64,000 nt of DNA from Candidatus Latescibacterota bacterium. Its GTDB lineage: Bacteria > Latescibacterota > UBA2968 > GCA-2709665. Numbering within the stretch: position 1 is the first letter of the stretch; every line of letters starts with the position of its first letter. A program made the translations under genes and the position numbers. Below are positions 1-64,000 of this stretch, one piece after another. Under the pieces are notes generated by a model, which saw only the letters and a program-made list of their open reading frames with translations, had not been told where the DNA came from and did not search any database. The DNA lies in contig OZ252100.1 of assembly GCA_965248435.1 (NCBI GenBank), positions 4,576,001 to 4,640,000 of the forward strand. The letters run 5' to 3'.

Positions 1-2598
1 TTTCCCCTCTCCGGACAATGCATATAGCGCAGCGACAGCGATACATTCCGCATCGACCTCGAAGTGTCTGCGAAGCCCTTCCCGGGTATCGCTTCTCCCG
101 AAACCATCCGTTCCGAGTGCCACCAGTTCCTGTGGCACCCAGGGCCGGATCATGTCCGGAAGGATCTTCATGTAGTCAGACGCGGCTACGACCGGACCGT
201 CTGCCTTTTCGAGCGATGCTGTGATGTAGGGCTTCCTCGGGCGACTGGTCGGATGGAGCATGTTCCATCTCTGGGTCTCCAACGCCTCACGGCGGAGTTC
301 TTTGTAGCTCGTCACGCTCCAGACATCGGCCGTTACGTTGAAGCGGTCACCGAGGATCTCCTGAGCACGCAGGGCCTCCCGCAAGATCGAGCCGCTTCCG
401 AAGAGCTGGACCTTGTGCGACCCTTTTTTCTGCTTGCCGGATTTGAATTTGTAAATGCCTTTCAGAATGCCTTCCGTCACGCCCTCCGGCATCTCCGGCA
501 TGGGGTAAGGCTCGTTCCCCAGGGTCAGGTAGTAGAAGATGTCTTCCTGTTCCTGGTACATTCGCCGGATCCCGTCTTGGACGATCGTCGCGATTTCGTA
601 TGCGAAAGCAGGATCGTAGGTTGCGAGATTGGGGACCGTGCTGGCCAGGACGTGACTGTGACCGTCCTCGTGCTGGAGGCCCTCCCCGTTCAGCGTGGTC
701 CGACCCGCGGTCCCGCCCAGCATAAAGCCCTTGCAGCTCATGTCTGCGGCAGCCCATACGAGATCGCCGATTCTCTGGAACCCGAACATCGAATAGTAGA
801 TGAAAAAGGGAATTGTGTTCACGCCGTGCGTGGCGTATGCAGTTCCTGCCGCGATGAACGAAGACATCGCCCCGGCTTCGGTGATTCCTTCTTCCAGAAT
901 CTGCCCGTCTTTCGCCTCCCTGTAATAGAGAAGGGTGTCTGCGTCCACTGGCTCGTAGACCTGCCCTACAGAGGAGTAGATCCCGCACTGTCGAAACAGG
1001 GGTTCCATCCCGAAGGTTCTGGCCTCATCGGGGATGATTGGGACGACCCACTTTCCGATTTCGGGATCTCGAAGGAGCTGAGAAAACATACGAGCGAAGG
1101 CCATGGTTGTGGAGGCTTCCCGGTCTCCCGTTCCTTTCAAGAATTCCTCGAATAGTTCGATGGGAGGGGCCTTGAGGGGTTTCGCGCGCATTTCACGGCT
1201 CGGCACGTAGCCTCCGAGCTCCTCTCTACGTTTTCTCATGTACTTGATTTCGTCGCTGTCTTCTGGGGGACGGTAGAAGGGCGCATCGGCGACTTCCTCG
1301 TCGGAGATGGGGATGCTGAACCGGGTTCGAAACTCCCTGAGCTCGTCTTCATTCATTTTCTTCTGCTGATGGGTCACGTTTCGGCCCTCACCGGCCTCTC
1401 CCAGGCCGTAGCCCTTGACGGTCTTCGCAAGGATGACGGTAGGGGAGCCTTTATGCTCGACCGCCGACTTGTAAGCTGCGTAGACCTTTTCGGGATCGTG
1501 TCCGCCACGGCGTATCTTCTGGAGCTGTTCATCGGATAGATGCTCGACCATCCTGAGCAGCTCGGGATGGGTGCCGAAAAAATCTTTCCGGATGTAGTCC
1601 CCCGATTCGACCGAATACTTCTGATACTGACCATCTACAACTTCGCCCATGCGCCGCATCAGCAGACCGTCTTCGTCTTTTGCAAGGAGGACGTCCCAGT
1701 CTTCTCCCCAGATCACCTTGATGACATTCCAGCCAGATCCCCGGAAGATGGTCTCCAACTCCTGCATGATTTTACCGTTGCCCCTGACGGGGCCGTCCAG
1801 CCGCTGCATGTTGCAGTTGATGACGAAGATCAGGTTATCCAGCCTCTCTCGGGAGGCCAAGTTAATGGCGCCCAGGGATTCGGGTTCGTCCGTCTCTCCG
1901 TCCCCCATGTAGACCCATACGTGTGATCCCGATGTGTCTTTGAGCCCTCGATCTTCCAGGTAGCGGTTGAACCGCGCCTGGTAGATGCCCATGATCGGTC
2001 CCAGCCCCATGGAGACAGTAGGAAACTCCCAGAAATCGGGCATCAGCCAGGGATGAGGGTAGGAGGATAGGCCACCCTTCAGCTCCTGTCTGAAGCTCTC
2101 AAGCTGCTCTTTGCTGAGCCGACCCTCCAGAAAGGCCCTGGCATAGACCCCCGGGGAGGTGTGACCCTGAAAGTAGACCTGGTCTCCTGAAAAGTCCCCG
2201 CCTTTTCCTCTGAGGAAGTGGTCGAACGCCACCTCCAGGAGGGTTGCCGAAGAGGCATAGCTCGATATGTGCCCGCCAATTCCGTCGATGTGTCGATTCG
2301 CGCGAACTACCATGGCCATGGCGTTCCATCTGTTGATGCTCTTGATACGCCGCTCGGTTTCCCGCTCCCCCGGGTAGGGGATCTGCTGGTCTGCGGGGAT
2401 GGTGTTGATGTAGGGGGTGCTGGCGCTGAACGGGATTTCGACACCGACCTTGTGCGTCCACTCTTCCAGCATTTCGAGCAGAAAACGGACCCGGTCAGGT
2501 CCGTGGTTCTCCAGGGCATAGTCGAGAGAATCGACCCACTCCCGCGTTTCCTCTGGATCGACATCAACTGACGGTTTTCTAAGCACTTTGTCTGCCAT
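1..2598 (-). CDS. aceE: Pyruvate dehydrogenase E1 component, homodimeric type (3' end runs off the window)
   Basis: Absent from the ORF track because it is open at the edge. Manual translation from ATG 2598 (RBS AGAGGAAGG) gives MADKVLRKPSVDVDPEETREWVDSLD...GGHISSYASSA...YFQGHTSPGVYARAFLEGR...SSYPHPWLMPDFWEFPTVSMGLGP, the AceE signature motifs. Confidence 0.96.
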   Translation of the reverse strand, partial: MADKVLRKPSVDVDPEETREWVDSLDYALENHGPDRVRFLLEMLEEWTHKVGVEIPFSASTPYINTIPADQQIPYPGERETERRIKSINRWNAMAMVVRANRHIDGIGGHISSYASSATLLEVAFDHFLRGKGGDFSGDQVYFQGHTSPGVYARAFLEGRLSKEQLESFRQELKGGLSSYPHPWLMPDFWEFPTVSMGLGPIMGIYQARFNRYLEDRGLKDTSGSHVWVYMGDGETDEPESLGAINLASRERLDNLIFVINCNMQRLDGPVRGNGKIMQELETIFRGSGWNVIKVIWGEDWDVLLAKDEDGLLMRRMGEVVDGQYQKYSVESGDYIRKDFFGTHPELLRMVEHLSDEQLQKIRRGGHDPEKVYAAYKSAVEHKGSPTVILAKTVKGYGLGEAGEGRNVTHQQKKMNEDELREFRTRFSIPISDEEVADAPFYRPPEDSDEIKYMRKRREELGGYVPSREMRAKPLKAPPIELFEEFLKGTGDREASTTMAFARMFSQLLRDPEIGKWVVPIIPDEARTFGMEPLFRQCGIYSSVGQVYEPVDADTLLYYREAKDGQILEEGITEAGAMSSFIAAGTAYATHGVNTIPFFIYYSMFGFQRIGDLVWAAADMSCKGFMLGGTAGRTTLNGEGLQHEDGHSHVLASTVPNLATYDPAFAYEIATIVQDGIRRMYQEQEDIFYYLTLGNEPYPMPEMPEGVTEGILKGIYKFKSGKQKKGSHKVQLFGSGSILREALRAQEILGDRFNVTADVWSVTSYKELRREALETQRWNMLHPTSRPRKPYITASLEKADGPVVAASDYMKILPDMIRPWVPQELVALGTDGFGRSDTREGLRRHFEVDAECIAVAALYALSGEGK

Positions 2599-2653
2599 GA
2601 ACCTTCCTCTGTTCCGGTGTCTTCACGCACGTTTCAATGCGGGACGGGAGGTC

Positions 2654-2682
2654 AATTTACGGGGTGGCAGATGAAATGTCAA
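2654..2682 (-). promoter_or_regulatory. sigma70-type promoter for aceE
   Basis: Minus strand reads TTGACA-N17-TAAATT. Confidence 0.65.
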
Positions 2683-2805
2683 CCCGTGCAAACGCCGCGA
2701 AGACGGCCCTTTGAGATGCAAGAGCCTTTAAAAACGGAAGTTTGTTCGGGGAGATTCCGTTAGACTTTCTAATGGTTCAGATTAGTGGCTTTGCCATGGT
2801 TTCAC

Positions 2806-2834
2806 TTGACTATACGGATTTATAAAGTTACATT
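2806..2834 (+). promoter_or_regulatory. sigma70-type promoter for the oxidoreductase operon
   Basis: TTGACT-N17-TACATT upstream of RBS AAGGAG and ATG 2878. Confidence 0.65.
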
Positions 2835-2877
2835 TTGGTCTATTACAAAAATCACGAATTGGAAAGGAGTCGATCTA

Positions 2878-4884
2878 ATGTCGACCGCAGGCAGAGAAAT
2901 TACCGTTGGCATTGCCGGCGCGGCAGGCGACGGGCTGGATAAAACGGGGGATACTCTTGCCCACACGGCTTCCCGTCTGGGGATACACGTCTACGCTTAC
3001 AACAGCTATCAGTCGCTCATCCGCGGGGGCCACACCTGGCTGCGTCTTCGCCTTGGCGAACAGAAGGTGACGAACCACGGGGACCGGATCCAGGCGTTGA
3101 TTTGCCTGAATGAGGATAGCCTGGAGCGGCACGTGCCCGAGGTGGAGCCGGGGGGGATCGTTCTCCACAACAGCGACAGATTGCAGTGTGACCCTTTTCT
3201 GGTGCCCGACGGGGTGCGGGTCCTGTCGTTTCCCTTTAAAGAGCTCACCAAAGATATGGGCAAGCTCCTGCCGGTGATGCAGAATATCGTCGCCCTCGGT
3301 GCGCTCATGAAGGCGATCGACTTTGAATTCGATGTCATGGCCGGTGTGCTTTCCGACACCTTCGCGCATAAGGGGAAGCAGATTATCGAGCAGAACGTGG
3401 GTGTGGCGCGCGCCGGGTACGACTTCGCGAGCGAAAAGATCGAACCGATGGGCATCGAATGGAACTTTTCGCACAACAAGATGCCCGTCTTCACCGGCAA
3501 CACAGCCATGGCCATGGGCGCCACAGCCGCTGGCCTCAAACTCTATGCGGCCTATCCCATGAGCCCGGCCTCCAGTATCCTGCACTGGTTCATGTCGCAC
3601 GGTGAGCGGGTCGGGGTTGCAGTCAAGCAAGCGGAAGACGAAATCGCCGTCGCGAACATCACGATCGGTGCAGGGCACGCCGGCGTGCGTGCGATGTGCG
3701 CCACCTCGGGTGGCGGATTCGCGCTGATGACCGAGGCGATCGGCATGGCCGGCATCATCGAGGCGCCGTCGGTGTTCATCAATGTGCAGCGGGGGGGCCC
3801 CTCCACAGGGCTTCCAACAAAGACGGAGCAGGGCGACCTGAATCAGGCCTTCGGGGCCTCCCAGGGGGACTATCCACGGGTGATCGTAGCCCCCGCCACG
3901 ATTGAGGACTGCTACTACATGACGGCCGAGGCCCTGAACCTGGCCGAGCAGTTCCAGCTCCCCGTCATCGTGCTCTCAGACCTTCTGCTCGGTCAGCACG
4001 TTGAAACGGTGGAGGCCGGCGCGCTGACGCCCGATGTTCCGATCGAACGCGGCGAGCTCCTGGACGAAGCGCTTGCTTCGGAGATGAATGGAAAATTCAA
4101 GCGCTACGCCTTCACGCAGTCCGGGGTTTCTCCGCGGGTGCTGCCCGGAACAGAAGGGTTTGCCTATGTGGCGGCCACCGACGATCACGACGAAAAAGGC
4201 GTATTGATCAGTGATGAACACACCAATGCGGCCGTTCGCAGGAAGATTCAGGAAAAACGGATGCAGAAACTGGAAGGCGTGCTGGCCAAACTGCCGGTTC
4301 CCCAGCTCGAGGGTCCGGCCGACGCCGAACTTACGCTCATCGGGTGGGGGTCTACCTGGGGCCTGCTACACGAGACGGCCGGCCTATTGACGGAAATGGG
4401 AATTCAGACCAACCATTTACACTTCAGGTATCTTTTCCCCTTCCCCAGCAAAGAGGTGCGCGAGATCCTTGAGGGTTGCAAGCGAACGGTTGAGGTGGAA
4501 TGCAACTACACAGGGCAGTTTGCCCGCCACCTGCGTGCCGAGACCGGCTTCTCGGTAGATGACATGGTCCTGAAGTACGACGGAGAACCGCTTGAGATCG
4601 GCTATCTGGTGGACCGATTGAAGGCGATCTTCGAAGGCCAGCCAGAGGACCGACAGGTGTCGGAGCCCGAGGCCCGCGAGATTGCTTACCACTATATTAG
4701 AGTCTACCTGAAAGACAGCAGTCGACCCGTTGCCTGCGAGCAGATTCCGAAAGACGGCTACAGTGAGCCGATGTGGGAGGTCCAGATCGCGGACCGGAAA
4801 GAGGGAGTCCCCAAGGGGAGGCTATTCATCGGGCGTGACACGGGCTCCATTCACGAATGGCAGCCCGATGCAGTAGGGGCGTAA
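2878..4884 (+). CDS. korA: 2-oxoacid:ferredoxin oxidoreductase alpha subunit (fused gamma-alpha) with a C-terminal extension
   Basis: GAAGDG, YQSLIRGGH, AYPMSPAS, EDEIA, ATSGGGFALM and QRGGPSTGLPTKTEQGDL motifs. Start set to ATG 2878 behind AAGGAG. Confidence 0.92.
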   Translation: MSTAGREITVGIAGAAGDGLDKTGDTLAHTASRLGIHVYAYNSYQSLIRGGHTWLRLRLGEQKVTNHGDRIQALICLNEDSLERHVPEVEPGGIVLHNSDRLQCDPFLVPDGVRVLSFPFKELTKDMGKLLPVMQNIVALGALMKAIDFEFDVMAGVLSDTFAHKGKQIIEQNVGVARAGYDFASEKIEPMGIEWNFSHNKMPVFTGNTAMAMGATAAGLKLYAAYPMSPASSILHWFMSHGERVGVAVKQAEDEIAVANITIGAGHAGVRAMCATSGGGFALMTEAIGMAGIIEAPSVFINVQRGGPSTGLPTKTEQGDLNQAFGASQGDYPRVIVAPATIEDCYYMTAEALNLAEQFQLPVIVLSDLLLGQHVETVEAGALTPDVPIERGELLDEALASEMNGKFKRYAFTQSGVSPRVLPGTEGFAYVAATDDHDEKGVLISDEHTNAAVRRKIQEKRMQKLEGVLAKLPVPQLEGPADAELTLIGWGSTWGLLHETAGLLTEMGIQTNHLHFRYLFPFPSKEVREILEGCKRTVEVECNYTGQFARHLRAETGFSVDDMVLKYDGEPLEIGYLVDRLKAIFEGQPEDRQVSEPEAREIAYHYIRVYLKDSSRPVACEQIPKDGYSEPMWEVQIADRKEGVPKGRLFIGRDTGSIHEWQPDAVGA

Positions 4885-4922
4885 GACGCGCAGAGAACCC
4901 GGACCATTAGGGAGACTATTCC

Positions 4923-5816
4923 ATGGCAATTGCAGCGGAGAAAATCGAAGAACTGACGCTCGACATTTATGATGGTCAAGTAGATCCGGATTGGTGTCCT
5001 GGATGCGGTGATTTCGGCGTGCTCAAGTCCCTTAAGATGGCCTTGCTGGAGCTGGGTATTCCGCCCCACGACGTTCTTGTCGTATCCGGGATCGGTTGTT
5101 CATCGAACCTGCCCGGCTTTATTCACTCTTACGGCGTGCACAGCCTCCACGGCCGGTCTCTGCCCGTGGCGACCGGCGCAAAGCTGGCCAACCAGGACCT
5201 GAACGTTGTGGTTACCGGAGGAGACGGGGATGGGTATGGCATCGGCATGTGCCACTTCATCCACGCCATGCGCCGAAACCTGGACTTGACCTATATCGTG
5301 ATGAACAACCAGATCTACGGTCTCACGACAGGCCAGGCGTCACCTACGACGATGAAGGAGGTCCGTACCCTGACCACCCCCAGGGGCAACGCGGAGCTGC
5401 CGATCAACCCCCTTGCGCTGGCCCTCGCATCCGGGGCTACCTATGTTTCACGCGGGTTCTCTGGAGATCCCAATCATATGACGCAGCTTTTTGCGGGCGC
5501 GATTTCACATCGCGGCTTCGCCCTGATTGACGTGTTCAGCCCATGCGTGACCTACAACAAGGTGAATACCTACCCCTATTTCAAGCAGCGGGTTTACAAA
5601 CTGGAGGACGAAGAGGGCTATGATTCATCTAATGTGACGTCGGCGATCGCGCGGTCGCACGAATGGGGCGATCGCATTCCGATTGGCCTCCTCTACAAGG
5701 ATGAACAGCCGATCTACGAAGACAGCGAGCCGGTGTTCACGAAGGGTCCGCTGGTCGATCAGCCATTGGGTATGGGCCAGGAACTGTTCGATGAATTGAT
5801 CGCCGAACTGACGTAG
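4923..5816 (+). CDS. korB: 2-oxoacid:ferredoxin oxidoreductase beta subunit (TPP-binding)
   Basis: WCPGCGDF, SGIGCSS, HGRSLP, GGDGDG, NNQIYGLTTGQASPT and FSPCVTYN motifs. Confidence 0.93.
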   Translation: MAIAAEKIEELTLDIYDGQVDPDWCPGCGDFGVLKSLKMALLELGIPPHDVLVVSGIGCSSNLPGFIHSYGVHSLHGRSLPVATGAKLANQDLNVVVTGGDGDGYGIGMCHFIHAMRRNLDLTYIVMNNQIYGLTTGQASPTTMKEVRTLTTPRGNAELPINPLALALASGATYVSRGFSGDPNHMTQLFAGAISHRGFALIDVFSPCVTYNKVNTYPYFKQRVYKLEDEEGYDSSNVTSAIARSHEWGDRIPIGLLYKDEQPIYEDSEPVFTKGPLVDQPLGMGQELFDELIAELT

Positions 5817-5866
5817 GGGCGTGCCTATGTTTTGATTTGCTTAACTTCGACAAGAGCGCATGATTG

Positions 5867-5901
5867 GAAGCCAACCTGTCTACAAAGGTTGGCTTCTTTT
5901 T
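5867..5901 (+). terminator. Intrinsic terminator after korB
   Basis: GAAGCCAACCT-loop-AGGTTGGCTTC followed by TTTTT. Confidence 0.75.
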
Positions 5902-5982
5902 GTCCTCAACATTAGCGCGGGGGAAGCAGCCGGACGTTGACGGGCCAAGGCAGAGGGGATTCGCTCAATACGGGGGCTGACT

Positions 5983-7032
5983 CTAAAGCTGGGCCAGTAG
6001 CCGGAGTTGCTGGGTATCGGGAAGCGACACGATCCGGTTTTGGAGTGCACCGATGCCGCCTCCAAATTCCATTCGTACCGCGTCCCCTGCCTGAAGCCCG
6101 TCAGGCAGGTCTTCCTGGCCAAAGACGATCGGCGTGCCCCAGTAGAAAAGCTGCAGGGTGTCCGCCGTGAGGGGCAGGCGGCGAAAGAGTGCGCGTTCGA
6201 GGTGAAAAAGACCTTCGGGCATGTTCAAGGAGCGGCGACCTGTAATTCCCTCTTTGAAGGCCGCTCGACGACCGTCCCGGATGACCTCGCACGACATCGG
6301 CACCTCGGCATCGTCGAACTCGGAGGGGGTGATGAAGATGGGACCCAAACTGGCACATCCACCGCTCCAATTCTTTGCCTGTGGCAGATTGAGGGGGTTC
6401 TGGGCCTCGATTCCGTTGTCTGTGTAGTCGTTTCCGCCAGTGTAGCCCAGGCGTTCCACTTGGCCATCCCCATCCAGACCGTAGACGGTGACGAGCTCGG
6501 TTTCGGGCACCAACCTGATGGTCCCGGGGGCCAGGGCGATCTCTCCGCCGTGCCCGACAAGATCATCCGGATTGTTCTTAGAAAAAAGCTCAGGTATGCC
6601 GCCTTCAGCACACTCCCGATACTTCTGCTCGTAGACGTTAACGGGATCTCCAGTGGCCTGTTTGGCCTCGATTTCCCGGAGTTTTGCACTGTCTGAATGT
6701 GTGACACCGGCAAGCCAGATACGAAGCCGGTGGGGCGCATCAACGGGAGGACTGACCGGCCGGTCCAGGTGAGGGCGACTGAGGTCTTCTGTGTTTTCAA
6801 GCAGTTCGGCCAGGTCAAGGCGCCGAGCTGAACGACTGACAAGCGTCTGCACCGCGTTCTCGATGCCCACCCTGTTTCCATCGTTGGCATAATAGATCTC
6901 GTAGAGGGACCTCGGGTGGGGCGGGCAGGAGGTGAGGTCGATGAGCTGATCCGCTTCAACCCAGCCGACACGCCCCAACGGTTCAGGTTCTTCACTCGGG
7001 TCTATGAACTGAAGAAGCTTCATGGTGTGCAT
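5983..7032 (-). CDS. Fumarylacetoacetate hydrolase-family protein (AraD1/XylX-like)
   Basis: LAGVTH, PELFSK, VPETEL, GYTGGND, IEAQNPLNLPQAK and ASLGP motifs of the FAH fold. An alternative start lies at 7023. Confidence 0.75.
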   Translation of the reverse strand: MHTMKLLQFIDPSEEPEPLGRVGWVEADQLIDLTSCPPHPRSLYEIYYANDGNRVGIENAVQTLVSRSARRLDLAELLENTEDLSRPHLDRPVSPPVDAPHRLRIWLAGVTHSDSAKLREIEAKQATGDPVNVYEQKYRECAEGGIPELFSKNNPDDLVGHGGEIALAPGTIRLVPETELVTVYGLDGDGQVERLGYTGGNDYTDNGIEAQNPLNLPQAKNWSGGCASLGPIFITPSEFDDAEVPMSCEVIRDGRRAAFKEGITGRRSLNMPEGLFHLERALFRRLPLTADTLQLFYWGTPIVFGQEDLPDGLQAGDAVRMEFGGGIGALQNRIVSLPDTQQLRLLAQL

Positions 7033-7259
7033 CCACTGGCTGAGTTGAGACGGTAGGCTGCCCAGGGAGACGGTTGCTGGAAGGCATAAGTATATGTATA
7101 GGCGTTTGCGGAGGAAAGTTCAAAACGGGAGGGTCAATCCGTCTGTTTCCGCTTGCAGTCTAACGGCAGTCGCGTATTTTAGATCGGGTGTGTCGAGGCA
7201 AACTCGCCAACTGGAGTCACTGACGTTGTTCGAGTTGGCGTCGGTTTTGGGAGGCAATC

Positions 7260-7608
7260 GTGGCAGATTTGGCCTACAACGGAACGGACCCTGCCGAGGC
7301 CCCGGTTTTTTCCGTGAACACAAGCGGGAAATGCGTGCCTTGCGCCGCGTCGTGGTGGGGGGGAAGGCGCAACCGTGAAGGATATCAACGGCAAGTCGAT
7401 GCACCTGTCTGGCGTTACACTGGGCCGGCCAGAACTGGAGGACCTGCTTCGGATGGCCGGCGCGTCATACGATCCGAAAACACTGAACGAACCGCCGGCG
7501 AGGGCTCAAAAGTCTAAGGAATTCCAAGTGGTCAAGCAGGACCGTGGGGCCAGGATCGTGTCATGTGATGCGCCGTTGACGCACTACGAAATGGGTAAAA
7601 GATGCTGA
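7260..7608 (+). pseudogene. Hypothetical protein split by two homopolymer frameshifts (real, or a sequencing artefact)
   Basis: GGAGG RBS then GTG 7260. Adding one base to the T6 run near 7306-7311 and one to the G run near 7357-7363 joins three frames into one ORF ending at 7608. Confidence 0.45.
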
Positions 7609-8123
7609 TGCAGAACGAAATCGTCGGATCGTTCCGACGACTGTTCGCCTTGATCATCGATGGCGTGATGCTTTCTCTGGCATCTATCCCGATTTGGCTT
7701 ACAATTCGAGAGATGACGCCATCGCCGATGTTGGATTCGGTGATCCTCTACTTCACTGCACTTCTTTATTCCACCATCTTCTTGAGTAAACGGGGACAAA
7801 CGCCCGGAAAGATTATGACTACGCTGCGCATCATGAGCGCTGACGGTGGTGTCGTCACCCAACGACAGGCCTTCCTGAGATCTCTTGTAAAGTGGACCCC
7901 TATCTTCGGGATCCTGTTCCTTCTCGCGGCCCTAACACCTGCCACTCCGGTCCCGGACCCATCACCCATCGGACCAGACGGCCCCCCGTCTTCTTCGGCG
8001 GGGGTCGTCTTCCTTCTCGGCCTGGCCCTGGCCGTTGTCTTGGTGATAATCACCCGAATACATCCGGACCGTCAGGCACTCCACGACCGGATCGCAGATA
8101 CGCTCGTGATCCGACTTTCATGA
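7602..8123 (+). CDS. RDD-family membrane protein
   Basis: RRLFALIID, GQTPGK and RQALHDRIADT motifs with TM segments. Confidence 0.88.
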   Translation: MLMQNEIVGSFRRLFALIIDGVMLSLASIPIWLTIREMTPSPMLDSVILYFTALLYSTIFLSKRGQTPGKIMTTLRIMSADGGVVTQRQAFLRSLVKWTPIFGILFLLAALTPATPVPDPSPIGPDGPPSSSAGVVFLLGLALAVVLVIITRIHPDRQALHDRIADTLVIRLS

Positions 8124-8131
8124 CCAGGTCG

Positions 8132-10492
8132 TTAGCGGGATGCGATCTTGAACTGGGCATCTCGAGTCGTTTCCAGACCGTTGTTCAGGTCTTTGATCCC
8201 CACTCGAAGCGTGTAACGTCCGGGCTTGGCCACGTCCAGATCCATCTCGACGTAGTCGAAGACGGAGGTCTCGGTGCCTGTCTGCTCGTATCTCACCTCG
8301 ATCGCACGGCCATCCTTCTTTTTCAGCTTTGGAAGGAAGGGGATGATGGATCCGCCGACATCCCTGGCCTCCACCTCGTATGAAACCTCGTAGCGAGTGG
8401 ACCCAAAGTCGTCACGTGTGAGGTTGTAGAGTTCGAAGTAGACGAAGATTGGGTCGTGAGTGTAGAAGACGCGGGATGGCGCCGGGAGGATCTTCCACGA
8501 ACCTCTCACGAACGTGGAATCTGAACCCGTACGGGCTTCCAGAATCCTTTGCGAAAGCTGCAGATCGCTGAGCATCAGCCTGTCGCGGGAATAGTCGGGC
8601 AGGTCTATTGGCATCCTGTAGACCTGCAGCAAGTCGGTCTCTCGCCGAAAGGCCTGGACGGCCAACTCATAGTGGCCCGGCCTGGTTTGAAGGTTCACCA
8701 GATCCATGGCCATGTGGTCGCCCCTCCGGGTCCTGCCCGATATGGGGACCAGAATGTCCCTGACCGTCCTATGGTGTTCATTCCAGCTACGGTCGAGGAG
8801 AACGACCCGCTGCTGTACGACTACGGTCGTATCGACGTCTCCGGTGAGGGCCACATTCTTGATCGGTAGCCCGATCACGACCTGCAGTTCGGTCTTGCCA
8901 TCTTGACCCCTGAAGGAGAGGGCGTCGAAGTAGAAATCAAGTCCCTTAAGGTTAACCTGGGGGCGGTAAAGCTCCGGTTCCGTACCGGCGAGCGCCGCCA
9001 TCTTCACCGCCGGGGCGGCCGCGCCGAATCGCTGGATGACAGACAGCGGGGAAAGGCCCTGACCCTCCAATTCTGCGAGGTCCCTGGGGGACAGGTTCGG
9101 GATCGGGGCGAATCCGTACGAATCGGAGTGGTACTCGTCCGTAAAGACGACTTCCAGCCCTCTTTCCACATTTTTGTAGATCCAGACCTCCCAGGGGACG
9201 GCGGACCAGTCGTCGGATGTCGTCACCGGACGCCATCCCGGCAATCCCATGGTCGTCTCGGGGGCCCTTGCGGCGCCCCTGTCGGCCCGAACCGGGAAGA
9301 TGGGCCCGGCGAAGTTGGCCTCTATGGACGGGTCGCCATAGAGCCTGTGAGCCAGCTGCTCCTGAACGCGCTGGACATCGAGTGGGACGTTGGGATTCGG
9401 CTGACGTGAATTGGATTTGTAGTCAGGCTCTCCGTAGCGGATGTAGGTCTCACCACGTTTGTCCCAGGGCCATTTTTTCTTCCCGAAGCGGGTCCGTGCG
9501 TGCCAGACGCGTCGGTAATGCTCTGTGCGGCGCGCCGCTCCTCCGTATGTTTTGAACGGATCTTTACCCATCCAGAAACGGTTCAGGAAGGCCGCCATGC
9601 CTTCAGATGGCGTCCTTCGGTAGAGACGAATTTCGCGCTTTGTCCCGACGAGAGAGATGTCCCGGTAGAGTGACGCCTCCTCGGGATCGAGCGCGGAAAT
9701 GAACGTCTCAAACTTTTCGAGCGCGCCTTCGTAATCCTTCCTTTGAAGCAAGGCCAGAGCGACAAGGGGCAGCGCCCGGACCTCCTGAAGGCGCAAGGCG
9801 ATCTCCGTGAACGCGGCGGACTGACCCCTTTCTAGGAGTTCGAGTGCAAACTCATAGGCCGAATCCTGGTCGTCTGGATTTTGATCCAGATATCGCTTGT
9901 AGTAGATCTCTGACGCACGGAAATTCTCCTCTTTCCTGTATATTTGCGCCAGCAGCAAGTAGGGTAGGGCATAGTCGGGGTTGTGGGTTATTGCCCTGCT
10001 GGCTGACTGTCTCGCACTCGTCATTTTTCCCATTTTGAAGTAGGCCCTGGCCAGCCCGAAGTGCGCCTCCTCGAAGGTGGAATCGAGGGCAACTGCGGTT
10101 TGCAGAGCCTCCAGTGATTCCTTCGGACGATCTCTGAAATCCAGAAGGACCCTGCCCAGGCCATAATGGACAGCCGGGAGGTCGGGATTCAGGTTCAGGG
10201 CGAGATGGAAGGCGACTTCCGCGCTGTCGGGTTCCTCCAACTCCAGATAAAGAAGACCCAGACGCGTAGCCAGGCCTACCACGTCAGGAGCCTCCGCGAC
10301 GGCCGCCTGGAGTTTGTTCACCACTTGGCGGACGGTTGCTTCGTCCGATGTCATTCGGGCACGCAGGTAGAGTGAGTCGATCGCCGCACGGTCGAGCGTT
10401 TGAGCCCGAACGCCCAGACCGGTCACGGTGATGATCCCGATACTGACGATTCCAGCTAGTTTGCTTAGTGCCGACCTGTCCGATAAGGGCAT
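8132..10492 (-). CDS. Secreted TPR + GWxTD-domain protein
   Basis: Signal-like N-terminus, several TPR repeats, FLNRFW...DP, EHYRRV, WDKRGETYIRYGEPD and WEVWIY, then C-terminal beta-sandwich-like segments. Start at ATG 10492 behind AGGAG. Confidence 0.8.
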   Translation of the reverse strand: MPLSDRSALSKLAGIVSIGIITVTGLGVRAQTLDRAAIDSLYLRARMTSDEATVRQVVNKLQAAVAEAPDVVGLATRLGLLYLELEEPDSAEVAFHLALNLNPDLPAVHYGLGRVLLDFRDRPKESLEALQTAVALDSTFEEAHFGLARAYFKMGKMTSARQSASRAITHNPDYALPYLLLAQIYRKEENFRASEIYYKRYLDQNPDDQDSAYEFALELLERGQSAAFTEIALRLQEVRALPLVALALLQRKDYEGALEKFETFISALDPEEASLYRDISLVGTKREIRLYRRTPSEGMAAFLNRFWMGKDPFKTYGGAARRTEHYRRVWHARTRFGKKKWPWDKRGETYIRYGEPDYKSNSRQPNPNVPLDVQRVQEQLAHRLYGDPSIEANFAGPIFPVRADRGAARAPETTMGLPGWRPVTTSDDWSAVPWEVWIYKNVERGLEVVFTDEYHSDSYGFAPIPNLSPRDLAELEGQGLSPLSVIQRFGAAAPAVKMAALAGTEPELYRPQVNLKGLDFYFDALSFRGQDGKTELQVVIGLPIKNVALTGDVDTTVVVQQRVVLLDRSWNEHHRTVRDILVPISGRTRRGDHMAMDLVNLQTRPGHYELAVQAFRRETDLLQVYRMPIDLPDYSRDRLMLSDLQLSQRILEARTGSDSTFVRGSWKILPAPSRVFYTHDPIFVYFELYNLTRDDFGSTRYEVSYEVEARDVGGSIIPFLPKLKKKDGRAIEVRYEQTGTETSVFDYVEMDLDVAKPGRYTLRVGIKDLNNGLETTRDAQFKIASR

Positions 10493-10759
10493 AAGATCTC
10501 CTGTCACTCCTTCTACGCAGGACCGTCCGTTTTGTTTCATGGATGGTGTTTAATGCTCCGACGATCAGACGTCTAATATAGCTAAAATCTTGTTGTGGAG
10601 GGGACCGGCGTATCTTCGGCAGCGGGATCCATCTGACGATCTATCCGGGCCGAACGGATTCCGCAGCCCGAGTGTGAGCTGTTCTTGAGCGCAGGGGAAT
10701 AAGGAATCTTGTTCAGGGTGACTAAGCTTGCGGAAACCTGGAAGATACGGCGTTTCTTC

Positions 10760-10788
10760 TTGACTTGGAATTGGGCATGCCTTATTTT
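10760..10788 (+). promoter_or_regulatory. sigma70-type promoter for the PTS EIIA gene
   Basis: TTGACT-N17-TATTTT. Confidence 0.55.
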
Positions 10789-10886
10789 CGCATTCATAAC
10801 AGATTGGCTTCCATAAGCTTAAGGGATACAGTGATCCATTGCGTGTAGAGTCGGGCGGAACGACGCAGGGGAATTTGGAGTCAAGT

Positions 10887-11348
10887 ATGACACTGATGGA
10901 AATCTTGTCAGGCAATTCCGTTATCGTGGACCTCAAAGGGGAAACGAAAGAAGAGGTCCTCGAAGAACTCGTCGAGGCTGTAGACGATAGCAGAATCGCT
11001 GATCGCCAGAAGGTTTTGGAAGCGGTGCTGCAGCGCGAGGAAATCATGAGTACGGGAATCGGTCACGGGATCGCGATTCCACACGGAAAATCGGATTACG
11101 TAAAGGAACTCGGCGGCGTCCTCGGTATTAAGCCGAACGGGATCGACTTCGACTCGCTGGATGGGAAAGATACCTACATCTTTTTCCTCCTCGTTTCACC
11201 AATGGGCGTTTCCGGACCCCATATCAAGGCGCTGGCAAGGATATCCCGTCTCCTTAAGCGAGAGTCGTTCCGGCAGGAATTGATTTCGGCCAAAGATTCT
11301 GAGTCCGCTTTAACGATCATCGAAGAGGAAGAAAAGCAACAGGCTTGA
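10887..11348 (+). CDS. PTS EIIA component (fructose/Ntr-type, PtsN-like)
   Basis: REEIMSTGIGHGIAIPH, GIDFDSLDG and HIKALARISRLL motifs. Confidence 0.9.
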   Translation: MTLMEILSGNSVIVDLKGETKEEVLEELVEAVDDSRIADRQKVLEAVLQREEIMSTGIGHGIAIPHGKSDYVKELGGVLGIKPNGIDFDSLDGKDTYIFFLLVSPMGVSGPHIKALARISRLLKRESFRQELISAKDSESALTIIEEEEKQQA

Positions 11349-11378
11349 AAGCGAGTTCAGAATCTACGAGTGGCCATT

Positions 11379-11410
11379 GCTTGCTTGCGTTCTTGAAGCA
11401 GGCTTTTTTT
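11379..11410 (+). terminator. Possible intrinsic terminator
   Basis: GCTTGCTT...AAGCAGGC stem followed by T7. Confidence 0.45.
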
Positions 11411-11427
11411 ATTCGAAAGCGGAGTGT

Positions 11428-11534
11428 TGGGGGAATGGAGTAATGGAGCAATGGAGTAATGGAGCAATGGAGTAATGGAGCAATGGCATGGTTTGCAATA
11501 CTCCAAAACTCCAGCACTGCAATACTCCAGAATC
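11428..11534. repeat. Octamer fold-back element, copy 1: (TGGAGYAA)x6 plus a complementary arm
   Basis: Alternating TGGAGTAA/TGGAGCAA units, then CAATACTCCAAAACTCCAGCACTGCAATACTCCAGAATC. Confidence 0.9.
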
Positions 11535-11597
11535 AGGGAACTGCTCGCGTAACAATAGTGGAACGGTATAGCGAATTAGATTTCTAAGGGCATAACC

Positions 11598-13679
11598 TTG
11601 TTCGGACTGAGCTTTTCCAACCCGGCGATGTTGCACGCTCTCTGGGCGGCGGCGCTGCCCCTTGTCATTCACCTCCTCAACCGAAAGCGTCCGGTAACGA
11701 TAAAGTTCAGCAACGTGAGGCTCCTGGAGGAGCTTCAACAGGACCGCATGCGTCGGGTCAAACTGAAGCAGTATCTCCTTCTCGTCGTACGCACGCTGTT
11801 GATCGCCCTGATTGTGCTCTCCTTCGCAAGACCCACCCTCCGAGGCACATATCATGTAGGAGCCGATGGGCAACAAACCGCTGGGGCGCTGTTGCTGGAC
11901 CGGTCTCTAAGCATGAGGCATCGATCGGGAGACACAAGCCTGTTCGAACGCGCGCGTAAGCGGCTGCTGGCTTCCCTCGACCTGTTCGACGCGAGGGACG
12001 ATGTTTCCCTGTTCCTTGTGGATGACCGGCAGGTCGTCCTTCCTTCGGAGGATCGGGGGCGATTGAGGACCCGCGTTATGGCTACCCAGCCCTCGTTCAG
12101 GGGAACGGATTTGAGGCCGGGGATCGAGGCTGCTTCTGAATACCTCAACGGTTCGAAACTCCTCAATAAGGAACTCTACATTTTTACCGATCTGGCCCGG
12201 AATGGATGGACCAGCCTCCCCGACAGCCTAGTGGGCCTTCAGGGCACCTCGGTCTTTATCGTGGCCGAGCGCGCACCAGAATTGAACAACGTGGGCATTC
12301 GAGGGGCCGCGGTCGCCGGCCAGATCCTGAGTCCGGGAACCCCCGGGCGTCTGAATGTAGACCTCGTCAATTATGGCCGAACGCCCCGAACCGATATCCC
12401 GGTGGACGTGTTCCTCGGGAGGCGTCGGATCTCCCAGGAGGTGGTGAACCTTCCAGAGAGGGGTTCGGCGCGGGTTCGCGTCCAGTTCACTCCCGAGAGG
12501 TCGGGGGCGATCCCTGTGCGTGTCGAAATCTGGGACGATGATCTGACGGAAGACAGCGCCCTCACTACAATCTTTCGTGTCGCGGGAGATATCAGCGTTT
12601 TGCTCGTGGGAGAAGCGCCGGAAGAGACCTACTACCTGGAGCAGGCCCTGTCCGCAGGTTCCGCGCTGCGAGCCGGTATGGCGGTAAGGACGGTTTCACC
12701 CGAGGCGCTTTCGAAAGCCACGCTCGGCGGCGCCGACGTTATCCTGCTCTGCAACGTCTCTTCGATCTCCCGTGAGCGTGTGGATCTGTTGCGGAGCAGG
12801 GTAGAAGAAGGGGCCGGGCTGATGGTGATCCTGGGGGATCGCGCCGACTTTCGATTCTACAACGATTATCTGTTTCCTCAGCTATTACCGGCCTCTCTGG
12901 TTTCAATCTCCGGGACACCGGGCGATACCGGGCACTACGAGCTCGCAAAACCTCCAGAAGGGGATCACCCACTGTTCCAGGGGCTTGTTGAGAAGGAGGA
13001 GTTCGTCAGTCCCAAGTTCTATACCTATTGTCGTGTCCTCCTGAATGACGACGTCCGGCCTATACTGTCGTTCACCGGCGGTGCCCCGGCCCTGGCTGAG
13101 AGGCGGTTGGGCGATGGACGGGTGTTGATGCTCGCTTCCAGCCTCAAGGCGGATCTGAGCTGGACAGACCTCCCACTCTCCGGCCTTTTTGCACCGTTTG
13201 CTTATCGGTTGTCTCGTTACCTTGCAGCAGGCGCGTTGGGGACGACCGAATACATCGTCGGGCAGTCGGTCGCGCGAGAGGCGAAGGGTCCGCCGGCGAG
13301 GACCGCCACGCTTCGGCCTCCGAACGGGGAGGAGCGGACCATCTGGCCTGAACTTCGAGGCGGCCGCATCGTCTGGCCGCTGGGGGAGGTGGAAGAACCC
13401 GGTCTTTGGGAAATCTACAGGGACGAGGATCTAATCGACCGATTCGCGGTCAAGATCGTGTCGGAGGAGCCAGATTTGACGCCGCTTTCGCCCTCACGAC
13501 TCGAACGCCTTTTTCAGGAAGGCCAGGTCAGGGTGGTGGAGAGTGACGAAAATCTTGCCGATATCATCCAGGAAACCAGGCAGGGGAGAGAGCTTTGGCG
13601 GATGGCGCTGGGTGGGGCCTTCCTGCTGTTATGCGTGGAGCTGCTGATGTTACGCTCAGAACAGAGGGCCCGCCGATGA
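11598..13679 (+). CDS. BatA-domain / vWA membrane protein
   Basis: N-terminal LPLVIHLLNRKRP...FSN...LIVLSFARP, vWA MIDAS LLDRSLSM, IFTD, and a C-terminal TM after ELWR. Confidence 0.85.
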   Translation: MFGLSFSNPAMLHALWAAALPLVIHLLNRKRPVTIKFSNVRLLEELQQDRMRRVKLKQYLLLVVRTLLIALIVLSFARPTLRGTYHVGADGQQTAGALLLDRSLSMRHRSGDTSLFERARKRLLASLDLFDARDDVSLFLVDDRQVVLPSEDRGRLRTRVMATQPSFRGTDLRPGIEAASEYLNGSKLLNKELYIFTDLARNGWTSLPDSLVGLQGTSVFIVAERAPELNNVGIRGAAVAGQILSPGTPGRLNVDLVNYGRTPRTDIPVDVFLGRRRISQEVVNLPERGSARVRVQFTPERSGAIPVRVEIWDDDLTEDSALTTIFRVAGDISVLLVGEAPEETYYLEQALSAGSALRAGMAVRTVSPEALSKATLGGADVILLCNVSSISRERVDLLRSRVEEGAGLMVILGDRADFRFYNDYLFPQLLPASLVSISGTPGDTGHYELAKPPEGDHPLFQGLVEKEEFVSPKFYTYCRVLLNDDVRPILSFTGGAPALAERRLGDGRVLMLASSLKADLSWTDLPLSGLFAPFAYRLSRYLAAGALGTTEYIVGQSVAREAKGPPARTATLRPPNGEERTIWPELRGGRIVWPLGEVEEPGLWEIYRDEDLIDRFAVKIVSEEPDLTPLSPSRLERLFQEGQVRVVESDENLADIIQETRQGRELWRMALGGAFLLLCVELLMLRSEQRARR

Positions 13680-13769
13680 TTCCCGGGTCCCGCCTTTAGA
13701 TGTGGTCGTACCCCCCGACAAAATATTGATATATCCTATTGATTTAAAAAGACTTTCGACGGCTAACCC

Positions 13770-13798
13770 TTGACTTTTACCAGAGGGGACCTTATTTT
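13770..13798 (+). promoter_or_regulatory. sigma70-type promoter for topA-xerC
   Basis: TTGACT-N17-TATTTT. Confidence 0.55.
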
Positions 13799-13939
13799 TG
13801 GCTTGCGGCTTCAGGGAGGCGGTCCGCGCCTGAACCTCAAATGAGCCACGCGAATTGGCTTGTTCTTTTAGGGATTCGAGCCGATTCGGTGGTTACGCTG
13901 GCTAATTCTGGCCCGCAACGAACCTCGTTAGGAAGAGAG

Positions 13940-16201
13940 ATGCCCGACGCCCTCGTGGTGGTAGAATCACCCGCAAAAGCGAAGACGATCAACAAGTTCC
14001 TCGGTAAGAATTATCGGGTCCTGGCCTGTATGGGACACGTACGCGACTTACCGACCAAGGAACTTGGCATCGATATCGAAGAGGGGTTTAAACCCCGCTA
14101 TCAGACGATCCGGGGCAAAGGCAAGATTCTAAGCCAGCTTCGGTCCGCCGCCAAGTCTGCAAGCAAGGTCTACCTGGCTACGGACCCCGATCGCGAGGGC
14201 GAGGCGATCGCGTGGCACGTCGCGCACGCGATCGGAAAACATGCAAGCGATATCGGCCGCGTGCAGTTCAACGAGATCACCGAACGTGCCGTCCTCGAAG
14301 CCTTCGAACACTCAGCAGAGATCGACCTGCGTAAAGTGAACGCGCAGCAGGCGCGCAGAGTTCTGGATCGCCTCGTCGGCTACAAGGTCAGTCCCGTGCT
14401 TTGGAAGACCATTCGCTCTGGACTGAGTGCGGGCCGGGTGCAATCGGTTGCGCTGCGGCTGATTTGCGAACGCGAGGAGGAGATCAAGGCATTCGTCGCT
14501 GAAGAATACTGGACCGTAGACACGAAACTTCAGGGGTCGGAGGGCGATCCCTTCAAGGCCGGTCTGATTCGCATCAAGGGGGAGAAGCTCAAGGTTGGGA
14601 ACGGGGAGGAGGCAGAGCGGATTGTGGCCGAGCTCAAGGAGCTTGGCCGCGCAGACGGTTATCGAATCACCAAGGTCACGAAGCGGGAACAACGACGCAA
14701 TCCGTCGCCGCCATTTATTACGAGCACGCTCCAGCAGGAGGCGTCACGGCGTCTCAGGTTTACGGCTCGGAAGACCATGATGATCGCTCAGCAGCTCTAC
14801 GAGGGCATCGACCTGGATGGCGAAAGTACGGGCCTAATCACCTACATGCGTACTGATTCAACCCGGATGGCCCCCGAGGCCGTAGCGGCAGCGCGAACAT
14901 ACATTCGAGAACGGTTCGGTGCGGATTATGTGCCCGAAAGACCGAAGGCCTATCGAACCAAGAAGGGCGCGCAGGATGCTCACGAGGCCATTCGCCCCAC
15001 TGCCCTCAACCACACGCCTGACTCGATCAAGGTGCATCTGACGTCTGACCAGGCCAGGCTTTATCGGCTGATCTGGGATCGGTTCATCGCCTGCCAGATG
15101 AAGCCCGCAGTCTACGACCAGACCCGAGTCGACATTACAGCCGGGGAGTTCGAACTCAGGGCCACGGGATCCGTGCTCAAGTTCGCAGGATTTACAGCTC
15201 TCTATATCGAAGGGAAGGATGATGAAGAGGAGGATGGTGAAGCGCGGCTTCCCGCCAGTTTGAAGGATGGCGACTTGCTGAAGTTCCTCGATATCATCAC
15301 GGAGCAGCACTTCACCAAACCTCCGCCGCGTTACTCAGAGGCGACGCTCGTCAAAGAACTGGAGTCCCAAGCGATCGGGCGGCCCAGCACCTACGCGCAG
15401 ATTATCAGCACTATTCAGGATCGTGATTACGTAGTGAGAGATCGGGGCCGATTCACCCCCACGGAACTTGGGAGCACCGTGAACCGGATTCTTGTACAGG
15501 CATTTCCTGACCTTTTCAATGTCGCCTTCACCGCCCGCATGGAGGATGATCTGGATCGTGTGGAGCGAGGCGGATCGGAATGGGTAGATGTGATCGAGGA
15601 GTTCTACCGGCCTTTCTCGAAAGACCTGGATCGTGTTGAGAGTCAGCGTGCGGAGCTCAAACGCTCCCTCCAGGAGGATACGGGGGAACTTTGTGAGAAG
15701 TGCGGAGAAAAGTTGGTGATCAAGTGGGGCCGAAACGGGAAGTTCGTGGCCTGCACTGGATTTCCCGAATGCCGGAACACGCGACCCCTGGATGAAGAGC
15801 AAGCTCTGGCACCGAGCGGAGAAAAGTGTGAAAAATGTGGCTCGGACATGGTCGTCAGGAGTGGCCGCCACGGACGATTCCTCGCCTGTTCCGCCTATCC
15901 TGACTGCAAGAATACGCGGGCGCTGACTCTGGGCATCCCCTGCCCTCGCAATGATTGTGAAGGTCAAATCGTCGAGCGGGTGAGCAAGCGTCGAAAGACC
16001 TTTTATGGTTGCGAAACGTTTCCGAAGTGTGATTTTGCGACATGGGACCGGCCCCTGAAGCAGGACTGCCCCGTTTGTGGGGGCCCTTACCTGGCTGAGC
16101 GCAGCAGTCGCCGCAGCCAGAATCAAGATCCCACCCTGGCCTGCCTGAAGTGTGGGCATTCGGTTCCACAGGAAGCGGTATCGGAAGATGTGGCTTCCTG
16201 A
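13940..16201 (+). CDS. topA: DNA topoisomerase I with C-terminal zinc ribbons
   Basis: LVVVESPAKAKTI, ATDPDREGEAI, SAGRVQS, LITYMRTDS and AHEAIRPT motifs, plus C4 ribbons. Confidence 0.97.
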   Translation: MPDALVVVESPAKAKTINKFLGKNYRVLACMGHVRDLPTKELGIDIEEGFKPRYQTIRGKGKILSQLRSAAKSASKVYLATDPDREGEAIAWHVAHAIGKHASDIGRVQFNEITERAVLEAFEHSAEIDLRKVNAQQARRVLDRLVGYKVSPVLWKTIRSGLSAGRVQSVALRLICEREEEIKAFVAEEYWTVDTKLQGSEGDPFKAGLIRIKGEKLKVGNGEEAERIVAELKELGRADGYRITKVTKREQRRNPSPPFITSTLQQEASRRLRFTARKTMMIAQQLYEGIDLDGESTGLITYMRTDSTRMAPEAVAAARTYIRERFGADYVPERPKAYRTKKGAQDAHEAIRPTALNHTPDSIKVHLTSDQARLYRLIWDRFIACQMKPAVYDQTRVDITAGEFELRATGSVLKFAGFTALYIEGKDDEEEDGEARLPASLKDGDLLKFLDIITEQHFTKPPPRYSEATLVKELESQAIGRPSTYAQIISTIQDRDYVVRDRGRFTPTELGSTVNRILVQAFPDLFNVAFTARMEDDLDRVERGGSEWVDVIEEFYRPFSKDLDRVESQRAELKRSLQEDTGELCEKCGEKLVIKWGRNGKFVACTGFPECRNTRPLDEEQALAPSGEKCEKCGSDMVVRSGRHGRFLACSAYPDCKNTRALTLGIPCPRNDCEGQIVERVSKRRKTFYGCETFPKCDFATWDRPLKQDCPVCGGPYLAERSSRRSQNQDPTLACLKCGHSVPQEAVSEDVAS

Positions 16202-16321
16202 ATGAGGCACGACTCCCCGGTCGGTCTCCACGATTAGCGCTCCTCCCACCAGAACCTTTCTTCCCTGAGCCTACCCAGCCCCGAGGTCCACTGTGCCGAG
16301 GGGTCACAGGTTAGCATTCGA

Positions 16322-17221
16322 TTGAACTCCGTCGCCCTATTCATCAGGCATCTCTCACGCGAGCGGCGCCTTTCGCCCAACACCTGCCAGGCCTACGAAA
16401 AGGACCTGATGCAGTTTGAAACGTTTGTGAGAGATGAAGTGGATGGGGACGCGGACCTTCATCGACTGACCCGGGATGACGTCCGGGCCTTTCTGGGCCA
16501 CTTGAGCCGGGCCGGATTCAGCCGAAGATCTATTGCAAGAAAACTGGCTTCTCTGCGCACCTTCCTTTCTTTTCTCTGCCGCACCGGGCGAATCGATCGA
16601 AATCCAGCACTTCAGGTGAGTCCACCCAAGCAAGAAGGGAAGCTTCCTGAACATTTGAATGTTTCAGAAGCGAAAAGGGCTGTGGAGACACCTCCCGGGG
16701 ACACGCTCCTTGGGCTTCGGGATCGAGCCATTCTGGAGCTGTTGTATGGATCGGGGATTCGCCTACGTGAACTGACCGGCCTGACCGTGGACCGTATCGA
16801 ACTGGACGGAGGGGTGGTTCGGGTGCTCGGAAAGGGAAATAAGGAGCGAGTGGTACCGATCGGAAGAAGCGCAAAGCAGGCCCTCCAAAGCTATCTGAAC
16901 AGACGAAAGGAACTGATTGCATCCGATATCCCGGAGGAAGATCGCCGGTGTGTGTTCCTGAATCGCTCGGGGCGTCCCTTGAGCGCCAGCGGAGTCCAGC
17001 ACCGGGTGAGGCGATTCCTCGCTGAGGCCACCGGGGGTCGGAGACTTGGCCCGCACACGCTCAGACACACCTTTGCCACGCACCTCCTCGATGCCGGCGC
17101 GGATCTGAATGCGGTGAAGGAGATGCTCGGGCACGTAAGCCTCTCCACGACTCAGATCTACACACACGTGAGCGTGGAGCGGCTGAAGAAGGCCTATCGC
17201 CAGGCACATCCAAGAGCCTGA
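16322..17221 (+). CDS. xerC: Tyrosine recombinase XerC
   Basis: RDRAILELLYGSGIR, GKGNKER, PHTLRHTFATHLL and LGHVSLSTTQIYTH motifs. Located next to topA. Confidence 0.9.
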   Translation: MNSVALFIRHLSRERRLSPNTCQAYEKDLMQFETFVRDEVDGDADLHRLTRDDVRAFLGHLSRAGFSRRSIARKLASLRTFLSFLCRTGRIDRNPALQVSPPKQEGKLPEHLNVSEAKRAVETPPGDTLLGLRDRAILELLYGSGIRLRELTGLTVDRIELDGGVVRVLGKGNKERVVPIGRSAKQALQSYLNRRKELIASDIPEEDRRCVFLNRSGRPLSASGVQHRVRRFLAEATGGRRLGPHTLRHTFATHLLDAGADLNAVKEMLGHVSLSTTQIYTHVSVERLKKAYRQAHPRA

Positions 17222-17441
17222 AGCCGTGGCTCGTGGAGCGTCGTTCGAAAAGTAAACCTCACCGCAGAGGCGCAGAGTTCGTGGAGAAAACCAGGTACCG
17301 GAGAGATTACGGATTTTGGTTCGGGGATTGCAAAGGTCGTATCTCGTGAATCGTTGTCATGTGAAATCGGGGACTTGATCCATCGATTTTGAGTAAATTC
17401 TAACCAAGCGATAGCCGAGGTTATGAGCCTCGAGATAAGAG

Positions 17442-19181
17442 ATGCCAGATACGAGATGCGGGTTTGATTTGACCGATTTTACTTACAGAAGCGCGGCCGT
17501 GGCCGCGCTGATTCTATTTTCCGCCTGTGCCAAGCAGGCTCCACCGCCGGGCGGACCACCGGACAAAACCTCTCCGAGGGTCGTCTGGACGGTCCCTGCC
17601 GCAGACTCGGTCGGTGTGAGCCGGCATACTTCGATCCGCATCGGCTTCAGCGAAGCGATGGACAGGCGCTCGGTGGAGCGTGTTCTGTTCGTCTCTCCAA
17701 AAGGCGCCTCAGAACCTGATTTCAAGTGGCGCGACCGTGAACTGGAGATCTCCCTCGGAGAGCAATTGAGGTCAGACCGGACCTATGTCGTGACGGTGGG
17801 CTCCGAAAGCTCAGACGAGTGGAGAAACCGAATGGCCACGTCTTACAGCTTCGCCTTTGCGACAGGTGAGTCCCTGAACTGGGGAGAGATCGTCAGTCGG
17901 GTTTACGATCCTGAGGGACCCCTTAAAGGTGAAGTCTATGTATGGGCGTACGATGTCGAAGCGGCTGCTGACCCGCACCCCGTTCGAGAAACCCCGGCAT
18001 ATGTGACGCAGCCTTCGACGGATGGAGAGTTTCGGTTTCTTAGGCTGGGACCCGGGCGGTATCGTATCTTTGCCTTCGAGGATTCCGATAGAGACCGCAG
18101 CTACACCCCCGGAACGGACAGGCTGGCGGTTCCTCCGGCCGATGTGGCTTTGCCTCCTGAAGGGGATCGGATTCGTTTGGGCCCACTTCGGCTGGCACTC
18201 CGGGATACCATTCCCCCGAAATTTCAGTCGGCCCGTACGCCGGACCGCCGGCACGTGCTTCTCCGGTTCGACGAGCCGGTCCGTCCCCCGCCTCTCGTTC
18301 AGATCATCGGGCCTGGTCCTCTTCAGATCGCGGCAGTTTATGTCGATGGAGAGGACGCGAGTCAGGTGTGGCTGGCGACAGGCCCTCAGGCGAAGAAGGC
18401 TTCTTATCGCGTGGTCCTTGAGGGGTTCGAAGACAGTTCAGGAAACCGGATCCCAGCAGGCGTGGATGCTGAAGTATCGGGTGACGGGGAGCCAGACGGG
18501 CGGGAGCCGTCCCTCGTCTCTTCCTTTCCACCGCCAGATGCCGGATTTATCGCACCCGACGCACACCTGGTGATGAGTTTTAGCGATGCCATGAAGTTGG
18601 AGATCGAGTTCGACTTCTGGATCGCATCAGATAGCACGATCGTTCCCGACGGCGTATTCTATTGGCCGGCGCCGAACAGACTGCAGTTTTCACCTTCCCG
18701 GCCCTGGCCCGGGGGAAAGGCCGTTCGGCTGATGGGCCGAGCGACTCAGCTCTCAGATCTTTCCGGTAATCATCCGACCCAGATGGCGAACTTCAGGTTT
18801 ACGGTAATGGATTCTGCAGCCCTCGGGGAGATAAGCGGCCGGATCGATCCGGTGGACGCCCGGGTGGTTGTCCAGGCCTGGAGACTTTCAGGTCAAGCAG
18901 GTGTGTATGAAACCGGCGTTGCACCCGGTGATTCATCCTATACGCTGGCCTGGTTGCCTCCTGACACCTATGCCGTCTCAGGTTTTCTGGACCATGATGG
19001 AGATAGTGAATGGACGCCCGGAATGGTTCAGCCTTTTGTTCCCGCTGAACCATTGAGCCAGACGCTGGACACGCTCGAGGTCCGCGCCCGCTGGGCGACA
19101 ATCTCTGAAAAGCGTTTCAGCTTTATCCAAACGGGCTCGCTCGAAGAGTCCAGGGAGTTGCTACCTGGCCGAACCTGGTGA
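17442..19181 (+). CDS. Ig-like (Big_5) domain lipoprotein
   Basis: Lipobox-like FSAC followed by AKQAPPPGGPPDKTSP and repeated FSE/FDE/FSD Ig modules. Start codon uncertain. Confidence 0.8.
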   Translation: MPDTRCGFDLTDFTYRSAAVAALILFSACAKQAPPPGGPPDKTSPRVVWTVPAADSVGVSRHTSIRIGFSEAMDRRSVERVLFVSPKGASEPDFKWRDRELEISLGEQLRSDRTYVVTVGSESSDEWRNRMATSYSFAFATGESLNWGEIVSRVYDPEGPLKGEVYVWAYDVEAAADPHPVRETPAYVTQPSTDGEFRFLRLGPGRYRIFAFEDSDRDRSYTPGTDRLAVPPADVALPPEGDRIRLGPLRLALRDTIPPKFQSARTPDRRHVLLRFDEPVRPPPLVQIIGPGPLQIAAVYVDGEDASQVWLATGPQAKKASYRVVLEGFEDSSGNRIPAGVDAEVSGDGEPDGREPSLVSSFPPPDAGFIAPDAHLVMSFSDAMKLEIEFDFWIASDSTIVPDGVFYWPAPNRLQFSPSRPWPGGKAVRLMGRATQLSDLSGNHPTQMANFRFTVMDSAALGEISGRIDPVDARVVVQAWRLSGQAGVYETGVAPGDSSYTLAWLPPDTYAVSGFLDHDGDSEWTPGMVQPFVPAEPLSQTLDTLEVRARWATISEKRFSFIQTGSLEESRELLPGRTW

Positions 19182-19197
19182 ACGACCTGGGTGGGCG

Positions 19198-19557
19198 GTG
19201 CAGGTCAAGATGGTCGGCCTGCTCCTCCTCGTAATCTGTACTCTATTGATCTATCATTTCACATCTCGCTCTATTGAGGATCAGGAGCGTGCACGGGCGC
19301 GTACCATCCTTCAGACGCTCTACCAGTTCGAGCAGGCCCACCTGGAAGAATATGGAACCTATCTGGCGATAGGTCGTGAAAGTATTTGGCAAATATTGAA
19401 GTTAGAGGATATTCCGGGACGGTTTAAATATTCCGTGGTGGTGGAGGAAAACAGTTTTGTTGCGCTGGCCGAAGCTGACTTTGACGGGGACGGTGAGGTC
19501 GAGATCTGGCAAGTGGATCCGACCCATCCGGACCCTACTCTCAGGAAAGGGGACTGA
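19198..19557 (+). CDS. Pilin-like small membrane-anchored protein
   Basis: N-terminal hydrophobic helix, amphipathic helix ending YGTY, and C-terminal A.ADFDGDG...W.VD as in type IV pilin-like proteins. No GFTLIE motif. Confidence 0.55.
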   Translation: MQVKMVGLLLLVICTLLIYHFTSRSIEDQERARARTILQTLYQFEQAHLEEYGTYLAIGRESIWQILKLEDIPGRFKYSVVVEENSFVALAEADFDGDGEVEIWQVDPTHPDPTLRKGD

Positions 19558-19558
19558 C

Positions 19559-22066
19559 CTGGGATGGCGGGTAGGCATACCCGCCCTTTTCCAAATCCTG
19601 TTCGCCCTGTTTTCCAGCGTCCCCATCGTCGCGTTCGTCATCCAGTTGGAGGAGTTCGGAGGTCGCATCGTTCCGATCCACTGGACTTCCGGCGAAGTCA
19701 GCTCGGGCGTTCCGTTCATCGTGGACGTAGACGGGTTTCCCTTCTCTGAAGAGGCAACCGAAAGGATCGTCCGAGAAAGTTTCGAGACCTGGAGTGAGGT
19801 CGAGACTTCACGGGTTACCTTTTCTGATGGGGGTAGAGGACAGTTCAGGGTCTCCTCGACCGACAGGCGCAACGTTATTTTTTTTGATCAGACCGGGCGG
19901 GACGTAGGCGCCCCCCCGGGATCGGGTGTGATCGCTGTGACTCGACTCAACTGGAATTCGAGCGGCGAGATCATCGATTCTGACATCGTTTTCAACGGGC
20001 GGGATTTCAAGTTTTCGACAGCCACAAGCGCGTTCGGGCGCAATGAAGTGGATTTAGAGGGCGTGCTCATCCACGAGATCGGACACTTCCTGGGGCTGGA
20101 TCACTCTCCCCTAGAAGGGTCTACGGCGATCCGGCCTACGATGTATCCCTTCTTTTTTGGCGGAGAGCGCTCGTTGTCGTTCGACGACATGGCGGGGGTT
20201 TCTTCCCTGTATCCCTCCTCAAGGGCGCTCGATACCGGATCCATTACTGGAAATGTAGCATTTCAGAGCGGTCGGGGGGCCTTTGGTGTGCACGTTGTTG
20301 CCTACCGGGCCGGGACGACGGAATTCGTGGTGGGCGCGCTTTCGGGGGCGTCGGGAGATCAGCGCGGGGACGGCGGTGATGGCGCGTACGAGATTTCCGG
20401 GTTGCCGCCGGGCAGCTACCAGGTGACGATAGAACCCCTGAGGGGTACCGTCACATCGAACAATTTTGGAGGAATTTTCAGTCGGGGACTGGATACCGAC
20501 TTTTCTCGGGAATTTTACGACAACGTGGCACGGCAGGACCTGGGCCAGATTATTCAGGTCAACGCGGGCCGGATCGTGGAGGGCATCGATTTCACGCTGG
20601 GCACGGCGGTGGCCGGATCGCCCTTCTTCGAGAGTGCTGAACTCCCGGTCAACACACCGGATACTTCAGGTCCCTACCGCCTGCAGGTTCATATCGGGGA
20701 CGATATCGGCGTCACCGAGGCGGAGATCTCCTATCAGGTCGATGCGGGTGTTGTCAACAGGCTGGCCCTACAGAGAGACAGGGGGGACCTCTTTTTCGTG
20801 GATATCCCGGGCCAGGCTGCAGGCGCGATTATCACGTATCGCGTTCTGGCCAGGGATGCGGATGGACACGAGACCGCTCTCCCGGCTGAAGAGATCGATC
20901 CGTTAAGGTTCGAGGTTCTGGAGCTATCGGGAGAGCCGATTCTCTACGTTGCGACGCGGCGGACGCGCGAGCTCTCTGTGATCGATACGGGACCGAATCT
21001 GGAGATCGCTCGGATTCCGACCGGTGAAAGCCCGCTGAGCGTTCTGCTCACACCGGACGAACGATACCTTTTCGTCGCGAACTCGGGCACGCAGGCGAAT
21101 GGGGCCAGTAATCAGGTGACGGTGGTCGAGACCGCGACTCATCGCGTGGCGGCAGCCATCGATGTAGGCCGGGCGCCCCTCGATCTGGCCATTTCGCCCG
21201 ACGGCCGACGCGTCTACGTGACGAATTCCCAGAGTCGGAGCGTCTCTGTGCTGGACGTAGATCGCCTTGAGGAGATCCACCGATTCCCGGTGCTGTCCAC
21301 CCGAGACGGACCTTTCGGCGTCGTGGCGAGTCCTGACAATCGGTTCATCTACGTTACGGACATCGATAACAATCAGGTAATCGTCATGGAGGCCGGGTCG
21401 GGCAGGATCGAGGCCCAAATAGGTGTCATCGCTTCGCCGAGATCGCTGGCGATCTCAGCTTCCGGTTCGCGGCTGTATGCGTCCGGGTTCGACGGCGGGA
21501 TTTCGGTCGTGGACACAAAGGGTCGATCCGTGATCGGTACGATCGATACCGGTTCCTCAAGCGTGTTCAGAATTGTCTTATCTCCCGATGGGAAAAGACT
21601 CTACGCAACAGACCGATTAGGGGCAAATCTACTCGTGGTGGACCTGGAGCAGAACTCCGTTGTCGGCACGATTCCCGCACTTTCGTTCGGGCGCGAGACT
21701 CGCGATCTGGCGGTTTCGGCCGATGGGAGCAGGGTCTACGTGACGAATCAGGATTCGGATGACCTCGTCGCCTTCGATACAGCCTCTTTCGGGATCGTCA
21801 AGACCTGGAAGGTCGGGAGCGGACCTCGTGGGATCGCGATCTTGAGCGGACGGCAAACCTCCGGCAATTCCGTCCTGAGCGATGCCGATTTCGATCGGAG
21901 CGGTCGGGTCGATTTTATCGATTTCCTGATGTTTGCAATCGCCTTCGGGACGTCCTCCGCGGAATCGGACTACGACCCGAGGTACGATCTGACGGGAGAC
22001 GACGCGGTCAACTTTGGCGATTTTGTGGTCTTCGCCGGGGCCTTCGGAAAGGACCCGAACCCGTAG
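19559..22066 (+). CDS. Secreted matrixin (M10)-type metalloprotease with YVTN beta-propeller and C-terminal dockerin/EF-hand-like repeat
   Basis: HEIGHFLGLDHS zinc motif, Met-turn PTMYP, YVTN repeats and terminal DFDRSGRVDFIDF...DLTGDDAVNFGDF. Start uncertain; an in-frame CTG at 19559 precedes the signal peptide. Confidence 0.82.
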   Translation: MGWRVGIPALFQILFALFSSVPIVAFVIQLEEFGGRIVPIHWTSGEVSSGVPFIVDVDGFPFSEEATERIVRESFETWSEVETSRVTFSDGGRGQFRVSSTDRRNVIFFDQTGRDVGAPPGSGVIAVTRLNWNSSGEIIDSDIVFNGRDFKFSTATSAFGRNEVDLEGVLIHEIGHFLGLDHSPLEGSTAIRPTMYPFFFGGERSLSFDDMAGVSSLYPSSRALDTGSITGNVAFQSGRGAFGVHVVAYRAGTTEFVVGALSGASGDQRGDGGDGAYEISGLPPGSYQVTIEPLRGTVTSNNFGGIFSRGLDTDFSREFYDNVARQDLGQIIQVNAGRIVEGIDFTLGTAVAGSPFFESAELPVNTPDTSGPYRLQVHIGDDIGVTEAEISYQVDAGVVNRLALQRDRGDLFFVDIPGQAAGAIITYRVLARDADGHETALPAEEIDPLRFEVLELSGEPILYVATRRTRELSVIDTGPNLEIARIPTGESPLSVLLTPDERYLFVANSGTQANGASNQVTVVETATHRVAAAIDVGRAPLDLAISPDGRRVYVTNSQSRSVSVLDVDRLEEIHRFPVLSTRDGPFGVVASPDNRFIYVTDIDNNQVIVMEAGSGRIEAQIGVIASPRSLAISASGSRLYASGFDGGISVVDTKGRSVIGTIDTGSSSVFRIVLSPDGKRLYATDRLGANLLVVDLEQNSVVGTIPALSFGRETRDLAVSADGSRVYVTNQDSDDLVAFDTASFGIVKTWKVGSGPRGIAILSGRQTSGNSVLSDADFDRSGRVDFIDFLMFAIAFGTSSAESDYDPRYDLTGDDAVNFGDFVVFAGAFGKDPNP

Positions 22067-22090
22067 GCGTCCATCCACCGGAGATATACG

Positions 22091-22119
22091 TTGACAATCC
22101 CCTTTTGAGAGCCTATTCT
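22091..22119 (+). promoter_or_regulatory. sigma70-type promoter
   Basis: TTGACA-N17-TATTCT. Confidence 0.6.
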
Positions 22120-22139
22120 TTTGAATAGGCTCGATTTCT

Positions 22140-22871
22140 ATGACGGGGAGATTTCTTATGTCGATGCTGTTGGGAATTATGACGCTTGCCTTCCTGGCTC
22201 TGCTCCTGCTCGTAAAGTTCATGACCGGGTTTGAACTTCGGGCGCGAGGCCAGTCGCATCGAAACAACCAGAACAGGATGCTGGAGATCGAATCGGAGCT
22301 GGAAGTGTCTCGGAAAAAGTACCTGAATGCGCTAAAGGCCGAAGGCGTGGCCAAACACAAGGTGAGTCAGGTGAGAATCAAACTCACGGGGCTCAAGCAG
22401 CATTTCGATCAGATCCAGATGACTGCATCGCAACAACGTGCCCAGAAGGAAAAGGATAAAGAGGGCAAACTGGAGGCCATGGTATTGGAAGCGCTGGGAG
22501 GCACCTCGGTGCGCAAGGACACCCACTTCAAGCGGGTGATGAAGGTGATCAACCAGCTTATCGATGTAGACAAGCAGACGAACAGCGAAGAGCTGTTTAC
22601 CGCGATCCAGAAGAAAATCGCCGAGATGGGAGCGACGGGGACGATCGGCGATGCAGGGGACAGTGAAGTTGCCGATCAGGCTCCCGAACCGGATGCCAGG
22701 GCCGAGGTCGATGGGATCGAAGAAACGAGACAGGCGCCAGCCGCTGAGGAGAAGGAGCCCGTGGAGGCCCGGGTGGCGGCCGATGATCCAGAAACGCACA
22801 AGCCCCAGGCACCGAAGGTGGGAATGACCCGGAAGCAGCTCGTGGAGGACGCGGTCAAGAAGAAGAAGTAG
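22140..22871 (+). CDS. Hypothetical membrane-anchored coiled-coil protein
   Basis: N-terminal TM helix, heptad-rich middle and an acidic disordered tail. It has its own promoter. Confidence 0.7.
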   Translation: MTGRFLMSMLLGIMTLAFLALLLLVKFMTGFELRARGQSHRNNQNRMLEIESELEVSRKKYLNALKAEGVAKHKVSQVRIKLTGLKQHFDQIQMTASQQRAQKEKDKEGKLEAMVLEALGGTSVRKDTHFKRVMKVINQLIDVDKQTNSEELFTAIQKKIAEMGATGTIGDAGDSEVADQAPEPDARAEVDGIEETRQAPAAEEKEPVEARVAADDPETHKPQAPKVGMTRKQLVEDAVKKKK

Positions 22872-23057
22872 GCACAAAAAGAGCATCCCCGCACCGAGCC
22901 ATCGTGCGGATTGACAAAGCCCCGAAGGATTTTACTTTCGGGGCCTTTCTGTTGGCAATTTTGCTGACGGTGGGCTTCGGCATCGGTTATATTGGTGACG
23001 AATGCCGGGACCGATGGCGCGAGGCCAATCGTAGTCCGAATCACTCGAGGACGGAAT

Positions 23058-23723
23058 GTGCGTGTCCAGCGACTGCACAACTGGAAACTGAGTCCCAGAA
23101 AGGCAATCGAGATCCAGAGGACCCTCCGGGATCGAGTCAGCAAAGCTCGGCTTAGACGAAAGGTGAGATCAGTCGCGGGGGTGGATGTCGGGATCAGAGG
23201 AGGCGATGCGACGGCGGCAGTGGTCGTACTGAGTTTTCCCGGATTGGAGGTCCAGGAGGTTCGGGTCGCCAGGCGGCCCGTCTCATTCCCCTACGTTCCT
23301 GGACTGCTTTCCTTTCGTGAGCTACCCGTGATATCGAAGGCCTTCAGCCGCCTCCGGTTGGAACCTGACCTGGTTCTGGTGGATGGCCACGGGATTGCCC
23401 ATCCCAGGCGCCTGGGGATCGCATCTCACCTTGGGCTCCTGCTCGATTGTCCAACAGTGGGCTGCGCCAAATCGCGCCTGTGTGGGGAGCACGACGAGCC
23501 CGAGCTGGAGAGAGGGTCCCGTAGACCGCTCGTGGATAAAGATGAGGTGATCGGGGCTGTCGTTCGGACGCGGGATCGCGTGAAGCCTGTGTTTGCGTCG
23601 GTGGGTCATAAGATCGTTCTTGAGCAGGCAGTCGAGTATATGCTTCAGTGTGGGGCGGGCTATCGGCTCCCGGAACCGACGCGGCTCGCGCATCAGGCAG
23701 CGGCGGGGACATTGAAGAGGTAG
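23058..23723 (+). CDS. nfi: Endonuclease V
   Basis: AGVDV, FPYVPGLLSFRE, LVDGHGIAHPRRLGIASHLG, GCAKS and YRLPEPTRLAH motifs. Confidence 0.95.
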   Translation: MRVQRLHNWKLSPRKAIEIQRTLRDRVSKARLRRKVRSVAGVDVGIRGGDATAAVVVLSFPGLEVQEVRVARRPVSFPYVPGLLSFRELPVISKAFSRLRLEPDLVLVDGHGIAHPRRLGIASHLGLLLDCPTVGCAKSRLCGEHDEPELERGSRRPLVDKDEVIGAVVRTRDRVKPVFASVGHKIVLEQAVEYMLQCGAGYRLPEPTRLAHQAAAGTLKR

Positions 23724-23760
23724 CGTTGTTTCGAAAATCCCCGCTGCCCCCCTTTGATAG

Positions 23761-24269
23761 GGTTCATCACCGATTTCCGGGGAAGGCGTGGCGCATCTCG
23801 AGACGATGTTCTCTGACTCCTAAGCCGTTTGCTCCGCTCTGCAATGACAATGTCTCCGGGGCTGCACAATCCGTCCCCTCCTGGGAGGGGTGCCCCGAAG
23901 GGTCGGGGTGGGCTATATCGCGAGAACCAGAAACAAGACCATGCCTCCGGCGGCCTACTTTTCTTGTCACACCACAAGAAAAGTAGGCAAAAGAAGGGCG
24001 CCCCTCAAACGCCGGGGGGGCTCGGGCCGCGGCACCTTACGCTCAGTGGAAAAAACAATTATGGCAGGAAGGCCACATCCTCACCACACGCTCGCGATCA
24101 CTGAAAACCAACCCGCCGGGAGGTGAAATCCCCTTGTTGCACGGTAAGTCGCACACCGCGGCCCTGATGGCTTTGAGCTATGCATCTCTTGATTTACAGG
24201 GACGCTGGCTAGCTGGCGAGTTCTACAAATAGAGCTTGATGGCCTAACCCCAACATTCGGCGAAGAACC
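23761..24269. mobile_element. Non-autonomous ISL3-like MITE, 509 bp
   Basis: Imperfect terminal inverted repeats GGTTCATCACCGATTTCCGGGG and (reverse complement) GGTTCTTCGCCGAATGTTGGGG. Flanked by the 8-bp direct repeat TTTGATAG (23753-23760 and 24270-24277). No transposase. Confidence 0.8.
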
Positions 24270-24407
24270 TTTGATAGAGGGGGGAGGATCGCTTTGGATT
24301 TCATGATTGCAGACTCTGTGTTTCGAGGGCCAGGCATCACCGGCTTGCGATCCACGAACGACGAACGACGATCCACGTTAGCTCACATTTTGGATTGATT
24401 GAATTCC

Positions 24408-25277
24408 ATGCCGAGCCTTATGAATCGCATACTGATCTACGGGCGGATGATCAAGTTTTCGCACAGCGTCTTCGCCCTTCCTTTCGCATTGAGCGGAGCG
24501 GTGCTGGCCGCCACGCGGAGCAGCGTGACCGCGGAGCAGATCGGGTGGATCGTTGCAGCAATGGTGGGTGCACGCAGCGCCGCGATGGGATTCAACCGGC
24601 TTGCCGACCGGGAGATGGATGCAGAGAATCCCCGGACAGCGAACCGGGAAATCCCACGGGGAATCATCACACCCGCCGCCGTTCGCACCTTCATCGTGCT
24701 GTCATCGGGTCTGCTCATCTTCGCGGCCTATCGACTCAATCCGCTCTGTCTCGTGCTTTCTCCGGTCGCCCTGGGGATTGTCTTTTTCTACAGCTATACG
24801 AAGCGATTCACGTGGGCTACACAGTTTTTCCTCGGTCTCTCCCTTTCCGTCGCCCCGATCGGGGCGTGGATCTCGGTCACAGGCAGCCTGGATCCCGAGA
24901 TTCTGCTCCTCGGGGGGGCAGTGCTGGCCTGGGTAGCGGGATTCGATACGATCTATGCATGCCAGGACACCACGTTCGATCGGGAGTATGGCATCTATTC
25001 TCTTCCGCAGCGCTTCGGGATCCGAAGGGCGCTTCTCGCGGCGCGGGCGCTCCACGTCATCGCCCTGCTTCTCCTGGTACAGACGGGCAGGGTGTTCGAA
25101 CTGGGGCCCATCTACACTGCAGGCGTGCTCGTCGTGGCCGGATTGATGCTTTACGAGCATCGGTTCGTTCGCGACGATGATCTGTCGGGTCTGAACGTGG
25201 CCTTTTTTAACATGAATGGCCTCATCAGCTTCATCTATTTCGTCTTTACACTGGGTGATATCGTGTGGACAACCTGA
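24408..25277 (+). CDS. UbiA-family polyprenyltransferase (MqnP-like)
   Basis: MIKFSHSVFALPFA, NRLADREMDAENPRTANR, YSYTKRFT and GFDTIYACQD motifs. Confidence 0.9.
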   Translation: MPSLMNRILIYGRMIKFSHSVFALPFALSGAVLAATRSSVTAEQIGWIVAAMVGARSAAMGFNRLADREMDAENPRTANREIPRGIITPAAVRTFIVLSSGLLIFAAYRLNPLCLVLSPVALGIVFFYSYTKRFTWATQFFLGLSLSVAPIGAWISVTGSLDPEILLLGGAVLAWVAGFDTIYACQDTTFDREYGIYSLPQRFGIRRALLAARALHVIALLLLVQTGRVFELGPIYTAGVLVVAGLMLYEHRFVRDDDLSGLNVAFFNMNGLISFIYFVFTLGDIVWTT

Positions 25278-25876
25278 ATCGAGTTACGGTCGCGATTACG
25301 GGGGCGAGCGGCGCCATTTATGCCCTGCGTACGATACGGGGGCTGCTGATCGGTGGAGTGCATCTGGACCTGATCGTTTCGGATCTGGGTTGGATGCTGC
25401 TGCGGGAGGAGGGCGGGTTTGAAGGAAAGCGAAGTGAGTTCGGTGACTATCTGCTCGAGCGGTACAAAAAGGACACGCAGGGAGGCGAGATTACGCTTCA
25501 CGCATCTGAGGATCTGGCCGCTTCGATTGCGAGCGGTTCCGTGCGCTCAGCGGGCATGGTGGTCGTGCCCTGCTCGATGAAGACCTTGGCCGGGATCGCC
25601 AACGGGTACTCGAGCAACTTGATCGAGCGGTCGGCGGATGTCACGCTGAAAGAACGACGCACCCTGGTGATCGTACCTCGTGAGACGCCGCTCAATCTTG
25701 CACATATGAAAAATCTGGTCGCCGCGGCTGAAGCGGGCGCCGCGATCGTGCCGGCCATGCCGGCCTTCTACCAGAAGCCTCAGACGTTCGAGGACCTCGC
25801 GGATTTCATCGCGGGGCGCGTTTTGAACCTCCTGGGCATCCCCCACACCCTGTTCCCGACCTGGAAAGGGGAATAA
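25265..25876 (+). CDS. ubiX: Flavin prenyltransferase
   Basis: ITGASGAIY, IASGS, PCSMKTLA, RSADVTLKERR, PRETPL and PAMPAFY motifs. Confidence 0.93.
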   Translation: MDNLNRVTVAITGASGAIYALRTIRGLLIGGVHLDLIVSDLGWMLLREEGGFEGKRSEFGDYLLERYKKDTQGGEITLHASEDLAASIASGSVRSAGMVVVPCSMKTLAGIANGYSSNLIERSADVTLKERRTLVIVPRETPLNLAHMKNLVAAAEAGAAIVPAMPAFYQKPQTFEDLADFIAGRVLNLLGIPHTLFPTWKGE

Positions 25877-25886
25877 GTCCGGTACC

Positions 25887-28085
25887 TCAAGTCGCGACAA
25901 CGTGTGCCCTCGCGCGCCAGAGATCCACACCCACCAAACGCAGCTGGACAACCTCTCCGACCGAAACCTGCCTGAGCGATCTCACGACGATCTTCACGGG
26001 GAGGTCAGCGAGCTCGACGAGCGCGCCGTCCCGTCTGAGGTACAGAACGACGGCCGGGAACAGGCTGCCTGTCGATTCAGACAGATTTCTCAGGATCACG
26101 TAGCGTTCACGGCGATGTCGAAGGCGGTCCAACTGCCTCAGTTCCTCCTGTGCCCGGTATCGAATCAGATCGATTTCGTCACGTGCGTAAAGCACCTCTC
26201 CGTGAATCAGATCGTGCACGACCTGGCACTGCATCATCAGGTCGACGTATCGGTCCTGAGGCATGGTTACAGGGACGTAAGCGGAGAGGCCCAGACCGTG
26301 GTGAAACGCTGCCTCCGCACTCAGCTTGACAGAGGGGGTCTGGCGACGAATCTCGTGCCTTCGGACGAACCGATTCGGAATCTGAGCCAGCTCACTCAGG
26401 TTCATAGGGGTGTCCCGCGTCTCATAGATGACCGGGATCTCTCTCTCAGCGCAGTATTTTCCCACCTCCTGGCAGGCAAGGATCGCGAGCTCTTCCTGAA
26501 TCACGTTTACGTCCTTTGACTCCACCACGAGTTTTCCCTCTTCGACACTCACCTGAGGTTGCGCCCGGACGGATGCGTCGAAGGCTCCTGCCTCTTCACG
26601 CGCCGAACGGAGCGCTTCCGCTACTCGTCCCAGGATGCGGAGCGGCCCGGCAAGGGGATGCGCCTTGCCATCGGAGATGGCTTCCAGATCTTGATTGGAA
26701 AGGCGATGGTGGAGCTTGACGCGTGAGGGAATGATCCTGCTCTCACGGATCGCGAGACCCTTGTCCAGCTTCCAGAGGATACTCATCGCAGGAGTGGGTT
26801 CACCGATCTGAAAGCGGCCGAGCTTCGTTGAAATGCGATGAGGGAGCATCGGGATCTCGGCATCTGGCAGAATCAGCGACGCCATGCGATTGCAGGCCTC
26901 GCGATCGAGCGCAGATCCGCGAGGCACGAGGTCACTCAGGTCGGGGATGTGCACACCAAGCTCGTAGCCCCGCCCCCATCTGCGCCTGAGTGAGATCGCG
27001 ATCTTACCCTCATCGAGCGAAAAGAGGCGTCGCCGCCACAGCCTTCGACGGCCTTTGAGGACCCGAGACCGGCCGACACGATCCGATTCCCGGACGACAT
27101 CATCAGGGAAGTGGGGCGTCAGTTCGGCTCGAAGGAGATCCAGGTTCTCGTGTTCCGACCAGATGCCCTTGCGCACGAGGAGGTCGAAGGCGCTTCGCTC
27201 CAGATCCTTTGTTCCCGGCACAACTTCGGGCAGGATCTTCCTCGCCTGCTTCTGCCCGGGGGCGCGCTGTCCCCACAGGGCATACATGCGAATGTGCTCG
27301 AGCCAGCTGTTTTGCCTCCGTGTCAGTGTCTCCGCGTCGTAATCCATCCCCTCCAGAGAAGACCAATGGATGAACTCCGCCAGTTCCTCTCCGAGCGCTG
27401 CCTCGCGAGCGAGGAGGGCCTTGCGGGCCTCCACCTCCTCGGCCGAAAGAAGTGCGTAGACCTGATGCATTCGTGCCTCAAAATAGGGCGATGTGTCTTC
27501 CAGATGCAGGTAGAGCGCCACCCAGCGCAGCGTGTCCATCGCACCGTTCCAGTAGAGTGAAGCGATCTCGGAAATCGTCAGTGTCTCCTGGTCTCCGGTC
27601 AGGAGCTCCCAGATTTCTTGCAGGTCCACGTTCGAGCTCAACTCCCGAGCCGAGTCCACGAATGAAGTGAGGGCATCTCCGTCTTTGTCCAATCTGATCC
27701 CGGTCTCGTAGATGAGCATCGACGCGGACAGGTGCAGGCGCCTGCGGTCCTCCGATACCACGGAAACTGTCCGGGCAGAACCCTTCCTGCAGTATCCGAG
27801 CATCAGGCGCTTCCGGTACCGGAAGAGTACGATCTCACCCGACCCGGGAAGGTCTCCGGGTTTATCACCTTGCTCTTGGGGCGTCCCCGGCGCGGCGCGA
27901 CGCTTCTGGGTCCTGGGAACCGGCCAGGCGGAAGGCTTGCGAGCGGGCAGACGCCCGACCTGGCGCTCGGTCCAGACGTTTTTCCCTTCGCGTCTCACCA
28001 CGAAGCCGTAGATCCGTTTCACGAAGTTGGCGTAGTAGTAGATGAATCGATTGGCGATCGTCAGGTCTCTGTTCAAGAGCTTCAT
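25887..28085 (-). CDS. Ribonuclease II/R (RNB-domain) homolog with a degenerate active site
   Basis: LGVHIPD, LDREA..R..SL.LPD..IPMLP, HHGLGLSAY, T.P.DRYVDL and an S1-like tail. The catalytic Asp cluster is missing. Start at ATG 28085. Confidence 0.8.
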   Translation of the reverse strand: MKLLNRDLTIANRFIYYYANFVKRIYGFVVRREGKNVWTERQVGRLPARKPSAWPVPRTQKRRAAPGTPQEQGDKPGDLPGSGEIVLFRYRKRLMLGYCRKGSARTVSVVSEDRRRLHLSASMLIYETGIRLDKDGDALTSFVDSARELSSNVDLQEIWELLTGDQETLTISEIASLYWNGAMDTLRWVALYLHLEDTSPYFEARMHQVYALLSAEEVEARKALLAREAALGEELAEFIHWSSLEGMDYDAETLTRRQNSWLEHIRMYALWGQRAPGQKQARKILPEVVPGTKDLERSAFDLLVRKGIWSEHENLDLLRAELTPHFPDDVVRESDRVGRSRVLKGRRRLWRRRLFSLDEGKIAISLRRRWGRGYELGVHIPDLSDLVPRGSALDREACNRMASLILPDAEIPMLPHRISTKLGRFQIGEPTPAMSILWKLDKGLAIRESRIIPSRVKLHHRLSNQDLEAISDGKAHPLAGPLRILGRVAEALRSAREEAGAFDASVRAQPQVSVEEGKLVVESKDVNVIQEELAILACQEVGKYCAEREIPVIYETRDTPMNLSELAQIPNRFVRRHEIRRQTPSVKLSAEAAFHHGLGLSAYVPVTMPQDRYVDLMMQCQVVHDLIHGEVLYARDEIDLIRYRAQEELRQLDRLRHRRERYVILRNLSESTGSLFPAVVLYLRRDGALVELADLPVKIVVRSLRQVSVGEVVQLRLVGVDLWRARAHVVAT

Positions 28086-28087
28086 CG

Positions 28088-28432
28088 CTATGGTCCTCTG
28101 GTGAGTGATCGAAGTCGTTCCAGGACCTCGATCTGGCTGCTCAGGTGCTTTTCCGCGGCCTTGACGAGCGCCCTCTGGCTTTCGATGAGGGCTTGCTCCA
28201 CGGCGGCCGCCTGTTCTTTGTCCATTCCAAGTGCGATGTTCTGCCCGATTCTTATCTCCAGACTGTCTTCCATATCCTTCAACCGCGAGACCGCGTAGGA
28301 ATGCGTCGACCGGGCGACGGTGACTTTTTCTCCCTGTTTCCGAAACGCCTCGTGGGGATTGTCTGCGGGTTCGCTGCAGGCTGAGAGACCTGCCCACAGA
28401 GAGAGAAAGAGGATGAAGGGTGTCCGCATCAT
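28088..28432 (-). CDS. Small hypothetical lipoprotein
   Basis: Lipobox-like LSAC and a helical body. Packed tightly between the GNAT and RNB genes. Confidence 0.65.
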   Translation of the reverse strand: MMRTPFILFLSLWAGLSACSEPADNPHEAFRKQGEKVTVARSTHSYAVSRLKDMEDSLEIRIGQNIALGMDKEQAAAVEQALIESQRALVKAAEKHLSSQIEVLERLRSLTRGP

Positions 28433-29352
28433 GCCTGATCCAGCCCCCAGGTGAACAACCTCTCCCGCACGTCCGCAGTCACGCTCGCCGGATTGACGAC
28501 GTAGATCATCTCAGAGCCGTGCCCCTTGGAGCTCTCCAGCGGATGCTTTCGAGCGCCGGAAGCGGTAAGCTGTTCGATGATATCGGGTCGGGCGTGGAAG
28601 GCGAGGAACGGCCTGTTTCTGGACTGGGGTTCTGTCTCGAGGACGTGGGAAAGGAGTCCTACAATGCTGGGCGCATCGCCGCCGTACTCGATGATGCCCG
28701 CCTTGTTCACGCCCCCGCCGTAAACCAGATAAGCGCGAGCACTCCCGTTGTCAACGGCCGTCCAGACGTCGATTTTGGGCAGGGACAGCAGGGCGACCGA
28801 TTCATCGCGCGTTCTTGTAAAGCGGACAGGTTCCTGCTCGTAGAGCGCGATGATGTCGTCGAGATATTGACCATCGATGAATCGGACGGCATCACAGCCT
28901 GTCTCCCGAAGTTGGGCACTGCCCATCTCGAATAGCCATCCTTCCGGAGAGACGGTCTCCCACCCCAGTTTGCGGTAGAAGTCGGGGACCCCGGTCCAGA
29001 GGAGGCCGAGGTCGTACCCCTCCTCGTGAATCGACTCTTGAAGGCTGCGCATCAATGCGGCTGCGTGTCCTCGCTGCCGAAATTCGGGCGCTGTCGCGAC
29101 GGCGACGATCATACCGACTTTCAGTCGGGCCTCCTCGATGACCAGCTCGCGCTCCCAATTCGCCGCGTGGCTGACGATGCGCCCGGCCTCGACCATGACG
29201 CGGCAGTTCGCGTGGTTGGAAGGATCAAAGACCAGCGGAAAGTCAGCGAGCATGTTCTGGTCGGTTATTCCGCGACTTCGCCGAAACACGTCGTCCAGCA
29301 GTTCGCCGAGTTCCGGGAGATCACTTTGTGTGATAGAGCGGAGGGTTGGCAT
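28429..29352 (-). CDS. GNAT-family acetyltransferase (Eis-like)
   Basis: VATAPEFRQRGHAAALM and PDFYRKLGW acetyl-CoA motifs. Confidence 0.88.
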   Translation of the reverse strand: MPTLRSITQSDLPELGELLDDVFRRSRGITDQNMLADFPLVFDPSNHANCRVMVEAGRIVSHAANWERELVIEEARLKVGMIVAVATAPEFRQRGHAAALMRSLQESIHEEGYDLGLLWTGVPDFYRKLGWETVSPEGWLFEMGSAQLRETGCDAVRFIDGQYLDDIIALYEQEPVRFTRTRDESVALLSLPKIDVWTAVDNGSARAYLVYGGGVNKAGIIEYGGDAPSIVGLLSHVLETEPQSRNRPFLAFHARPDIIEQLTASGARKHPLESSKGHGSEMIYVVNPASVTADVRERLFTWGLDQA

Positions 29353-29417
29353 AAGAACGGACCGCAGACCGCCGACGGCAGACCGCGGCGGAAAGCCTCT
29401 GTGCTTGGTCGAATTCT

Positions 29418-32243
29418 CTAGTGGATTTGAAGTGTGAACAGCTTCGATTTCTCCAGTACGAGTCTGAACCTCAGGATCCGACCAGAAAAATCGGAAAGTC
29501 GCCGGCCGTTCCAGGAAGGGTTGTGATCGATCTCGTCTCCGATGAACGGATCAGAGTCCTCGAGGGTGTATCCCTCGATCGGCGCCCCGTCTTCGTTCTG
29601 TAGCTCCAAGAGAATCCGTCCACCCTTTTCTACCTGGGTGTTGATGAGGAGATCTGTGCCGTCGAACTGGATCGGATGGGTCGTGAATTCACCGATGCCG
29701 TCGACGGGTGCCGCGTAGGCCAGCCGCCCGGGTCGGATGCGCGTGAACATGGGATAGGAATCGCCGTAGAACCCGTGGCGCCAGAGGTTATCCCAGTTGA
29801 CGAAGAACGGGGTCTCGCTGTAGTGGGGGAACTGGGCCTGGAATGCCTCCACTGTGGGATGCCTTGTCGCTGTGGTGTGATTGTGATGGACGTTCCTGGC
29901 CTCGTTTCGGAGCAGCCAGAATTCATTGCCCTCATCGTCTTTCGCCGGGATGTAGCTCCGAGACTGAAAGTACATGATCCACGGGAAGTCGCTGTTCTCG
30001 ACCCCCGGCTTGACGAGCGGTGCCCTGTGATTCGTGAACCGATGCCAGTGAAGGAGATCGCGGGACCACATGAGCTCGGGGTATTGAATGAGGTGATCGG
30101 TCGGATAGCTCCTGAGCTCCGCGACGTAGACTTCACCGCTGTTGACTGCGACGCCCCCGAGGGAGGTCGTGCGGAGCACGGAACGTCCTTCCTCAGCGGC
30201 AGGCAAGTTGACGATCATCGCCATGTTGTAGAACTGCATCCCGTAGCAATCGAATTCGTCTACCCCCACGCAGAACCGCTTATGAAAATGGATTCCGTCA
30301 TCAGTCCACAGCACCGCCAGGTTGCGCAGCGGCCCCTGGTGGTTGTCCCACGGCATGCACTGAGGAGGGTAGGGGGGCGAGTTGGGCCGGTAGTACCAGA
30401 AGATCGTCGGCTTGCCTCGAAGCTCCACCTCGTGCCGGATGGTCTCGCTGCTGTGCATCAGGTCCATGCCGGGTCCGAGCTGGATGAGGGGTTTATCGCT
30501 CAGGAAGTGGTATTCGTTGTCGCCCTTGTAGACCATCGGGTAATAGCTTCTGTCCTCTGGCGTGAAACCCAATGCGTCCTTCGATGCTGCAAAGTCTTCC
30601 GGCCAGGCGAAATCGACCTTGGGATTGTGGCCCCCCGCGATGAAGCCCATGAAGATTCTGTCCATGTCGACCGGTCCGTCCCGCTCCGGATCGTAGACAC
30701 CGAATTTATACTTCGGTGAATCCACCCCGAGAGTAATGGCCGAGGTGACATCTTTGGGACGCTCCGACCGGGTCAGATCCTGGACCGTTCCCAGGATGTT
30801 GTTGGCCGTCGAACCGTGAAATTCGACCTTCCCCAGTTCCGGCTTCTCCCAGGTGATCCCATCCTTTGAAGTGGCTAGGCAGACGTATTCAGGGCGCTGC
30901 AGGTCTTCCGGGTAGAGCTCGAAGATCAAACCCGAAGATTCGTCGACCTCTTCGGGAGGGGGCAGACCGCCACCCTTTCGCAGGCCGGGAACCGCGAGCA
31001 TCAGATGATTGGTGTTGCGTTCCGACTCGGAGCGCGGGTCGTTGAGGATTGCGTAGGCGTGGTCGAACGGGGGCCGATCGAAGTCGAATTCCCGGACCGG
31101 CGTTCCAGCGTCCAGCAGCCGTTGAAGGAGCGCCTGGTATCCGGTGGTGAGAGGATCCGTCCGCTCACGGGAGGCTGATGTCCTGTGTATCGTGACCGGG
31201 AGGGTTTCTTCTCCCTGAAGCCAGTGCGCGGAAGAACCACTCGTATCGGGTTCGTCCTCGCTGCTCACCAGGTCGTCCGCGAGGACGTGCCATCCGAATG
31301 CCTTTCGGAACGCGTGCGGTCTGTGAATCGAGCGGCTGAAATCGTATTCCATCTTGAACAGCCTTTCTGCTTCGTCAAATTTCACAGAGGCAGACATCAT
31401 GCCGAACTCCCAGGGCTTGTCTTTGACGATCGCCGGTTTGCCTGGACGGGGATCGTAGCTCATCGGCCAGAAATCGATGCCCTCAGATGACTCGAAGAGC
31501 CAGTTATCGACCATGTACTGCAGAGATTCGCCCAGACGGAGGGGCGGCTCTGGCTGGACATCGGGTCCGATGACCTCCTTCCAAAACTTGCGGACCATGT
31601 AGGGTCCGAACGGTTGACCCTCTTCCAGGAGCTGGACGCGGATCCAGTACTCGCCGCGATCCCAGTCGGCGTGGTTGAACGTGACGGTCTGATGTGCCTC
31701 GGCCAGGTCCAAGTCGACCGGCTCCACGAGGGTTTCCGACCCCCGCCGCTTCGTCACATCGATGCGGACCCGGCAGACAGGAACACGCTCAGTCTTGAGC
31801 CGGATGGTGAGCGGGATTTCGTCGTGGTCGATGCAAACCGGTCTGAGCGGCGCGCATTCGATAAAGCCGGGCGGGAAATCGTGTCGGAGTCGGCTTTTCC
31901 CGCTGTTGGCATAGAACGCGTCCTGGTCCAATTCGCAAGTCTCGGTGACGATCGGCGATCCTTCGCTCAGGATCGCGACTTCAAAGGTCGTCACACCCAT
32001 CTCGTAGACCAGAGAGGATCCGGGACCTTCGATCTGTTCCCAGGCACCATCATCCATCAACGGATACCGGACCTTCACTTCAGCCTGCTTGCCGTCTGTC
32101 TGGAGATCGCCATCCATCTCCAACTTATACCCGCTCGGCTGTGTGACCGTCACCCGGGCAGTGAGCTTTTCCCAGTGTCTCGGGTTGCCTGGCAGGTGAA
32201 GTTTGAGCACCTGTGTCATATAGTCGGCTTGAGTGACTTGCAT
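29418..32243 (-). CDS. Large hypothetical protein with a glycoside-hydrolase-like beta-propeller and C-terminal beta-sandwich
   Basis: Asp-box-like SKDGITWEKP, TDDGIHF and SRDLLHW motifs, plus C-terminal GEFTTHP...LLIN...GDEID. Start at ATG 32243 behind GGAGG. Confidence 0.65.
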   Translation of the reverse strand: MQVTQADYMTQVLKLHLPGNPRHWEKLTARVTVTQPSGYKLEMDGDLQTDGKQAEVKVRYPLMDDGAWEQIEGPGSSLVYEMGVTTFEVAILSEGSPIVTETCELDQDAFYANSGKSRLRHDFPPGFIECAPLRPVCIDHDEIPLTIRLKTERVPVCRVRIDVTKRRGSETLVEPVDLDLAEAHQTVTFNHADWDRGEYWIRVQLLEEGQPFGPYMVRKFWKEVIGPDVQPEPPLRLGESLQYMVDNWLFESSEGIDFWPMSYDPRPGKPAIVKDKPWEFGMMSASVKFDEAERLFKMEYDFSRSIHRPHAFRKAFGWHVLADDLVSSEDEPDTSGSSAHWLQGEETLPVTIHRTSASRERTDPLTTGYQALLQRLLDAGTPVREFDFDRPPFDHAYAILNDPRSESERNTNHLMLAVPGLRKGGGLPPPEEVDESSGLIFELYPEDLQRPEYVCLATSKDGITWEKPELGKVEFHGSTANNILGTVQDLTRSERPKDVTSAITLGVDSPKYKFGVYDPERDGPVDMDRIFMGFIAGGHNPKVDFAWPEDFAASKDALGFTPEDRSYYPMVYKGDNEYHFLSDKPLIQLGPGMDLMHSSETIRHEVELRGKPTIFWYYRPNSPPYPPQCMPWDNHQGPLRNLAVLWTDDGIHFHKRFCVGVDEFDCYGMQFYNMAMIVNLPAAEEGRSVLRTTSLGGVAVNSGEVYVAELRSYPTDHLIQYPELMWSRDLLHWHRFTNHRAPLVKPGVENSDFPWIMYFQSRSYIPAKDDEGNEFWLLRNEARNVHHNHTTATRHPTVEAFQAQFPHYSETPFFVNWDNLWRHGFYGDSYPMFTRIRPGRLAYAAPVDGIGEFTTHPIQFDGTDLLINTQVEKGGRILLELQNEDGAPIEGYTLEDSDPFIGDEIDHNPSWNGRRLSDFSGRILRFRLVLEKSKLFTLQIH

Positions 32244-32272
32244 CGGGAGCCTCCATAGCCTAGCGGCGTGGT

Positions 32273-33724
32273 TTATTCGAACATCAGGCCTTCGGATGAT
32301 TCGGTGCGGCTTAGATGCCTTCGAATCAGTCGCCGGGCCCTGTAGGTCTTGACGTATCGCAGCCAGTGCTTCTTGGGCACCTGCGCTTTGGAAGATTTGA
32401 TTTCTACCGTGTCCCCCCAGCTCAACGCGGAGAAAGGTGAGGTCCACTTCCCATTCACATTGCCTCCCTTGCAGTGCAGGCCAAGGTCGGTGTGCACGGC
32501 GAACGCGAAGTCCATCAGGGTGGCGCCTTCGGGGAGGATGATCGGGTCCCCCTCGGGCGTAAAGACGGCGATCTCTTGGACGAAGAGGATACGCTTGATC
32601 TCCCTCAAGAAACGGTCCTCCGGGGCAACATACTGCTGCCAATCGGAGAGCTCCTGGAGCCATCGTTCGCGGCGTTCTTCCTGAAGTCGATCTCCGCTCA
32701 ATGTGGCCACGCCGAGCTCGCCCAGACGGTACATGGACGGCGTCTGGATGTGGATCTCGAACCGCGTGCCCCGATGCAGAACCATTGTATGGAGCGCCTG
32801 ATATCGATTCCGCTTAGGAAGGGCGATGAAATCCTTGAAGAATTCCATGTCCGGAACGAAATGGCCGTGGATAACCCCAAGGACACGGTAGCAGGCATCG
32901 CGATTGGATACGATGAGACGGATCGAGTACCGGTCGTGAATCTCGATGATCGGGACCTTGCTCCCCGTGACTTTTCGATAGATGCTCGTCAGACTCTTTA
33001 CCTGTAAGGCCGCTCGGGTCCGAATTCCCTGATCGCCTACGACCTTCTCGAGCTCCCGCCGGAAATCCGCGAAGTGGTGGGGTGGGTCCGTATCCATAGC
33101 CTCTACGAGCTCACCGTAGACCTGAGGCTCCAGGCAGCTCAGACTTAGATCCTCCAGCTCACGTCGGATCCGCCCCATTCCGAGGAGGTGAGACAGCGGG
33201 GCATAGATGTCCGCCGTCTCCTGGGCGATACGGTTACGACGCCTGGGCTCCTTCAGGCCGCCGATGCTGCGCATGTTGTGCACGCGGTCTGCTAGCTTGA
33301 GGATCAGGACGCGGGGGTCTTCGCGGGCCGCCGTGAAGAGTGCTTGCAGTGTTGCGGCGCGCCTGGCGGCGCGGCCGCGGGTTCGTGCACCTTCTTTCGT
33401 GACTCCCTTTACAAGATCGGCCACGGCAGGACCGAAGGCGGGCGCGATATCATCCAGACTGAGCGCAGTGTCTTCAACAGCATCGTGAAGCAGCGCCGCC
33501 ACAATCATCTCCATGTCTTTTGAGAATCCGAGCTCTGACGCCAGGATCAGGGCGACCCCGATGGGGTGCGTGATGTAAGGCTGCCCTTCATCCCTGCTCT
33601 GCCCTTCGTGGCTGGCGCTGGCGATGTGGTAGGCCTGGCCTACCAGCGGGTGACCGGCCTGCGGCACACGCGCGAGCAGTTTCTGCAGGGGTTCCCTGAT
33701 TGCTGATCTTCCTGCGGAATCCAA
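32273..33724 (-). CDS. Short RelA/SpoT homolog (HD + degenerate synthetase + TGS)
   Basis: HEGQSR..G.PYITHP, LLHDAVED, LKLADRVHNMR, YAPLSHLLG and TGS FTPEG...DFAFAVHT motifs. Confidence 0.88.
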   Translation of the reverse strand: MDSAGRSAIREPLQKLLARVPQAGHPLVGQAYHIASASHEGQSRDEGQPYITHPIGVALILASELGFSKDMEMIVAALLHDAVEDTALSLDDIAPAFGPAVADLVKGVTKEGARTRGRAARRAATLQALFTAAREDPRVLILKLADRVHNMRSIGGLKEPRRRNRIAQETADIYAPLSHLLGMGRIRRELEDLSLSCLEPQVYGELVEAMDTDPPHHFADFRRELEKVVGDQGIRTRAALQVKSLTSIYRKVTGSKVPIIEIHDRYSIRLIVSNRDACYRVLGVIHGHFVPDMEFFKDFIALPKRNRYQALHTMVLHRGTRFEIHIQTPSMYRLGELGVATLSGDRLQEERRERWLQELSDWQQYVAPEDRFLREIKRILFVQEIAVFTPEGDPIILPEGATLMDFAFAVHTDLGLHCKGGNVNGKWTSPFSALSWGDTVEIKSSKAQVPKKHWLRYVKTYRARRLIRRHLSRTESSEGLMFE

Positions 33725-33745
33725 AGATGGGTCTCCAACGAAGTT

Positions 33746-36610
33746 TTAGCCTATTTCGGGTTCGCTCGCTCCGTTCGTCTTCACAAACCAGTCTCGAATC
33801 TTGTGGATCATCTCCAGCCTGGAATCGAAGATGTGATGTCCGACAGGCAGGGATTCGAGGAAGGCGCGTCCGTAGCCAGTGCTGAGCACGCGGCTGTCCA
33901 GGATGAGGACCGCGCCACGATCCGTCCGGTTTCGGATCAGTCTACCGAAACCCTGTCTGAACTTCAAGATGGCTTCCGGAACGGAGTAGTTCAAGAAAGG
34001 GTCTTTGCCCTGTTTTTCCAATTCCTCCATCTGAGCCGCCACGAGCGGTTCGGTGGGCACTGCGAAGGGCAGTCTGGCGATGCCAAGGATTTCCAGAGTT
34101 TCTCCAGGGAGATCGATCCCCTCCCAGAAGCTATCCGTGCCCAAAAGCACCGCCTGTCCGTTCAGCCTGAACCGCTCCGTGATGTTGGTGGGCGATCCAT
34201 CGATACCCTGGCCCAGCAGGAGGATGCCTTCCGATTGGAGATCCGGCTTGATGGCATTGTAGGTGCGATTCAACATGCCGTATGAGGTGAAGAGGATCAT
34301 CGTGCTCCTCTGAACACCCAGCGCGAGATCCCGAGAAAGGGCTTCGACCGATTCCTGATACTCGGCGGATTTGGGGGACGGGATGAAGGTGGGCGCACAT
34401 ACGAGGGCCTGCGCCTCGTAGTCGAATGGAGAGCCCAGGCAAAGCAAGCTCACGTGATCTTCCGGAAGCAGGTCCAGGCCCATCCGCCGGACGAAGTAGT
34501 CCAGTTTCCCGCGAATGCCGAGGGTGGCCGACGTAAAGACGATGGTCTGCATGCCTTCATACAAGGTTTCCACGAGACGATCGGACACTTTCAGGGGAAC
34601 GCCGAAGATGCGGGTGTCGGTGCTGTTTTCGCGTGTCGGGAGCTCCATCCAGTAGACTGTCATTTCATCGCTCGCCGTTGTGAGGAAGCCCAGGTCGAAG
34701 AGGATCTCATCGCATTCCTCAGTCCTGCCCTCCAGTTCTCCACGGAGGTCGTCCCGGTTCGGAAAGGCATCTTCAGAGAGATCCCGAAGCCATCCGGACA
34801 GGGACTTGAGCCGATCCACCAGCTCGTGAAGGGCCGCTTCGAACGTCTGGCACTCTTCACTTACGGCATCGAACGTAGACTCTCCTGGCCGGTAACGGAA
34901 CTTTTCCGTGTACGGGCCGTTGTCCTTCCCCTGCCTCTGGCGAACCACCTGGGTGAGGGCCTCGAAGAATGACTGAGTCTTCTGCCATAGCGCCTCCGCC
35001 GATTCGCTGGCGGACCGAATCCCGGTATCGAAGGCCTTCAACGTGGCTGTGTCCACGCGTGCGAAGGAGAGCCAGTGCTGGAGCGCGGGTAGGGTCCCGG
35101 CGCTGATCGCCCCGGAGCTCCTGAGCTGGTCAGTCAAGTTCTTCACCCGCCAGGTGTTCAGCTCCCTTCCGAGGAAGTGTGAGGCGACCCTTTCGATATG
35201 ATGGGCCTCGTCCAGGATGAGGTGCTGGTAGTCTCCCAGGATGCCCTTCTGGGTGCTGAGGTCTGAGAAGAGGAGCGCGTGGTTTACGACGACGACGTGC
35301 GCCTTTTGTGCCGCTTTTCGGATGTTGTTCGCAAAACAGAGCGAGTTGGTCCGGCAGCGCTGGCTTCGGCAGTGTCCGCTGTCGGAACAAATCTTCGCCC
35401 AGAGGCCGGCCGAACGCTGCCTGTTGAAGCCGGTGTTTTCAGTGATGTCCCCGGTCGACGTCTCGTTTGCCCAGATGACGAGGGGGAGCGCGGCGATCCG
35501 TTCCTCTTCTGTGAAGACCGATGCCGGATTCTGCAGGGCGGTCTTCCAACGGTTGAGACAGATATAGTTGTTGCGTCCCTTCAGGATGGCGTAGCGGAAG
35601 GAGACGTTCAGAAGGGCTTCCAGATCCGGCAGGTCTTTGAAAAAGAGCTGATCCTGAAGGTTTCGGGTGTTCGTGGAGATGATGACCCGCGAGCGGTTCT
35701 GAACGGCGTGAAGCACGGCCGGTACCAGGTAGGCCATCGATTTCCCAATCCCGGTGCCCGCCTCGACGGCGAGGAACTGAGCGCCGTTAAAGGCCTCCGC
35801 CACGCCTCGGGACATCTGGGTCTGTTCCGTACGGACTTCGTACCCTTCCATCCCAGCTTCGAAGATGCCGCCTTCAGCGAAGATCTGCCCGATCGCCTCG
35901 ACATCCAGGGGCTGCCCGGGTTCGTCCGTCGTCTGGATCTCTTCCCCGACAAGGTTCACGGGCGGACGACCGTCATCGGTTGCGGTTCGATCGTGCGCGC
36001 GCCTTGCGGGAAGTTCGGATTCGTTGTTCAGGTCCAACAGGATAGGGAGGAGGTCGGACCGCGTCCCGAGGAGGAGTTGGAGCAGCTGCTCTTTAACGTT
36101 TTGGGGGGTATCCTGAAGGGCTTCGACAGTCCCCAGATAGACGGCCGCCACCTCTGATGCGTCTCGCAGTGCTTTGTGGGGGCCTTCACCCTTCACGTTG
36201 AATCGGGAGGCCAGTGTTTCCAGTCGATGATCGGGCAGTCGAGGGAAGGAAGCGCGAGCCAGGTTTCTGACGCTGTGGATCCGCCCGAATCTATCGGACG
36301 AGAAGGCGCCGAGAAATCGCTCCTCGAACCGTCCGTGAAACGCGATGACGGGTGCTGCGGCGACGAATATCTGGAGCGATGCCAGGACCGAATTCACGTC
36401 GGGCGCACCGCTCACCTGAGCTTCTGTGATTCCGGTGAACCGGGTGGAGACATCCGAAATCCCCTTCGACGGCTTCACGAAGCTGTGGAAATGTTCGGCC
36501 ATCCGCCCGTTTTTGACCTGGACAGCACCCACCTCGAGGATTTCGGAGTCTTTCGGGTTCAGTCCAGACGTCTCGATGTCCAGCGCGATGAAGGTGTTCA
36601 GGATCGACAT
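33746..36610 (-). CDS. dinG: DinG-family helicase with an N-terminal DEDDh exonuclease domain
   Basis: LDIETSG and HKALRDA exonuclease motifs; EAGTGIGKS, Fe-S cysteines, ILDEAH, FTSATL, SFWEGID and QGFGRLIR helicase motifs. Confidence 0.92.
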   Translation of the reverse strand: MSILNTFIALDIETSGLNPKDSEILEVGAVQVKNGRMAEHFHSFVKPSKGISDVSTRFTGITEAQVSGAPDVNSVLASLQIFVAAAPVIAFHGRFEERFLGAFSSDRFGRIHSVRNLARASFPRLPDHRLETLASRFNVKGEGPHKALRDASEVAAVYLGTVEALQDTPQNVKEQLLQLLLGTRSDLLPILLDLNNESELPARRAHDRTATDDGRPPVNLVGEEIQTTDEPGQPLDVEAIGQIFAEGGIFEAGMEGYEVRTEQTQMSRGVAEAFNGAQFLAVEAGTGIGKSMAYLVPAVLHAVQNRSRVIISTNTRNLQDQLFFKDLPDLEALLNVSFRYAILKGRNNYICLNRWKTALQNPASVFTEEERIAALPLVIWANETSTGDITENTGFNRQRSAGLWAKICSDSGHCRSQRCRTNSLCFANNIRKAAQKAHVVVVNHALLFSDLSTQKGILGDYQHLILDEAHHIERVASHFLGRELNTWRVKNLTDQLRSSGAISAGTLPALQHWLSFARVDTATLKAFDTGIRSASESAEALWQKTQSFFEALTQVVRQRQGKDNGPYTEKFRYRPGESTFDAVSEECQTFEAALHELVDRLKSLSGWLRDLSEDAFPNRDDLRGELEGRTEECDEILFDLGFLTTASDEMTVYWMELPTRENSTDTRIFGVPLKVSDRLVETLYEGMQTIVFTSATLGIRGKLDYFVRRMGLDLLPEDHVSLLCLGSPFDYEAQALVCAPTFIPSPKSAEYQESVEALSRDLALGVQRSTMILFTSYGMLNRTYNAIKPDLQSEGILLLGQGIDGSPTNITERFRLNGQAVLLGTDSFWEGIDLPGETLEILGIARLPFAVPTEPLVAAQMEELEKQGKDPFLNYSVPEAILKFRQGFGRLIRNRTDRGAVLILDSRVLSTGYGRAFLESLPVGHHIFDSRLEMIHKIRDWFVKTNGASEPEIG

Positions 36611-36633
36611 TGGTCCACGATTTCAATCAGGAT

Positions 36634-36662
36634 TTGACAACGTGAAAGAGATATCCTATCAT
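36634..36662 (+). promoter_or_regulatory. sigma70-type promoter
   Basis: TTGACA-N17-TATCAT. Confidence 0.65.
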
Positions 36663-36709
36663 ATTCGATCGTTGAATTGAAGGCCCCATCTCACCTGTGG
36701 AGGATGAAT

Positions 36710-36901
36710 ATGCCCAAAGATAAGGCCACTTTCGAGCTTGAGCTGGAAAAACATCAGATGACTTTCCTGGAAGAGATGGCACAGAATTATGGTCTGGAAG
36801 GTGCCTCGAAAGCGGCACGGTGTCTGGTCAACTTCGTGATTGAGGAAGAGGCGGAACGTGACCGCGTCTTCAGCGAGATCCGGTGTCTGGACTGCGGGTG
36901 A
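36710..36901 (+). CDS. Small hypothetical protein ending in CxxC
   Basis: Promoter, GGAGG RBS, and a 63-aa product ending RCLDCG. Confidence 0.75.
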   Translation: MPKDKATFELELEKHQMTFLEEMAQNYGLEGASKAARCLVNFVIEEEAERDRVFSEIRCLDCG

Positions 36902-37243
36902 AATCGGATTCAAAACGTTGTTTTGAAGCCGACCGGTGACCGCTCGCCGGTCGGCTATCCGTTTCTGGCGGGTTTGAAAAAATTATACGCTAGCACCGGG
37001 TGAATTTCAAGGCATAAAGACCGGGTACCGGGGTACGGCAGATCGGCTACAGAGACCTGACGGTTTTGGGGCGACGCAGGCGTCGCCCCGGGAAAGCAAA
37101 AGACGGGTACCGTAAACCCCGTGGATCGTTCGTCGGTCGAAGAACGCGCCGCCGTATGCGTGAATCTTGTGTTCGTCCGGATAAGTACCTCGGTCGCCTG
37201 GCGGTTTGGTCGCTTAGAAAAAATGCAACTGTGGAACCCATCT

Positions 37244-37300
37244 GCGCGGGAATGAATTCCCGCGCTGGGTAATCGCAAAGTCCGCCTCTGCGGCGGACTC
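37244..37300. repeat. REP-like double hairpin, copy 1
   Basis: GCGCGGGAATGAATTCCCGCGCTGG...CGCAAAGTCCGCC...GGCGGACTC, with a near-identical copy at 46314-46368. Confidence 0.8.
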
Positions 37301-37401
37301 AGGCCAACGCATCCTACGTAGGATAGACCTGAAAGGGACGGTACGCCGTTTCCGTCCGCCCTGAATCGCCGCGAGATACGAGATACGCTGACTGAAGGAG
37401 G

Positions 37402-38424
37402 ATGATTGTGAAGGCCTTGATCTATCTGGGAAACGAAACAGTCGAGCTCCAGGAGATCGACCGGTCCCGGCGGGCAGATAATGAGGTCGTCATCCGGGTC
37501 GCACACGCCGGGATCTGCGGTACGGACCTGCATATCTTTCTCGGAGACATGACACAGCGCGTGACGCCTCCGCACGTGATGGGTCACGAGATGTGCGGTG
37601 AAGTGGCGGAGGCGCCGCCGGATTCGGATGTGTCGGTGGGCGACCGGGTGATTGTGGAGCCGACGGTCTTCTGCGGACGTTGCCCGGCGTGCCGTCGTGG
37701 ACATACACACGTCTGCCAGAACCTGAATTTCATGGGGTGCGACAGCCCCGGCGCCTTCCAGGAGTACTGGGCCGTTCCCGCCGATCGCCTTCACAAGGTG
37801 CCGGACTCGCTGAGCGATGAAGAAGGCGCGATGATCGAGCCGCTGACCGTCGCCGTTCACGACGTGCGTCGCGTGGGTGTGACGCTGGGGGACCGCGCCG
37901 TGGTGATCGGGGGCGGTCCGATCGGCCTGCTCGTGGCCATGATGGCCCGCCTTGACGGCGCGGAGGTGATCATCTCGGAAGTCAATCCGTTCCGGGTTGA
38001 GCAAGCAGAGGCTTTCGGGTTCCGCGCGGTGAATCCTCAAGGGGAGGACCTTTCGCAGATCGTCGATGATTGGACAGGGGGCGCGGGGGCCGACCTGGTG
38101 TTCGAGGTGAGCGGGAGCGCAGGAGGAGCACGCGTGATGACAGATCTCGTGCGCGTGAGGGGGACGATCGGTCTCGTGGGTGTTCACGCAACGCCTCCTC
38201 CAGTGGATCTGCATCAGTTCTTCTTTCGGGAGCTTTCGCTCGTGGCGTGCAGGGTCTATGAACCGGTGGATTTCGATCGGGCGATTCGGATCGCCGCTTC
38301 CGGACAGATCGACCTCAAGGCGATGATATCGAAGGTGATCCCACTGGCGGATGCCCAGTGGGGGTTTGAAGAGATGAAAAACGGCGGCGATGTGATGAAG
38401 GTGCTGCTGGATTGTCGGGCATGA
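37402..38424 (+). CDS. Zinc-dependent alcohol/sugar dehydrogenase (MDR)
   Basis: GICGTDLH, GHE, CGRCPACRRGHTHVC and GGGPIG motifs. Confidence 0.93.
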   Translation: MIVKALIYLGNETVELQEIDRSRRADNEVVIRVAHAGICGTDLHIFLGDMTQRVTPPHVMGHEMCGEVAEAPPDSDVSVGDRVIVEPTVFCGRCPACRRGHTHVCQNLNFMGCDSPGAFQEYWAVPADRLHKVPDSLSDEEGAMIEPLTVAVHDVRRVGVTLGDRAVVIGGGPIGLLVAMMARLDGAEVIISEVNPFRVEQAEAFGFRAVNPQGEDLSQIVDDWTGGAGADLVFEVSGSAGGARVMTDLVRVRGTIGLVGVHATPPPVDLHQFFFRELSLVACRVYEPVDFDRAIRIAASGQIDLKAMISKVIPLADAQWGFEEMKNGGDVMKVLLDCRA

Positions 38425-39236
38425 GGCGGACCCCACCGGGGTCGGCAAGTAGACGCGGCCAACGTATCCCGATCCTCGTTTACCATCACGTTTACCCCGA
38501 AAAAACACCTGAGCTCGAATCGTCTTCGGAGACGGGCGCCGCCGGCATCATCGGTGAAGAGGAGTTCAGGCGACAGATCGGGTACGTGGCGGACGAGGGT
38601 TGGGACGCAGTGTCGACGACGAAGGTCGTCGATTGGATTGGGGTAGGCACGCCGATGCGGGGAAAAGTGGTCGCGTTTCACTTCGACAACGGATGGCTCG
38701 ACACGGCCACCGTTGCCCTGCCGATCTTGCAGGAGTTCGGGATGACGGCTACCTGCTTTCCGATCACGAACGGCGTCGAGGCGGCGTCGGAGAACAGATC
38801 GATCTCGACGCGTACGCTGACCGAAGGCGTGATCGAAAAGCCGTTCATGACCTGGGACCAGGTAGGGGAACTGGCGGAAGCGGGTTGGGAGATCGGGGCT
38901 CACACCGCTACGCACTGCAAGGTTGCCGAAAAGCACGCTGCTGAGGGAGACGATGGCGTGACCTGGGAGGCAGAGACTTCGAACGAACGGTTCAAGCGAC
39001 GTCTTGGCTTCGTGCCCGATCACTTCGCCTACCCCAGCGGGTCCCGCAACGACCGCACGGATGCGCTGCTTACGCGCTATTACAGGTCACTTCGCCTATG
39101 GCGTTTTGAGTGGCCGATTCGCTGGATGTTCACAGACCGCAGCGTTTCCCTTCTGGCCCTCGAATGCCAGAACGTCGACAGCCGCGTTCCGTTCGAAGAT
39201 TTCAAGCGCATCTTCAGCGAAGCCCTGGCGAGTTGA
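38421..39236 (+). CDS. Polysaccharide deacetylase-family (CE4/NodB) protein
   Basis: PILVYHHV, FHFDNG, MTWDQV, GWEIGAHTATH and FAYPSG motifs. Confidence 0.85.
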   Translation: MRRTPPGSASRRGQRIPILVYHHVYPEKTPELESSSETGAAGIIGEEEFRRQIGYVADEGWDAVSTTKVVDWIGVGTPMRGKVVAFHFDNGWLDTATVALPILQEFGMTATCFPITNGVEAASENRSISTRTLTEGVIEKPFMTWDQVGELAEAGWEIGAHTATHCKVAEKHAAEGDDGVTWEAETSNERFKRRLGFVPDHFAYPSGSRNDRTDALLTRYYRSLRLWRFEWPIRWMFTDRSVSLLALECQNVDSRVPFEDFKRIFSEALAS

Positions 39237-39245
39237 TCCGGTCCC

Positions 39246-39329
39246 TGCAGGGTGTATGAACCCGTGGATTTTGACCGCGCGACTCGGATTGCCACCTCGG
39301 GACAGATCGACCTCAAGGCGATGATATCG
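39246..39329 (+). pseudogene. 84-bp diverged duplicate of the 3' part of the MDR dehydrogenase gene
   Basis: Aligns without gaps to 38248-38331 (CRVYEPVDFDRA.RIA.SGQIDLKAMIS). Confidence 0.85.
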
Positions 39330-39531
39330 CATAGGGCGGACGGCGGACGACAGACCGCAGACCGCGGGATGAACAGAGTGATATTTCACGTTTTTTAGCC
39401 GTCTGTGGTCCGTGGACTACGGTCATGGATAGATGCTTTTTACTCACGGCCGCGGTCCGTTGTCCGCGGTCGGCGGTCAAGGGTAGCTTCTTTTCACGTT
39501 ACAGCCGCGGTCAGCTCCTGAGGAGCGCTGA

Positions 39532-40302
39532 ATGTCATCGATTCTGGACAAGTTTCGTTTAGACGGTAAGACGGCCCTGGTGACCGGCGCGAGTTTCGGT
39601 CTGGGACGCGCCATGGCCGAGGGGCTCGCTGAGGCGGGCGCGGACGTCGTGGTGGTGAGCCGGAATCTCGAGAATCTTCAGGAGGTGCGGAAGACGATTC
39701 AGGGGTTGGGTCGCCGGTGCGAGGGGATCGCCTGCGATGTGGGTGACGCCGACGAGATCCGCTCGATGGTGGCTCAGGCGAAATCGGTCACCGGCCAGAT
39801 CGACATCGCCGTCAACAACGCCGGGACGATGTTTCGCTCGCCCGCCGAGGCATTCCCTGAGGAGGAGTGGCGCCGCGTCATCGACGTGAACATGCACGGC
39901 GTCTGGTTCTGCTGTCAGGAGACGGGAAGGTTGATGATCGAACAGGGGAGCGGAAAGATCATCAACACGGCTTCGCTTTTGAGTTTTCAGGGAGGGTTCA
40001 CCGTTTCGGCCTACGCGGCGGCCAAGGGTGCAGTCTCGTCGCTTACGATGGCGCTTTCAAACGAATGGGCCCAATATAATGTACAGGTGAATGCCGTTGC
40101 CCCCGGTTACTTCGCGACCGAGATGACCAAACCGCTGAGGGAAGACGCCATAAGGACAAAATCGATTCTGGACCGGATTCCGGCCGGCAGGTATGGAGAT
40201 CCCGCCGACCTCAAGGGGGCCGTTGTCTACCTGGCTTCGGCGGCATCCGATTATGTATCGGGCCATCTGCTGGTCGTCGACGGGGGATGGATGGGTCGTT
40301 GA
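39532..40302 (+). CDS. SDR oxidoreductase, KduD / gluconate 5-dehydrogenase-like
   Basis: TGASFGLG, NNAG, YAAAKG, NEWA, APGYFAT and VDGGWMGR motifs. Confidence 0.88.
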   Translation: MSSILDKFRLDGKTALVTGASFGLGRAMAEGLAEAGADVVVVSRNLENLQEVRKTIQGLGRRCEGIACDVGDADEIRSMVAQAKSVTGQIDIAVNNAGTMFRSPAEAFPEEEWRRVIDVNMHGVWFCCQETGRLMIEQGSGKIINTASLLSFQGGFTVSAYAAAKGAVSSLTMALSNEWAQYNVQVNAVAPGYFATEMTKPLREDAIRTKSILDRIPAGRYGDPADLKGAVVYLASAASDYVSGHLLVVDGGWMGR

Positions 40303-40362
40303 CGCTTGTCAATCGGCTCGATTCGCGTAACTTTTTTCAGTCGAACAAGGAAGTGATCTGAA

Positions 40363-40587
40363 ATGGCGGAATTCTCGAGCCTCGGAAAGATCTTGATGAT
40401 CGTCGGCGGCACACTCTTTTTGATCGGAGTGCTCGTCTTCTGGGGCCACAAGATTCCATTATTGGGACGCCTTCCCGGAGACATCTTCATCCAGCGTAAG
40501 GGATTCAGTTTCTACTTTCCTGTCGTGACCTGCGTTGTCCTGAGCATCCTGGCTACGCTCATCCTGAATATCATCTCTCGCAAGTAG
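40363..40587 (+). CDS. DUF2905 small membrane protein
   Basis: LGRLPGDIFI...FYFPVVTC motif, upstream of queA. Confidence 0.88.
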   Translation: MAEFSSLGKILMIVGGTLFLIGVLVFWGHKIPLLGRLPGDIFIQRKGFSFYFPVVTCVVLSILATLILNIISRK

Positions 40588-40595
40588 ACCTCCGC

Positions 40596-41663
40596 TTGGA
40601 TATTCCAAAAACGGCCGACTTCGGCGCGAAGCTTTCCGACTACGACTACGATCTCCCGACGTCGTCTATCGCTCTGTATCCAACGGCTGAGCGAGATCAG
40701 TCCAAGTTGATGGTGCTGCACCGTCAGGAACAGAGGGTCGAGCACAGGGTTTTCCGCGATCTGCCCGAGTTCCTGGCGGCGGGGGACTGTCTCGTCATCA
40801 ACGAGACGAAGGTCTTTCCCGCGCGGCTCAGGGGCGTCCGAGCAGAGACCGGGGGCGCGATAGAGCTCCTCTTGCTCAGGCGAGATGGTGATCTGTGGGA
40901 GGCGCTTGCTCGTCCCGCGAGAAGACTGAAAGTGGGGGCCGAGGTGAGGCTTGAGGATGGCTCGCTCACGGCGGTGGTTGAAGCGGTCTGTCCCTCTGGA
41001 CGTCGACTCATTCGATTCGTTTTAGACGGTGCGCTCGAGGAGGTGCTGGACCGGATCGGGGAGGTGCCGCTCCCTCCCTACATCCATAGAGAGGCGGAGG
41101 CAGATGACCGGCAGCGATATCAAACCGTCTACGCTCGCAAGACGGGCGCTGTCGCCGCTCCTACAGCCGGACTCCATTTCACAGATGGTCTTCTGGCGCA
41201 GATAGGGGAAGCAGGCGTGGAAGTGGCGCCGATCGTCCTCCACGTCGGTCCTGGGACCTTTCGCCCCGTAGCGGAGGAGGACCCCGCGGACCACGAGATG
41301 GAGGCGGAGTCCTTCGAGGTGAGCTCCGAGTCCGCCGAACGGATCAACCTGTGTCGGCGTAAGGGCGGGCGTGTCGTGGCCGTGGGAACGACTTCAGTGC
41401 GCACTCTCGAGTCGGTCGTCGAAAAGGAAGGGGAAGATTGGGTCGCGAGGCCCGACTCGGGGTGGACAGAGCTCTTCATCAGGCCTCCGTACCCGTTTGT
41501 GATGGTGGACGCGCTGATTACCAATTTTCACCTGCCTCGCTCCACACTGCTGATGCTGGTTTCCGCGTTTGCCGGCAGGCAGTTTGTTATGGAGGCGTAT
41601 GCGCAGGCGATCAGGGAGGGATATCGGTTTTACAGTTACGGTGATGCGATGTTGATCCTGTAA
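40596..41663 (+). CDS. queA: S-adenosylmethionine:tRNA ribosyltransferase-isomerase
   Basis: PLPPYI, YQTVYA, AAPTAGLHF, LHVGPGTF, TNFHLPRS and YRFYSYGDAM motifs. Confidence 0.97.
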   Translation: MDIPKTADFGAKLSDYDYDLPTSSIALYPTAERDQSKLMVLHRQEQRVEHRVFRDLPEFLAAGDCLVINETKVFPARLRGVRAETGGAIELLLLRRDGDLWEALARPARRLKVGAEVRLEDGSLTAVVEAVCPSGRRLIRFVLDGALEEVLDRIGEVPLPPYIHREAEADDRQRYQTVYARKTGAVAAPTAGLHFTDGLLAQIGEAGVEVAPIVLHVGPGTFRPVAEEDPADHEMEAESFEVSSESAERINLCRRKGGRVVAVGTTSVRTLESVVEKEGEDWVARPDSGWTELFIRPPYPFVMVDALITNFHLPRSTLLMLVSAFAGRQFVMEAYAQAIREGYRFYSYGDAMLIL

Positions 41664-41682
41664 AGAAAAGAGGCGCTAAGGT

Positions 41683-41790
41683 TGGAGTAATGGAGTAATG
41701 GAGTAATGGAGTAATGGAAGACCAGAGCCAAGAACCTGCCTAAGTGTTTCCCAATACTCCAACACTCCAGTACTGCAACACTCCAGAATC
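41683..41790. repeat. Octamer fold-back element, copy 2: (TGGAGTAA)x4 plus a complementary arm
   Basis: Four units, a spacer, then CAATACTCCAACACTCCAGTACTGCAACACTCCAGAATC. Confidence 0.9.
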
Positions 41791-41848
41791 GCAGAGCTGA
41801 TAGAATGACAAGCCGCGCAGTCTTTCAAATCATGACGAGGAGCTAATT

Positions 41849-42703
41849 ATGCTGACGTTTCCAATCGTGGATTGCCATGTACACTTCTGGGATATGAACC
41901 GGCTCACGTATCGCTGGCTGGATGACGCCCCCAAGATCAACCGGCCTTTTCTCCCGAAGGATTATAAGGAGGCGTGCGGGGATGTGGAGGTGGAACGCAT
42001 CGTGTTCCTCCAGGCTGAGGTGGATCCAGCCCAGTTCATGGGTGAGGCCGACTGGGTGACGTCGCTGGCGAAAGAAGATCCAAGGATCGAAGGCATGGTG
42101 CCGTGGGCACCTCTGGAGAATGGCGACGCTGCCAGGGATGATCTGGAGACGCTGGCACAAAATCGCCTCGTAAAGGGCGTCCGAAGGATTATCCAGTTCG
42201 AGCAGGACATCGAATTCTGTCTCCGCCCGGATTTCGTGAAGGGCGTTCAGGCAGTGGAAGATTTCGGATTGAGTTTCGACATCTGTATTCTCCATCCACA
42301 GCTTGCGAACACGATCGAGATGGTTCGTCAGTGTCCGAACGTGCGCTTCATGCTCGACCATATCGCAAAGCCGGGCATCAAGGACGGGCTGGTGGAGCCG
42401 TGGAAGCAGGAGCTGAAGACCCTGTCGGAGATGGAGAACGTCTGGTGCAAGATTTCGGGCGTCGCTACGGAGGCGGACCACGACAACTGGACGCGTGATG
42501 ACCTGAGACCGTATATCGAACACGTCGTGGACTGCTTCGGGTTCGACAGAGTTGCCTTTGGGAGTGATTGGCCGGTGGCGACGTTGGCCATAACGTATCC
42601 GACCTGGGTCGAGACGATCTGCTGGGCACTGGAGGGATGTTCAGAGGAAGAACTGCGAAAGTTGTTCCACGATAATGCGATGGCATTTTACCGGCTAGGG
42701 TAG
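41849..42703 (+). CDS. Amidohydrolase_2 family protein (L-fuconolactonase-like)
   Basis: DCHVHFWD, LDHIAKP, CKISG and FGSDWPV motifs. Confidence 0.87.
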   Translation: MLTFPIVDCHVHFWDMNRLTYRWLDDAPKINRPFLPKDYKEACGDVEVERIVFLQAEVDPAQFMGEADWVTSLAKEDPRIEGMVPWAPLENGDAARDDLETLAQNRLVKGVRRIIQFEQDIEFCLRPDFVKGVQAVEDFGLSFDICILHPQLANTIEMVRQCPNVRFMLDHIAKPGIKDGLVEPWKQELKTLSEMENVWCKISGVATEADHDNWTRDDLRPYIEHVVDCFGFDRVAFGSDWPVATLAITYPTWVETICWALEGCSEEELRKLFHDNAMAFYRLG

Positions 42704-42709
42704 AAAGGC

Positions 42710-42769
42710 CGGGTACCGGGGAACCAAAACACGGGTACCGGGGAACCGAAACACGGGTACCGGGGAACC
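42710..42769. repeat. 22-bp tandem repeat, about 2.7 units (CGGGTACCGGGGAACCRAAACA)
   Basis: Units start at 42710, 42732 and 42754. Related GGGTACCG cores lie near 37022 and 37103. Confidence 0.85.
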
Positions 42770-42800
42770 TGGCCCAGTTCACGACGCCCTCCACTGGGCC

Positions 42801-42824
42801 GTAGAGACGCCCCGTGGGGCGTCT
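42801..42824. repeat. GTAG-type REP-like palindrome, copy 1
   Basis: GTAGAGACGCCCC-GT-GGGGCGTCT, with a second copy at 46219-46246. Confidence 0.75.
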
Positions 42825-42847
42825 TCGGAAAGATAAAAAGAGACGTC

Positions 42848-44062
42848 ATGACAGACGAGCGACGATCGACGATCGACGAGCGACGGACTTGCGCGATCAT
42901 CTTAGCCGCGGGTTCCGGACGCCGGATGGGGTCAGAGGAGGCCAAGCAGTTTCGATCGCTCGCGGGCAAGCCGGTGCTGGCCCACACGCTTGGCGCCTTC
43001 GAATCGGCGGAGAGCGTGGACCGCGTGGTGGTTGTTGCCAGGGCGGAAGAGATCGACCGATGCCGGGACGAGGTCGTGGACCGGTTCGGGTTCGAGAAAG
43101 TCTTTGCCGTTGTCGAAGGGGGAAAGGAACGGCAGGATTCAGTCGCCGAGGGGCTCAAGGAGGCGAGTGACGCTGAGGTGATCGTGATCCACGACGGGGT
43201 TCGGCCGCTGATTCGGTCGGCACAGATCAATGCCGTCGTGGCCGTTGGATCGCGAGACGGGGCGGCCGTGCTGGCCGTGCCCGTGTCCAGCACGATCAAG
43301 GGCGTGGAGGACGAGTGGGTGCAGGAGACGCTGGATCGTTCGCGGCTCTGGAGCGTGCAGACGCCTCAAGCCTTCCGCGCAGATGTGATCAGGAAGGCGC
43401 ACGAAGAGGCAAGGCGAGACGGTTTTCTGGGGACGGACGATGCGGCGCTCGTGGAGAGGATTGGGGAGCCGGTGAGGGTGGTTGAAGGCCGGTGGGACAA
43501 TTTGAAGCTGACGACGCAAGAGGACTTCGAGATGGCGGAACAGATCGTGATGCATCGGGCCGGGACGAGCGCGCTCCGGATCGGACACGGCTATGACGTC
43601 CACCGGCTTGAATCGGGTCGGCCGCTCATCCTGGGGGGCGTTGAGGTTCCGCACGAGCGTGGGCTCGCCGGCCACTCGGACGCAGACGTCCTGTCGCACG
43701 CGGTCACGGACGCGATCCTGGGCGCGCTGAGCCTCGGCGATATCGGCCGTCATTTTCCCGATACCGATCCGAAGTATGCCGGGATCTCGAGTCTGAAGCT
43801 GCTGGCGCAGGTGACGGAAAAGGTGAAGGCGGCCGGGGCGGTAATCGTGAACGTGGATGCGACCGTGATGGCTCAGCGCCCGAAGCTCTCGCCCCATATT
43901 CCGGAGATGGAATCCCGCATCGCTAAGGCGTTGGGAATCGGCTCCGAGCTCATTTCCGTAAAAGCGACGACGACGGAGGGGCTCGGTTTCGTGGGGACGG
44001 AGGAGGGGATGGCGGCGCAGGCTGTGGCGCTGCTTGGAGTGGGCAAGCCTGGAGAGGGATAG
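42848..44062 (+). CDS. ispDF: Bifunctional MEP cytidylyltransferase / MEcPP synthase
   Basis: [22 protein letters not shown] and TDDA (IspD); [24 protein letters not shown] and KATTTEGLG (IspF). Confidence 0.96.
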
Positions 44063-44074
44063 AAGCGCGAGAAT

Positions 44075-44328
44075 TGGGGGAATGGAGTAATGGAGTAGTG
44101 GAGTAATGGAGTAATGGAGTAATGGAGTAATGGAGTAGTGGAGTAGTGGAGTAATGGAGTAATGGAGTAGTGGAGTAATGGAGTAATGGAGTAATGGAGT
44201 AATGGAGTAATGGAGTAATGGAGTAATGGAGTAATGGAGTAATGGAGTAATGGAGTAATGGGAGGCGGAGCTAAGATTCTGGTTTTTCCAATACTCCAGC
44301 ACTCCAGTACTGCAATGCTCCAGAATCG
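44075..44328. repeat. Octamer fold-back element, copy 3: (TGGAGTAR)x22 plus a complementary arm
   Basis: 22 units at 44083-44258, a spacer, then CAATACTCCAGCACTCCAGTACTGCAATGCTCCAGAATCG. Confidence 0.93.
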
Positions 44329-44370
44329 CAAAGCTGTAAGGATGATTCTAAACTGAGGAAGAAACTCGAT

Positions 44371-45066
44371 TTGGAATATTTCGCAGAGCTCTGGACCGAA
44401 TTTCTCGAATTCCTGAGGACTCAGCCTCCGGCGGGGATCTATTTTTTCCTCTTCCTTGGCGCGTTTTTGGAGAACCTCGTTCCCCCCATCCCGGGCGATA
44501 CGCTGATCGTCTTCGGGGCATACCTGGCCGGGATCGGGATCATTCGAGCGATGCCGGCCTACCTCTCGATGTTCGCTGGAAGTGCGTTGGGATGCATGCT
44601 GGTCTACGTGCTGGCCTATTTAAAAGGTCGCGAGCTGTTCATGAAGTGGGAGCCGCGCATCTTCACGGAAGACCGAATGCGGCGCGGTGAGGCCTGGTTC
44701 GATCGCTACGGTCCGCGCGTGGTGATTTTCAACCGCTTCCTGCCCACGGTGCGGGCCTTCATCGGGGTGGTGGCCGGCTTGAGCAGGATGCATCCGGTTC
44801 GGATGTTTGCCTACGTGCTTTTGGCTACCCTTTTGTGGAACAGCCTGCTCGTCTATTTCGGGTTGATGGTGGGTGAAAACTGGGGTCTGGTCGTCGATGT
44901 GCTGAAGGCCTATAATCGGGTACTGATCGTCCTGATGGTGATCGCCGTGGCAGGCTATTTCCTGTGGTGGCGGAAGCGGAAGCGACCGAAGGCTGGCGAG
45001 GAAACGGAGTCGGAATCAGCATCGGAACCTGTGGACCGCCAGGCCGAGTCGGGAGGAGCGACATGA
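44371..45066 (+). CDS. DedA-family membrane protein
   Basis: ENLVPPIPGD, WFDRYG and RFLPTVRAFI...AG motifs. Confidence 0.9.
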   Translation: MEYFAELWTEFLEFLRTQPPAGIYFFLFLGAFLENLVPPIPGDTLIVFGAYLAGIGIIRAMPAYLSMFAGSALGCMLVYVLAYLKGRELFMKWEPRIFTEDRMRRGEAWFDRYGPRVVIFNRFLPTVRAFIGVVAGLSRMHPVRMFAYVLLATLLWNSLLVYFGLMVGENWGLVVDVLKAYNRVLIVLMVIAVAGYFLWWRKRKRPKAGEETESESASEPVDRQAESGGAT

Positions 45067-46178
45067 AGAAGAAGGTTCGGGTCGGAGTGCTTTTCGGAGG
45101 GAAATCGGCCGAGCACGAGATCTCACTGCTTTCTGCCAGGAATGTGGTCGAGTCGATCGACAGGCAGAAGTATGACGTTGTCCTCATCGGGGTCGACAAG
45201 ACGGGGCAGTGGTCTCTGAGCGATGGCGCGGGCCTTCTGGAGGAGGCCAACCCGGACCGTCTCCCCGCACTGAAGGAGGGGAGCGAAGCGGAGGGAGTGA
45301 CCCTCGTTCCCACCTCGGGGGGAGGAGAGCTTCTTCGGACCTCTGATGGGGGGGCGGCGCCACCGGTGGACGTGATCTTTCCGGTAATGCACGGGCCGTT
45401 CGGCGAAGACGGCACGGTGCAGGGGCTCTTGAAGCTGGCCGACATCCCGTTCGTCGGGGCGAGCGTGCTGGGTTCCGCTGTTGCGATGGACAAGGATGTG
45501 ATGAAGCGCCTGCTGCGCGATGCGGGGATCCCGATTCCGGCCTTTTTGGCCGTGACCCGCTCGCAGCGATCAGACCTGAGCTACAGCGCGGTCGCGGATC
45601 AGCTCGGCGTGCCGTTTTTCGTGAAGCCGGCCAACCTGGGTTCTTCTGTGGGCATCAGCAAAGTGCACGAGGAGGGGGAATTTCTTCCGGCGATCGCGGA
45701 TGCGTTCGAATACGACGACAAGATTCTGATCGAGGAAAACATTCTCGGACGGGAGATCGAGTGTTCTGTCCTTGGCAACGAGGACCCGATCGCGTCTAGG
45801 ATCGGAGAGATTATTCCGAAGCACGAATTCTACTCTTACGAAGCGAAATACCTGGATGAAAACGGCGCGATTCTGAAGATCCCCGCCGAGCTTCCCGAAG
45901 ATACCGTCAAGGAAGTGCAGGACGTCGCGATCAGAAGCTTCAAGGTGCTCTGCTGTGAAGGCATGGCCCGCGTAGATCTGTTCCTGACGGAGAAGAACGA
46001 AGTGGTTCTGAACGAGCTGAACACAATTCCGGGATTCACGCGGATCAGCATGTATCCAAAGCTCTGGGAGGCGAGCGGCATGTCTTACACGGAGCTGGTT
46101 GACCGATTGATTCAGCTGGCGATAGATCGGTACGAGAGGGAGCAGAAACTAAAGACCTCTTATGATGACGAGGGGTAG
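45063..46178 (+). CDS. ddl: D-alanine--D-alanine ligase
   Basis: FGGKSAEHEISL, HGPFGEDG, KPANLGSSVG, FYSYEAKY and NELNTIPGFT motifs. Confidence 0.96.
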   Translation: MKKKVRVGVLFGGKSAEHEISLLSARNVVESIDRQKYDVVLIGVDKTGQWSLSDGAGLLEEANPDRLPALKEGSEAEGVTLVPTSGGGELLRTSDGGAAPPVDVIFPVMHGPFGEDGTVQGLLKLADIPFVGASVLGSAVAMDKDVMKRLLRDAGIPIPAFLAVTRSQRSDLSYSAVADQLGVPFFVKPANLGSSVGISKVHEEGEFLPAIADAFEYDDKILIEENILGREIECSVLGNEDPIASRIGEIIPKHEFYSYEAKYLDENGAILKIPAELPEDTVKEVQDVAIRSFKVLCCEGMARVDLFLTEKNEVVLNELNTIPGFTRISMYPKLWEASGMSYTELVDRLIQLAIDRYEREQKLKTSYDDEG

Positions 46179-46218
46179 AGGCCGTGAATCGTGGATCGTG
46201 GATGGTCGTTCCTAGCCT

Positions 46219-46246
46219 GTAGAGACGCCCCGGTGGGGCGTCTCTA
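46219..46246. repeat. GTAG-type REP-like palindrome, copy 2
   Basis: GTAGAGACGCCCC-GGT-GGGGCGTCTCTA. Confidence 0.75.
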
Positions 46247-46313
46247 TGGCGATTTTAGGCGCCCGGGTGGGCGGCGACCGGTGTCTAGATCGGCCGGGGT
46301 GGGTCGTTCGGCA

Positions 46314-46368
46314 GCGGGGGAATGAATTCCCGCGCTGGATAGCGCAAAGTCCGCCCTCGGGCGGACTC
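46314..46368. repeat. REP-like double hairpin, copy 2
   Basis: Near-identical to 37244-37300. Confidence 0.8.
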
Positions 46369-46433
46369 GCCAGCTGGATCGTGGATCAGAAAAACGCGGC
46401 GTTCGGTTCCATTATCAGGTAAGAATTCATCAC

Positions 46434-47852
46434 ATGGCCATTCAATTTTATAATACGCTTACTCGCACAAAAGAGACGTTGAAACCCATAAGGCCCGAAG
46501 TGGTTACGTTTTACAGCTGCGGGCCGACGGTCTACGATTACAGCCACATCGGAAACTTCCGCGCCTTCCTGACAGCTGACCTGGTCAAGCGCTACCTGAA
46601 GTATCGCGGTTTCCAGGTCAAGCACGTGATGAACATTACCGACGTGGACGACAAGACGATTCGGAATTCAAGGGCTGAGGGGGTGACCCTCGAGGCGCTG
46701 ACCGGGCGCTACACAGATGCATTCTTCGAGGATCTGAAGCGGCTGAACATCCAACCCGCGGACGAATACCCCAGAGCGACGGAGCATATCCAGGAGATGG
46801 TCGAGATGGTGACCGGGCTGATCGAGGATGGATACGCTTACCGGCGCGACGGCTCAGTCTACTTTTCCATCCAGAAGTTCCAGACCTACGGAGAGCTGGC
46901 GAACCTGGACGTAAAAAACCTGAAGATGGGCGCGAGCGGGGTGGATGCGGACGAATATGACAAAGAGAACGCAAGGGATTTCGTGGTCTGGAAGGGGTGG
47001 CAGGAGGAAGACGGGGAGGTGTTCTGGGACACGGACCTGGGCAAAGGGCGCCCGGGGTGGCACCTGGAGTGCTCCTGCATGTCGATGAAGTATCTGGGCG
47101 AGACGATCGATATCCACGCAGGCGGCGAAGACCTGGTTTTTCCGCACCATCAGAACGAGATCGCCCAAAGCGAGGCGGCAACAGGGAATAAGTTTGCGAA
47201 CACGTGGCTGCATAATGCCTACATGAAGATCGATGAGCAGAAGATGTCCAAGAGCACGGGGAATTTTCTGAGGCTCCAGGACGTCGCAAGCTCGCCGGAC
47301 GATGTCCGCGCGCTTCGCTACCTGGTCGTGGCTTCTCATTATCGGATGCCGCTCAACTTTACGATGGAGGTGCTGCAGGGGGCAAAGGGGGCGCTGCGCC
47401 GACTGAATAATTTTCGCACCCGACTGAAGGAAGTCGAGCTGAAGGCCGGCGGGACGGATCCCTCCGAGCTCGTCGAAACGGCGAAGACCGAATTCGTCCG
47501 TCATATGGATGACGATCTGAACAGCCCGCGTGCGGTGGCGGCCCTGTTCGATCTGGTGAACGAGCTGGAGCCGCTGTTGAATGAAGGAAAGCTGGACCGG
47601 TCGGTCGCCGGTCAGGTGGATGCCTTGATCGAGGAGGTGGACCAGGTGCTGGGCGTGTTCTACGCGCTGCCGGAGGAGGGAGAGGAGGAGGCGCTTCCAG
47701 AGGAGGTAAAGACGCTGATCTCAGAGCGCGAAGCGGCACGCGTGGCCCGCGACTGGGCGAAGGCGGACGAGATTCGTGATCAGGTTCTAGAGCTTGGATA
47801 TGTCCTGGAAGACACGCCGGAAGGGACGGAGTGGAAGAGAAGTGGAACGTAA
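46434..47852 (+). CDS. cysS: Cysteine--tRNA ligase
   Basis: CGPTVY, HIGN, GRPGWHLEC, FPHHQNE and KMSKS motifs. Confidence 0.97.
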   Translation: MAIQFYNTLTRTKETLKPIRPEVVTFYSCGPTVYDYSHIGNFRAFLTADLVKRYLKYRGFQVKHVMNITDVDDKTIRNSRAEGVTLEALTGRYTDAFFEDLKRLNIQPADEYPRATEHIQEMVEMVTGLIEDGYAYRRDGSVYFSIQKFQTYGELANLDVKNLKMGASGVDADEYDKENARDFVVWKGWQEEDGEVFWDTDLGKGRPGWHLECSCMSMKYLGETIDIHAGGEDLVFPHHQNEIAQSEAATGNKFANTWLHNAYMKIDEQKMSKSTGNFLRLQDVASSPDDVRALRYLVVASHYRMPLNFTMEVLQGAKGALRRLNNFRTRLKEVELKAGGTDPSELVETAKTEFVRHMDDDLNSPRAVAALFDLVNELEPLLNEGKLDRSVAGQVDALIEEVDQVLGVFYALPEEGEEEALPEEVKTLISEREAARVARDWAKADEIRDQVLELGYVLEDTPEGTEWKRSGT

Positions 47853-48031
47853 TCGGAAAAGCTGGATCACTAAAAGACACGAAATCCCACGAAAACACAC
47901 GAAGCCCCACCTCCCCCGCATACTTATGAGCTGATTGCGATTCACGATCGACGAACGACGCAATCGGAATATAGGAAGGAAGAGCAAAAAGTTTACTGAA
48001 GGGCGAATTGACTCGCTGCGTACCTACCGAA

Positions 48032-48104
48032 GCCGCCTTAGCTCAACCGGTAGAGCAACGGATTTGTAATCCGTAGGTTGGGGGTTCGAGTCCCCTGGGC
48101 GGCT
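48032..48104 (+). tRNA. tRNA-Thr (anticodon TGT), CCA not encoded
   Basis: Cloverleaf: acceptor GCCGCCT/GGGCGGC, D arm GCTC/GAGC, anticodon arm ACGGA-TTTGTAA-TCCGT, T arm GGGGG-TTCGAGT-CCCCT. Confidence 0.95.
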
Positions 48105-48164
48105 TTAAAACACGTGGATCGTGGATCGTCGCTCGTCGTTCGCAAGCAGAAGTCAGTTCACCGC

Positions 48165-49166
48165 TTGGACCTTGCCCGGGAGTGGGCTCAGACGGTTAAA
48201 GCGGATGCCATTCGCGGCGAGATTCGCGGAAATAGGAAGCTGGAGCCCATACCGTTTGGCACATTCGCTGATGAATACCTGAAGGTCTGGGGTCTTAAGC
48301 GGAAACCAAGCACTGTTGAACGAGAGAAGACCCGCATTGATGGAATCCTAAAACCATATTTCGGACAGAAACCCATCCATACCATTTCCCGCAAGGATAT
48401 TGACGTCTATATTGCCAGGCGCATGAGCGGCGAATTTCGCATACGCATCTCCGGAGGTATCTCCAAGGCAACCGCGAACAGAGAACTTTGTCGTTTGAAG
48501 AACATGCTTCAGAAAGCTGTCGAGTGGGCATACCTACCGAGTAATCGAGCCGAAGGGATCAAGCAGGAACCGGAGAATGTTGAGGAAGCTGACCTTCTAA
48601 GCGAGGAGGAAGTAGCCAGCCTGTTGGAGGCCTGTGACGAAAATATTCAAGCCCTGGTGGTAGCAGCTGTTAATACTGGTATGAGATGGGGAGAGTTAAT
48701 GGCGCTCGAATGGAGGGATATTGACTTTGAGCGGACGCTGATAACTGTGCGGGATTCCAAGAATAATGAGACACGTTATGTACGAATGAATACGGCTGTC
48801 AGCCAAGCCCTGGAATCTCATCAGCGAAATCAGGCACAGAAAGCTGGGGGCATCGGTCCGATTGTCTTCGCAAACCAAGATACAGGCAAGCCCTATCGGG
48901 ACATCCGCGGACCTTTTTACAGAGCTCTACGCAAGGCTGGAATAGCTCGGCACTTTGCTTTTTACGGCCTTCGGCACACAGCTGCCAGCCATCTGGTCAT
49001 GGCAGGTGTTGATCTCCGAACAGTAGGGAAGATCCTTGGACATAAGACGGCTCAGATTACCCTTCGATATGCCCACCTTGCCGAAGACCATCTGAAGGGC
49101 GCCGTTGACAAGCTCGATTTCTCACCCGCAAGGTTCGAAGCGAATCGCGTGGATAAAAGCCTATAA
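48165..49166 (+). CDS. Phage-type tyrosine integrase, probably 5'-truncated
   Basis: ATANREL, NTGMRWGEL, SKNNETR, FYGLRHTAASHL and LGHKTAQITLRYAH motifs. There is no convincing RBS or ATG. The track start (48078) lies inside the tRNA, so the start given here is approximate. Confidence 0.8.
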   Translation: MDLAREWAQTVKADAIRGEIRGNRKLEPIPFGTFADEYLKVWGLKRKPSTVEREKTRIDGILKPYFGQKPIHTISRKDIDVYIARRMSGEFRIRISGGISKATANRELCRLKNMLQKAVEWAYLPSNRAEGIKQEPENVEEADLLSEEEVASLLEACDENIQALVVAAVNTGMRWGELMALEWRDIDFERTLITVRDSKNNETRYVRMNTAVSQALESHQRNQAQKAGGIGPIVFANQDTGKPYRDIRGPFYRALRKAGIARHFAFYGLRHTAASHLVMAGVDLRTVGKILGHKTAQITLRYAHLAEDHLKGAVDKLDFSPARFEANRVDKSL

Positions 49167-49457
49167 AGACTCCAGGGATTTTCGTTCGAAAGAATCAGGG
49201 CCTTCACTCCTTTGTGATGGCCCTACTTGTATGTCCCTCTAAGCACCTCATGAATGCCATTTATATTCAGGCTTTTCAGGTTATTTCGTCTAGTTTCATA
49301 AGCGTTTGTGCTGTATAGACAAAGGCCGAGGACATTTGTATATTGATTCGTGGTATTTCGGCCGGTTTTGGCTTGGCTTGTTAGAAAATTGTTAGAAAAC
49401 CCCGTGCTGGTTCTATAAGTAGCATTCACGAACAGGTTCAGATTATTTCCCTGTGGG

Positions 49458-49946
49458 GTGGATTCTGCGAAGTTCGTGATATACCCCGCTTCAACAGTCT
49501 CGCACTCAAAGAGCCGCTACGCAGAGCCGGTGCCGGCGTTTGAAGTGGAGATTTTGGACACGGTAGAGGGAATGACGGTTGTCCGTTATGCCGGGGCGTC
49601 CAAGACACGTTCCCAAGAGAAGCTTGAGGAGGCCAAGGAGTTCATTCTGCAGCTTGCTGCTGGCGGCGAGACGCACCTTAGGATGGAAATTATCGAAAAG
49701 GGCACAATGGCAGGCCACAAGCGGGATGCCCTGGACGCCGCTCGTAAGGACCTGATAGGCGCAAAGGAAGTCATTTCGGTCGAGCAGGGCAGGAAAAAGG
49801 GCATACGGCTTCCTTCCGATGTTCCTGAGGATATATATACTTCCGGAAAGTCGGAAGATTGTTTGGTAAATGATCAGACAGACGAGGACACACCGGAGGT
49901 TGTGCAAGAAGAGAGTGCGGATGACCTGCTTAGGAGTGCGGTGTGA
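49458..49946 (+). CDS. Hypothetical protein, possibly a C-terminal remnant of a mobile-element replication (AAA/RepA-like) protein
   Basis: HSKSRYAEPVPAFEV followed by a helical segment resembles C-termini of element helicases. Weak evidence. Confidence 0.35.
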   Translation: MDSAKFVIYPASTVSHSKSRYAEPVPAFEVEILDTVEGMTVVRYAGASKTRSQEKLEEAKEFILQLAAGGETHLRMEIIEKGTMAGHKRDALDAARKDLIGAKEVISVEQGRKKGIRLPSDVPEDIYTSGKSEDCLVNDQTDEDTPEVVQEESADDLLRSAV

Positions 49947-49962
49947 AAAGGATTTTAGACCA

Positions 49963-50187
49963 ATGAATAAAAGGCCTACCCCTATGAAGGCCATACGAGC
50001 AAAATGCCTCGATTGTTGTTGCGGATCGACAAAGGAAGTTCGGCTTTGTCACATTACAGATTGCGGCCTATGGCCATTCCGGATGGGCCGAAGGCCAAGG
50101 CCCGATGATTTGACAGAAAATCCTGAGATAGCAAAGAGATTTTTCGGTTCTGAGGCAAATGAGGGGCGGCCTCGGGATTCTGGCTAA
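49963..50187 (+). CDS. Small Cys-rich phage-type protein
   Basis: TPMKAIRAKCLDCCCG...EVRLC...DCGLWPFRMG pattern typical of phage/prophage small proteins. Confidence 0.7.
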   Translation: MNKRPTPMKAIRAKCLDCCCGSTKEVRLCHITDCGLWPFRMGRRPRPDDLTENPEIAKRFFGSEANEGRPRDSG

Positions 50188-50349
50188 GTCCTGAGATTGT
50201 AAGGGTTGCCCGTCGGTCCAAACTTTCCGCATTTGGTGTCCATAAAACGTCTGCCAAATTGATCACCTAAGTCCTTGACTTACTTGGTCAATTTTTTGTG
50301 CCTTGGGTGCCCAAGAAACTACAGATTAATGGACAGAGAGGAGGCAGAA

Positions 50350-50406
50350 ATGGCAGCCAATGTAGGCAATAGAGCGGTCATATACGCTCGTGTGTCAACC
50401 CGTTGA
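50350..50406 (+). pseudogene. Serine recombinase N-terminal stub
   Basis: RBS GAGGAGG, then ATG encoding MAANVGNRAVIYARVSTR-stop, which includes the catalytic YxRVST motif. Confidence 0.75.
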
Positions 50407-50693
50407 AGAGATACGCAGGCTGCGTAGACAAGAGAAACTCAGCCTGAGAGAGGTAGGGAAGAGGCTATCAGTTTCGAAAAGTACTGTTGAGAACTACGCC
50501 TAGACCGCCGTGCCTAGACCACCCTGGGGGGAGCCCCCGGGGTGGGGGGCCCTTCGACAGGGGGGCGTGGGGTACGTGTAGAAAAACGATAGGGAGCAAA
50601 AGCAGTTCCCCACCCCCATTTCCGTACATCTATGAAAATTCCTGCAAATCCGGACTGAGAGAATTGATTTGGCAGTAATCGTTGTGCTGAGTT

Positions 50694-50900
50694 ATGTTGG
50701 CCACTAACTTGCAAGACATGACACCGGAACAGAAAGCAATCCAGGGCCACGGCACCGATAGGTCAGGCGCAGAGCTTCCCACGCGATTCATCGCCATTGC
50801 GTTCTTTCTTACGATCGCGGCGATGGTTGGCCTGGGGTACCAGGTGTGGCGATCCTATGAAAACCTGAGTTCAATCCAGCGTTCGATCGTTGAGTCGTAG
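50694..50900 (+). pseudogene. Probable N-terminal fragment of a membrane sensor
   Basis: One TM helix and the start of a periplasmic helix, then a stop. Lies just upstream of the sensor cluster. Confidence 0.4.
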
Positions 50901-51096
50901 CATTTCGTCCGGTGTATCAATTTGACACCAGCGATTAGAAGGCTTTAGCGCAGAGTGCCGCCGCTAATAGGCGATTATATCGGTTGCGCTATCCTATGTA
51001 TCGTGAGCAACGCTGGATGACAACCTGACGAGTTCTTAAGGCAGCGTTCGCCACGCTTTACCAGGGCGGGTTGCTTGAAAGCAAAGGACGTCGGCT

Positions 51097-53802
51097 ATGA
51101 TTTACTTCCGAAAGTTCCTTCTGCCAACAATCGTGTTTCTCTTTGTGCTCGGCATTGGGGCCGCACTCCTGATCATCGTTGAACACGACCGGATCGGCGA
51201 ACTGCGCGAGGCGGTCAACGAGGTTGGCATTGGACAGGCCTACACGCTGCAGCGTCAACTGGATCGCTCGCTCTCTTCGACCGTTGCGCTTGCAGTGCTT
51301 TTGCGTCAAGACAATGAGCACAAGTTACACAACTTTGACGAACTCGCGGCCCACATGATCGAAAGCTACGGTGGTATCAGTAGCTTACAACTGGCGCCCG
51401 ATGGCATCGTTACCCGGATCTATCCGTTAGCAGGCAACGAGGCGGCGATAGGCCACGACCTGCTAAATGACCCTGGACGCCGGACTGAGGCCTTGGCGGC
51501 GATTGAATCGAGGAAGCTGACACTCGCCGGGCCGTTCGCCCTGATCCAGGGGGGCGTTGCTGTCATCGGTCGCCTGCCGGTTTTTGTCTCCGACGATGCC
51601 GGGGGAGAACGCTTCTGGGGGTTCACGATCGCCCTGATTGGCCTGTCCGACTTACTCGAAGCGAGTAAGTTAGGCAGGCTTGTGGAGCGTGGGTATGACT
51701 ACGAGCTTTCCCGGATTCATCCTGACAGCGGCGAGCGCGTCGTGCTTGATCGGTCATCGGAGGAGGATCTTCGGGAGCCACTCCAGTTCGAGATTGAGGT
51801 GCCGAATGGAATGTGGTCACTGTCCGTTGCGCCCAGAGCCGGATGGCGGCCGGAAACCATCTTCTCGCTGCAGGTGATTCTGGTGGTCTTTTGCGGCATG
51901 TTCTTTTCCCTTCTCACGTACGCCCTGCAGAATAGAGTTGCCGGACACCAACAGCAGGCAGAGGAAACTCAAAAGTACAAAGCGTATCTCTTACGGAATG
52001 TTTCTGATGCCGTTATTGCCACAGATATAGACCTCAGGGTAACAAGCTGGAATAGAGCGGCTGAAAAGATCTACGGCTGGCGTGAAGATGAAGTTATCGG
52101 TCGAGATATAGATGAAGTTTGTGCGACAGAATTTGTCGGTGTCGAGCAAGAGGCAGCTCAAAAACAGCTTCTTGATACCGGTGAATGGCGAGGCGAGGTT
52201 ACTCAGAAAGGCAGAAACTCCGAAACGATCTACGTCATGGCATCGGTATCGTTGCTGAAAGACGCACGTGGAAATCCAAGTGGTGGGGTCACGGTAAATC
52301 GTGACATCACCGAGCGCAAGCAAGCAGAAGAAGCCCTTCAGAAAGCGCACGATGAACTGGAAGCAAAGGTCGAGGAACGAACCGCAGAACTGCACGCTGC
52401 CTACCGCTCTGTCGAGGAACGCGAGGCGATCACACGGACGCTCCTCGATGCACCGGCCGATGCCATCGTGCTTGTGGACAGGGCAGGGAACATCGTCGAT
52501 GCAAACCAGACAGTGGCTGACCGATTCGGAATGAGGTTGTGCGATATTCTTGGTGGCAGTATCTGGGATCTGGTGCCGGCGGACGTGGCCGCCAGTCGGA
52601 TCAAGTACATGGAGCAGACGCTCCAATCGTGCGAACCGGTGCGGTGGGAGGATGAGCTGGCAGGGATGTGGTTCGACAACGCCATGTATCCCATCCTTGG
52701 TGCAGAGGGAGAGGTGTTGATGATCGCCCTCTTGGCCCGGGACATCAGCGAGCGCAGAAAGATGGAGGAGGACCTCCGGACCAAAGATCTGGCTATCGAA
52801 TCCGCCATCAACGGCATCGGGATAGCGGACATGAATGGGATGGTCACCTACGTAAACGACGCCGTAGTGAAGATGTGGGGATATGATGATGGCAAGGAGA
52901 TCATAGGACGCGCGATTACGGAGTTCTGGGAGGGCGAGCGGATCTACGAGACGCTTCGAGCGCTCAACGAGGAAGGCGGCAGGATCGGCGAGGATACCGG
53001 GAAGCGTAGGGATGGTTCTCTGTTTCCAGTCGAGTTTTCTGCCACCGTGATCAGGGATGACACAGGAAAGCCGCTCTGCATGTTCGGCTCATTCATCGAC
53101 ATCACGGCCCGCAAGCGGACCGAGGCTACTTTGAAGGAAACCCAGCGACAGCTGCACGCGCTTGCTGCGCACCTTCACTCCGTTCAGGAACAGGAGCGGC
53201 GGACCATTGCGAGAGAAATGCACGATGAGCTCGGGCAGATACTGACCTCGGCGAAGATCGATCTCAGGATGATCTCCAGTGATCTCGCGGACGAGTCAGT
53301 GGAACGGGAGCAGCTGATACCTGAGATCGAGACCGTGCTCCAGCATCTGGATTCGACGATAAAGCAAACAAGAACGCTTGTCACGCAGCTGAGGCCGAAG
53401 ATTCTGGATGATCTGGGACTCCTGCCGGCGATCGAATGGCAGCTGGACGAGTTCGGTCGTCGCACCTCGCTTCAGTGCTCACTGACTTCGATGCTGGAGC
53501 AAGTGGACCTCGATGTGGAACGGGCGACCCCTGTCTTCAGGATCTTCCAAGAGGCTTTGACGAACATCGCACGGCACGCACAAGCGACGGAAGTCCGGGT
53601 TATCCTGGACAGCGACGATGGGAAGATGCGACTGGAGATTACCGACAACGGCGTCGGATTCGAAGAGGACAAACGGGGCGGCGAACTGACCTTCGGCCTG
53701 CTCGGCATGAAAGAACGTGCTTCGATGTTGAGTGGAGATCTGGAGATTATCAGCCGTGGAGGCGAAGGAACGACCGTTCGGCTGACAGTCCCCATCCCGT
53801 AG
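51097..53802 (+). CDS. CHASE + 3 PAS sensor histidine kinase (HisKA_3, NarX/UhpB-type)
   Basis: Two TMs flanking CHASE (YPLAGNEAAIGHDL, LAGPF.LIQGG), three PAS/PAC units, ERRTIAREMHDELGQ, QEALTNIARHA, DNGVGF and GLLGMKER. Confidence 0.92.
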   Translation: MIYFRKFLLPTIVFLFVLGIGAALLIIVEHDRIGELREAVNEVGIGQAYTLQRQLDRSLSSTVALAVLLRQDNEHKLHNFDELAAHMIESYGGISSLQLAPDGIVTRIYPLAGNEAAIGHDLLNDPGRRTEALAAIESRKLTLAGPFALIQGGVAVIGRLPVFVSDDAGGERFWGFTIALIGLSDLLEASKLGRLVERGYDYELSRIHPDSGERVVLDRSSEEDLREPLQFEIEVPNGMWSLSVAPRAGWRPETIFSLQVILVVFCGMFFSLLTYALQNRVAGHQQQAEETQKYKAYLLRNVSDAVIATDIDLRVTSWNRAAEKIYGWREDEVIGRDIDEVCATEFVGVEQEAAQKQLLDTGEWRGEVTQKGRNSETIYVMASVSLLKDARGNPSGGVTVNRDITERKQAEEALQKAHDELEAKVEERTAELHAAYRSVEEREAITRTLLDAPADAIVLVDRAGNIVDANQTVADRFGMRLCDILGGSIWDLVPADVAASRIKYMEQTLQSCEPVRWEDELAGMWFDNAMYPILGAEGEVLMIALLARDISERRKMEEDLRTKDLAIESAINGIGIADMNGMVTYVNDAVVKMWGYDDGKEIIGRAITEFWEGERIYETLRALNEEGGRIGEDTGKRRDGSLFPVEFSATVIRDDTGKPLCMFGSFIDITARKRTEATLKETQRQLHALAAHLHSVQEQERRTIAREMHDELGQILTSAKIDLRMISSDLADESVEREQLIPEIETVLQHLDSTIKQTRTLVTQLRPKILDDLGLLPAIEWQLDEFGRRTSLQCSLTSMLEQVDLDVERATPVFRIFQEALTNIARHAQATEVRVILDSDDGKMRLEITDNGVGFEEDKRGGELTFGLLGMKERASMLSGDLEIISRGGEGTTVRLTVPIP

Positions 53803-53916
53803 CCGCCCAGGCGGGCCTCTTAGGCATCTGTAACCTCGCAGATTGCAGAGGCGGCTGCTGCGGCTCAAAGTCGCAGAATAACCAGGAACCACTGAACGAC
53901 GCAGGAGAAATCAGCA

Positions 53917-54549
53917 ATGATCCGGACTCTGATCGCCGATGACCACGTACTGATCCGCGAGGGATTCAAAAAGCTGATCGGCAAGGAGCCGGGCATGTCG
54001 GTGGTGGCTGAGTGCGCGAATGGGTCCGAGGTTCTCGGGGCGGTCGAAAGGACCGGCTGCGATGTGGTCGTGCTGGATCTCAACATGCCCGGCAAGAACG
54101 GCCTGGATGTGCTCGCAGAACTCAGGAACGTGAGCCGGTCGCCAAAGGTCATTGTCCTGAGCATTTCCCCTGAAGAGCAGTTTGGCGTGAGGGTGATGAA
54201 GGCGGGTGCCTGGGGCTACCTGACCAAGGAGAGCGCACCGGAGGAGTTGCTTAATGCAATCCGAAAAGTCAGCAGTGGTCACAAGTATGTCAGCGAGGGG
54301 CTGGCCGAGAGGATGGCGTTCGATCTGGCCGGGCAGTCGGACGCAAAGCTGCACGAGAGGCTCTCGGACAGAGAGTTCCAGGTGCTTCGGTTGCTCGGCG
54401 CGGGAAAGACGACGGCGGAGATAGGCGAGCAGCTGTCGTTGAGCATTAACACGATCAACACCTACCGCAAGCGGATCCAGGAGAAGACGGGATTGCGTTC
54501 GAACGGAGAGATGGTGAGATACGCGGTGGAGAACGGACTGGTAGATTAG
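53917..54549 (+). CDS. NarL/FixJ-family response regulator (REC + LuxR HTH)
   Basis: IADDH, LDLNMPG, GYLTK and LSDREFQVL...TINTYRKRI motifs. Confidence 0.95.
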   Translation: MIRTLIADDHVLIREGFKKLIGKEPGMSVVAECANGSEVLGAVERTGCDVVVLDLNMPGKNGLDVLAELRNVSRSPKVIVLSISPEEQFGVRVMKAGAWGYLTKESAPEELLNAIRKVSSGHKYVSEGLAERMAFDLAGQSDAKLHERLSDREFQVLRLLGAGKTTAEIGEQLSLSINTINTYRKRIQEKTGLRSNGEMVRYAVENGLVD

Positions 54550-54767
54550 GCTAAGGCGAGTATCGCGCAAGGGCGCGAATGATCGGAAAGGAGAGCCACG
54601 ACATGCAGAGCGTGAAGAGGTAAGTTGGGGTTAATGAGGTAACGCGAGAAGGCCAAGGTCGAGGGCGCTGGATGAGTTCCGGCGCTTTTCTTGTGCCAGC
54701 GTGCTGGTAGGACTTCCAGGAGCGGGATCGGCAGTATGATCCTGCTCCTTTTTTCGTGCCTGCAAGC

Positions 54768-54850
54768 CTGTCACAGATCGTGTGACAGTAGAATCAACGT
54801 TTTGGTGACTGCAGAATCGACACTCCGGTGACAGTTGCTGCACGTTGGAA
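54768..54850. promoter_or_regulatory. Candidate transcription-factor operator array
   Basis: Palindrome CTGTCACA-N5-TGTGACAG, plus GTGAC at 54782, 54805 and 54828 (23-bp period). Confidence 0.5.
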
Positions 54851-54920
54851 GCGATATCTTTGTCGGAGCTCGTAGACCGAGGTTTGGCTCTATGCGTTGG
54901 ACACGCGGACAGGAGGCAGG

Positions 54921-55283
54921 ATGAAGGTGCTCGTCGCGGAAGATTCCACGACCGTCCTCAGGAGTATGATCAGGGTAATCCTCCTGATGGACGGTGTCGA
55001 GATCGTGGGGCGGGCTCGGACCGCCTCGGAGGGCATTGCGCTCACGGACGATATGAGGCCAGACGTGGTCGTGCTGTCGATTTCGTTGTCGCAGGGATCC
55101 GGGTTCGACGTGCTGAGGCACATACGAGAGAAGAAGATGGCGACGCACGTGATCCTGCTTGCAGACAGCGTGTCCGAGCAGTACAGGCACAAGGGCCTGA
55201 AGGAGGGCGCTGACATGGTGTTCGACAAGGCTACGGAGATCGACAAGATTGTGGAAGCTGTCGGGCTGCAGTTGGACGTGTAG
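54921..55283 (+). CDS. Stand-alone receiver-domain protein, atypical
   Basis: MKVLVAEDS...PDVVVLSISLSQGSGF...FDK. Ser sits at the usual phospho-Asp position. Confidence 0.8.
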   Translation: MKVLVAEDSTTVLRSMIRVILLMDGVEIVGRARTASEGIALTDDMRPDVVVLSISLSQGSGFDVLRHIREKKMATHVILLADSVSEQYRHKGLKEGADMVFDKATEIDKIVEAVGLQLDV

Positions 55284-55409
55284 AGGTGAGGACCCCAGCA
55301 TGCTCATTCGCCGAGGAGAGCAGTGGATTCCGGAGCTCGGCTCACGTCGGCCAGGTGGACACCATTCTTCCGGTTTGGCCGCGGTGTAGAAACCGATAAG
55401 GAGACCGTC

Positions 55410-56696
55410 TTGGAGCGATTCAGCAGCATTGCCTCCGCTGCTTTGATCGTGCTTCTAGTATGCAGCGTTGCGGTGTCCGCTGAGCCTGCGGCCGAGACGG
55501 TGACGGTTCAGCTCAAGTGGTCCCACCACTTCCAATTCGCAGGCTTCTACGCCGCCGTGGAGAAGGGCTTCTATGCCGAGGAAGGGCTGGAGGTCACACT
55601 CAGGGAACGAGATTCAGAGAAGAGCCACATCCAGTCGGTCCTCCATGGAGAAGCCCAGTACGGTGTGGCAGATGCCGGGCTGCTCTTGGACTATCTGCAG
55701 GGAGAGGACGTTGTCCTCCTCAAACAGATCTTTCAGCACTCGCCCCTGGTTCTGCTCTCACTGAAGAATTCGGGTATTGCGGCTGCGCACGATCTGGTGG
55801 GCCGGACGGTGATGGTGGATATCGAAGGTCGCAGCAGCGCCCCGATTCTGGCTATGCTGCTCAACACGATGGGCGACATTGGCCAGGTCCAGTTTGTGCC
55901 GCAGTCGTTCAGTCTGGAGGACCTGACCTCCGGCGGATTCGACCCTGATGCCGTGCGCTTCGATCCGGCGTCGGTCCTAGTAGTGGATGACGTGGAAGCC
56001 AACCGTCAACTGGTGAGCGCGTTCCTCTCGCCCTACGGTCTTGCCGTGATGGAAGCGGCAGACGGTGAGGAAGGTGTGGAGCAGACCCGGACGCATCGTC
56101 CGAACCTGGTTCTGATGGATATCCGCATGTCGGGGATGGACGGGCTGACCGCCACGCGTGTGCTGAAGGAAGATGGTGAGACAGCGGACATCCCGATCGT
56201 GGCCCTGACGGCGTCCGTGATGAAAGAGGACGAGGACGAGATCCGGGAAGGCTTCGACGGGTTCCTTCGGAAGCCTGTCAACCGTGCGGCGTTGATGGCT
56301 GAACTGGCGCGCTTCCTTCCCCACGAGATGAAGGAGACCCTCAGCCCGGAGCCTGCAGTGCCGACCGAAGAAGCGTGGGAGCCCGGACTCCTGGATGAGG
56401 CGTCGTTGACGAAGCTGACCGGTCTCGTGGAAGCGCTCGAGTCCGACGTTCTACCGGTCTGGGAGGGCGTTCGGGGAACCGCCAACGTGACGGCTGTGGA
56501 GGAGTTCGCGGAGCTGTTGGCGCGGGTGGTGGACGGGACGCTGTTCCCTCCGCTCCAGAGCTGGACGGAGAAGCTGAAGGGACAGGCGGCTGGCTTCCAA
56601 ATGGATCTCCTGCCGCAGACACTCGAGGAGTTTCCGAATCTGGTCGCCGATCTGAAGCAGATCGCGACGGCAGGCGCCCGGAAGCTTGAAGCATGA
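55410..56696 (+). CDS. NMT1/THI5-type sensor fragment fused directly to REC and a helical tail (internally deleted hybrid kinase)
   Basis: Signal peptide and VQLKWSHHFQFAGFYAAVEKGFYAEEGL, then an abrupt switch near 55935 to a REC module. No TM and no kinase core. Confidence 0.75.
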   Translation: MERFSSIASAALIVLLVCSVAVSAEPAAETVTVQLKWSHHFQFAGFYAAVEKGFYAEEGLEVTLRERDSEKSHIQSVLHGEAQYGVADAGLLLDYLQGEDVVLLKQIFQHSPLVLLSLKNSGIAAAHDLVGRTVMVDIEGRSSAPILAMLLNTMGDIGQVQFVPQSFSLEDLTSGGFDPDAVRFDPASVLVVDDVEANRQLVSAFLSPYGLAVMEAADGEEGVEQTRTHRPNLVLMDIRMSGMDGLTATRVLKEDGETADIPIVALTASVMKEDEDEIREGFDGFLRKPVNRAALMAELARFLPHEMKETLSPEPAVPTEEAWEPGLLDEASLTKLTGLVEALESDVLPVWEGVRGTANVTAVEEFAELLARVVDGTLFPPLQSWTEKLKGQAAGFQMDLLPQTLEEFPNLVADLKQIATAGARKLEA

Positions 56697-56818
56697 CCGG
56701 ACTTCCGAGTCGGCTCCGTCAACAGGATGCCGGTTTGACACAACCCAGCGAGTCTGTTTAACACTCTGGAGGAATGGGTAGGGTGAGGAACTTCGTGCCA
56801 ATACACAGAAACCTGCCG

Positions 56819-59800
56819 ATGAGCCTGTGCATCATTCTACGGCACCTGAGTCTTGCCTCGCTTGCGTTGCTAGGCACAAGGGGACTCGCCGATGCGCAGT
56901 CGCCGTCACCGGTCCAGGTGAAAGGCGCGTACGTTCTCAATTTCCTGAAGTACGTCGAATGGAAAGACGAGGGTTCGGTGTCTCGCTTTGTTGTGGGCAT
57001 GTACGGAGAGGACGAGGCACTCTACCGCGAGCTTTCCACGGCACTTCCCAAGATGAAGGCAAAACAGAAGGGAATCCAGGTCGTACAGGTGTCGGATATC
57101 GAGCAGGCGAAGTCGGTGCATCTGCTGATGGTGGCCGGGTCTGAAAACACCGACATCAGAGCGATCGCAAATGGCGTTCGCCGCACGAATACGCTGCTGG
57201 TGACAGACAACTGCGGCGACAAGCAGTCGATCATGATCAACCTCACCGCCTTCGGAGGGGATCGGATTGGGTTCGAAGTCAACAAACCCAACATCGTGTA
57301 CGAGGGGCTGAAACTATCTCCGGACATCCTGTTCCTGGGGGGTACCGAACTGGATGTGGCCGAGCTCTACCGCGAAATGGAGGCCTCCCTTCAGAATACA
57401 CGGGAAACGGTAGGGGTTCAGCAAGCCGAACTGGAGAGACAGCGAGACGAAATTGAGGAGCGAGGTCGAGAGATTGAGACTCAGAACGCCCGCCTGGCGA
57501 AACAGAACCGTGAGATCGAGGAGAAGCAAGCGTTGTTGGGTAGCCTTGAGAAGCGGCTCGCGGATGAACGTTCTGTGCTCAGAGCGAACCAGAGCCGAAT
57601 GGAGGCGTATGAATCTGAACTGAGGTCCAAGCTGAATACGCTGGCGGCGAGAGAGATCCAGGTGGAAACCCTGGCCGCTGAGATCAATGCCAACAGGGAG
57701 GTGCTTGAGAAGCAGAGGGGGCAGATTAGCGCCCAGGCGGAGCAGATCGAACAGCAGCAAGAGAACCTGGAGACACAGGACTCGACCATACAAAGACAGG
57801 AAGCGCTGCTACTGGGCGGAGGCATCATCCTGCTTCTGGTGATAACTCTGGGTGGGGTGATCTCCTGGGGCTACAGGCTTAACCGAAAGACTTCCGCAGC
57901 GCTCAGGCAGAGCGAGGCCGACTTCAGATCCCTCGTCCTCAACACTCCCGGGGTCGTCTACCGCTGTGCCCTGGATGAGCACTGGACCATGATGTACATG
58001 AGCGACCGCATCGAGGACCTTTCTGGTTATCCCAGCTCAGACTTCATCGGAAACGAAGCGCGTTCTTTCGCAAGCATCATTGCTCCTGAAGATGTGGAGA
58101 TGGTCGATCGCGTCGTCCAGGAAGGGGTCGAGCGGAGGCAGCCCTACATCATAGAGTATCGCATTCAACACCGGGATGGTTCTCTGCGATGGGTCTATGA
58201 ACAGGGAAGCGCCGTGTTCGAGGAGAAAGGGGATGTCAGTTATCTGGACGGTTTCATCATGGACATCACGGAGCGTAAGGAGAAGGATCGGTTTCTGCGG
58301 TTTGCGACGCACGCCATGGACAATAGCGCGGATATCGCGCTCTGGCTCGACGCTGATACTGCGCAGTTACGATTCGTCAACAAGGCTGCGTGCGAGCAGC
58401 TTGGGTATACCAAAGAAGAACTCCTCGAACTCACCATTCCCGACATCGACCCGTTGTTCCCCCAAGAGCGGTGGCCGGCATTCTCTAGTTCCCTCCGCGA
58501 ACAGGGCTTCATGCAGTTCGAGACGCAACAGCAAAGAAAAAACGGGGAGATCTATCCGGCCGAGGTGACGGTCAGTTCGGTGGACTTCGAACGGGTAACT
58601 TACTTCATATCCTTCTCCCGTGACATTACAGACCGCAAGAAGGCCGATGCAGAGCTTCTTGCCGCGAAAGAGGCGGCTGATGAGGCCAACAGCGCCAAGA
58701 GCATGTTTCTTGCCAACATGTCGCACGAGATCCGCACGCCCATGAACGCCGTGCTTGGATTCTCAGAAGTGCTGCGCACACTCGTCAAGGGAGAGCAGGA
58801 GAAGCAGTATCTGGATTCTATCCAGTCGAGCGGGAAGGCCTTGCTTGGATTGATCAACGACATCCTGGATCTGTCGAAGGTGGAGGCCGGCAAGCTCGAG
58901 CTGGAATACGCGGCCGTGGACGCGCCCGCGGTGTTCCAGGATATGGAGGCCGTGTTCGGCCAGCGCATGGACGAGAAAGGGCTCACCTTCATCCTCGATC
59001 TGGATCCGGACCTGCGTAAGGCGCTGATCCTGGACGAGGTGAGGCTGCGCCAGGTCCTGATCAACCTGATCGGCAACGCGATCAAGTTCACGGAGGAGGG
59101 GCACGTCCGGCTGGCCGCTGCGGCCGTCTCGGAACGAGAAACCGGCAGCCGGATGGATCTTATGATCTCAGTCGAGGATACGGGGATCGGGATCCCGGAG
59201 GATCAGCAGGGAAAGATCTTCGGGGCGTTCGAGCAGACGGTGGGACAGAGCCATATCCGCTTCGGAGGAACGGGTCTGGGGCTGGCGATCACCAAGAGAC
59301 TGGTCGAATTGATGGGCGGTGAGATTTCCGTCGAAAGCCAGGTGGGCAAGGGAAGCACGTTCCACATTCGGCTGAAACATGTGGCCGTCGCTTCGGTGGA
59401 CGATTTGGCAGAGACGGACACGGGCATAGACCCGGATGCCTTGCAGTTCGATCCAGCGTCGGTCTTAGTCGTGGATGACGTGGAAGCCAACCGTCAACTG
59501 GTGAGCGCGTTCCTCTCGCCCTACGGTCTTGCCGTGATGGAAGCGGCGGACGGTGAGGAAGGTGTGGAGCAGACCCGGGCGCATCGTCCGAACCTGGTTC
59601 TGATGGATATCCGCATGTCGGGGATGGACGGGCTGACCGCGACGCGTGTGCTGAAGGAAGATGGTGAGACAGCGGACATCCCGATCGTGGCCCTGACGGC
59701 ATCCGTGATGAAGGAGGACGAGGACGAGATCCGGGAGAGCTTCGACGGCTTCCTCCGGAAGCCTGTCAACCGTGCGGCATTGATGGCTGAGCTGGCGCGC

Positions 59801-60193
59801 TTCCTTCCGCACGAGACGGCGGCGTCGATCAGTCCGGAGCCTGCCGCGTCCCCAGCGGCAGAAGTGTGGCAGCCGGAGGATCTGGATGGAGAATCGCTCG
59901 CGAAGCTGTCCGCTCTGGTGGACGTGCTGGAGTCCGACGTTCGGCCGGTCTGGGAGGGCGTTCGGGGAACCGCCAACGTGTCGGCTGTGGAGGAGTTCGC
60001 GGAGCTGTTGGGGCGGGTGGTGGACGGGACGCTGTTCCCTCCGCTCCAGAGCTGGACGGAGAAGCTGAAGGGACAGGCGGGTACCTTTCAGATGGACCTC
60101 CTGCCGCAAACCCTCGAGGAGTTCCCGGATCTGGTCGAGAATCTGAAGCAGGTCACAACACACACGACGGCAAAGGAGAAGCACGAAGGATGA
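56819..60193 (+). CDS. YfiR/DUF4154-like + coiled coil + TM + 2 PAS hybrid histidine kinase with REC
   Basis: QVKGAYVLNFLKYVEW...FEVN...GLKLSP (YfiR-like), long Q/E/R heptads, TM, two PAS, FLANMSHEIRTPMN, GGTGLGL and REC LMDIRM. Confidence 0.9.
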   Translation: MSLCIILRHLSLASLALLGTRGLADAQSPSPVQVKGAYVLNFLKYVEWKDEGSVSRFVVGMYGEDEALYRELSTALPKMKAKQKGIQVVQVSDIEQAKSVHLLMVAGSENTDIRAIANGVRRTNTLLVTDNCGDKQSIMINLTAFGGDRIGFEVNKPNIVYEGLKLSPDILFLGGTELDVAELYREMEASLQNTRETVGVQQAELERQRDEIEERGREIETQNARLAKQNREIEEKQALLGSLEKRLADERSVLRANQSRMEAYESELRSKLNTLAAREIQVETLAAEINANREVLEKQRGQISAQAEQIEQQQENLETQDSTIQRQEALLLGGGIILLLVITLGGVISWGYRLNRKTSAALRQSEADFRSLVLNTPGVVYRCALDEHWTMMYMSDRIEDLSGYPSSDFIGNEARSFASIIAPEDVEMVDRVVQEGVERRQPYIIEYRIQHRDGSLRWVYEQGSAVFEEKGDVSYLDGFIMDITERKEKDRFLRFATHAMDNSADIALWLDADTAQLRFVNKAACEQLGYTKEELLELTIPDIDPLFPQERWPAFSSSLREQGFMQFETQQQRKNGEIYPAEVTVSSVDFERVTYFISFSRDITDRKKADAELLAAKEAADEANSAKSMFLANMSHEIRTPMNAVLGFSEVLRTLVKGEQEKQYLDSIQSSGKALLGLINDILDLSKVEAGKLELEYAAVDAPAVFQDMEAVFGQRMDEKGLTFILDLDPDLRKALILDEVRLRQVLINLIGNAIKFTEEGHVRLAAAAVSERETGSRMDLMISVEDTGIGIPEDQQGKIFGAFEQTVGQSHIRFGGTGLGLAITKRLVELMGGEISVESQVGKGSTFHIRLKHVAVASVDDLAETDTGIDPDALQFDPASVLVVDDVEANRQLVSAFLSPYGLAVMEAADGEEGVEQTRAHRPNLVLMDIRMSGMDGLTATRVLKEDGETADIPIVALTASVMKEDEDEIRESFDGFLRKPVNRAALMAELARFLPHETAASISPEPAASPAAEVWQPEDLDGESLAKLSALVDVLESDVRPVWEGVRGTANVSAVEEFAELLGRVVDGTLFPPLQSWTEKLKGQAGTFQMDLLPQTLEEFPDLVENLKQVTTHTTAKEKHEG

Positions 60194-60283
60194 CGTTCCG
60201 TCGGGATACTCTGTATTCGGGAAGCACGAAACGTGTGTAGAGCTTCCTGAGAGCGTTCGACACACACAACGCGGAGATAGCTG

Positions 60284-63187
60284 GTGCAGACGCCCGAAAA
60301 ATCGATGATTGACATCCTGTGGATGCTGGTTGCAGCGGGTCTGGTGTTCCTGATGCAGGCGGGTTTCACGTGTCTGGAGTCCGGACTGACCCGGGCGAAG
60401 AACAGCATCAATGTGGCGGTCAAGAACCTGACCGACGTGACAATCTGTATCGTGCTGTTCTGGGCGTACGGATTCGCCCTGATGTTCGGGCAGAGCGCGG
60501 GTGGATGGATCGGGCTCACCGGCTTCTTTGCCCCAGTGGACGAAAGGACGGGTTGGCTGGGTGCGTTCTTTCTCTACGAAGCAGTCTTCTGTGGCACCGC
60601 CGTGACCATCATCTCCGGGGCTGTGGCGGAACGTATGCGATTCAAGGCCTACATTATCGTCGCCGTGGTTGTCTCGTCTCTGGTCTACCCGATCTACGGC
60701 CACTGGGCGTGGGGAGGAACCTTTCAGGGAACATCCGGTTGGCTCAAAGCCCTCGGCTTCGTCGACTTCGCGGGTTCGACCGTAGTCCACAGCCTTGGAG
60801 GCTGGATCGCCCTGGTCCTTGTGATCATCATCGGACCCCGGCGGGGTCGCTTCGGCCCGGACGGTCTGCCGCGGGAGATCGAGGGAGCCAACCTGTCGAT
60901 GTCGGTGCTGGGCGTACTAATCCTGTGGTTCGGCTGGTTCGGATTTAACGGCGGGGGTCTGTTCGGGATGAGCGAAAGGGTGCCTGGTATTCTGGCAAAC
61001 ACCTTCCTGGCGGGTGCCTCGGGTGCCATCGCCTCGCTGTCCCTTGGATGGTACGTCAAGGGACAGTCACAGGTTCGGGAGCTCATCAATGGCGTTCTGG
61101 CGGGACTCGTCGCGATCACGGCCAGCTGCCACGCCGTGAGTCCCAAGATGGCCGTACTGATTGGGGCGGTCGGCGGTGTGACGATGCTTGGGGTGAGCCA
61201 TCTGCTCGTCCGTCTTCGGGTTGACGACGCCGTAGACGCCGTGGGCGTCCACCTGGGGGCGGGGTTGTGGGGTACGCTGGCGGTCGGTTTATTCGGTGAC
61301 CTCGAACGTCTCGCCACGGGACTCACTCGCACCGAACAGATTGGCGTGCAGCTGCTCGGGGCGCTGGTCTGCGCCGTCTTAGCCTTTTGTTTCGGATCGA
61401 TCGTGTTCCGTCTGATCAACCGGTTCTACCCGTACCGCGTCACGCCCGAAGAAGAAGACCTCGGCCTCAATGTGTCCGAGCACGGTGCGGCTACGGCACT
61501 GCTCGACATGTATGAAGCGATGGACGAGCAGGCAGCGGCGGGCGACGTGTCGATGCGCCTTCCCGTGGACCCCTTCTCCGAGGCGGGCGGGATCGCGATG
61601 CACTACAACCGGGTGATGAGCGGGCTTGAGAAGACGCGGAAGGAGCTCATCAACGCGAAAGAGGCAGCCGAGCGAAGTGCGCGCGAGGCCGAGGCTGCCA
61701 ATCAGTCGAAGAGCGTCTTCCTTGCAAACGTGTCCCATGAAATCCGAACGCCGATGAATGCGATTCTGGGCTTCGCCGAGATCTTGAGCGGCCGCCTTCC
61801 TAACGAGCAGGATCGGGAGTACCTGGACTCAATCCAGGCGTCAGGGAAGTCGCTTCTCAGCATGATCAACGACATTCTCGACCTGTCCAAAGTCGAGGCC
61901 GGAAGGACTGAAGCCTTTCTCGCTCCGGTCGAGGCACATACCGTGCTGTGGGACATGGAGACCCTCTTCCGACCGGGGGCGGAAGAAAAGGGACTCGCCT
62001 TTCACGTCGAGATCGATGACGCGCTGCCCGAGGTGATGCTTCTGGACGAGGCGCTCCTCCGCCAGACGCTGCAGAACCTGATCGACAATGCGATCAAGTT
62101 CACGCACCAGGGCTACGTGAGGGTCCTGGCGAAGCCGGTCTTTGCTTCCGCTGACGACTCGCAGCTGGACCTGGTTCTAACGGTCGCCGACAGCGGCATC
62201 GGGATCGCGGAAGACCAGCGTGAAGAGATTTTCGGGACATTCAGCCAGCAGAGGGACCATGACGTGAACGTGTATAGGGGCGCCGGCCTCGGGCTGGCGA
62301 TCACCAAACGGACCGTGGAAGTGATGGGGGGCGAGATCAGGCTGACGAGCGAGGTCGGGAAAGGGAGCACGTTTACGGTCAAGATCGGAGACGTAAACGT
62401 TGCCGCTGTGCAGGATCTGGCTGCGCCGGACGAAGAGATCGATGCGAATGTCATCCGCTTTGGGCGATCGACCGTCCTTGTCGCGGACGATATCTCCGCC
62501 AATCGTCTTCTCGTGAAAGGTTACCTCGAAGAATCGCCCCTGACCGTCCTGGAAGCCGAGGATGGCTCAAAGGCGCTGGAGATGACCCGGAGGGAGCGGC
62601 CCGACCTCATCCTGATGGACATCAAGATGCCCGTACTTGACGGGTTCAAGGCCACGAGGATGCTCAAGGCGGATCCAGAACTCAGACAGATCCCTGTCAT
62701 CGCACTGACAGCGTCCGTGATGCGGGAATCAGAGGCCGAGGTCAGGGAGATCAGTGACGGCTATCTCCGAAAGCCCGTCAGTCGAGCGGACCTGATTCGC
62801 GAGCTGGTCAAGTACCTACCTCATTCATTAGATGTCGAGGAGCCCGACGCGCCCACCTCAACGCCGGAACCGGAGTCGGCGTGGTCAGGCGAGTCGCTGG
62901 ACGGGGCGACGATCGAGCGGTTGCGCAGTCTGGCGGAAGCGATTGATGCAGAACTGCACCCGGCCTGGGAAAGCGTACGAGCAGGGGCCAACGTGACGGC
63001 CGTGGAAGCCTTCGCAGATCAGGTCGAGTCGCTGATGGCGGGGTGCAGCTACCCTCCCCTGTCCGATTGGACGAAGGCGCTGAAGGCACAGGCCAGGACG
63101 TTTCAGGTGGATCTTCTTCCCCAGACACTCCACCGCTTCCCGGATCTCGTGGAGGAAATGCGGGCGTTGGGCGGAGGTGGTGCATAA
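60284..63187 (+). CDS. Ammonium transporter (Amt)-HAMP-like-histidine kinase-receiver fusion
   Basis: MQAGF..LESG..RAKN, ISGAVAER, DFAGSTVVH, WFGWFGFN, DDAVDAVGVH and EEEDLGLNVSEHG (Amt); FLANVSHEIRTPMN and GAGLGL (kinase); LMDIKMP (REC). Confidence 0.93.
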   Translation: MQTPEKSMIDILWMLVAAGLVFLMQAGFTCLESGLTRAKNSINVAVKNLTDVTICIVLFWAYGFALMFGQSAGGWIGLTGFFAPVDERTGWLGAFFLYEAVFCGTAVTIISGAVAERMRFKAYIIVAVVVSSLVYPIYGHWAWGGTFQGTSGWLKALGFVDFAGSTVVHSLGGWIALVLVIIIGPRRGRFGPDGLPREIEGANLSMSVLGVLILWFGWFGFNGGGLFGMSERVPGILANTFLAGASGAIASLSLGWYVKGQSQVRELINGVLAGLVAITASCHAVSPKMAVLIGAVGGVTMLGVSHLLVRLRVDDAVDAVGVHLGAGLWGTLAVGLFGDLERLATGLTRTEQIGVQLLGALVCAVLAFCFGSIVFRLINRFYPYRVTPEEEDLGLNVSEHGAATALLDMYEAMDEQAAAGDVSMRLPVDPFSEAGGIAMHYNRVMSGLEKTRKELINAKEAAERSAREAEAANQSKSVFLANVSHEIRTPMNAILGFAEILSGRLPNEQDREYLDSIQASGKSLLSMINDILDLSKVEAGRTEAFLAPVEAHTVLWDMETLFRPGAEEKGLAFHVEIDDALPEVMLLDEALLRQTLQNLIDNAIKFTHQGYVRVLAKPVFASADDSQLDLVLTVADSGIGIAEDQREEIFGTFSQQRDHDVNVYRGAGLGLAITKRTVEVMGGEIRLTSEVGKGSTFTVKIGDVNVAAVQDLAAPDEEIDANVIRFGRSTVLVADDISANRLLVKGYLEESPLTVLEAEDGSKALEMTRRERPDLILMDIKMPVLDGFKATRMLKADPELRQIPVIALTASVMRESEAEVREISDGYLRKPVSRADLIRELVKYLPHSLDVEEPDAPTSTPEPESAWSGESLDGATIERLRSLAEAIDAELHPAWESVRAGANVTAVEAFADQVESLMAGCSYPPLSDWTKALKAQARTFQVDLLPQTLHRFPDLVEEMRALGGGGA

Positions 63188-63216
63188 AGACGGAGCGTGA
63201 GGAGTCTGGAGCATCT

Positions 63217-64000
63217 GTGAAATCGAAAACGATAAAAAAATCAACAGTTAGTATCGCTTGCTTATTCATCCTGACAGATTTCATGCCTTCGTTGGCGGCA
63301 GAATCAGACGATTCACTCAAGGTGGATCAAATGTATAGTCTGAGCTTGGAACAACTGATGCAGGTCCGCGTTGTAACCGCCTCCAGGCGAACTCAAAGGA
63401 TTAGTGAGGCCCCCTCTATCATTTCAGCTTTTGGCCGGCAGGACATCGACAACATGTCGGTGACCTCCCTCATTGACGTGATTAAACACGCACCAGGCAT
63501 AGAAACGAGCATGGATCCCGATGGTCATTGGCGGGTCTCCATTCGCGGGGTGCGCAAAGATGGCAATATATTGCTGTTGATTGATGGTCAGCCCTTCAAT
63601 GACTTCTACGATGGGCGTGCACTGTTTGACTTGCCCACTGAATTTATCGATAGAATTGAAATTATCCGTGGGCCTGGCTCAGCCTTGTATGGCACCAATG
63701 CAGTGGCTGGCATTATTAATGTCTTTACCATACAAGAACAAAATAGAGCCAGCCTCAGTATTGGCAATAACACCACCTACAGAACAAGTTTCAGCCACCA
63801 CACAGAATTCGGCAATGAGGCCATCCTGTCGATTAGTGTTGGTGCCTCTGATACCGATGGCGCCAATGTCACCGATGACCAGGACTCTGCTGACGGCTTC
63901 GGTCTCGATACAGGCACCACCAACCGTCACAAAAGGGAACTCTTTTTAACCACTGCCTACAGCCAAAACAATCTCAAACTGTCATTAATGGGATTTAGAC
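63217..64000 (+). CDS. TonB-dependent receptor, N-terminal plug (runs off the window)
   Basis: Absent from the ORF track. Manual translation gives a signal peptide, SLSLEQLMQVRVVTASRRTQRISEAPS, SIRG, LLLIDG and IDRIEIIRGPGSALYGTNAVAGIINVFT. Confidence 0.9.
   Translation, partial: MKSKTIKKSTVSIACLFILTDFMPSLAAESDDSLKVDQMYSLSLEQLMQVRVVTASRRTQRISEAPSIISAFGRQDIDNMSVTSLIDVIKHAPGIETSMDPDGHWRVSIRGVRKDGNILLLIDGQPFNDFYDGRALFDLPTEFIDRIEIIRGPGSALYGTNAVAGIINVFTIQEQNRASLSIGNNTTYRTSFSHHTEFGNEAILSISVGASDTDGANVTDDQDSADGFGLDTGTTNRHKRELFLTTAYSQNNLKLSLMGFR

Follow-up and report, generated by a model that had tools for sequence, protein, structure and literature searches.

The 64,000-nucleotide stretch of the Candidatus Latescibacterota contig that was analysed here (the window) carries near its right end a forward-strand open reading frame at 56774/56819..60193; numbered from the ATG at 56819, its product (P0001) has 1124 aa. 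P0001 is a hybrid histidine kinase in which a signal peptide, a DUF4154 head, a helical stalk and a transmembrane (TM) helix are followed by two PAS domains, HisKA, HATPase, a receiver (REC) and a C-terminal domain. The assembly is confirmed over 56560-59500, which short-read contigs from four runs of one sample match with 0 differences. The features of the gene and of its two downstream neighbours are as follows, with the basis of each assignment in parentheses.

56819..56893, + strand: signal peptide, residues 1-25 (hydropathy; A-Q site kept across homologs, cleavage likely after ADA)
56915..57337, + strand: DUF4154 head with YfiR fold, residues 33-173 (Pfam, AF2 with Foldseek, NCBIfam)
57356..57805, + strand: periplasmic stalk, a continuous helix, residues 180-329 (AF2 DSSP, heptad profile and composition, family length quantisation)
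57806..57874, + strand: single TM helix continuous with the stalk helix, residues 330-352 (hydropathy 2.65; AF2 helix)
57992..58633, + strand: two cytoplasmic PAS domains, PAS_3 at 392-479 and PAS_9 at 516-605 (Pfam)
58694..59377, + strand: kinase core, HisKA at 626-691 and HATPase_c at 739-853 (Pfam)
59462..59794, + strand: receiver domain, residues 882-992 (Pfam)
59795..60190, + strand: conserved C-terminal domain of ~120 aa (BLASTP, DNA repeats)
60284..63187, + strand: ammonium-transporter (Amt) domain fused to HisKA-HATPase-REC, 967 aa (Pfam)
63217..64000, + strand: TonB-dependent receptor of the "LSLEELM" class running past the window end, full gene at L006:218-2341, 708 aa (Pfam Plug and barrel, N-terminal motif)

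The signalling half of P0001 has Pfam matches to HisKA (E 2e-20), HATPase_c (E 7.3e-30) and a receiver (E 9.5e-22). The C-terminal domain has no Pfam match, is common to both flanking genes and to the L005 paralog, and aligns with the extreme C-terminus of that paralog at 35% identity (BLASTP, E 5e-16). A pseudo-Hpt identity for this domain was considered and rejected, as it lacks a Pfam match and aligns past the true Hpt of the L005 paralog.

The preliminary description of this locus had proposed a signal peptide, a YfiR-like domain, about 150 residues of continuous heptads and a single TM helix, and our analysis bears out all four. The first 25 residues are hydrophobic on the Kyte-Doolittle scale (1.74 over the window 1-19) and the peptide ends in GLADA, with QSP following, the AQ at this junction being kept among homologs. 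Head residues 33-173 match Pfam PF13689 DUF4154, the YfiR/HmsC-like family (E 4.4e-24; 85.6 bits, cut-off 24.9). An AF2 model that includes head and stalk (pLDDT 91.1) was used in a Foldseek search of the PDB, and the top 12 among the matches listed are all YfiR chains (E 1e-8 to 4e-7; TM 0.69-0.79 normalised to YfiR; the best of them E 1e-8 with TM 0.74-0.79), so that the head, as modelled, has the YfiR alpha/beta fold.

Kinship at the sequence level is more distant. The canonical YfiR equivalog of NCBIfam, NF053586, gave no match at E<=1e-3 to residues 1-370, phmmer with PDB YfiR reached E 0.66 at best, and a PDB profile search was dominated by kinase domains, with no match informative on the head. 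The best NCBIfam match is NF053591, the TOL_0243 YfiR-like family, at 75.1 bits and below its curated cut-off of 125; profile comparison thus places the head as a relative of that family, yet not as an equivalog member. The only cysteines in residues 1-370 are Cys4, within the signal peptide, and Cys132, leaving the mature head with a single Cys. The two conserved pairs of YfiR, given as Cys71-Cys110 and Cys145-Cys152 in PMC4655355, are not present in the head.

The stalk is predicted by AF2 as part of one unbroken helix spanning residues 180-367, with pLDDT mostly >90. Its ~150 periplasmic residues comprise 20 in-phase heptads with no phase break, and the periodogram has peaks at 7 and 3.5 residues only, an unbroken periodicity in a continuous helix as expected of a coiled coil. 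Across 106 aligned family members, one position per heptad (residues 191, 198 and so on to 324) is L/I/V/M/F in 86-100%, and the heptad phase carries on into the TM helix. The "a" positions are Leu/Ile and 44% of the "d" positions are Gln, a composition that predicts a weak coil core. By analogy with kinase and YfiR dimers, the coil is a putative parallel dimer. The stalk contains no proline. The single TM helix at ~330-352 (Kyte-Doolittle 2.65) is followed by the basic residues YRLNRK and by the cytoplasmic PAS and kinase domains, which places the coil in the periplasm; Pfam domains, hydropathy and the AF2 model agree on this topology, and the cytoplasmic location that would have undone the earlier proposal is not what we find. 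Coiled coils usually rise 0.148 nm per residue, giving ~22 nm for ~150 residues, and the periplasm is generally 20-30 nm wide.

Head, stalk and TM helix recur together. At E<=1e-30 there are 177 cluster representatives that match this part of P0001, mostly collinear over residues 20-365, and at E<=1e-10 the number is roughly 880. One homolog, P0011, comes from Thalassotalea insulae. All 60 relatives scanned carry an N-terminal DUF4154, with outputs consisting of a kinase in 51, a SpoIIE phosphatase in five and none or PAS only in four; GGDEF was found in none of the 60. The combination is, judging from these alignments, a widespread and portable sensor module. Stalk lengths are mostly 148-170 aa and quantised in 7-residue steps: in 118 of 129 measurable relatives the length belongs to one of two neighbouring residue classes with a spacing of 7 (148/149, 155/156, 162/163, 169/170 and so on). 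Measured between alignment landmarks, the stalk is 152 +/- 7n in 95 of 99 relatives, and the remaining four are offset by 3/4 residues, as expected of coiled-coil stutters. Stalk indels in a MAFFT alignment are single and of 7 or 14 residues. Stalk length, whose conservation had been put forward as a check, therefore does not vary freely, and the steps of 7 favour a coil that is straight and sensitive to register over a hairpin or a floppy tether.

The TonB-dependent receptor noted earlier near this gene proved to be complete beyond the window end (708 aa; Plug E 9.9e-22). It lies 3 kb downstream of the stalked kinase on the same strand and carries the N-terminal motif LSLEQLMQVRVVTAS; an LSLxEL-class receptor thus stands within a few genes of DUF4154 at the window locus. 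The two genes are not directly adjacent, as the Amt-kinase gene at 60284-63187 lies between them, flanked by gaps of 91 and 30 bp with a terminator-like site in neither. The same Amt-kinase fusion stands after the receptor at locus L004. Within the receptor's 766-aa ORF Pfam detected only Plug and barrel, with no STN domain. The window neighbours scanned include neither sigma nor anti-sigma genes, and neither a CHASE8-HAMP-GGDEF cyclase nor an OmpA-like lipoprotein was found there.

The history of this particular receptor complicates its proposed role as partner of the kinase. It lies, together with a 5'-nucleotidase-C gene, on a low-GC island (45.3% GC against 56.6% for the genome), and a search of 167 further genomes from this phylum found no match to it at E<=1e-80. 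The closest ortholog of the stalked kinase, at L030, has a head 77% identical to that of P0001, and its adjoining receptor is only ~22% identical to the one at 63217. On these three grounds the receptor is probably a recent replacement and not a co-evolved partner. What stands of the proposed partnership is that a receptor of the right class lies nearby on the same strand; what does not stand is a settled pairing, as this receptor was probably acquired and is unlike that of L030. Receptors of ~22% identity beside heads of 77% identity imply either that any interface is generic to the class or that partners are freely swapped, and in the latter case a reading in terms of co-regulation or ligand sensing fits equally well.

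Beyond this locus, DUF4154 genes are strongly linked to TonB-dependent receptors, and specifically to a single class of them, which answers the question of co-occurrence raised by the preliminary description. A related-loci search with a four-row alignment gave 4 genome loci and 17 metagenome loci. Of 21 distinct stalked loci, 15 show a receptor at a distance of up to 10 kb, which in 10 of them lies directly upstream on the same strand. Receptor and DUF4154 genes stand strictly adjacent at L005, L030, L010 and L071. The other six have no receptor in the DNA available, which at L058 and L075 includes little flank; at the stalked locus L072 the nearest Plug is ~10.9 kb off. Six loci with a soluble DUF4154 protein hold a receptor, DUF4154 and a CHASE8 kinase, strictly in that order in L035, L036, L037 and L040 and with extra kinase genes between receptor and DUF4154 in L004 and L034. 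Five further genomes hold 16 DUF4154 loci that score over the cut-off, and 13 of these lie <=10 kb from a Plug, where ~1.3 would be expected from Plug density. In the present genome, with 14 Plug matches in 5.67 Mb, a receptor lies within ~7 kb of all three DUF4154 loci. These three receptors bear the LSLxEL motif and lack a carboxypeptidase-regulatory-like N-terminus, a combination seen in none of the 11 others, and elsewhere the DUF4154-adjoining receptors whose N-terminus is kept bear the motif. The DUF4154-adjoining receptors also cluster in a FastTree receptor tree whose deep nodes are weak and which has several long branches (2 label changes, where shuffled labels give 9.7; none of 500 shuffles has so low a count). 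Distances between heads correlate with those between adjoining receptors (Mantel r 0.44, a value reached in 0 of 5000 permutations), a figure confounded by shared ancestry.

The receptor link is not wholly new, as NCBIfam already knows a receptor-paired YfiR-like family. NF053590, the TOL_0244 receptor family, is among the matches of the receptor at 124.5 bits, below its curated cut-off of 645, and the TOL_0243 and TOL_0244 families take their names from adjacent locus tags, indicating that the pairing of receptor and YfiR-like protein has already been curated. The earlier statement that YfiR is normally a soluble relay thus holds for canonical YfiR, but passes over this receptor-paired family. 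The only paper found on these locus tags, PMC6304351, reports that TOL_0244 protein is up sevenfold on n-C28 alkane, and the YfiR-like gene is unmentioned there. In literature searches that covered few subscription journals, no paper turned up that describes a stalked DUF4154 kinase or a module of receptor, DUF4154 and kinase.

A trans-envelope reading, in which contact between head and receptor is predicted, is plausible because the module is widespread, its stalk is quantised and it is linked to one receptor class. We give an even chance to the proposal that the gene encodes a conserved envelope signalling module of three parts in its fused, tethered version, and that the head docks on the receptor. 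Points against it are the six stalked loci with no receptor in the DNA available, the Amt-kinase gene that separates kinase and receptor here, the probable acquisition of this receptor and the weak coil core. The unfused form would be the operon of receptor, soluble DUF4154 protein and CHASE8-HAMP kinase, which parallels YfiB/YfiR/YfiN with the receptor in the place of YfiB. In the fused form CHASE8 is absent, and the YfiR-like head is joined to the sole TM helix of the kinase by the ~150-residue coil, whose ~22 nm would bring the head near the periplasmic surface of the outer membrane. Like YfiR, the head is probably dimeric, and it would most likely dock on the periplasmic face of the receptor, where the best candidate site is a conserved short helix just upstream of the TonB-box-like strand. 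A change in docking could then pass through the heptad-phased coil and the TM helix to the PAS domains, the kinase and the receiver, and on into a multi-kinase phosphorelay.

A bolder version would make this a new form of cell-surface signalling. The rigid, periplasm-spanning coil would have its length tuned to periplasmic width, and the kinase would touch a dedicated receptor at its periplasmic N-terminal helix and TonB box and read the occupancy of that receptor mechanically, with neither a sigma/anti-sigma pair nor a soluble relay. With its Gln-rich, marginally stable core the coil would act as a switchable rod; the cassette itself is joined to kinases and PP2C phosphatases across phyla. 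We offer this version tentatively.

The most serious competitor is a ligand sensor, in which the head binds a small molecule imported by the adjoining receptor and the kinase regulates the uptake genes, the coil being a signalling helix whose length serves another purpose, for example placing the head beyond the peptidoglycan. The logic is that of two-component control of the PfeS/PfeA type. Gene neighbourhood alone cannot tell contact from a shared substrate, and the wide divergence of receptors beside near-identical heads is easy to explain if no interface must be kept. This reading is nonetheless somewhat unlikely: the link is to a single receptor class with a conserved N-terminal periplasmic motif (3/3 against 0/11 in this genome), a ~22 nm stalk held at 148-170 residues in heptad steps serves no obvious purpose in a ligand sensor, and the partnership of soluble form and CHASE8 kinase mirrors exactly that of YfiR and YfiN, which is the logic of a protein relay. 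A sensor of envelope geometry or stress is improbable. Its head would gauge how far away, or in what state, the outer membrane or peptidoglycan is, or would probe a YfiB-like lipoprotein encoded elsewhere, and would report envelope stress in the manner of YfiBNR, and the receptor neighbourhood would reflect co-regulation only. The rigid, length-constrained stalk would suit such a role, and precedents are the proposal that YfiB senses the distance from outer membrane to peptidoglycan (PMC4655355) and the dependence of Rcs signalling on periplasm size (PMC5736177). However, the neighbours scanned at the three DUF4154 loci of this genome included no OmpA-like or YfiB-like gene, and the class-specific adjacency of receptors would be left unexplained. 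Least probable by far is a stalk that is cytoplasmic or folded back as a hairpin, holding the head at the inner membrane without long reach: nothing was found in its favour beyond the compatibility of bending with the AF2 monomer model, and against it stand the signal peptide and single TM helix followed by basic residues, the unbroken, proline-free helix, and single-heptad length changes that would break the register of two arms.

Docking of the head on the receptor, if it occurs, would constitute a third route by which signals from outer-membrane receptors pass inward, beside the known FecA-type sigma/anti-sigma systems and relays by soluble proteins of the YfiR kind. The distance over which a coiled coil can carry a conformational signal (here ~22 nm) could then be tested from natural sequences, and so could the constraint that envelope width places on signalling. 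The heptad quantisation supplies an experimental handle in the form of stalk variants of +/-7 as against +/-3 or 4 residues. A function would in addition be gained for the large and largely unstudied class of LSLEELM-marked TonB-dependent receptors, of which one reported relative (TOL_0244, with OmpS as cited in PMC6304351) has been linked to alkane sensing. Read conservatively, the cassette is still a sensor module that is widespread, has no name and merits definition as a family.

Comparison of the stalked kinase with known systems shows both shared logic and differences. The stalked head shares its fold, Pfam family and periplasmic location with the YfiBNR and HmsCDE systems, and as in YfiBNR a YfiR-type domain is interposed between a protein of the outer membrane and a signalling enzyme of the inner one; the soluble DUF4154 relatives, here and in other genomes, have CHASE8-HAMP sensors as partners, again like YfiR. 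According to PMC4655355, YfiR is dimeric, and YfiB sequesters it at the outer membrane. In contrast to the canonical YfiR, a soluble stand-alone protein of ~190 aa with two Cys pairs (PMC4655355), the head described here has a single Cys in its mature form and is fused to the enzyme through a 150-residue coil. The output is a hybrid histidine kinase, whereas YfiN is a CHASE8-HAMP-GGDEF diguanylate cyclase, and the outer-membrane neighbour is a TonB-dependent receptor, whereas YfiB is an OmpA-like lipoprotein. The TOL_0243/TOL_0244 pair differs in that the TOL_0243 model describes a soluble protein of 150 positions with no stalk, TM helix or kinase. As in FecA/FecR/FecI, receptor occupancy is proposed to act through a periplasm-spanning protein on a cytoplasmic regulator; unlike that system, the receptor here has no STN domain, no sigma/anti-sigma pair was seen nearby, and the relay would be a coiled-coil kinase. 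Like RcsF, which in the Rcs system must physically reach across a periplasm of fixed width to IgaA (PMC5736177), the stalked kinase would have to span that distance, but the proteins are unrelated, and where RcsF extends a disordered linker from the outer membrane, P0001 would extend a rigid coil from the inner membrane.

The interval at window 56819-57870, described in preliminary form as a YfiR-like domain on a periplasmic coiled-coil stalk, is the 5' third of a single long open reading frame, 56774/56819..60193 (+). Numbered from the ATG at 56819, the product (P0001, 1124 aa) is a stalked hybrid histidine kinase with the following parts, the named domains being Pfam assignments.

Residues 1-25: hydrophobic leader, ending in GLADA and followed by QSP
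Residues 33-173: DUF4154 "YfiR/HmsC-like" head (E 4.4e-24)
Residues ~330-352: hydrophobic stretch (KD 2.65), with YRLNRK directly C-terminal to it
Residues 392-479: PAS_3
Residues 516-605: PAS_9
Residues 626-691: HisKA
Residues 739-853: HATPase_c
Residues 882-992: receiver domain

The "AQ" at the end of the leader is kept among relatives, and the stretch at ~330-352 is the sole strongly hydrophobic one besides the leader within residues 1-600. A leader and a single later hydrophobic stretch followed by YRLNRK indicate that the protein is periplasmic from the head through residue 329, and that the PAS and kinase domains are cytoplasmic. The signal peptide, YfiR-like domain, heptad stalk and single transmembrane (TM) segment of the preliminary description are all borne out, with the coil on the periplasmic rather than the cytoplasmic side.

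An AF2 model of residues 25-370, built from a 106-sequence alignment (mean pLDDT 91.1), shows an alpha/beta head followed by one unbroken helix, residues 180-367, which enters and crosses the membrane. Foldseek searches against the PDB returned YfiR crystal structures as the best matches to the head (E ~1e-8, TM-score 0.69-0.79 normalised to YfiR); by plain sequence search the head scarcely detected YfiR (E 0.66). The family alignment shows 20 stalk heptads without a phase break, in which the core position (residues 191, 198 ... 324) is Leu, Ile, Val, Met or Phe in 86-100% of aligned sequences; the stalk contains no proline, and its periodogram peaks at 7 and 3.5 residues only. Along the coil core (window 57356-57805, family alignment A4) the "a" position is Leu in 48% and Ile in 35%; at the "d" position, three residues further on, Gln fills 44% of alignment cells and Leu just 11%, which makes the core unusually polar and probably marginally stable. 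A helix rises ~0.148 nm per residue, so the 150 helical residues between head and membrane give a stalk about 22 nm long.

With residues 1-370 as query, phmmer matched 3365 of 1.84 billion cluster representatives at E<=1e-3, of which 884 reached E<=1e-10 and 177 reached E<=1e-30; the majority of the best 150 were collinear with residues 20-365. All 60 representatives scanned carry an N-terminal DUF4154, with outputs comprising kinase domains (51), SpoIIE phosphatase (5), and none or PAS only (4); GGDEF was found in 0/60. The distribution of this cassette is sporadic, as it is present in 5/168 genomes of the phylum of the window and in 5/301 sampled genomes of a second phylum.

Stalk length was taken as the distance between GGTExD, a conserved motif that closes the head, and the start of the TM run in 129 of 161 proteins, after removal of 25 without the regex motif and seven short TM-less fragments.

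Stalk lengths among 129 proteins
148/149 residues: 19
155/156 residues: 33
162/163 residues: 32
169/170 residues: 16
176/177 residues: 6
on up to 204/205 residues: a few

In this sample 118/129 stalks fall within two adjacent residue classes spaced by 7, where ~37 would be expected were length free. Between alignment landmarks G175 and Q327, 95/99 sequences measure 152 +/- 7n and the remaining four are shifted by 3/4 residues; of the two measures only the TM-based one is independent, the Gln landmark being itself periodic. In the MAFFT alignment, single indels of 7 or 14 residues fall at varied points along the stalk, and the stalk of the same-genome paralog is 156 residues long against 155 in the window kinase. 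Stalk length is therefore conserved rather than freely varying. Steps of one heptad are what a straight coil would show if its register relative to both the head and the TM segment matters; neither a hairpin nor a passive tether fits them.

Three DUF4154 loci and 14 Plug-domain matches occur in this genome, and a TonB-dependent receptor lies within ~7 kb of DUF4154 at all three loci.

Window: stalked kinase, then Amt-kinase, then receptor
L005: second stalked kinase, with receptor immediately upstream
L004: receptor, then Amt-kinase, then REC-HATPase, then soluble DUF4154, then CHASE8-HAMP kinase

The Amt domain is fused to HisKA-HATPase-REC in two of these loci (window 60284-63187 and L004:3924-7040), and in each it directly adjoins the class receptor, on the upstream side in the window and on the downstream side in L004. 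A carboxypeptidase-regulatory-like N-terminal domain occurs in 11/14 receptors of this genome and is absent only from the three beside DUF4154, which instead carry a short motif just past the signal peptide and then a TonB-box-like strand (LSLEQLMQVRVVTAS, LSLNELDKLKISSGA, PLSELVEIDVSLAS). At other loci this motif was found in adjacent receptors with an intact N-terminus; it is absent from a non-adjacent receptor in L037.

Among 21 distinct stalked loci, with L032 and L033 being of the same genus and hence not independent, 15 have a receptor within 10 kb (the window, L005, L008, L009, L010, L030, L032, L033, L045, L046, L048, L071, L073, L074 and L076), and 10 of these have it directly upstream in the same orientation. 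No receptor was found within 10 kb in the L007, L053 and L054/L057 groups or in L058, L072 and L075 (6/21), of which L058 and L075 have scant flanking DNA. L054 (1025-2704) and L057 (8076-9791) are both preceded by a gene of the Trp-halogenase family and followed by an FkbM methyltransferase. Six soluble loci hold a receptor, DUF4154 and a CHASE8-HAMP kinase, in that strict order in L035, L036, L037 and L040, and with extra kinase genes between receptor and DUF4154 in L004 and L034; in L039 and L041 the CHASE8 kinase is present, with no receptor of the class beside it. The L035 receptor has an in-frame TAG inside its Plug match (G070:C1:5122330-5122647) and a split reading frame, and may be a pseudogene. 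In five further genomes, 13/16 above-cut-off DUF4154 matches have a Plug match no more than 10 kb away, against ~1.3 expected from Plug density. On a FastTree of 41 receptors, with weak deep nodes and several long branches, 2 changes suffice to place the "adjacent" label, while shuffled labels need 9.7 on average (0/500 as low). Co-occurrence of DUF4154 with TonB-dependent receptors thus extends well beyond the window.

The window receptor itself, starting at 63217 (+), is a different matter. It lies with a 260-aa 5'-nucleotidase-C-domain gene in a ~3.2 kb island (window 63200-64000 and beyond, L006:200-3300) of 43-48% GC between flanks of 56-65%. The two genes have 45.3% and 45.6% GC, against 56.6% for the genome and 53.7-65.3% for the other 13 receptors, and the island was probably acquired horizontally. 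The best homologs of the receptor (35-53% identity) are labeled Bacteroidetes, Kangiellaceae and Pleionea, and 167 other genomes of the phylum yielded nothing that matches it at E<=1e-80. In L030, the closest kinase ortholog, the head is 77% identical but the receptor just ~22%. This receptor is probably a recent replacement, and its low GC, lack of a close match elsewhere in the phylum and divergence from the L030 receptor make it unlikely to have co-evolved with the kinase. The trans-envelope reading proposed earlier is partly supported, by the topology, the conserved stalk length and the co-occurrence; contact between head and receptor is putative, and the receptor named as partner is the probable replacement. 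Over 18 pairs, distances among heads correlate with distances among receptors (r 0.44; 0.52 minus the window pair), a correlation that shared ancestry can produce.

The window locus is also rearranged. Upstream of the stalked kinase, an NMT1-type periplasmic domain is joined straight to a receiver and C-terminal domain, with no kinase core, and this receiver and C-terminal part is a DNA copy (96% and 86% identical) of the 3' end of the stalked kinase. Three consecutive genes share the terminal module (window 55323-56696, 59429-60159 and 62441-63174), the third copy being 60% identical. The NMT1-receiver gene looks like a recent recombination product, and one sample, sequenced in four runs, gave short-read contigs that span the junction near 55940. 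The conserved ~120-aa domain after the receiver has no match in Pfam or NCBIfam.

Window 59795-60190: in the stalked kinase
Window 62750-63184: further copy
Window 56250-56693: further copy
L005:7093-7450 (-): extreme C-terminus of the paralog, 35% identical, there after a true Hpt domain

Hybrid kinases of this lineage thus share a domain that has no name as yet. Downstream of the window, a REC-GAF response regulator precedes a FapA-domain protein (L006:3436-9268); the pair is found again behind DUF4154-kinase loci, here and in two related genomes (L032, L033), and is possibly an output branch of the relay.

YfiR is described as a dimer sequestered by YfiB at the outer membrane (PMC4655355), and CHASE8 is among the sensor types listed for cyclases (PMC8846402). 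The soluble arrangement follows a logic like that of YfiB/YfiR/YfiN, with a TonB-dependent receptor replacing YfiB and a kinase replacing the cyclase. The stalked form lacks the CHASE8 sensor, and the coil anchors its YfiR-like domain to the TM segment; sequestration could not then lift inhibition, and any signal would have to pass along the coil. Such a signal fits the strict heptad phasing, which favors docking of the head on the periplasmic face of the receptor, where the conserved N-terminal helix is a candidate site. We regard this putative direct contact as evenly balanced between right and wrong. The neighborhood evidence would be equally expected if the head senses a substrate imported by the receptor, or if the link is no more than regulation of the receptor by the kinase.

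NCBIfam release 20 lists a "TOL_0243 family YfiR-like periplasmic protein", the best named relative of the head, and a "TOL_0244 family TonB-dependent receptor", related to the window receptor, both scoring under the cut-off here; curators have thus already noticed the pairing. The TOL_0244 protein is reported to be up sevenfold on n-C28 alkane, and OmpS of Alcanivorax dieselolei is cited as an alkane-detecting receptor (PMC6304351). The stalked fusion, the heptad quantisation and the mechanism were undescribed in the literature searched, which took in few subscription journals. Taken together, the stalked kinase is a variant of YfiBNR-like envelope signaling.

Follow-up and report, generated by a model that had tools for sequence, protein, structure and literature searches.

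A probable ammonium receptor of the Ks-Amt5/Sd-Amt1 type on a hybrid histidine kinase in a Latescibacterota bacterium

The gene considered here lies near the right-hand end of a 64,000-nucleotide stretch of a Candidatus Latescibacterota genome (assembly GCA_965248435.1, contig OZ252100.1, positions 4,576,001 to 4,640,000 of the forward strand; hereafter the window, to which all positions refer) and probably codes for a member of the published AmR class of ammonium receptors, of the Ks-Amt5/Sd-Amt1 type, mounted on a hybrid histidine kinase. Amt-based ammonium receptors were given a structural definition only in 2018 and 2024. The protein is best regarded as a typical member of this class, since the N1/N2 ligands, the Lys/Tyr switch and the Asn at the exit are all kept and since the known receptors are its top matches in the PDB. 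Its 967 amino acids run, in order, through an Amt domain, a HAMP-like hairpin, HisKA, HATPase_c, a receiver and a helical tail of ~117 aa, as follows.

60284..63187, + strand: the whole gene, 967 aa, with a GTG start (ORF list; Pfam and NCBIfam domains)
60317..61492, + strand: Amt domain, residues 12-403, probable receptor (AmR) subtype (PF00909, E 5e-116; PDB matches)
60356..60616, + strand: N1/N2 stretch with Q25, F28, E32, K47, N48, D51, V52, T108 and S111 (alignment with Sd-Amt1 and Ks-Amt5, signature, 261 relatives)
60575..60580, + strand: Y98-E99 (TAC GAA) of the outer vestibule, facing AmtB F103-Q104 and Sd-Amt1 F94-Q95 (alignment)
60944..60958, + strand: F221-N-G-G-G225, with gate Phe F221, and G225 (GGT) in place of E. 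coli S219 (codons, alignment)
61472..61633, + strand: predicted HAMP-like helix-connector-helix (AF2 model, homology to Sd-Amt1)
61709..61903, + strand: HisKA (DHp) with phospho-accepting H485, codon 61736-61738 (PF00512, E 1.2e-22; SHEIRTP at residue 484)
62045..62386, + strand: HATPase_c with N, G1, F and G2 boxes (PF02518, E 2.8e-25; motifs)
62474..62800, + strand: receiver with D735/D736, D779 (codon 62618-62620), T809 and K830 (PF00072, E 5e-21; motifs)
62834..63184, + strand: predicted four-helix tail of Hpt-like fold, without the conserved His (AF2, pLDDT 76.9; Foldseek)

In Pfam, residues 12-403 match Ammonium_transp near full-length (profile positions 1-397 of 399), 476-540 match HisKA, 588-701 HATPase_c and 731-839 Response_reg, and the Amt part scores 395.7 bits with TIGR00836 against a cutoff of 343.3. 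Together with the hairpin in the AF2 model and the alignment with Sd-Amt1 and Ks-Amt5, these matches bear out the Amt-HAMP-like-HK-REC architecture proposed in the first-pass annotation, which had also picked out the twin His, the Trp and the gate Phe residues correctly. These hallmarks of the Amt/Mep/Rh family are H169 in TVVH (aa 166) and H323 in VGVH (aa 320), corresponding to H168 and H318 of E. coli AmtB, W143 in HWAWGG (aa 140; W148), and F102 and F221 (F107 and F215), to which D161 (D160) may be added. The one family feature that is replaced is the vestibule Ser, where the codon GGT gives G225. This does not disqualify the protein from the family, since the Trp/Ser pair is conserved to a high but not absolute degree (PMC11152129), and since in plant AMT2 proteins the Ser position is occupied by Ala or Asp (PMC3355798, in its available text).

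In phmmer searches of the PDB the closest structures are Sd-Amt1 (8qj3/8qpf, E 6e-117) and Ks-Amt5 (6eu6, E 2e-94), with the transporters Af-Amt1 at E 1e-50 and E. coli AmtB at E ~1e-38. All the N1/N2 ligands named in PMC11152129, and in the available part of PMC5764959, are present in the protein, the roles of the residues in the N1/N2 stretch being taken here from the Results of PMC11152129. The switch pair K47/Y123, the side-path Phe F28 and the exit-narrowing Asn N269 are likewise kept (Lys-44, Tyr-119, Phe-25 and Asn-269 of Sd-Amt1), Y123 and N269 being located beyond the N1/N2 stretch. Residues 25-111 fit the spacing of the published signature, QX6EX15NX2D[F/T]X54-60TX2[S/T], exactly. 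V52 occupies the F/T position, such that the strict regular expression fails there and an expression with that position left free matches 25-111. Of 261 fused relatives, 80 have L, I, V, A, M or Y at this same position, and the Sd-Amt1 residue corresponding to V52, Phe-49, is no N2 ligand in Sd-Amt1. Among these 261 relatives the Q is conserved in 260, the E in 260, the N in 260, the D in 257, the T in 258, Y123 in 258 and N269 in 250. The canonical Amt copies found in the same genome loci (six rows), which serve as an internal control, have Tyr at E32 and Ser at N269. In other words, the N1/N2 signature, the switch pair, F28 and N269, by which AmR cluster 2 is recognised (Pfluger et al. 2024), are all found here.

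Sd-Amt1, the ammonium receptor of Shewanella denitrificans with a HAMP and a diguanylate cyclase (8qj3/8qj4/8qpf), is the best PDB match, and the alignment with it takes in the HAMP region and reaches residue 436. Its Q22, F25, E29, K44, N45, D48, T104, S107, Y119 and N269 have identical counterparts here. The two differ in their output, which is a GGDEF cyclase in Sd-Amt1 and a hybrid histidine kinase here, and in S225, F94-Q95 and F49, which here are G225, Y98-E99 and V52. Ks-Amt5 (kuste_3690 of 'Candidatus Kuenenia stuttgartiensis', 6eu6), an ammonium sensor histidine kinase, has in common with the present protein the C-terminal fusion of Amt to a histidine kinase of DHp and CA parts, the ligands of N1/N2, the twin His, the Phe gate and the vestibule Trp (match over residues 9-399). 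It has 679 aa, made up of Amt and a 269-residue DHp/CA part, and the available text of PMC5764959 mentions neither receiver nor tail; the receiver and Hpt-like tail are thus extra here. For its switch residues Ks-Amt5 has Arg/Asn, against Lys/Tyr here and in Sd-Amt1, and the vestibule S227 and FQ of Ks-Amt5 stand against G225 and Y98-E99. E. coli AmtB and Archaeoglobus fulgidus Amt1, for their part, share the Amt fold and the equivalents of W148, F107, F215, D160, H168 and H318, but are without a fused transducer or N1/N2 ligands, and their open exit is lined by the Tyr and Ser that are E32 and N269 here.

The expectation that fusions of the Ks-Amt5 kind sense rather than transport agrees with published work. 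In Ks-Amt5, phosphorylation responds to NH4+ in the full-length protein only, and ammonium is bound but not translocated (PMC5764959, in its available text); Sd-Amt1 likewise binds without translocating, its output being the cyclase (PMC11152129). By analogy, the protein described here would bind ammonium and would not transport it. The label 'transceptor', which the first-pass annotation had applied, is on this account not the best one, both solved relatives binding without translocation and N269 being kept. That the Amt module nevertheless transports ammonium as well as signals, as has been proposed for plant AMT1 proteins bearing N1/N2, is unlikely. Transporting plant AMT1s do fall in the same N1/N2 cluster (PMC11152129), the pore-blocking Y30 and F34 of Ks-Amt5 are Leu here (L31 and L35), such that some through-transport may occur, and according to the authors of the Sd-Amt1 study structure by itself does not exclude transport. 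Nonetheless F28 and E32 are retained along with the exit-narrowing N269, and neither characterised fused receptor translocates what it binds.

Against this background of a conserved sensing pocket, the outer vestibule is unusual. The replacement of FNxGS by FNGGG, and of FQxxF by YEAVF, had been seen at first reading and is confirmed, both by the codons and by the FNGGS and FQxxF of the relatives: residues 221-225 are encoded by TTT AAC GGC GGG GGT, and YEAVF is residues 98-102, with Y98 at the position of E. coli F103 and E99 at that of Q104. In the alignment to AmtB and Ks-Amt5 that the annotation had proposed, G225 falls on S219 and S227 respectively, and in Sd-Amt1 its counterpart is S225. 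The Ser position is S in 251, G in 4, N in 3, A in 2 and C in 1 of the 261 fused relatives, and S in 77, G in 3, A in 3 and C in 1 of the 84 Amt matches from 80 genome loci; all 15 of the nearest tree neighbours have Ser. Gly at this position is rare, with several independent origins. Position 98 is Y in 13, and position 99 is E in 18, of the 261 fused relatives, of which none has the Y-E-G combination; Tyr is found at position 98 in none of the 84 genome-locus matches. As a separate observation, two of the four other Gly-bearing fused relatives have Tyr98, as against 11 of the 257 others (Fisher p 0.013, shared ancestry being ignored), a pairing absent from the genome loci, none of whose three Gly-bearers has Tyr; this co-variation is kept as a lead only.

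The first-pass annotation had allowed that the Ser-to-Gly change might be a read error in the G run. This is unlikely, since the change is an in-frame base substitution and not an error of homopolymer length. Errors in homopolymer runs are usually ones of length, which break the frame. The wider proposition, that the Gly is a base-call error or that the gene is undergoing decay as one paralogue of a recombining kinase cluster, is extremely improbable. It draws on the facts that GGT is one base from AGT and lies within a G-rich run, that the sequence is present as a single copy in the collections searched, and that the neighbouring gene at 55323-56696 resembles a recombination remnant. Set against these are an intact ORF of 967 codons with every catalytic motif kept, two more rare substitutions of this site, located ~380 bases upstream, the natural recurrence of Gly in the relatives (4 of 261 and 3 of 84) and a contig of 5.66 Mb. 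In the sequence collections searched no second copy of the gene was found, the protein being on that one contig; the remaining two entries of its 90% cluster, of 54 and 48 aa, are unrelated peptides. Among the 80 loci of the genome-contig search there is no near-identical orthologue, the best being 57-58% identical in the Amt part.

With the substitutions taken as real, their effect is most likely on the speed or tightness of ammonium recruitment and not on the ligand that is sensed. By alignment, Y98, E99 and G225 lie in the outer vestibule (the 'S1' site), outside the sensing site of the two characterised receptors. Published work, in so far as its text was available, describes the Trp/Ser vestibule as a modulator of recruitment and rate and not a strict selectivity filter; the S219A change in AmtB raised activity and S262A in AtAMT1;1 lowered it moderately (PMC3355798, PMC13745463, PMC11152129). 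LeAMT1;1, a plant AMT1, has a natural Tyr at the F103 position, Y133, and its Y133I mutant shows a tenfold change in affinity (PMC3355798, available text). It is true that the vestibule Ser is listed among the fully conserved motifs in both AmR papers (PMC11152129 and the available part of PMC5764959), and Gly at such a position could alter the entry of ammonium. The vestibule change is, however, probably mild, if rare, and affinity or kinetics may be shifted modestly. A changed ligand is unlikely in view of those mutants, and the shifted ligand entertained in the first-pass annotation finds no support in a protein whose N1/N2 pocket is fully conserved.

A stronger form of this proposal, in which Y98, E99 and G225 remodel the outer site such that affinity is markedly shifted, or such that larger amines, for example methylammonium, are admitted and sensed, is very improbable. 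In its favour, the three changes occur together in none of the 261 relatives, with Gly a hydrogen-bonding Ser is lost and space is gained, and Tyr contributes a hydroxyl and Glu a charge close by; the Tyr/Gly association and the Y133I mutant given above point the same way. The N1/N2 site, which the Sd-Amt1 authors credit with the exclusion of methylammonium, is nonetheless unchanged, the AmtB S219A and plant S262A mutants still transport (PMC3355798 and PMC13745463, available text), every single one of the changes is found naturally in the 261 fused relatives, and the Gly-bearers of the genome loci lack the Tyr. The preferred reading therefore stays that of an ordinary receptor with a slightly altered entrance.

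Beyond the Amt domain, the AF2 model of residues 396-560 (pLDDT 81.5) predicts a helix at 397-419, a 13-residue loop at 420-432, and from 433 onward a helix that passes without a break into the DHp helix carrying H485. In Sd-Amt1 the second connector helix begins at 433 as well, and the name HAMP derives there solely from AF2 (PMC11152129). No Pfam family, HAMP (PF00672) included, matches residues 401-479 at E up to 10. With Foldseek the connector model is matched by GacS, the HAMP-DHp of CpxA and Af1503-HAMP/EnvZ fusions over 132-159 of 165 columns, with large rmsd, and 149 of the best 150 cluster representatives align through residue ~438. The H-box, the N, G1, F and G2 boxes (with DNAIKFT, DSGIGI and GAGLGLAI), and the DD, D, T and K of the receiver, by which a hybrid histidine kinase is known, are all present, and the kinase His and receiver Asp reported at first reading are indeed intact (H485 in SHEIRTP; D779). 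The annotation was right that the kinase carries its own receiver. This is not unusual, since all 120 of the best 120 database relatives combine Amt, HisKA and REC, and the hybrid form is common. The best 150 cluster representatives are all fused forms, of 526-1799 aa, among which P0130 has the most similar Amt part (62% identical). Database proteins of the form Amt-(PAS)-HisKA-HATPase-REC(-Hpt), annotated 'ammonium transporter', have the same Amt/HAMP-like/HK/REC order and come from cyanobacteria, Chloroflexota, Planctomycetota and Poribacteria (e.g. P0012, P0049, P0076); P0012, from Candidatus Poribacteria, is the nearest tree neighbour. A literature search returned no paper joining an ammonium transporter domain, a histidine kinase and a receiver domain.

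The tail, as modelled, resembles an Hpt domain that lacks its histidine. The best Foldseek matches to its AF2 model by TM are the HPt domains of RcsD, ArcB and HptB (TM 0.54-0.62, E 0.46-1.2), whereas no Pfam family is matched, Hpt (PF01627) giving nothing at E up to 10. Where the Hpt His would be, weak sequence alignments put a Lys. Several database relatives have a true Hpt after the receiver, with a PF01627 match and the His, neither of which is found here. An unorthodox kinase with a C-terminal Hpt (HxxKG) was accordingly considered and rejected, given the Pfam result, an hhalign probability of 0.6% against the Hpt domains of relatives, and the fact that none of the His residues in 840-967 (847, 892 and 950) is conserved in the paralogues. 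Against the tails of cyanobacterial relatives the hhalign probability is 5%. A search with residues 850-967 gave one match among 914 candidates, P0271, in which a kinase is joined to the tail without a receiver, and tblastn of the tail against the 80 loci gave none at E 1e-3. Separately, an Atlas feature search with the tail returned clusters of ~114 aa at 0.92-0.97 and an Hpt cluster no higher than 0.87, a result of use only as a lead.

The tail is, by alignment, common to three adjacent genes, namely the present one and the first two of those below.

56774..60193, + strand: upstream paralogue with DUF4154/YfiR-like domain, two PAS, HisKA, HATPase_c, REC and tail (Pfam, alignment)
55323..56696, + strand: truncated NMT1-like binding domain directly on REC and tail, without a kinase (Pfam)
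54897..55283, + strand: stand-alone receiver of 128 aa, first gene of the same-strand run (PF00072, E 3.9e-17)
48031..49166, + strand: tRNA-Thr(TGT) at 48031-48105, then a tyrosine integrase ORF at 48078-49166 (ARAGORN; Pfam Phage_integrase)

The gene at 55323..56696 is probably a recombination remnant; positions 55941-56240 and 59429-59728 are 96% identical in DNA. The stand-alone receiver is a candidate phospho-partner of the sensor kinase, and just upstream of it lies a terminator-like 13-bp hairpin (54718-54749), the only notable feature in a promoter and terminator scan whose counts were no higher than those of shuffles. The gene is flanked by the hybrid kinase upstream and a TonB-dependent receptor downstream, and the 49 scanned ORFs of the window include no P-II/GlnK family member, in keeping with the earlier remark that no glnK is adjacent. 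Sd-Amt2 is followed by glnK (PMC11152129), and AmtB binds GlnK (PMC12918730, available text). An assimilatory amtB-glnK unit is rejected in the present case, there being no adjacent P-II gene, and E32 and N269 standing instead of Tyr and Ser. The tRNA-Thr and integrase, 12 kb upstream of the Amt gene, are possibly the left end of an island such as the first-pass annotation had proposed for the gene. GC dips to 0.51-0.54 at 48-52 kb and is backbone-like (0.611) at 60-62 kb, and within the window, which ends 0.8 kb past the gene, there is no second att copy or repeat of the tRNA 3' end.

By homology, signalling would proceed as follows. External NH4+ would enter the trimeric Amt module via the outer vestibule, the Phe gate and the twin-His pair, and would be diverted, the cytoplasmic exit being narrowed by N269, to the internal N1/N2 pocket (Q25, E32, N48, D51, T108, S111), where its presence would flip the E32/K47/Y123 switch. 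The movement would pass via helix XI and the HAMP-like hairpin to the DHp helix, altering autophosphorylation of H485, from which the phosphoryl group would go to the protein's own receiver at D779. Since the C-terminal tail is Hpt-like in predicted fold but has no histidine, relay onward would need another protein, or the receiver would be an internal regulator or phosphate sink. The direction in which ammonium regulates the kinase, and the downstream partner, would be assigned by analogy; for Ks-Amt5 itself, according to the available text of a 2026 paper, the partner response regulator is still unidentified (PMC12918730).

For the concept of the ammonium receptor the gene adds little, as the class, the pocket and many fused outputs are already described and hybrids are abundant in databases. 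Its value is modest. The run of same-strand genes, in which a stand-alone receiver and two paralogous sensors with the same receiver and tail are found, offers concrete candidates for the downstream step. Taken as one proposition, that the Tyr/Glu/Gly vestibule is an adaptive re-tuning, or that the receiver and His-less tail form a new common output module, is decidedly doubtful. Were the latter true, the receiver with its His-less Hpt-like tail would be a previously undescribed module of three adjacent sensor genes, through which ammonium and two other periplasmic inputs would converge on one partner. Were the former true, the Tyr hydroxyl and the Glu would replace the lost Ser as ammonium contact, giving a receptor with a different working range or amine specificity. 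As a natural variant without the vestibule Ser, the protein lends itself to testing whether receptor sensitivity depends on the Trp/Ser pair.

The Amt kinase, in which an ammonium transporter domain is fused to a hybrid histidine kinase, is encoded by a single intact reading frame with the domain composition given below; residue numbers without a prefix refer to this protein.

Amt kinase and its Pfam domains
60284-63187, + strand: Amt kinase reading frame, GTG start, 967 aa, intact
residues 12-403: Ammonium_transp (E 5e-116)
residues 476-540: HisKA
residues 588-701: HATPase_c
residues 731-839: Response_reg

NCBIfam is concordant with Pfam, in that TIGR00836 ('amt') exceeds its cut-off, and the hybrid-kinase models lie under their equivalog cut-offs; residues 840-967 match no Pfam family up to E 10. 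Every residue named in the first-pass annotation was found by alignment, codon reading and motif checks. The twin histidines are H169 and H323, the gate is formed by F102 and F221, and W143 and D161 are also present. The FNGGG motif lies at 60944-60958 (codons TTT AAC GGC GGG GGT), such that G225 takes the place of AmtB S219, and Y98-E99 (TAC GAA, 60575-60580) are the counterpart of AmtB F103-Q104. The kinase histidine and receiver aspartate are indeed intact, H485 being accompanied by the N, G1, F and G2 boxes, and D779 by D735/D736, T809 and K830.

When the Amt kinase was compared with all PDB sequences by phmmer, the top matches were the only structurally characterised ammonium receptors, Sd-Amt1 of Shewanella denitrificans and Ks-Amt5 of Kuenenia stuttgartiensis, both of the published receptor class, AmR.

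PDB matches of the Amt kinase
Sd-Amt1 (8qj3/8qpf): E 6e-117
Ks-Amt5 (6eu6): E 2e-94
A. fulgidus Amt1 (2b2f): E 1e-50
E. coli AmtB (several entries): E about 1e-38

Passages in PMC11152129 and PMC5764959 place the sensing site of these receptors in an internal two-cation pocket, N1/N2, beyond the twin histidines, and not in the outer pore entrance, or vestibule. The same passages give the pocket ligands, in Sd-Amt1 numbering, as Gln-22, Glu-29, Asn-45, Asp-48, Thr-104 and Ser-107, with Lys-44/Tyr-119 acting as the switch, Phe-25 opening a side path and Asn-269 narrowing the exit. Like Sd-Amt1, the Amt kinase keeps the full set, namely Q25, E32, N48, D51, T108, S111, K47, Y123, F28 and N269. The published N1/N2 signature fits residues 25-111 with the sole mismatch of V52 at its F/T position, where 80 of the 261 fused relatives also have some other residue; Phe-49 of Sd-Amt1 is a non-ligand (PMC11152129). 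As a control, the canonical Amt copies in genome loci (6 rows) carry Tyr and Ser at the places of E32 and N269, respectively. The gene is best placed within the known AmR class, as an additional member whose output is a hybrid kinase.

The hybrid Amt kinase carrying its own receiver is ordinary across sequence space, since Amt, HisKA and REC occur together in all 120 best matches of a word-indexed search, and the best 150 of the 2739 cluster representatives found at E <= 1e-30 by an exhaustive search with the Amt part are fused in every case (526-1799 aa, 49-62% identity). The 120 best matches, which come from cyanobacteria, Chloroflexota, Planctomycetota and Poribacteria, frequently contain PAS or GAF inserts and sometimes a true Hpt domain. 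A literature search found no paper specifically on this receiver-bearing sub-architecture of Amt hybrid kinases. As a side matter, the 967-aa protein belongs to a 90% protein cluster (the cluster of P0121) whose representative is a 54-aa peptide with no relation to it, which explains its absence from its own word-indexed search matches.

Between the membrane domain and the kinase, the phmmer alignment to Sd-Amt1 extends up to residue 436, and all but one of the best 150 representatives at 50% clustering (149) stay aligned as far as residue about 438. In the AF2 model built for residues 396-560 from 33 aligned rows (pLDDT 81.5), a helix at 397-419 is followed by a 13-residue loop and a second helix that runs from 433 unbroken into the DHp helix bearing H485; the second HAMP helix of Sd-Amt1 likewise begins at 433 (PMC11152129). 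Foldseek matched the model to GacS, the HAMP-DHp of CpxA and Af1503-HAMP/EnvZ fusions over 132-159 of 165 columns, with large rmsd, and residues 401-479 match no Pfam family, HAMP included. Given this modelled resemblance and the want of a Pfam HAMP match, 'HAMP-like' is a fair description of the connector, with membership of the HAMP family unproven.

From 51.1 kb to the end of the window all genes lie on the + strand.

Features around the Amt kinase
51097-53802, + strand: CHASE-PAS x3-HisKA_3 kinase
53917-54549, + strand: REC-GerE (NarL-type) regulator
54718-54749: strong terminator-like hairpin, 13-bp stem
54897-55283, + strand: stand-alone receiver, 128 aa, first gene of a same-strand run ending with the Amt kinase
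55323-56696, + strand: truncated NMT1-like binding domain directly joined to REC and a tail
56774-60193, + strand: DUF4154/YfiR-like-PAS-PAS hybrid kinase, sharing the tail of the Amt kinase
63043-64000, + strand: TonB-dependent receptor (Plug domain), from about 63.2 kb, running past the window end

No glnK is adjacent, as had been reported, and the immediate neighbours are the hybrid kinase and the TonB-dependent receptor; DUF4154/YfiR-like proteins are often found alongside such receptors. The stand-alone receiver is a candidate partner of the Amt kinase. Upstream of the sensor run, the CHASE kinase and REC-GerE regulator, closed by the hairpin, look like a separate two-component unit. At the regulator locus, reading frames 53911-54570 (-) and 53917-54549 (+) overlap and only the + frame has family matches (REC and GerE), such that choosing the longest frame would mis-annotate it.

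The 96% DNA identity between 55941-56240 and 59429-59728, the receiver-coding stretches of the NMT1-like gene and of the next gene, suggests that the paralogues recombined recently. The NMT1-like protein itself (457 aa) has a signal-peptide-like start and an NMT1/THI5-like domain covering profile positions 2-142 of 216, with neither membrane segment nor kinase core between binding domain and receiver; it looks like a product of recent recombination or deletion.

Three consecutive genes share a helical tail of about 117 aa with no Pfam family (56322-56696, 59816-60193 and 62834-63184, all + strand). The two upstream copies are 44-47% identical to that of the Amt kinase, and P0271, a database protein, bears the same tail straight after its kinase, without a receiver; 36 columns are invariant across the four sequences. 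In an AF2 model (4-row alignment, pLDDT 76.9) the tail forms four helices, and its top Foldseek TM-scores in the PDB are with HPt domains, at E values (0.46-1.2) that are not significant: 0.62 for RcsD/YojN (1sr2), 0.57-0.58 for both ArcB and a Shewanella HPt, and 0.54 for HptB. Alignments that are likewise not significant (BLASTP E 0.036, hhalign probability 0.6%) put Lys at the Hpt histidine position of the Amt kinase and Glu in the paralogues. Residues 840-967 contain no conserved histidine, the three present all being variable among paralogues. The chances that the tail is an Hpt-like bundle unable to accept phosphate may be put at about even. Plant AHP6 is a His-less Hpt protein that interferes with phosphorelay.

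The gene had also been described as island-borne. A tRNA-Thr(TGT) at 48031-48105, downstream of cysS, is immediately followed by a tyrosine integrase frame (48078-49166), and GC dips to 0.51-0.54 at 48-52 kb, which would mark a possible left end of an island; none of the small frames at 49.4-50.8 kb has a Pfam match. The CysS sequence places the taxon roughly, its nearest named relatives being Candidatus Latescibacteria at 65% identity, with P0272 and P0273 standing for genomes whose CysS is 78-89% identical. The 64-kb window, which ends 0.8 kb past the Amt kinase, contains neither an att repeat nor another copy of the tRNA end, and GC at 60-62 kb is backbone-like (0.611).

With regard to the vestibule, the possibility raised at first pass that the Ser-to-Gly change is a read error in a G run is improbable, because GGT for AGT is one substitution that keeps the frame over 967 codons on a 5.66 Mb contig; no second, independent copy of the gene occurs in the protein and genome contig collections searched.

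Residues at vestibule positions (Ec, E. coli AmtB numbering)
225 (Ec S219): S 251, G 4, N 3, A 2, C 1 in 261 fused relatives; S 77, G 3, A 3, C 1 in 84 Amt matches from 80 genome loci
98 (Ec F103): F 247, Y 13 in the fused relatives; no Y in the 84 Amt matches
99 (Ec Q104): Q 234, E 18 in the fused relatives; E 1 in the 84 Amt matches

The Y-E-G combination occurs in none of the 261 fused relatives and none of the 84 Amt matches. The four other Gly-bearers have four outputs (PAS-HK; GGDEF-EAL; SpoIIE phosphatase; PAS-HK-REC-REC-Hpt) and are scattered over separate clades of a FastTree phylogeny (261 rows, one left out for gaps), in which all 15 nearest neighbours of the Amt kinase have Ser. 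Gly at 225 is therefore rare, recurrent and tolerated, and in the lineage of the Amt kinase the change is private.

Parts of PMC3355798 describe methylammonium transport raised 2- to 10-fold in AmtB S219A, W148A/L and F107A, Ala or Asp occurring naturally at the S219 place in plant AMT2s, and Tyr at the F103 place in tomato AMT1, where Y133I increases affinity and reduces currents tenfold. In sections of PMC13745463, AtAMT1;1 S262A shows a moderate drop in uptake, and the W/S vestibule is held by the authors to tune recruitment and kinetics without being a strict filter. An AmtB mutant in the twin histidines loses its residual binding current when S219A is added (PMC7447429), and exclusion of methylammonium by the receptors is ascribed to the N1/N2 pocket (PMC11152129). 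Because of these published mutants and of the role of N1/N2 in excluding methylammonium, the shifted ligand that had been proposed is unlikely; a shift in sensitivity arising from the vestibule changes is possible. Real and rare as they are, the vestibule changes lie outside the sensing pocket, at a site that is experimentally dispensable for selectivity.
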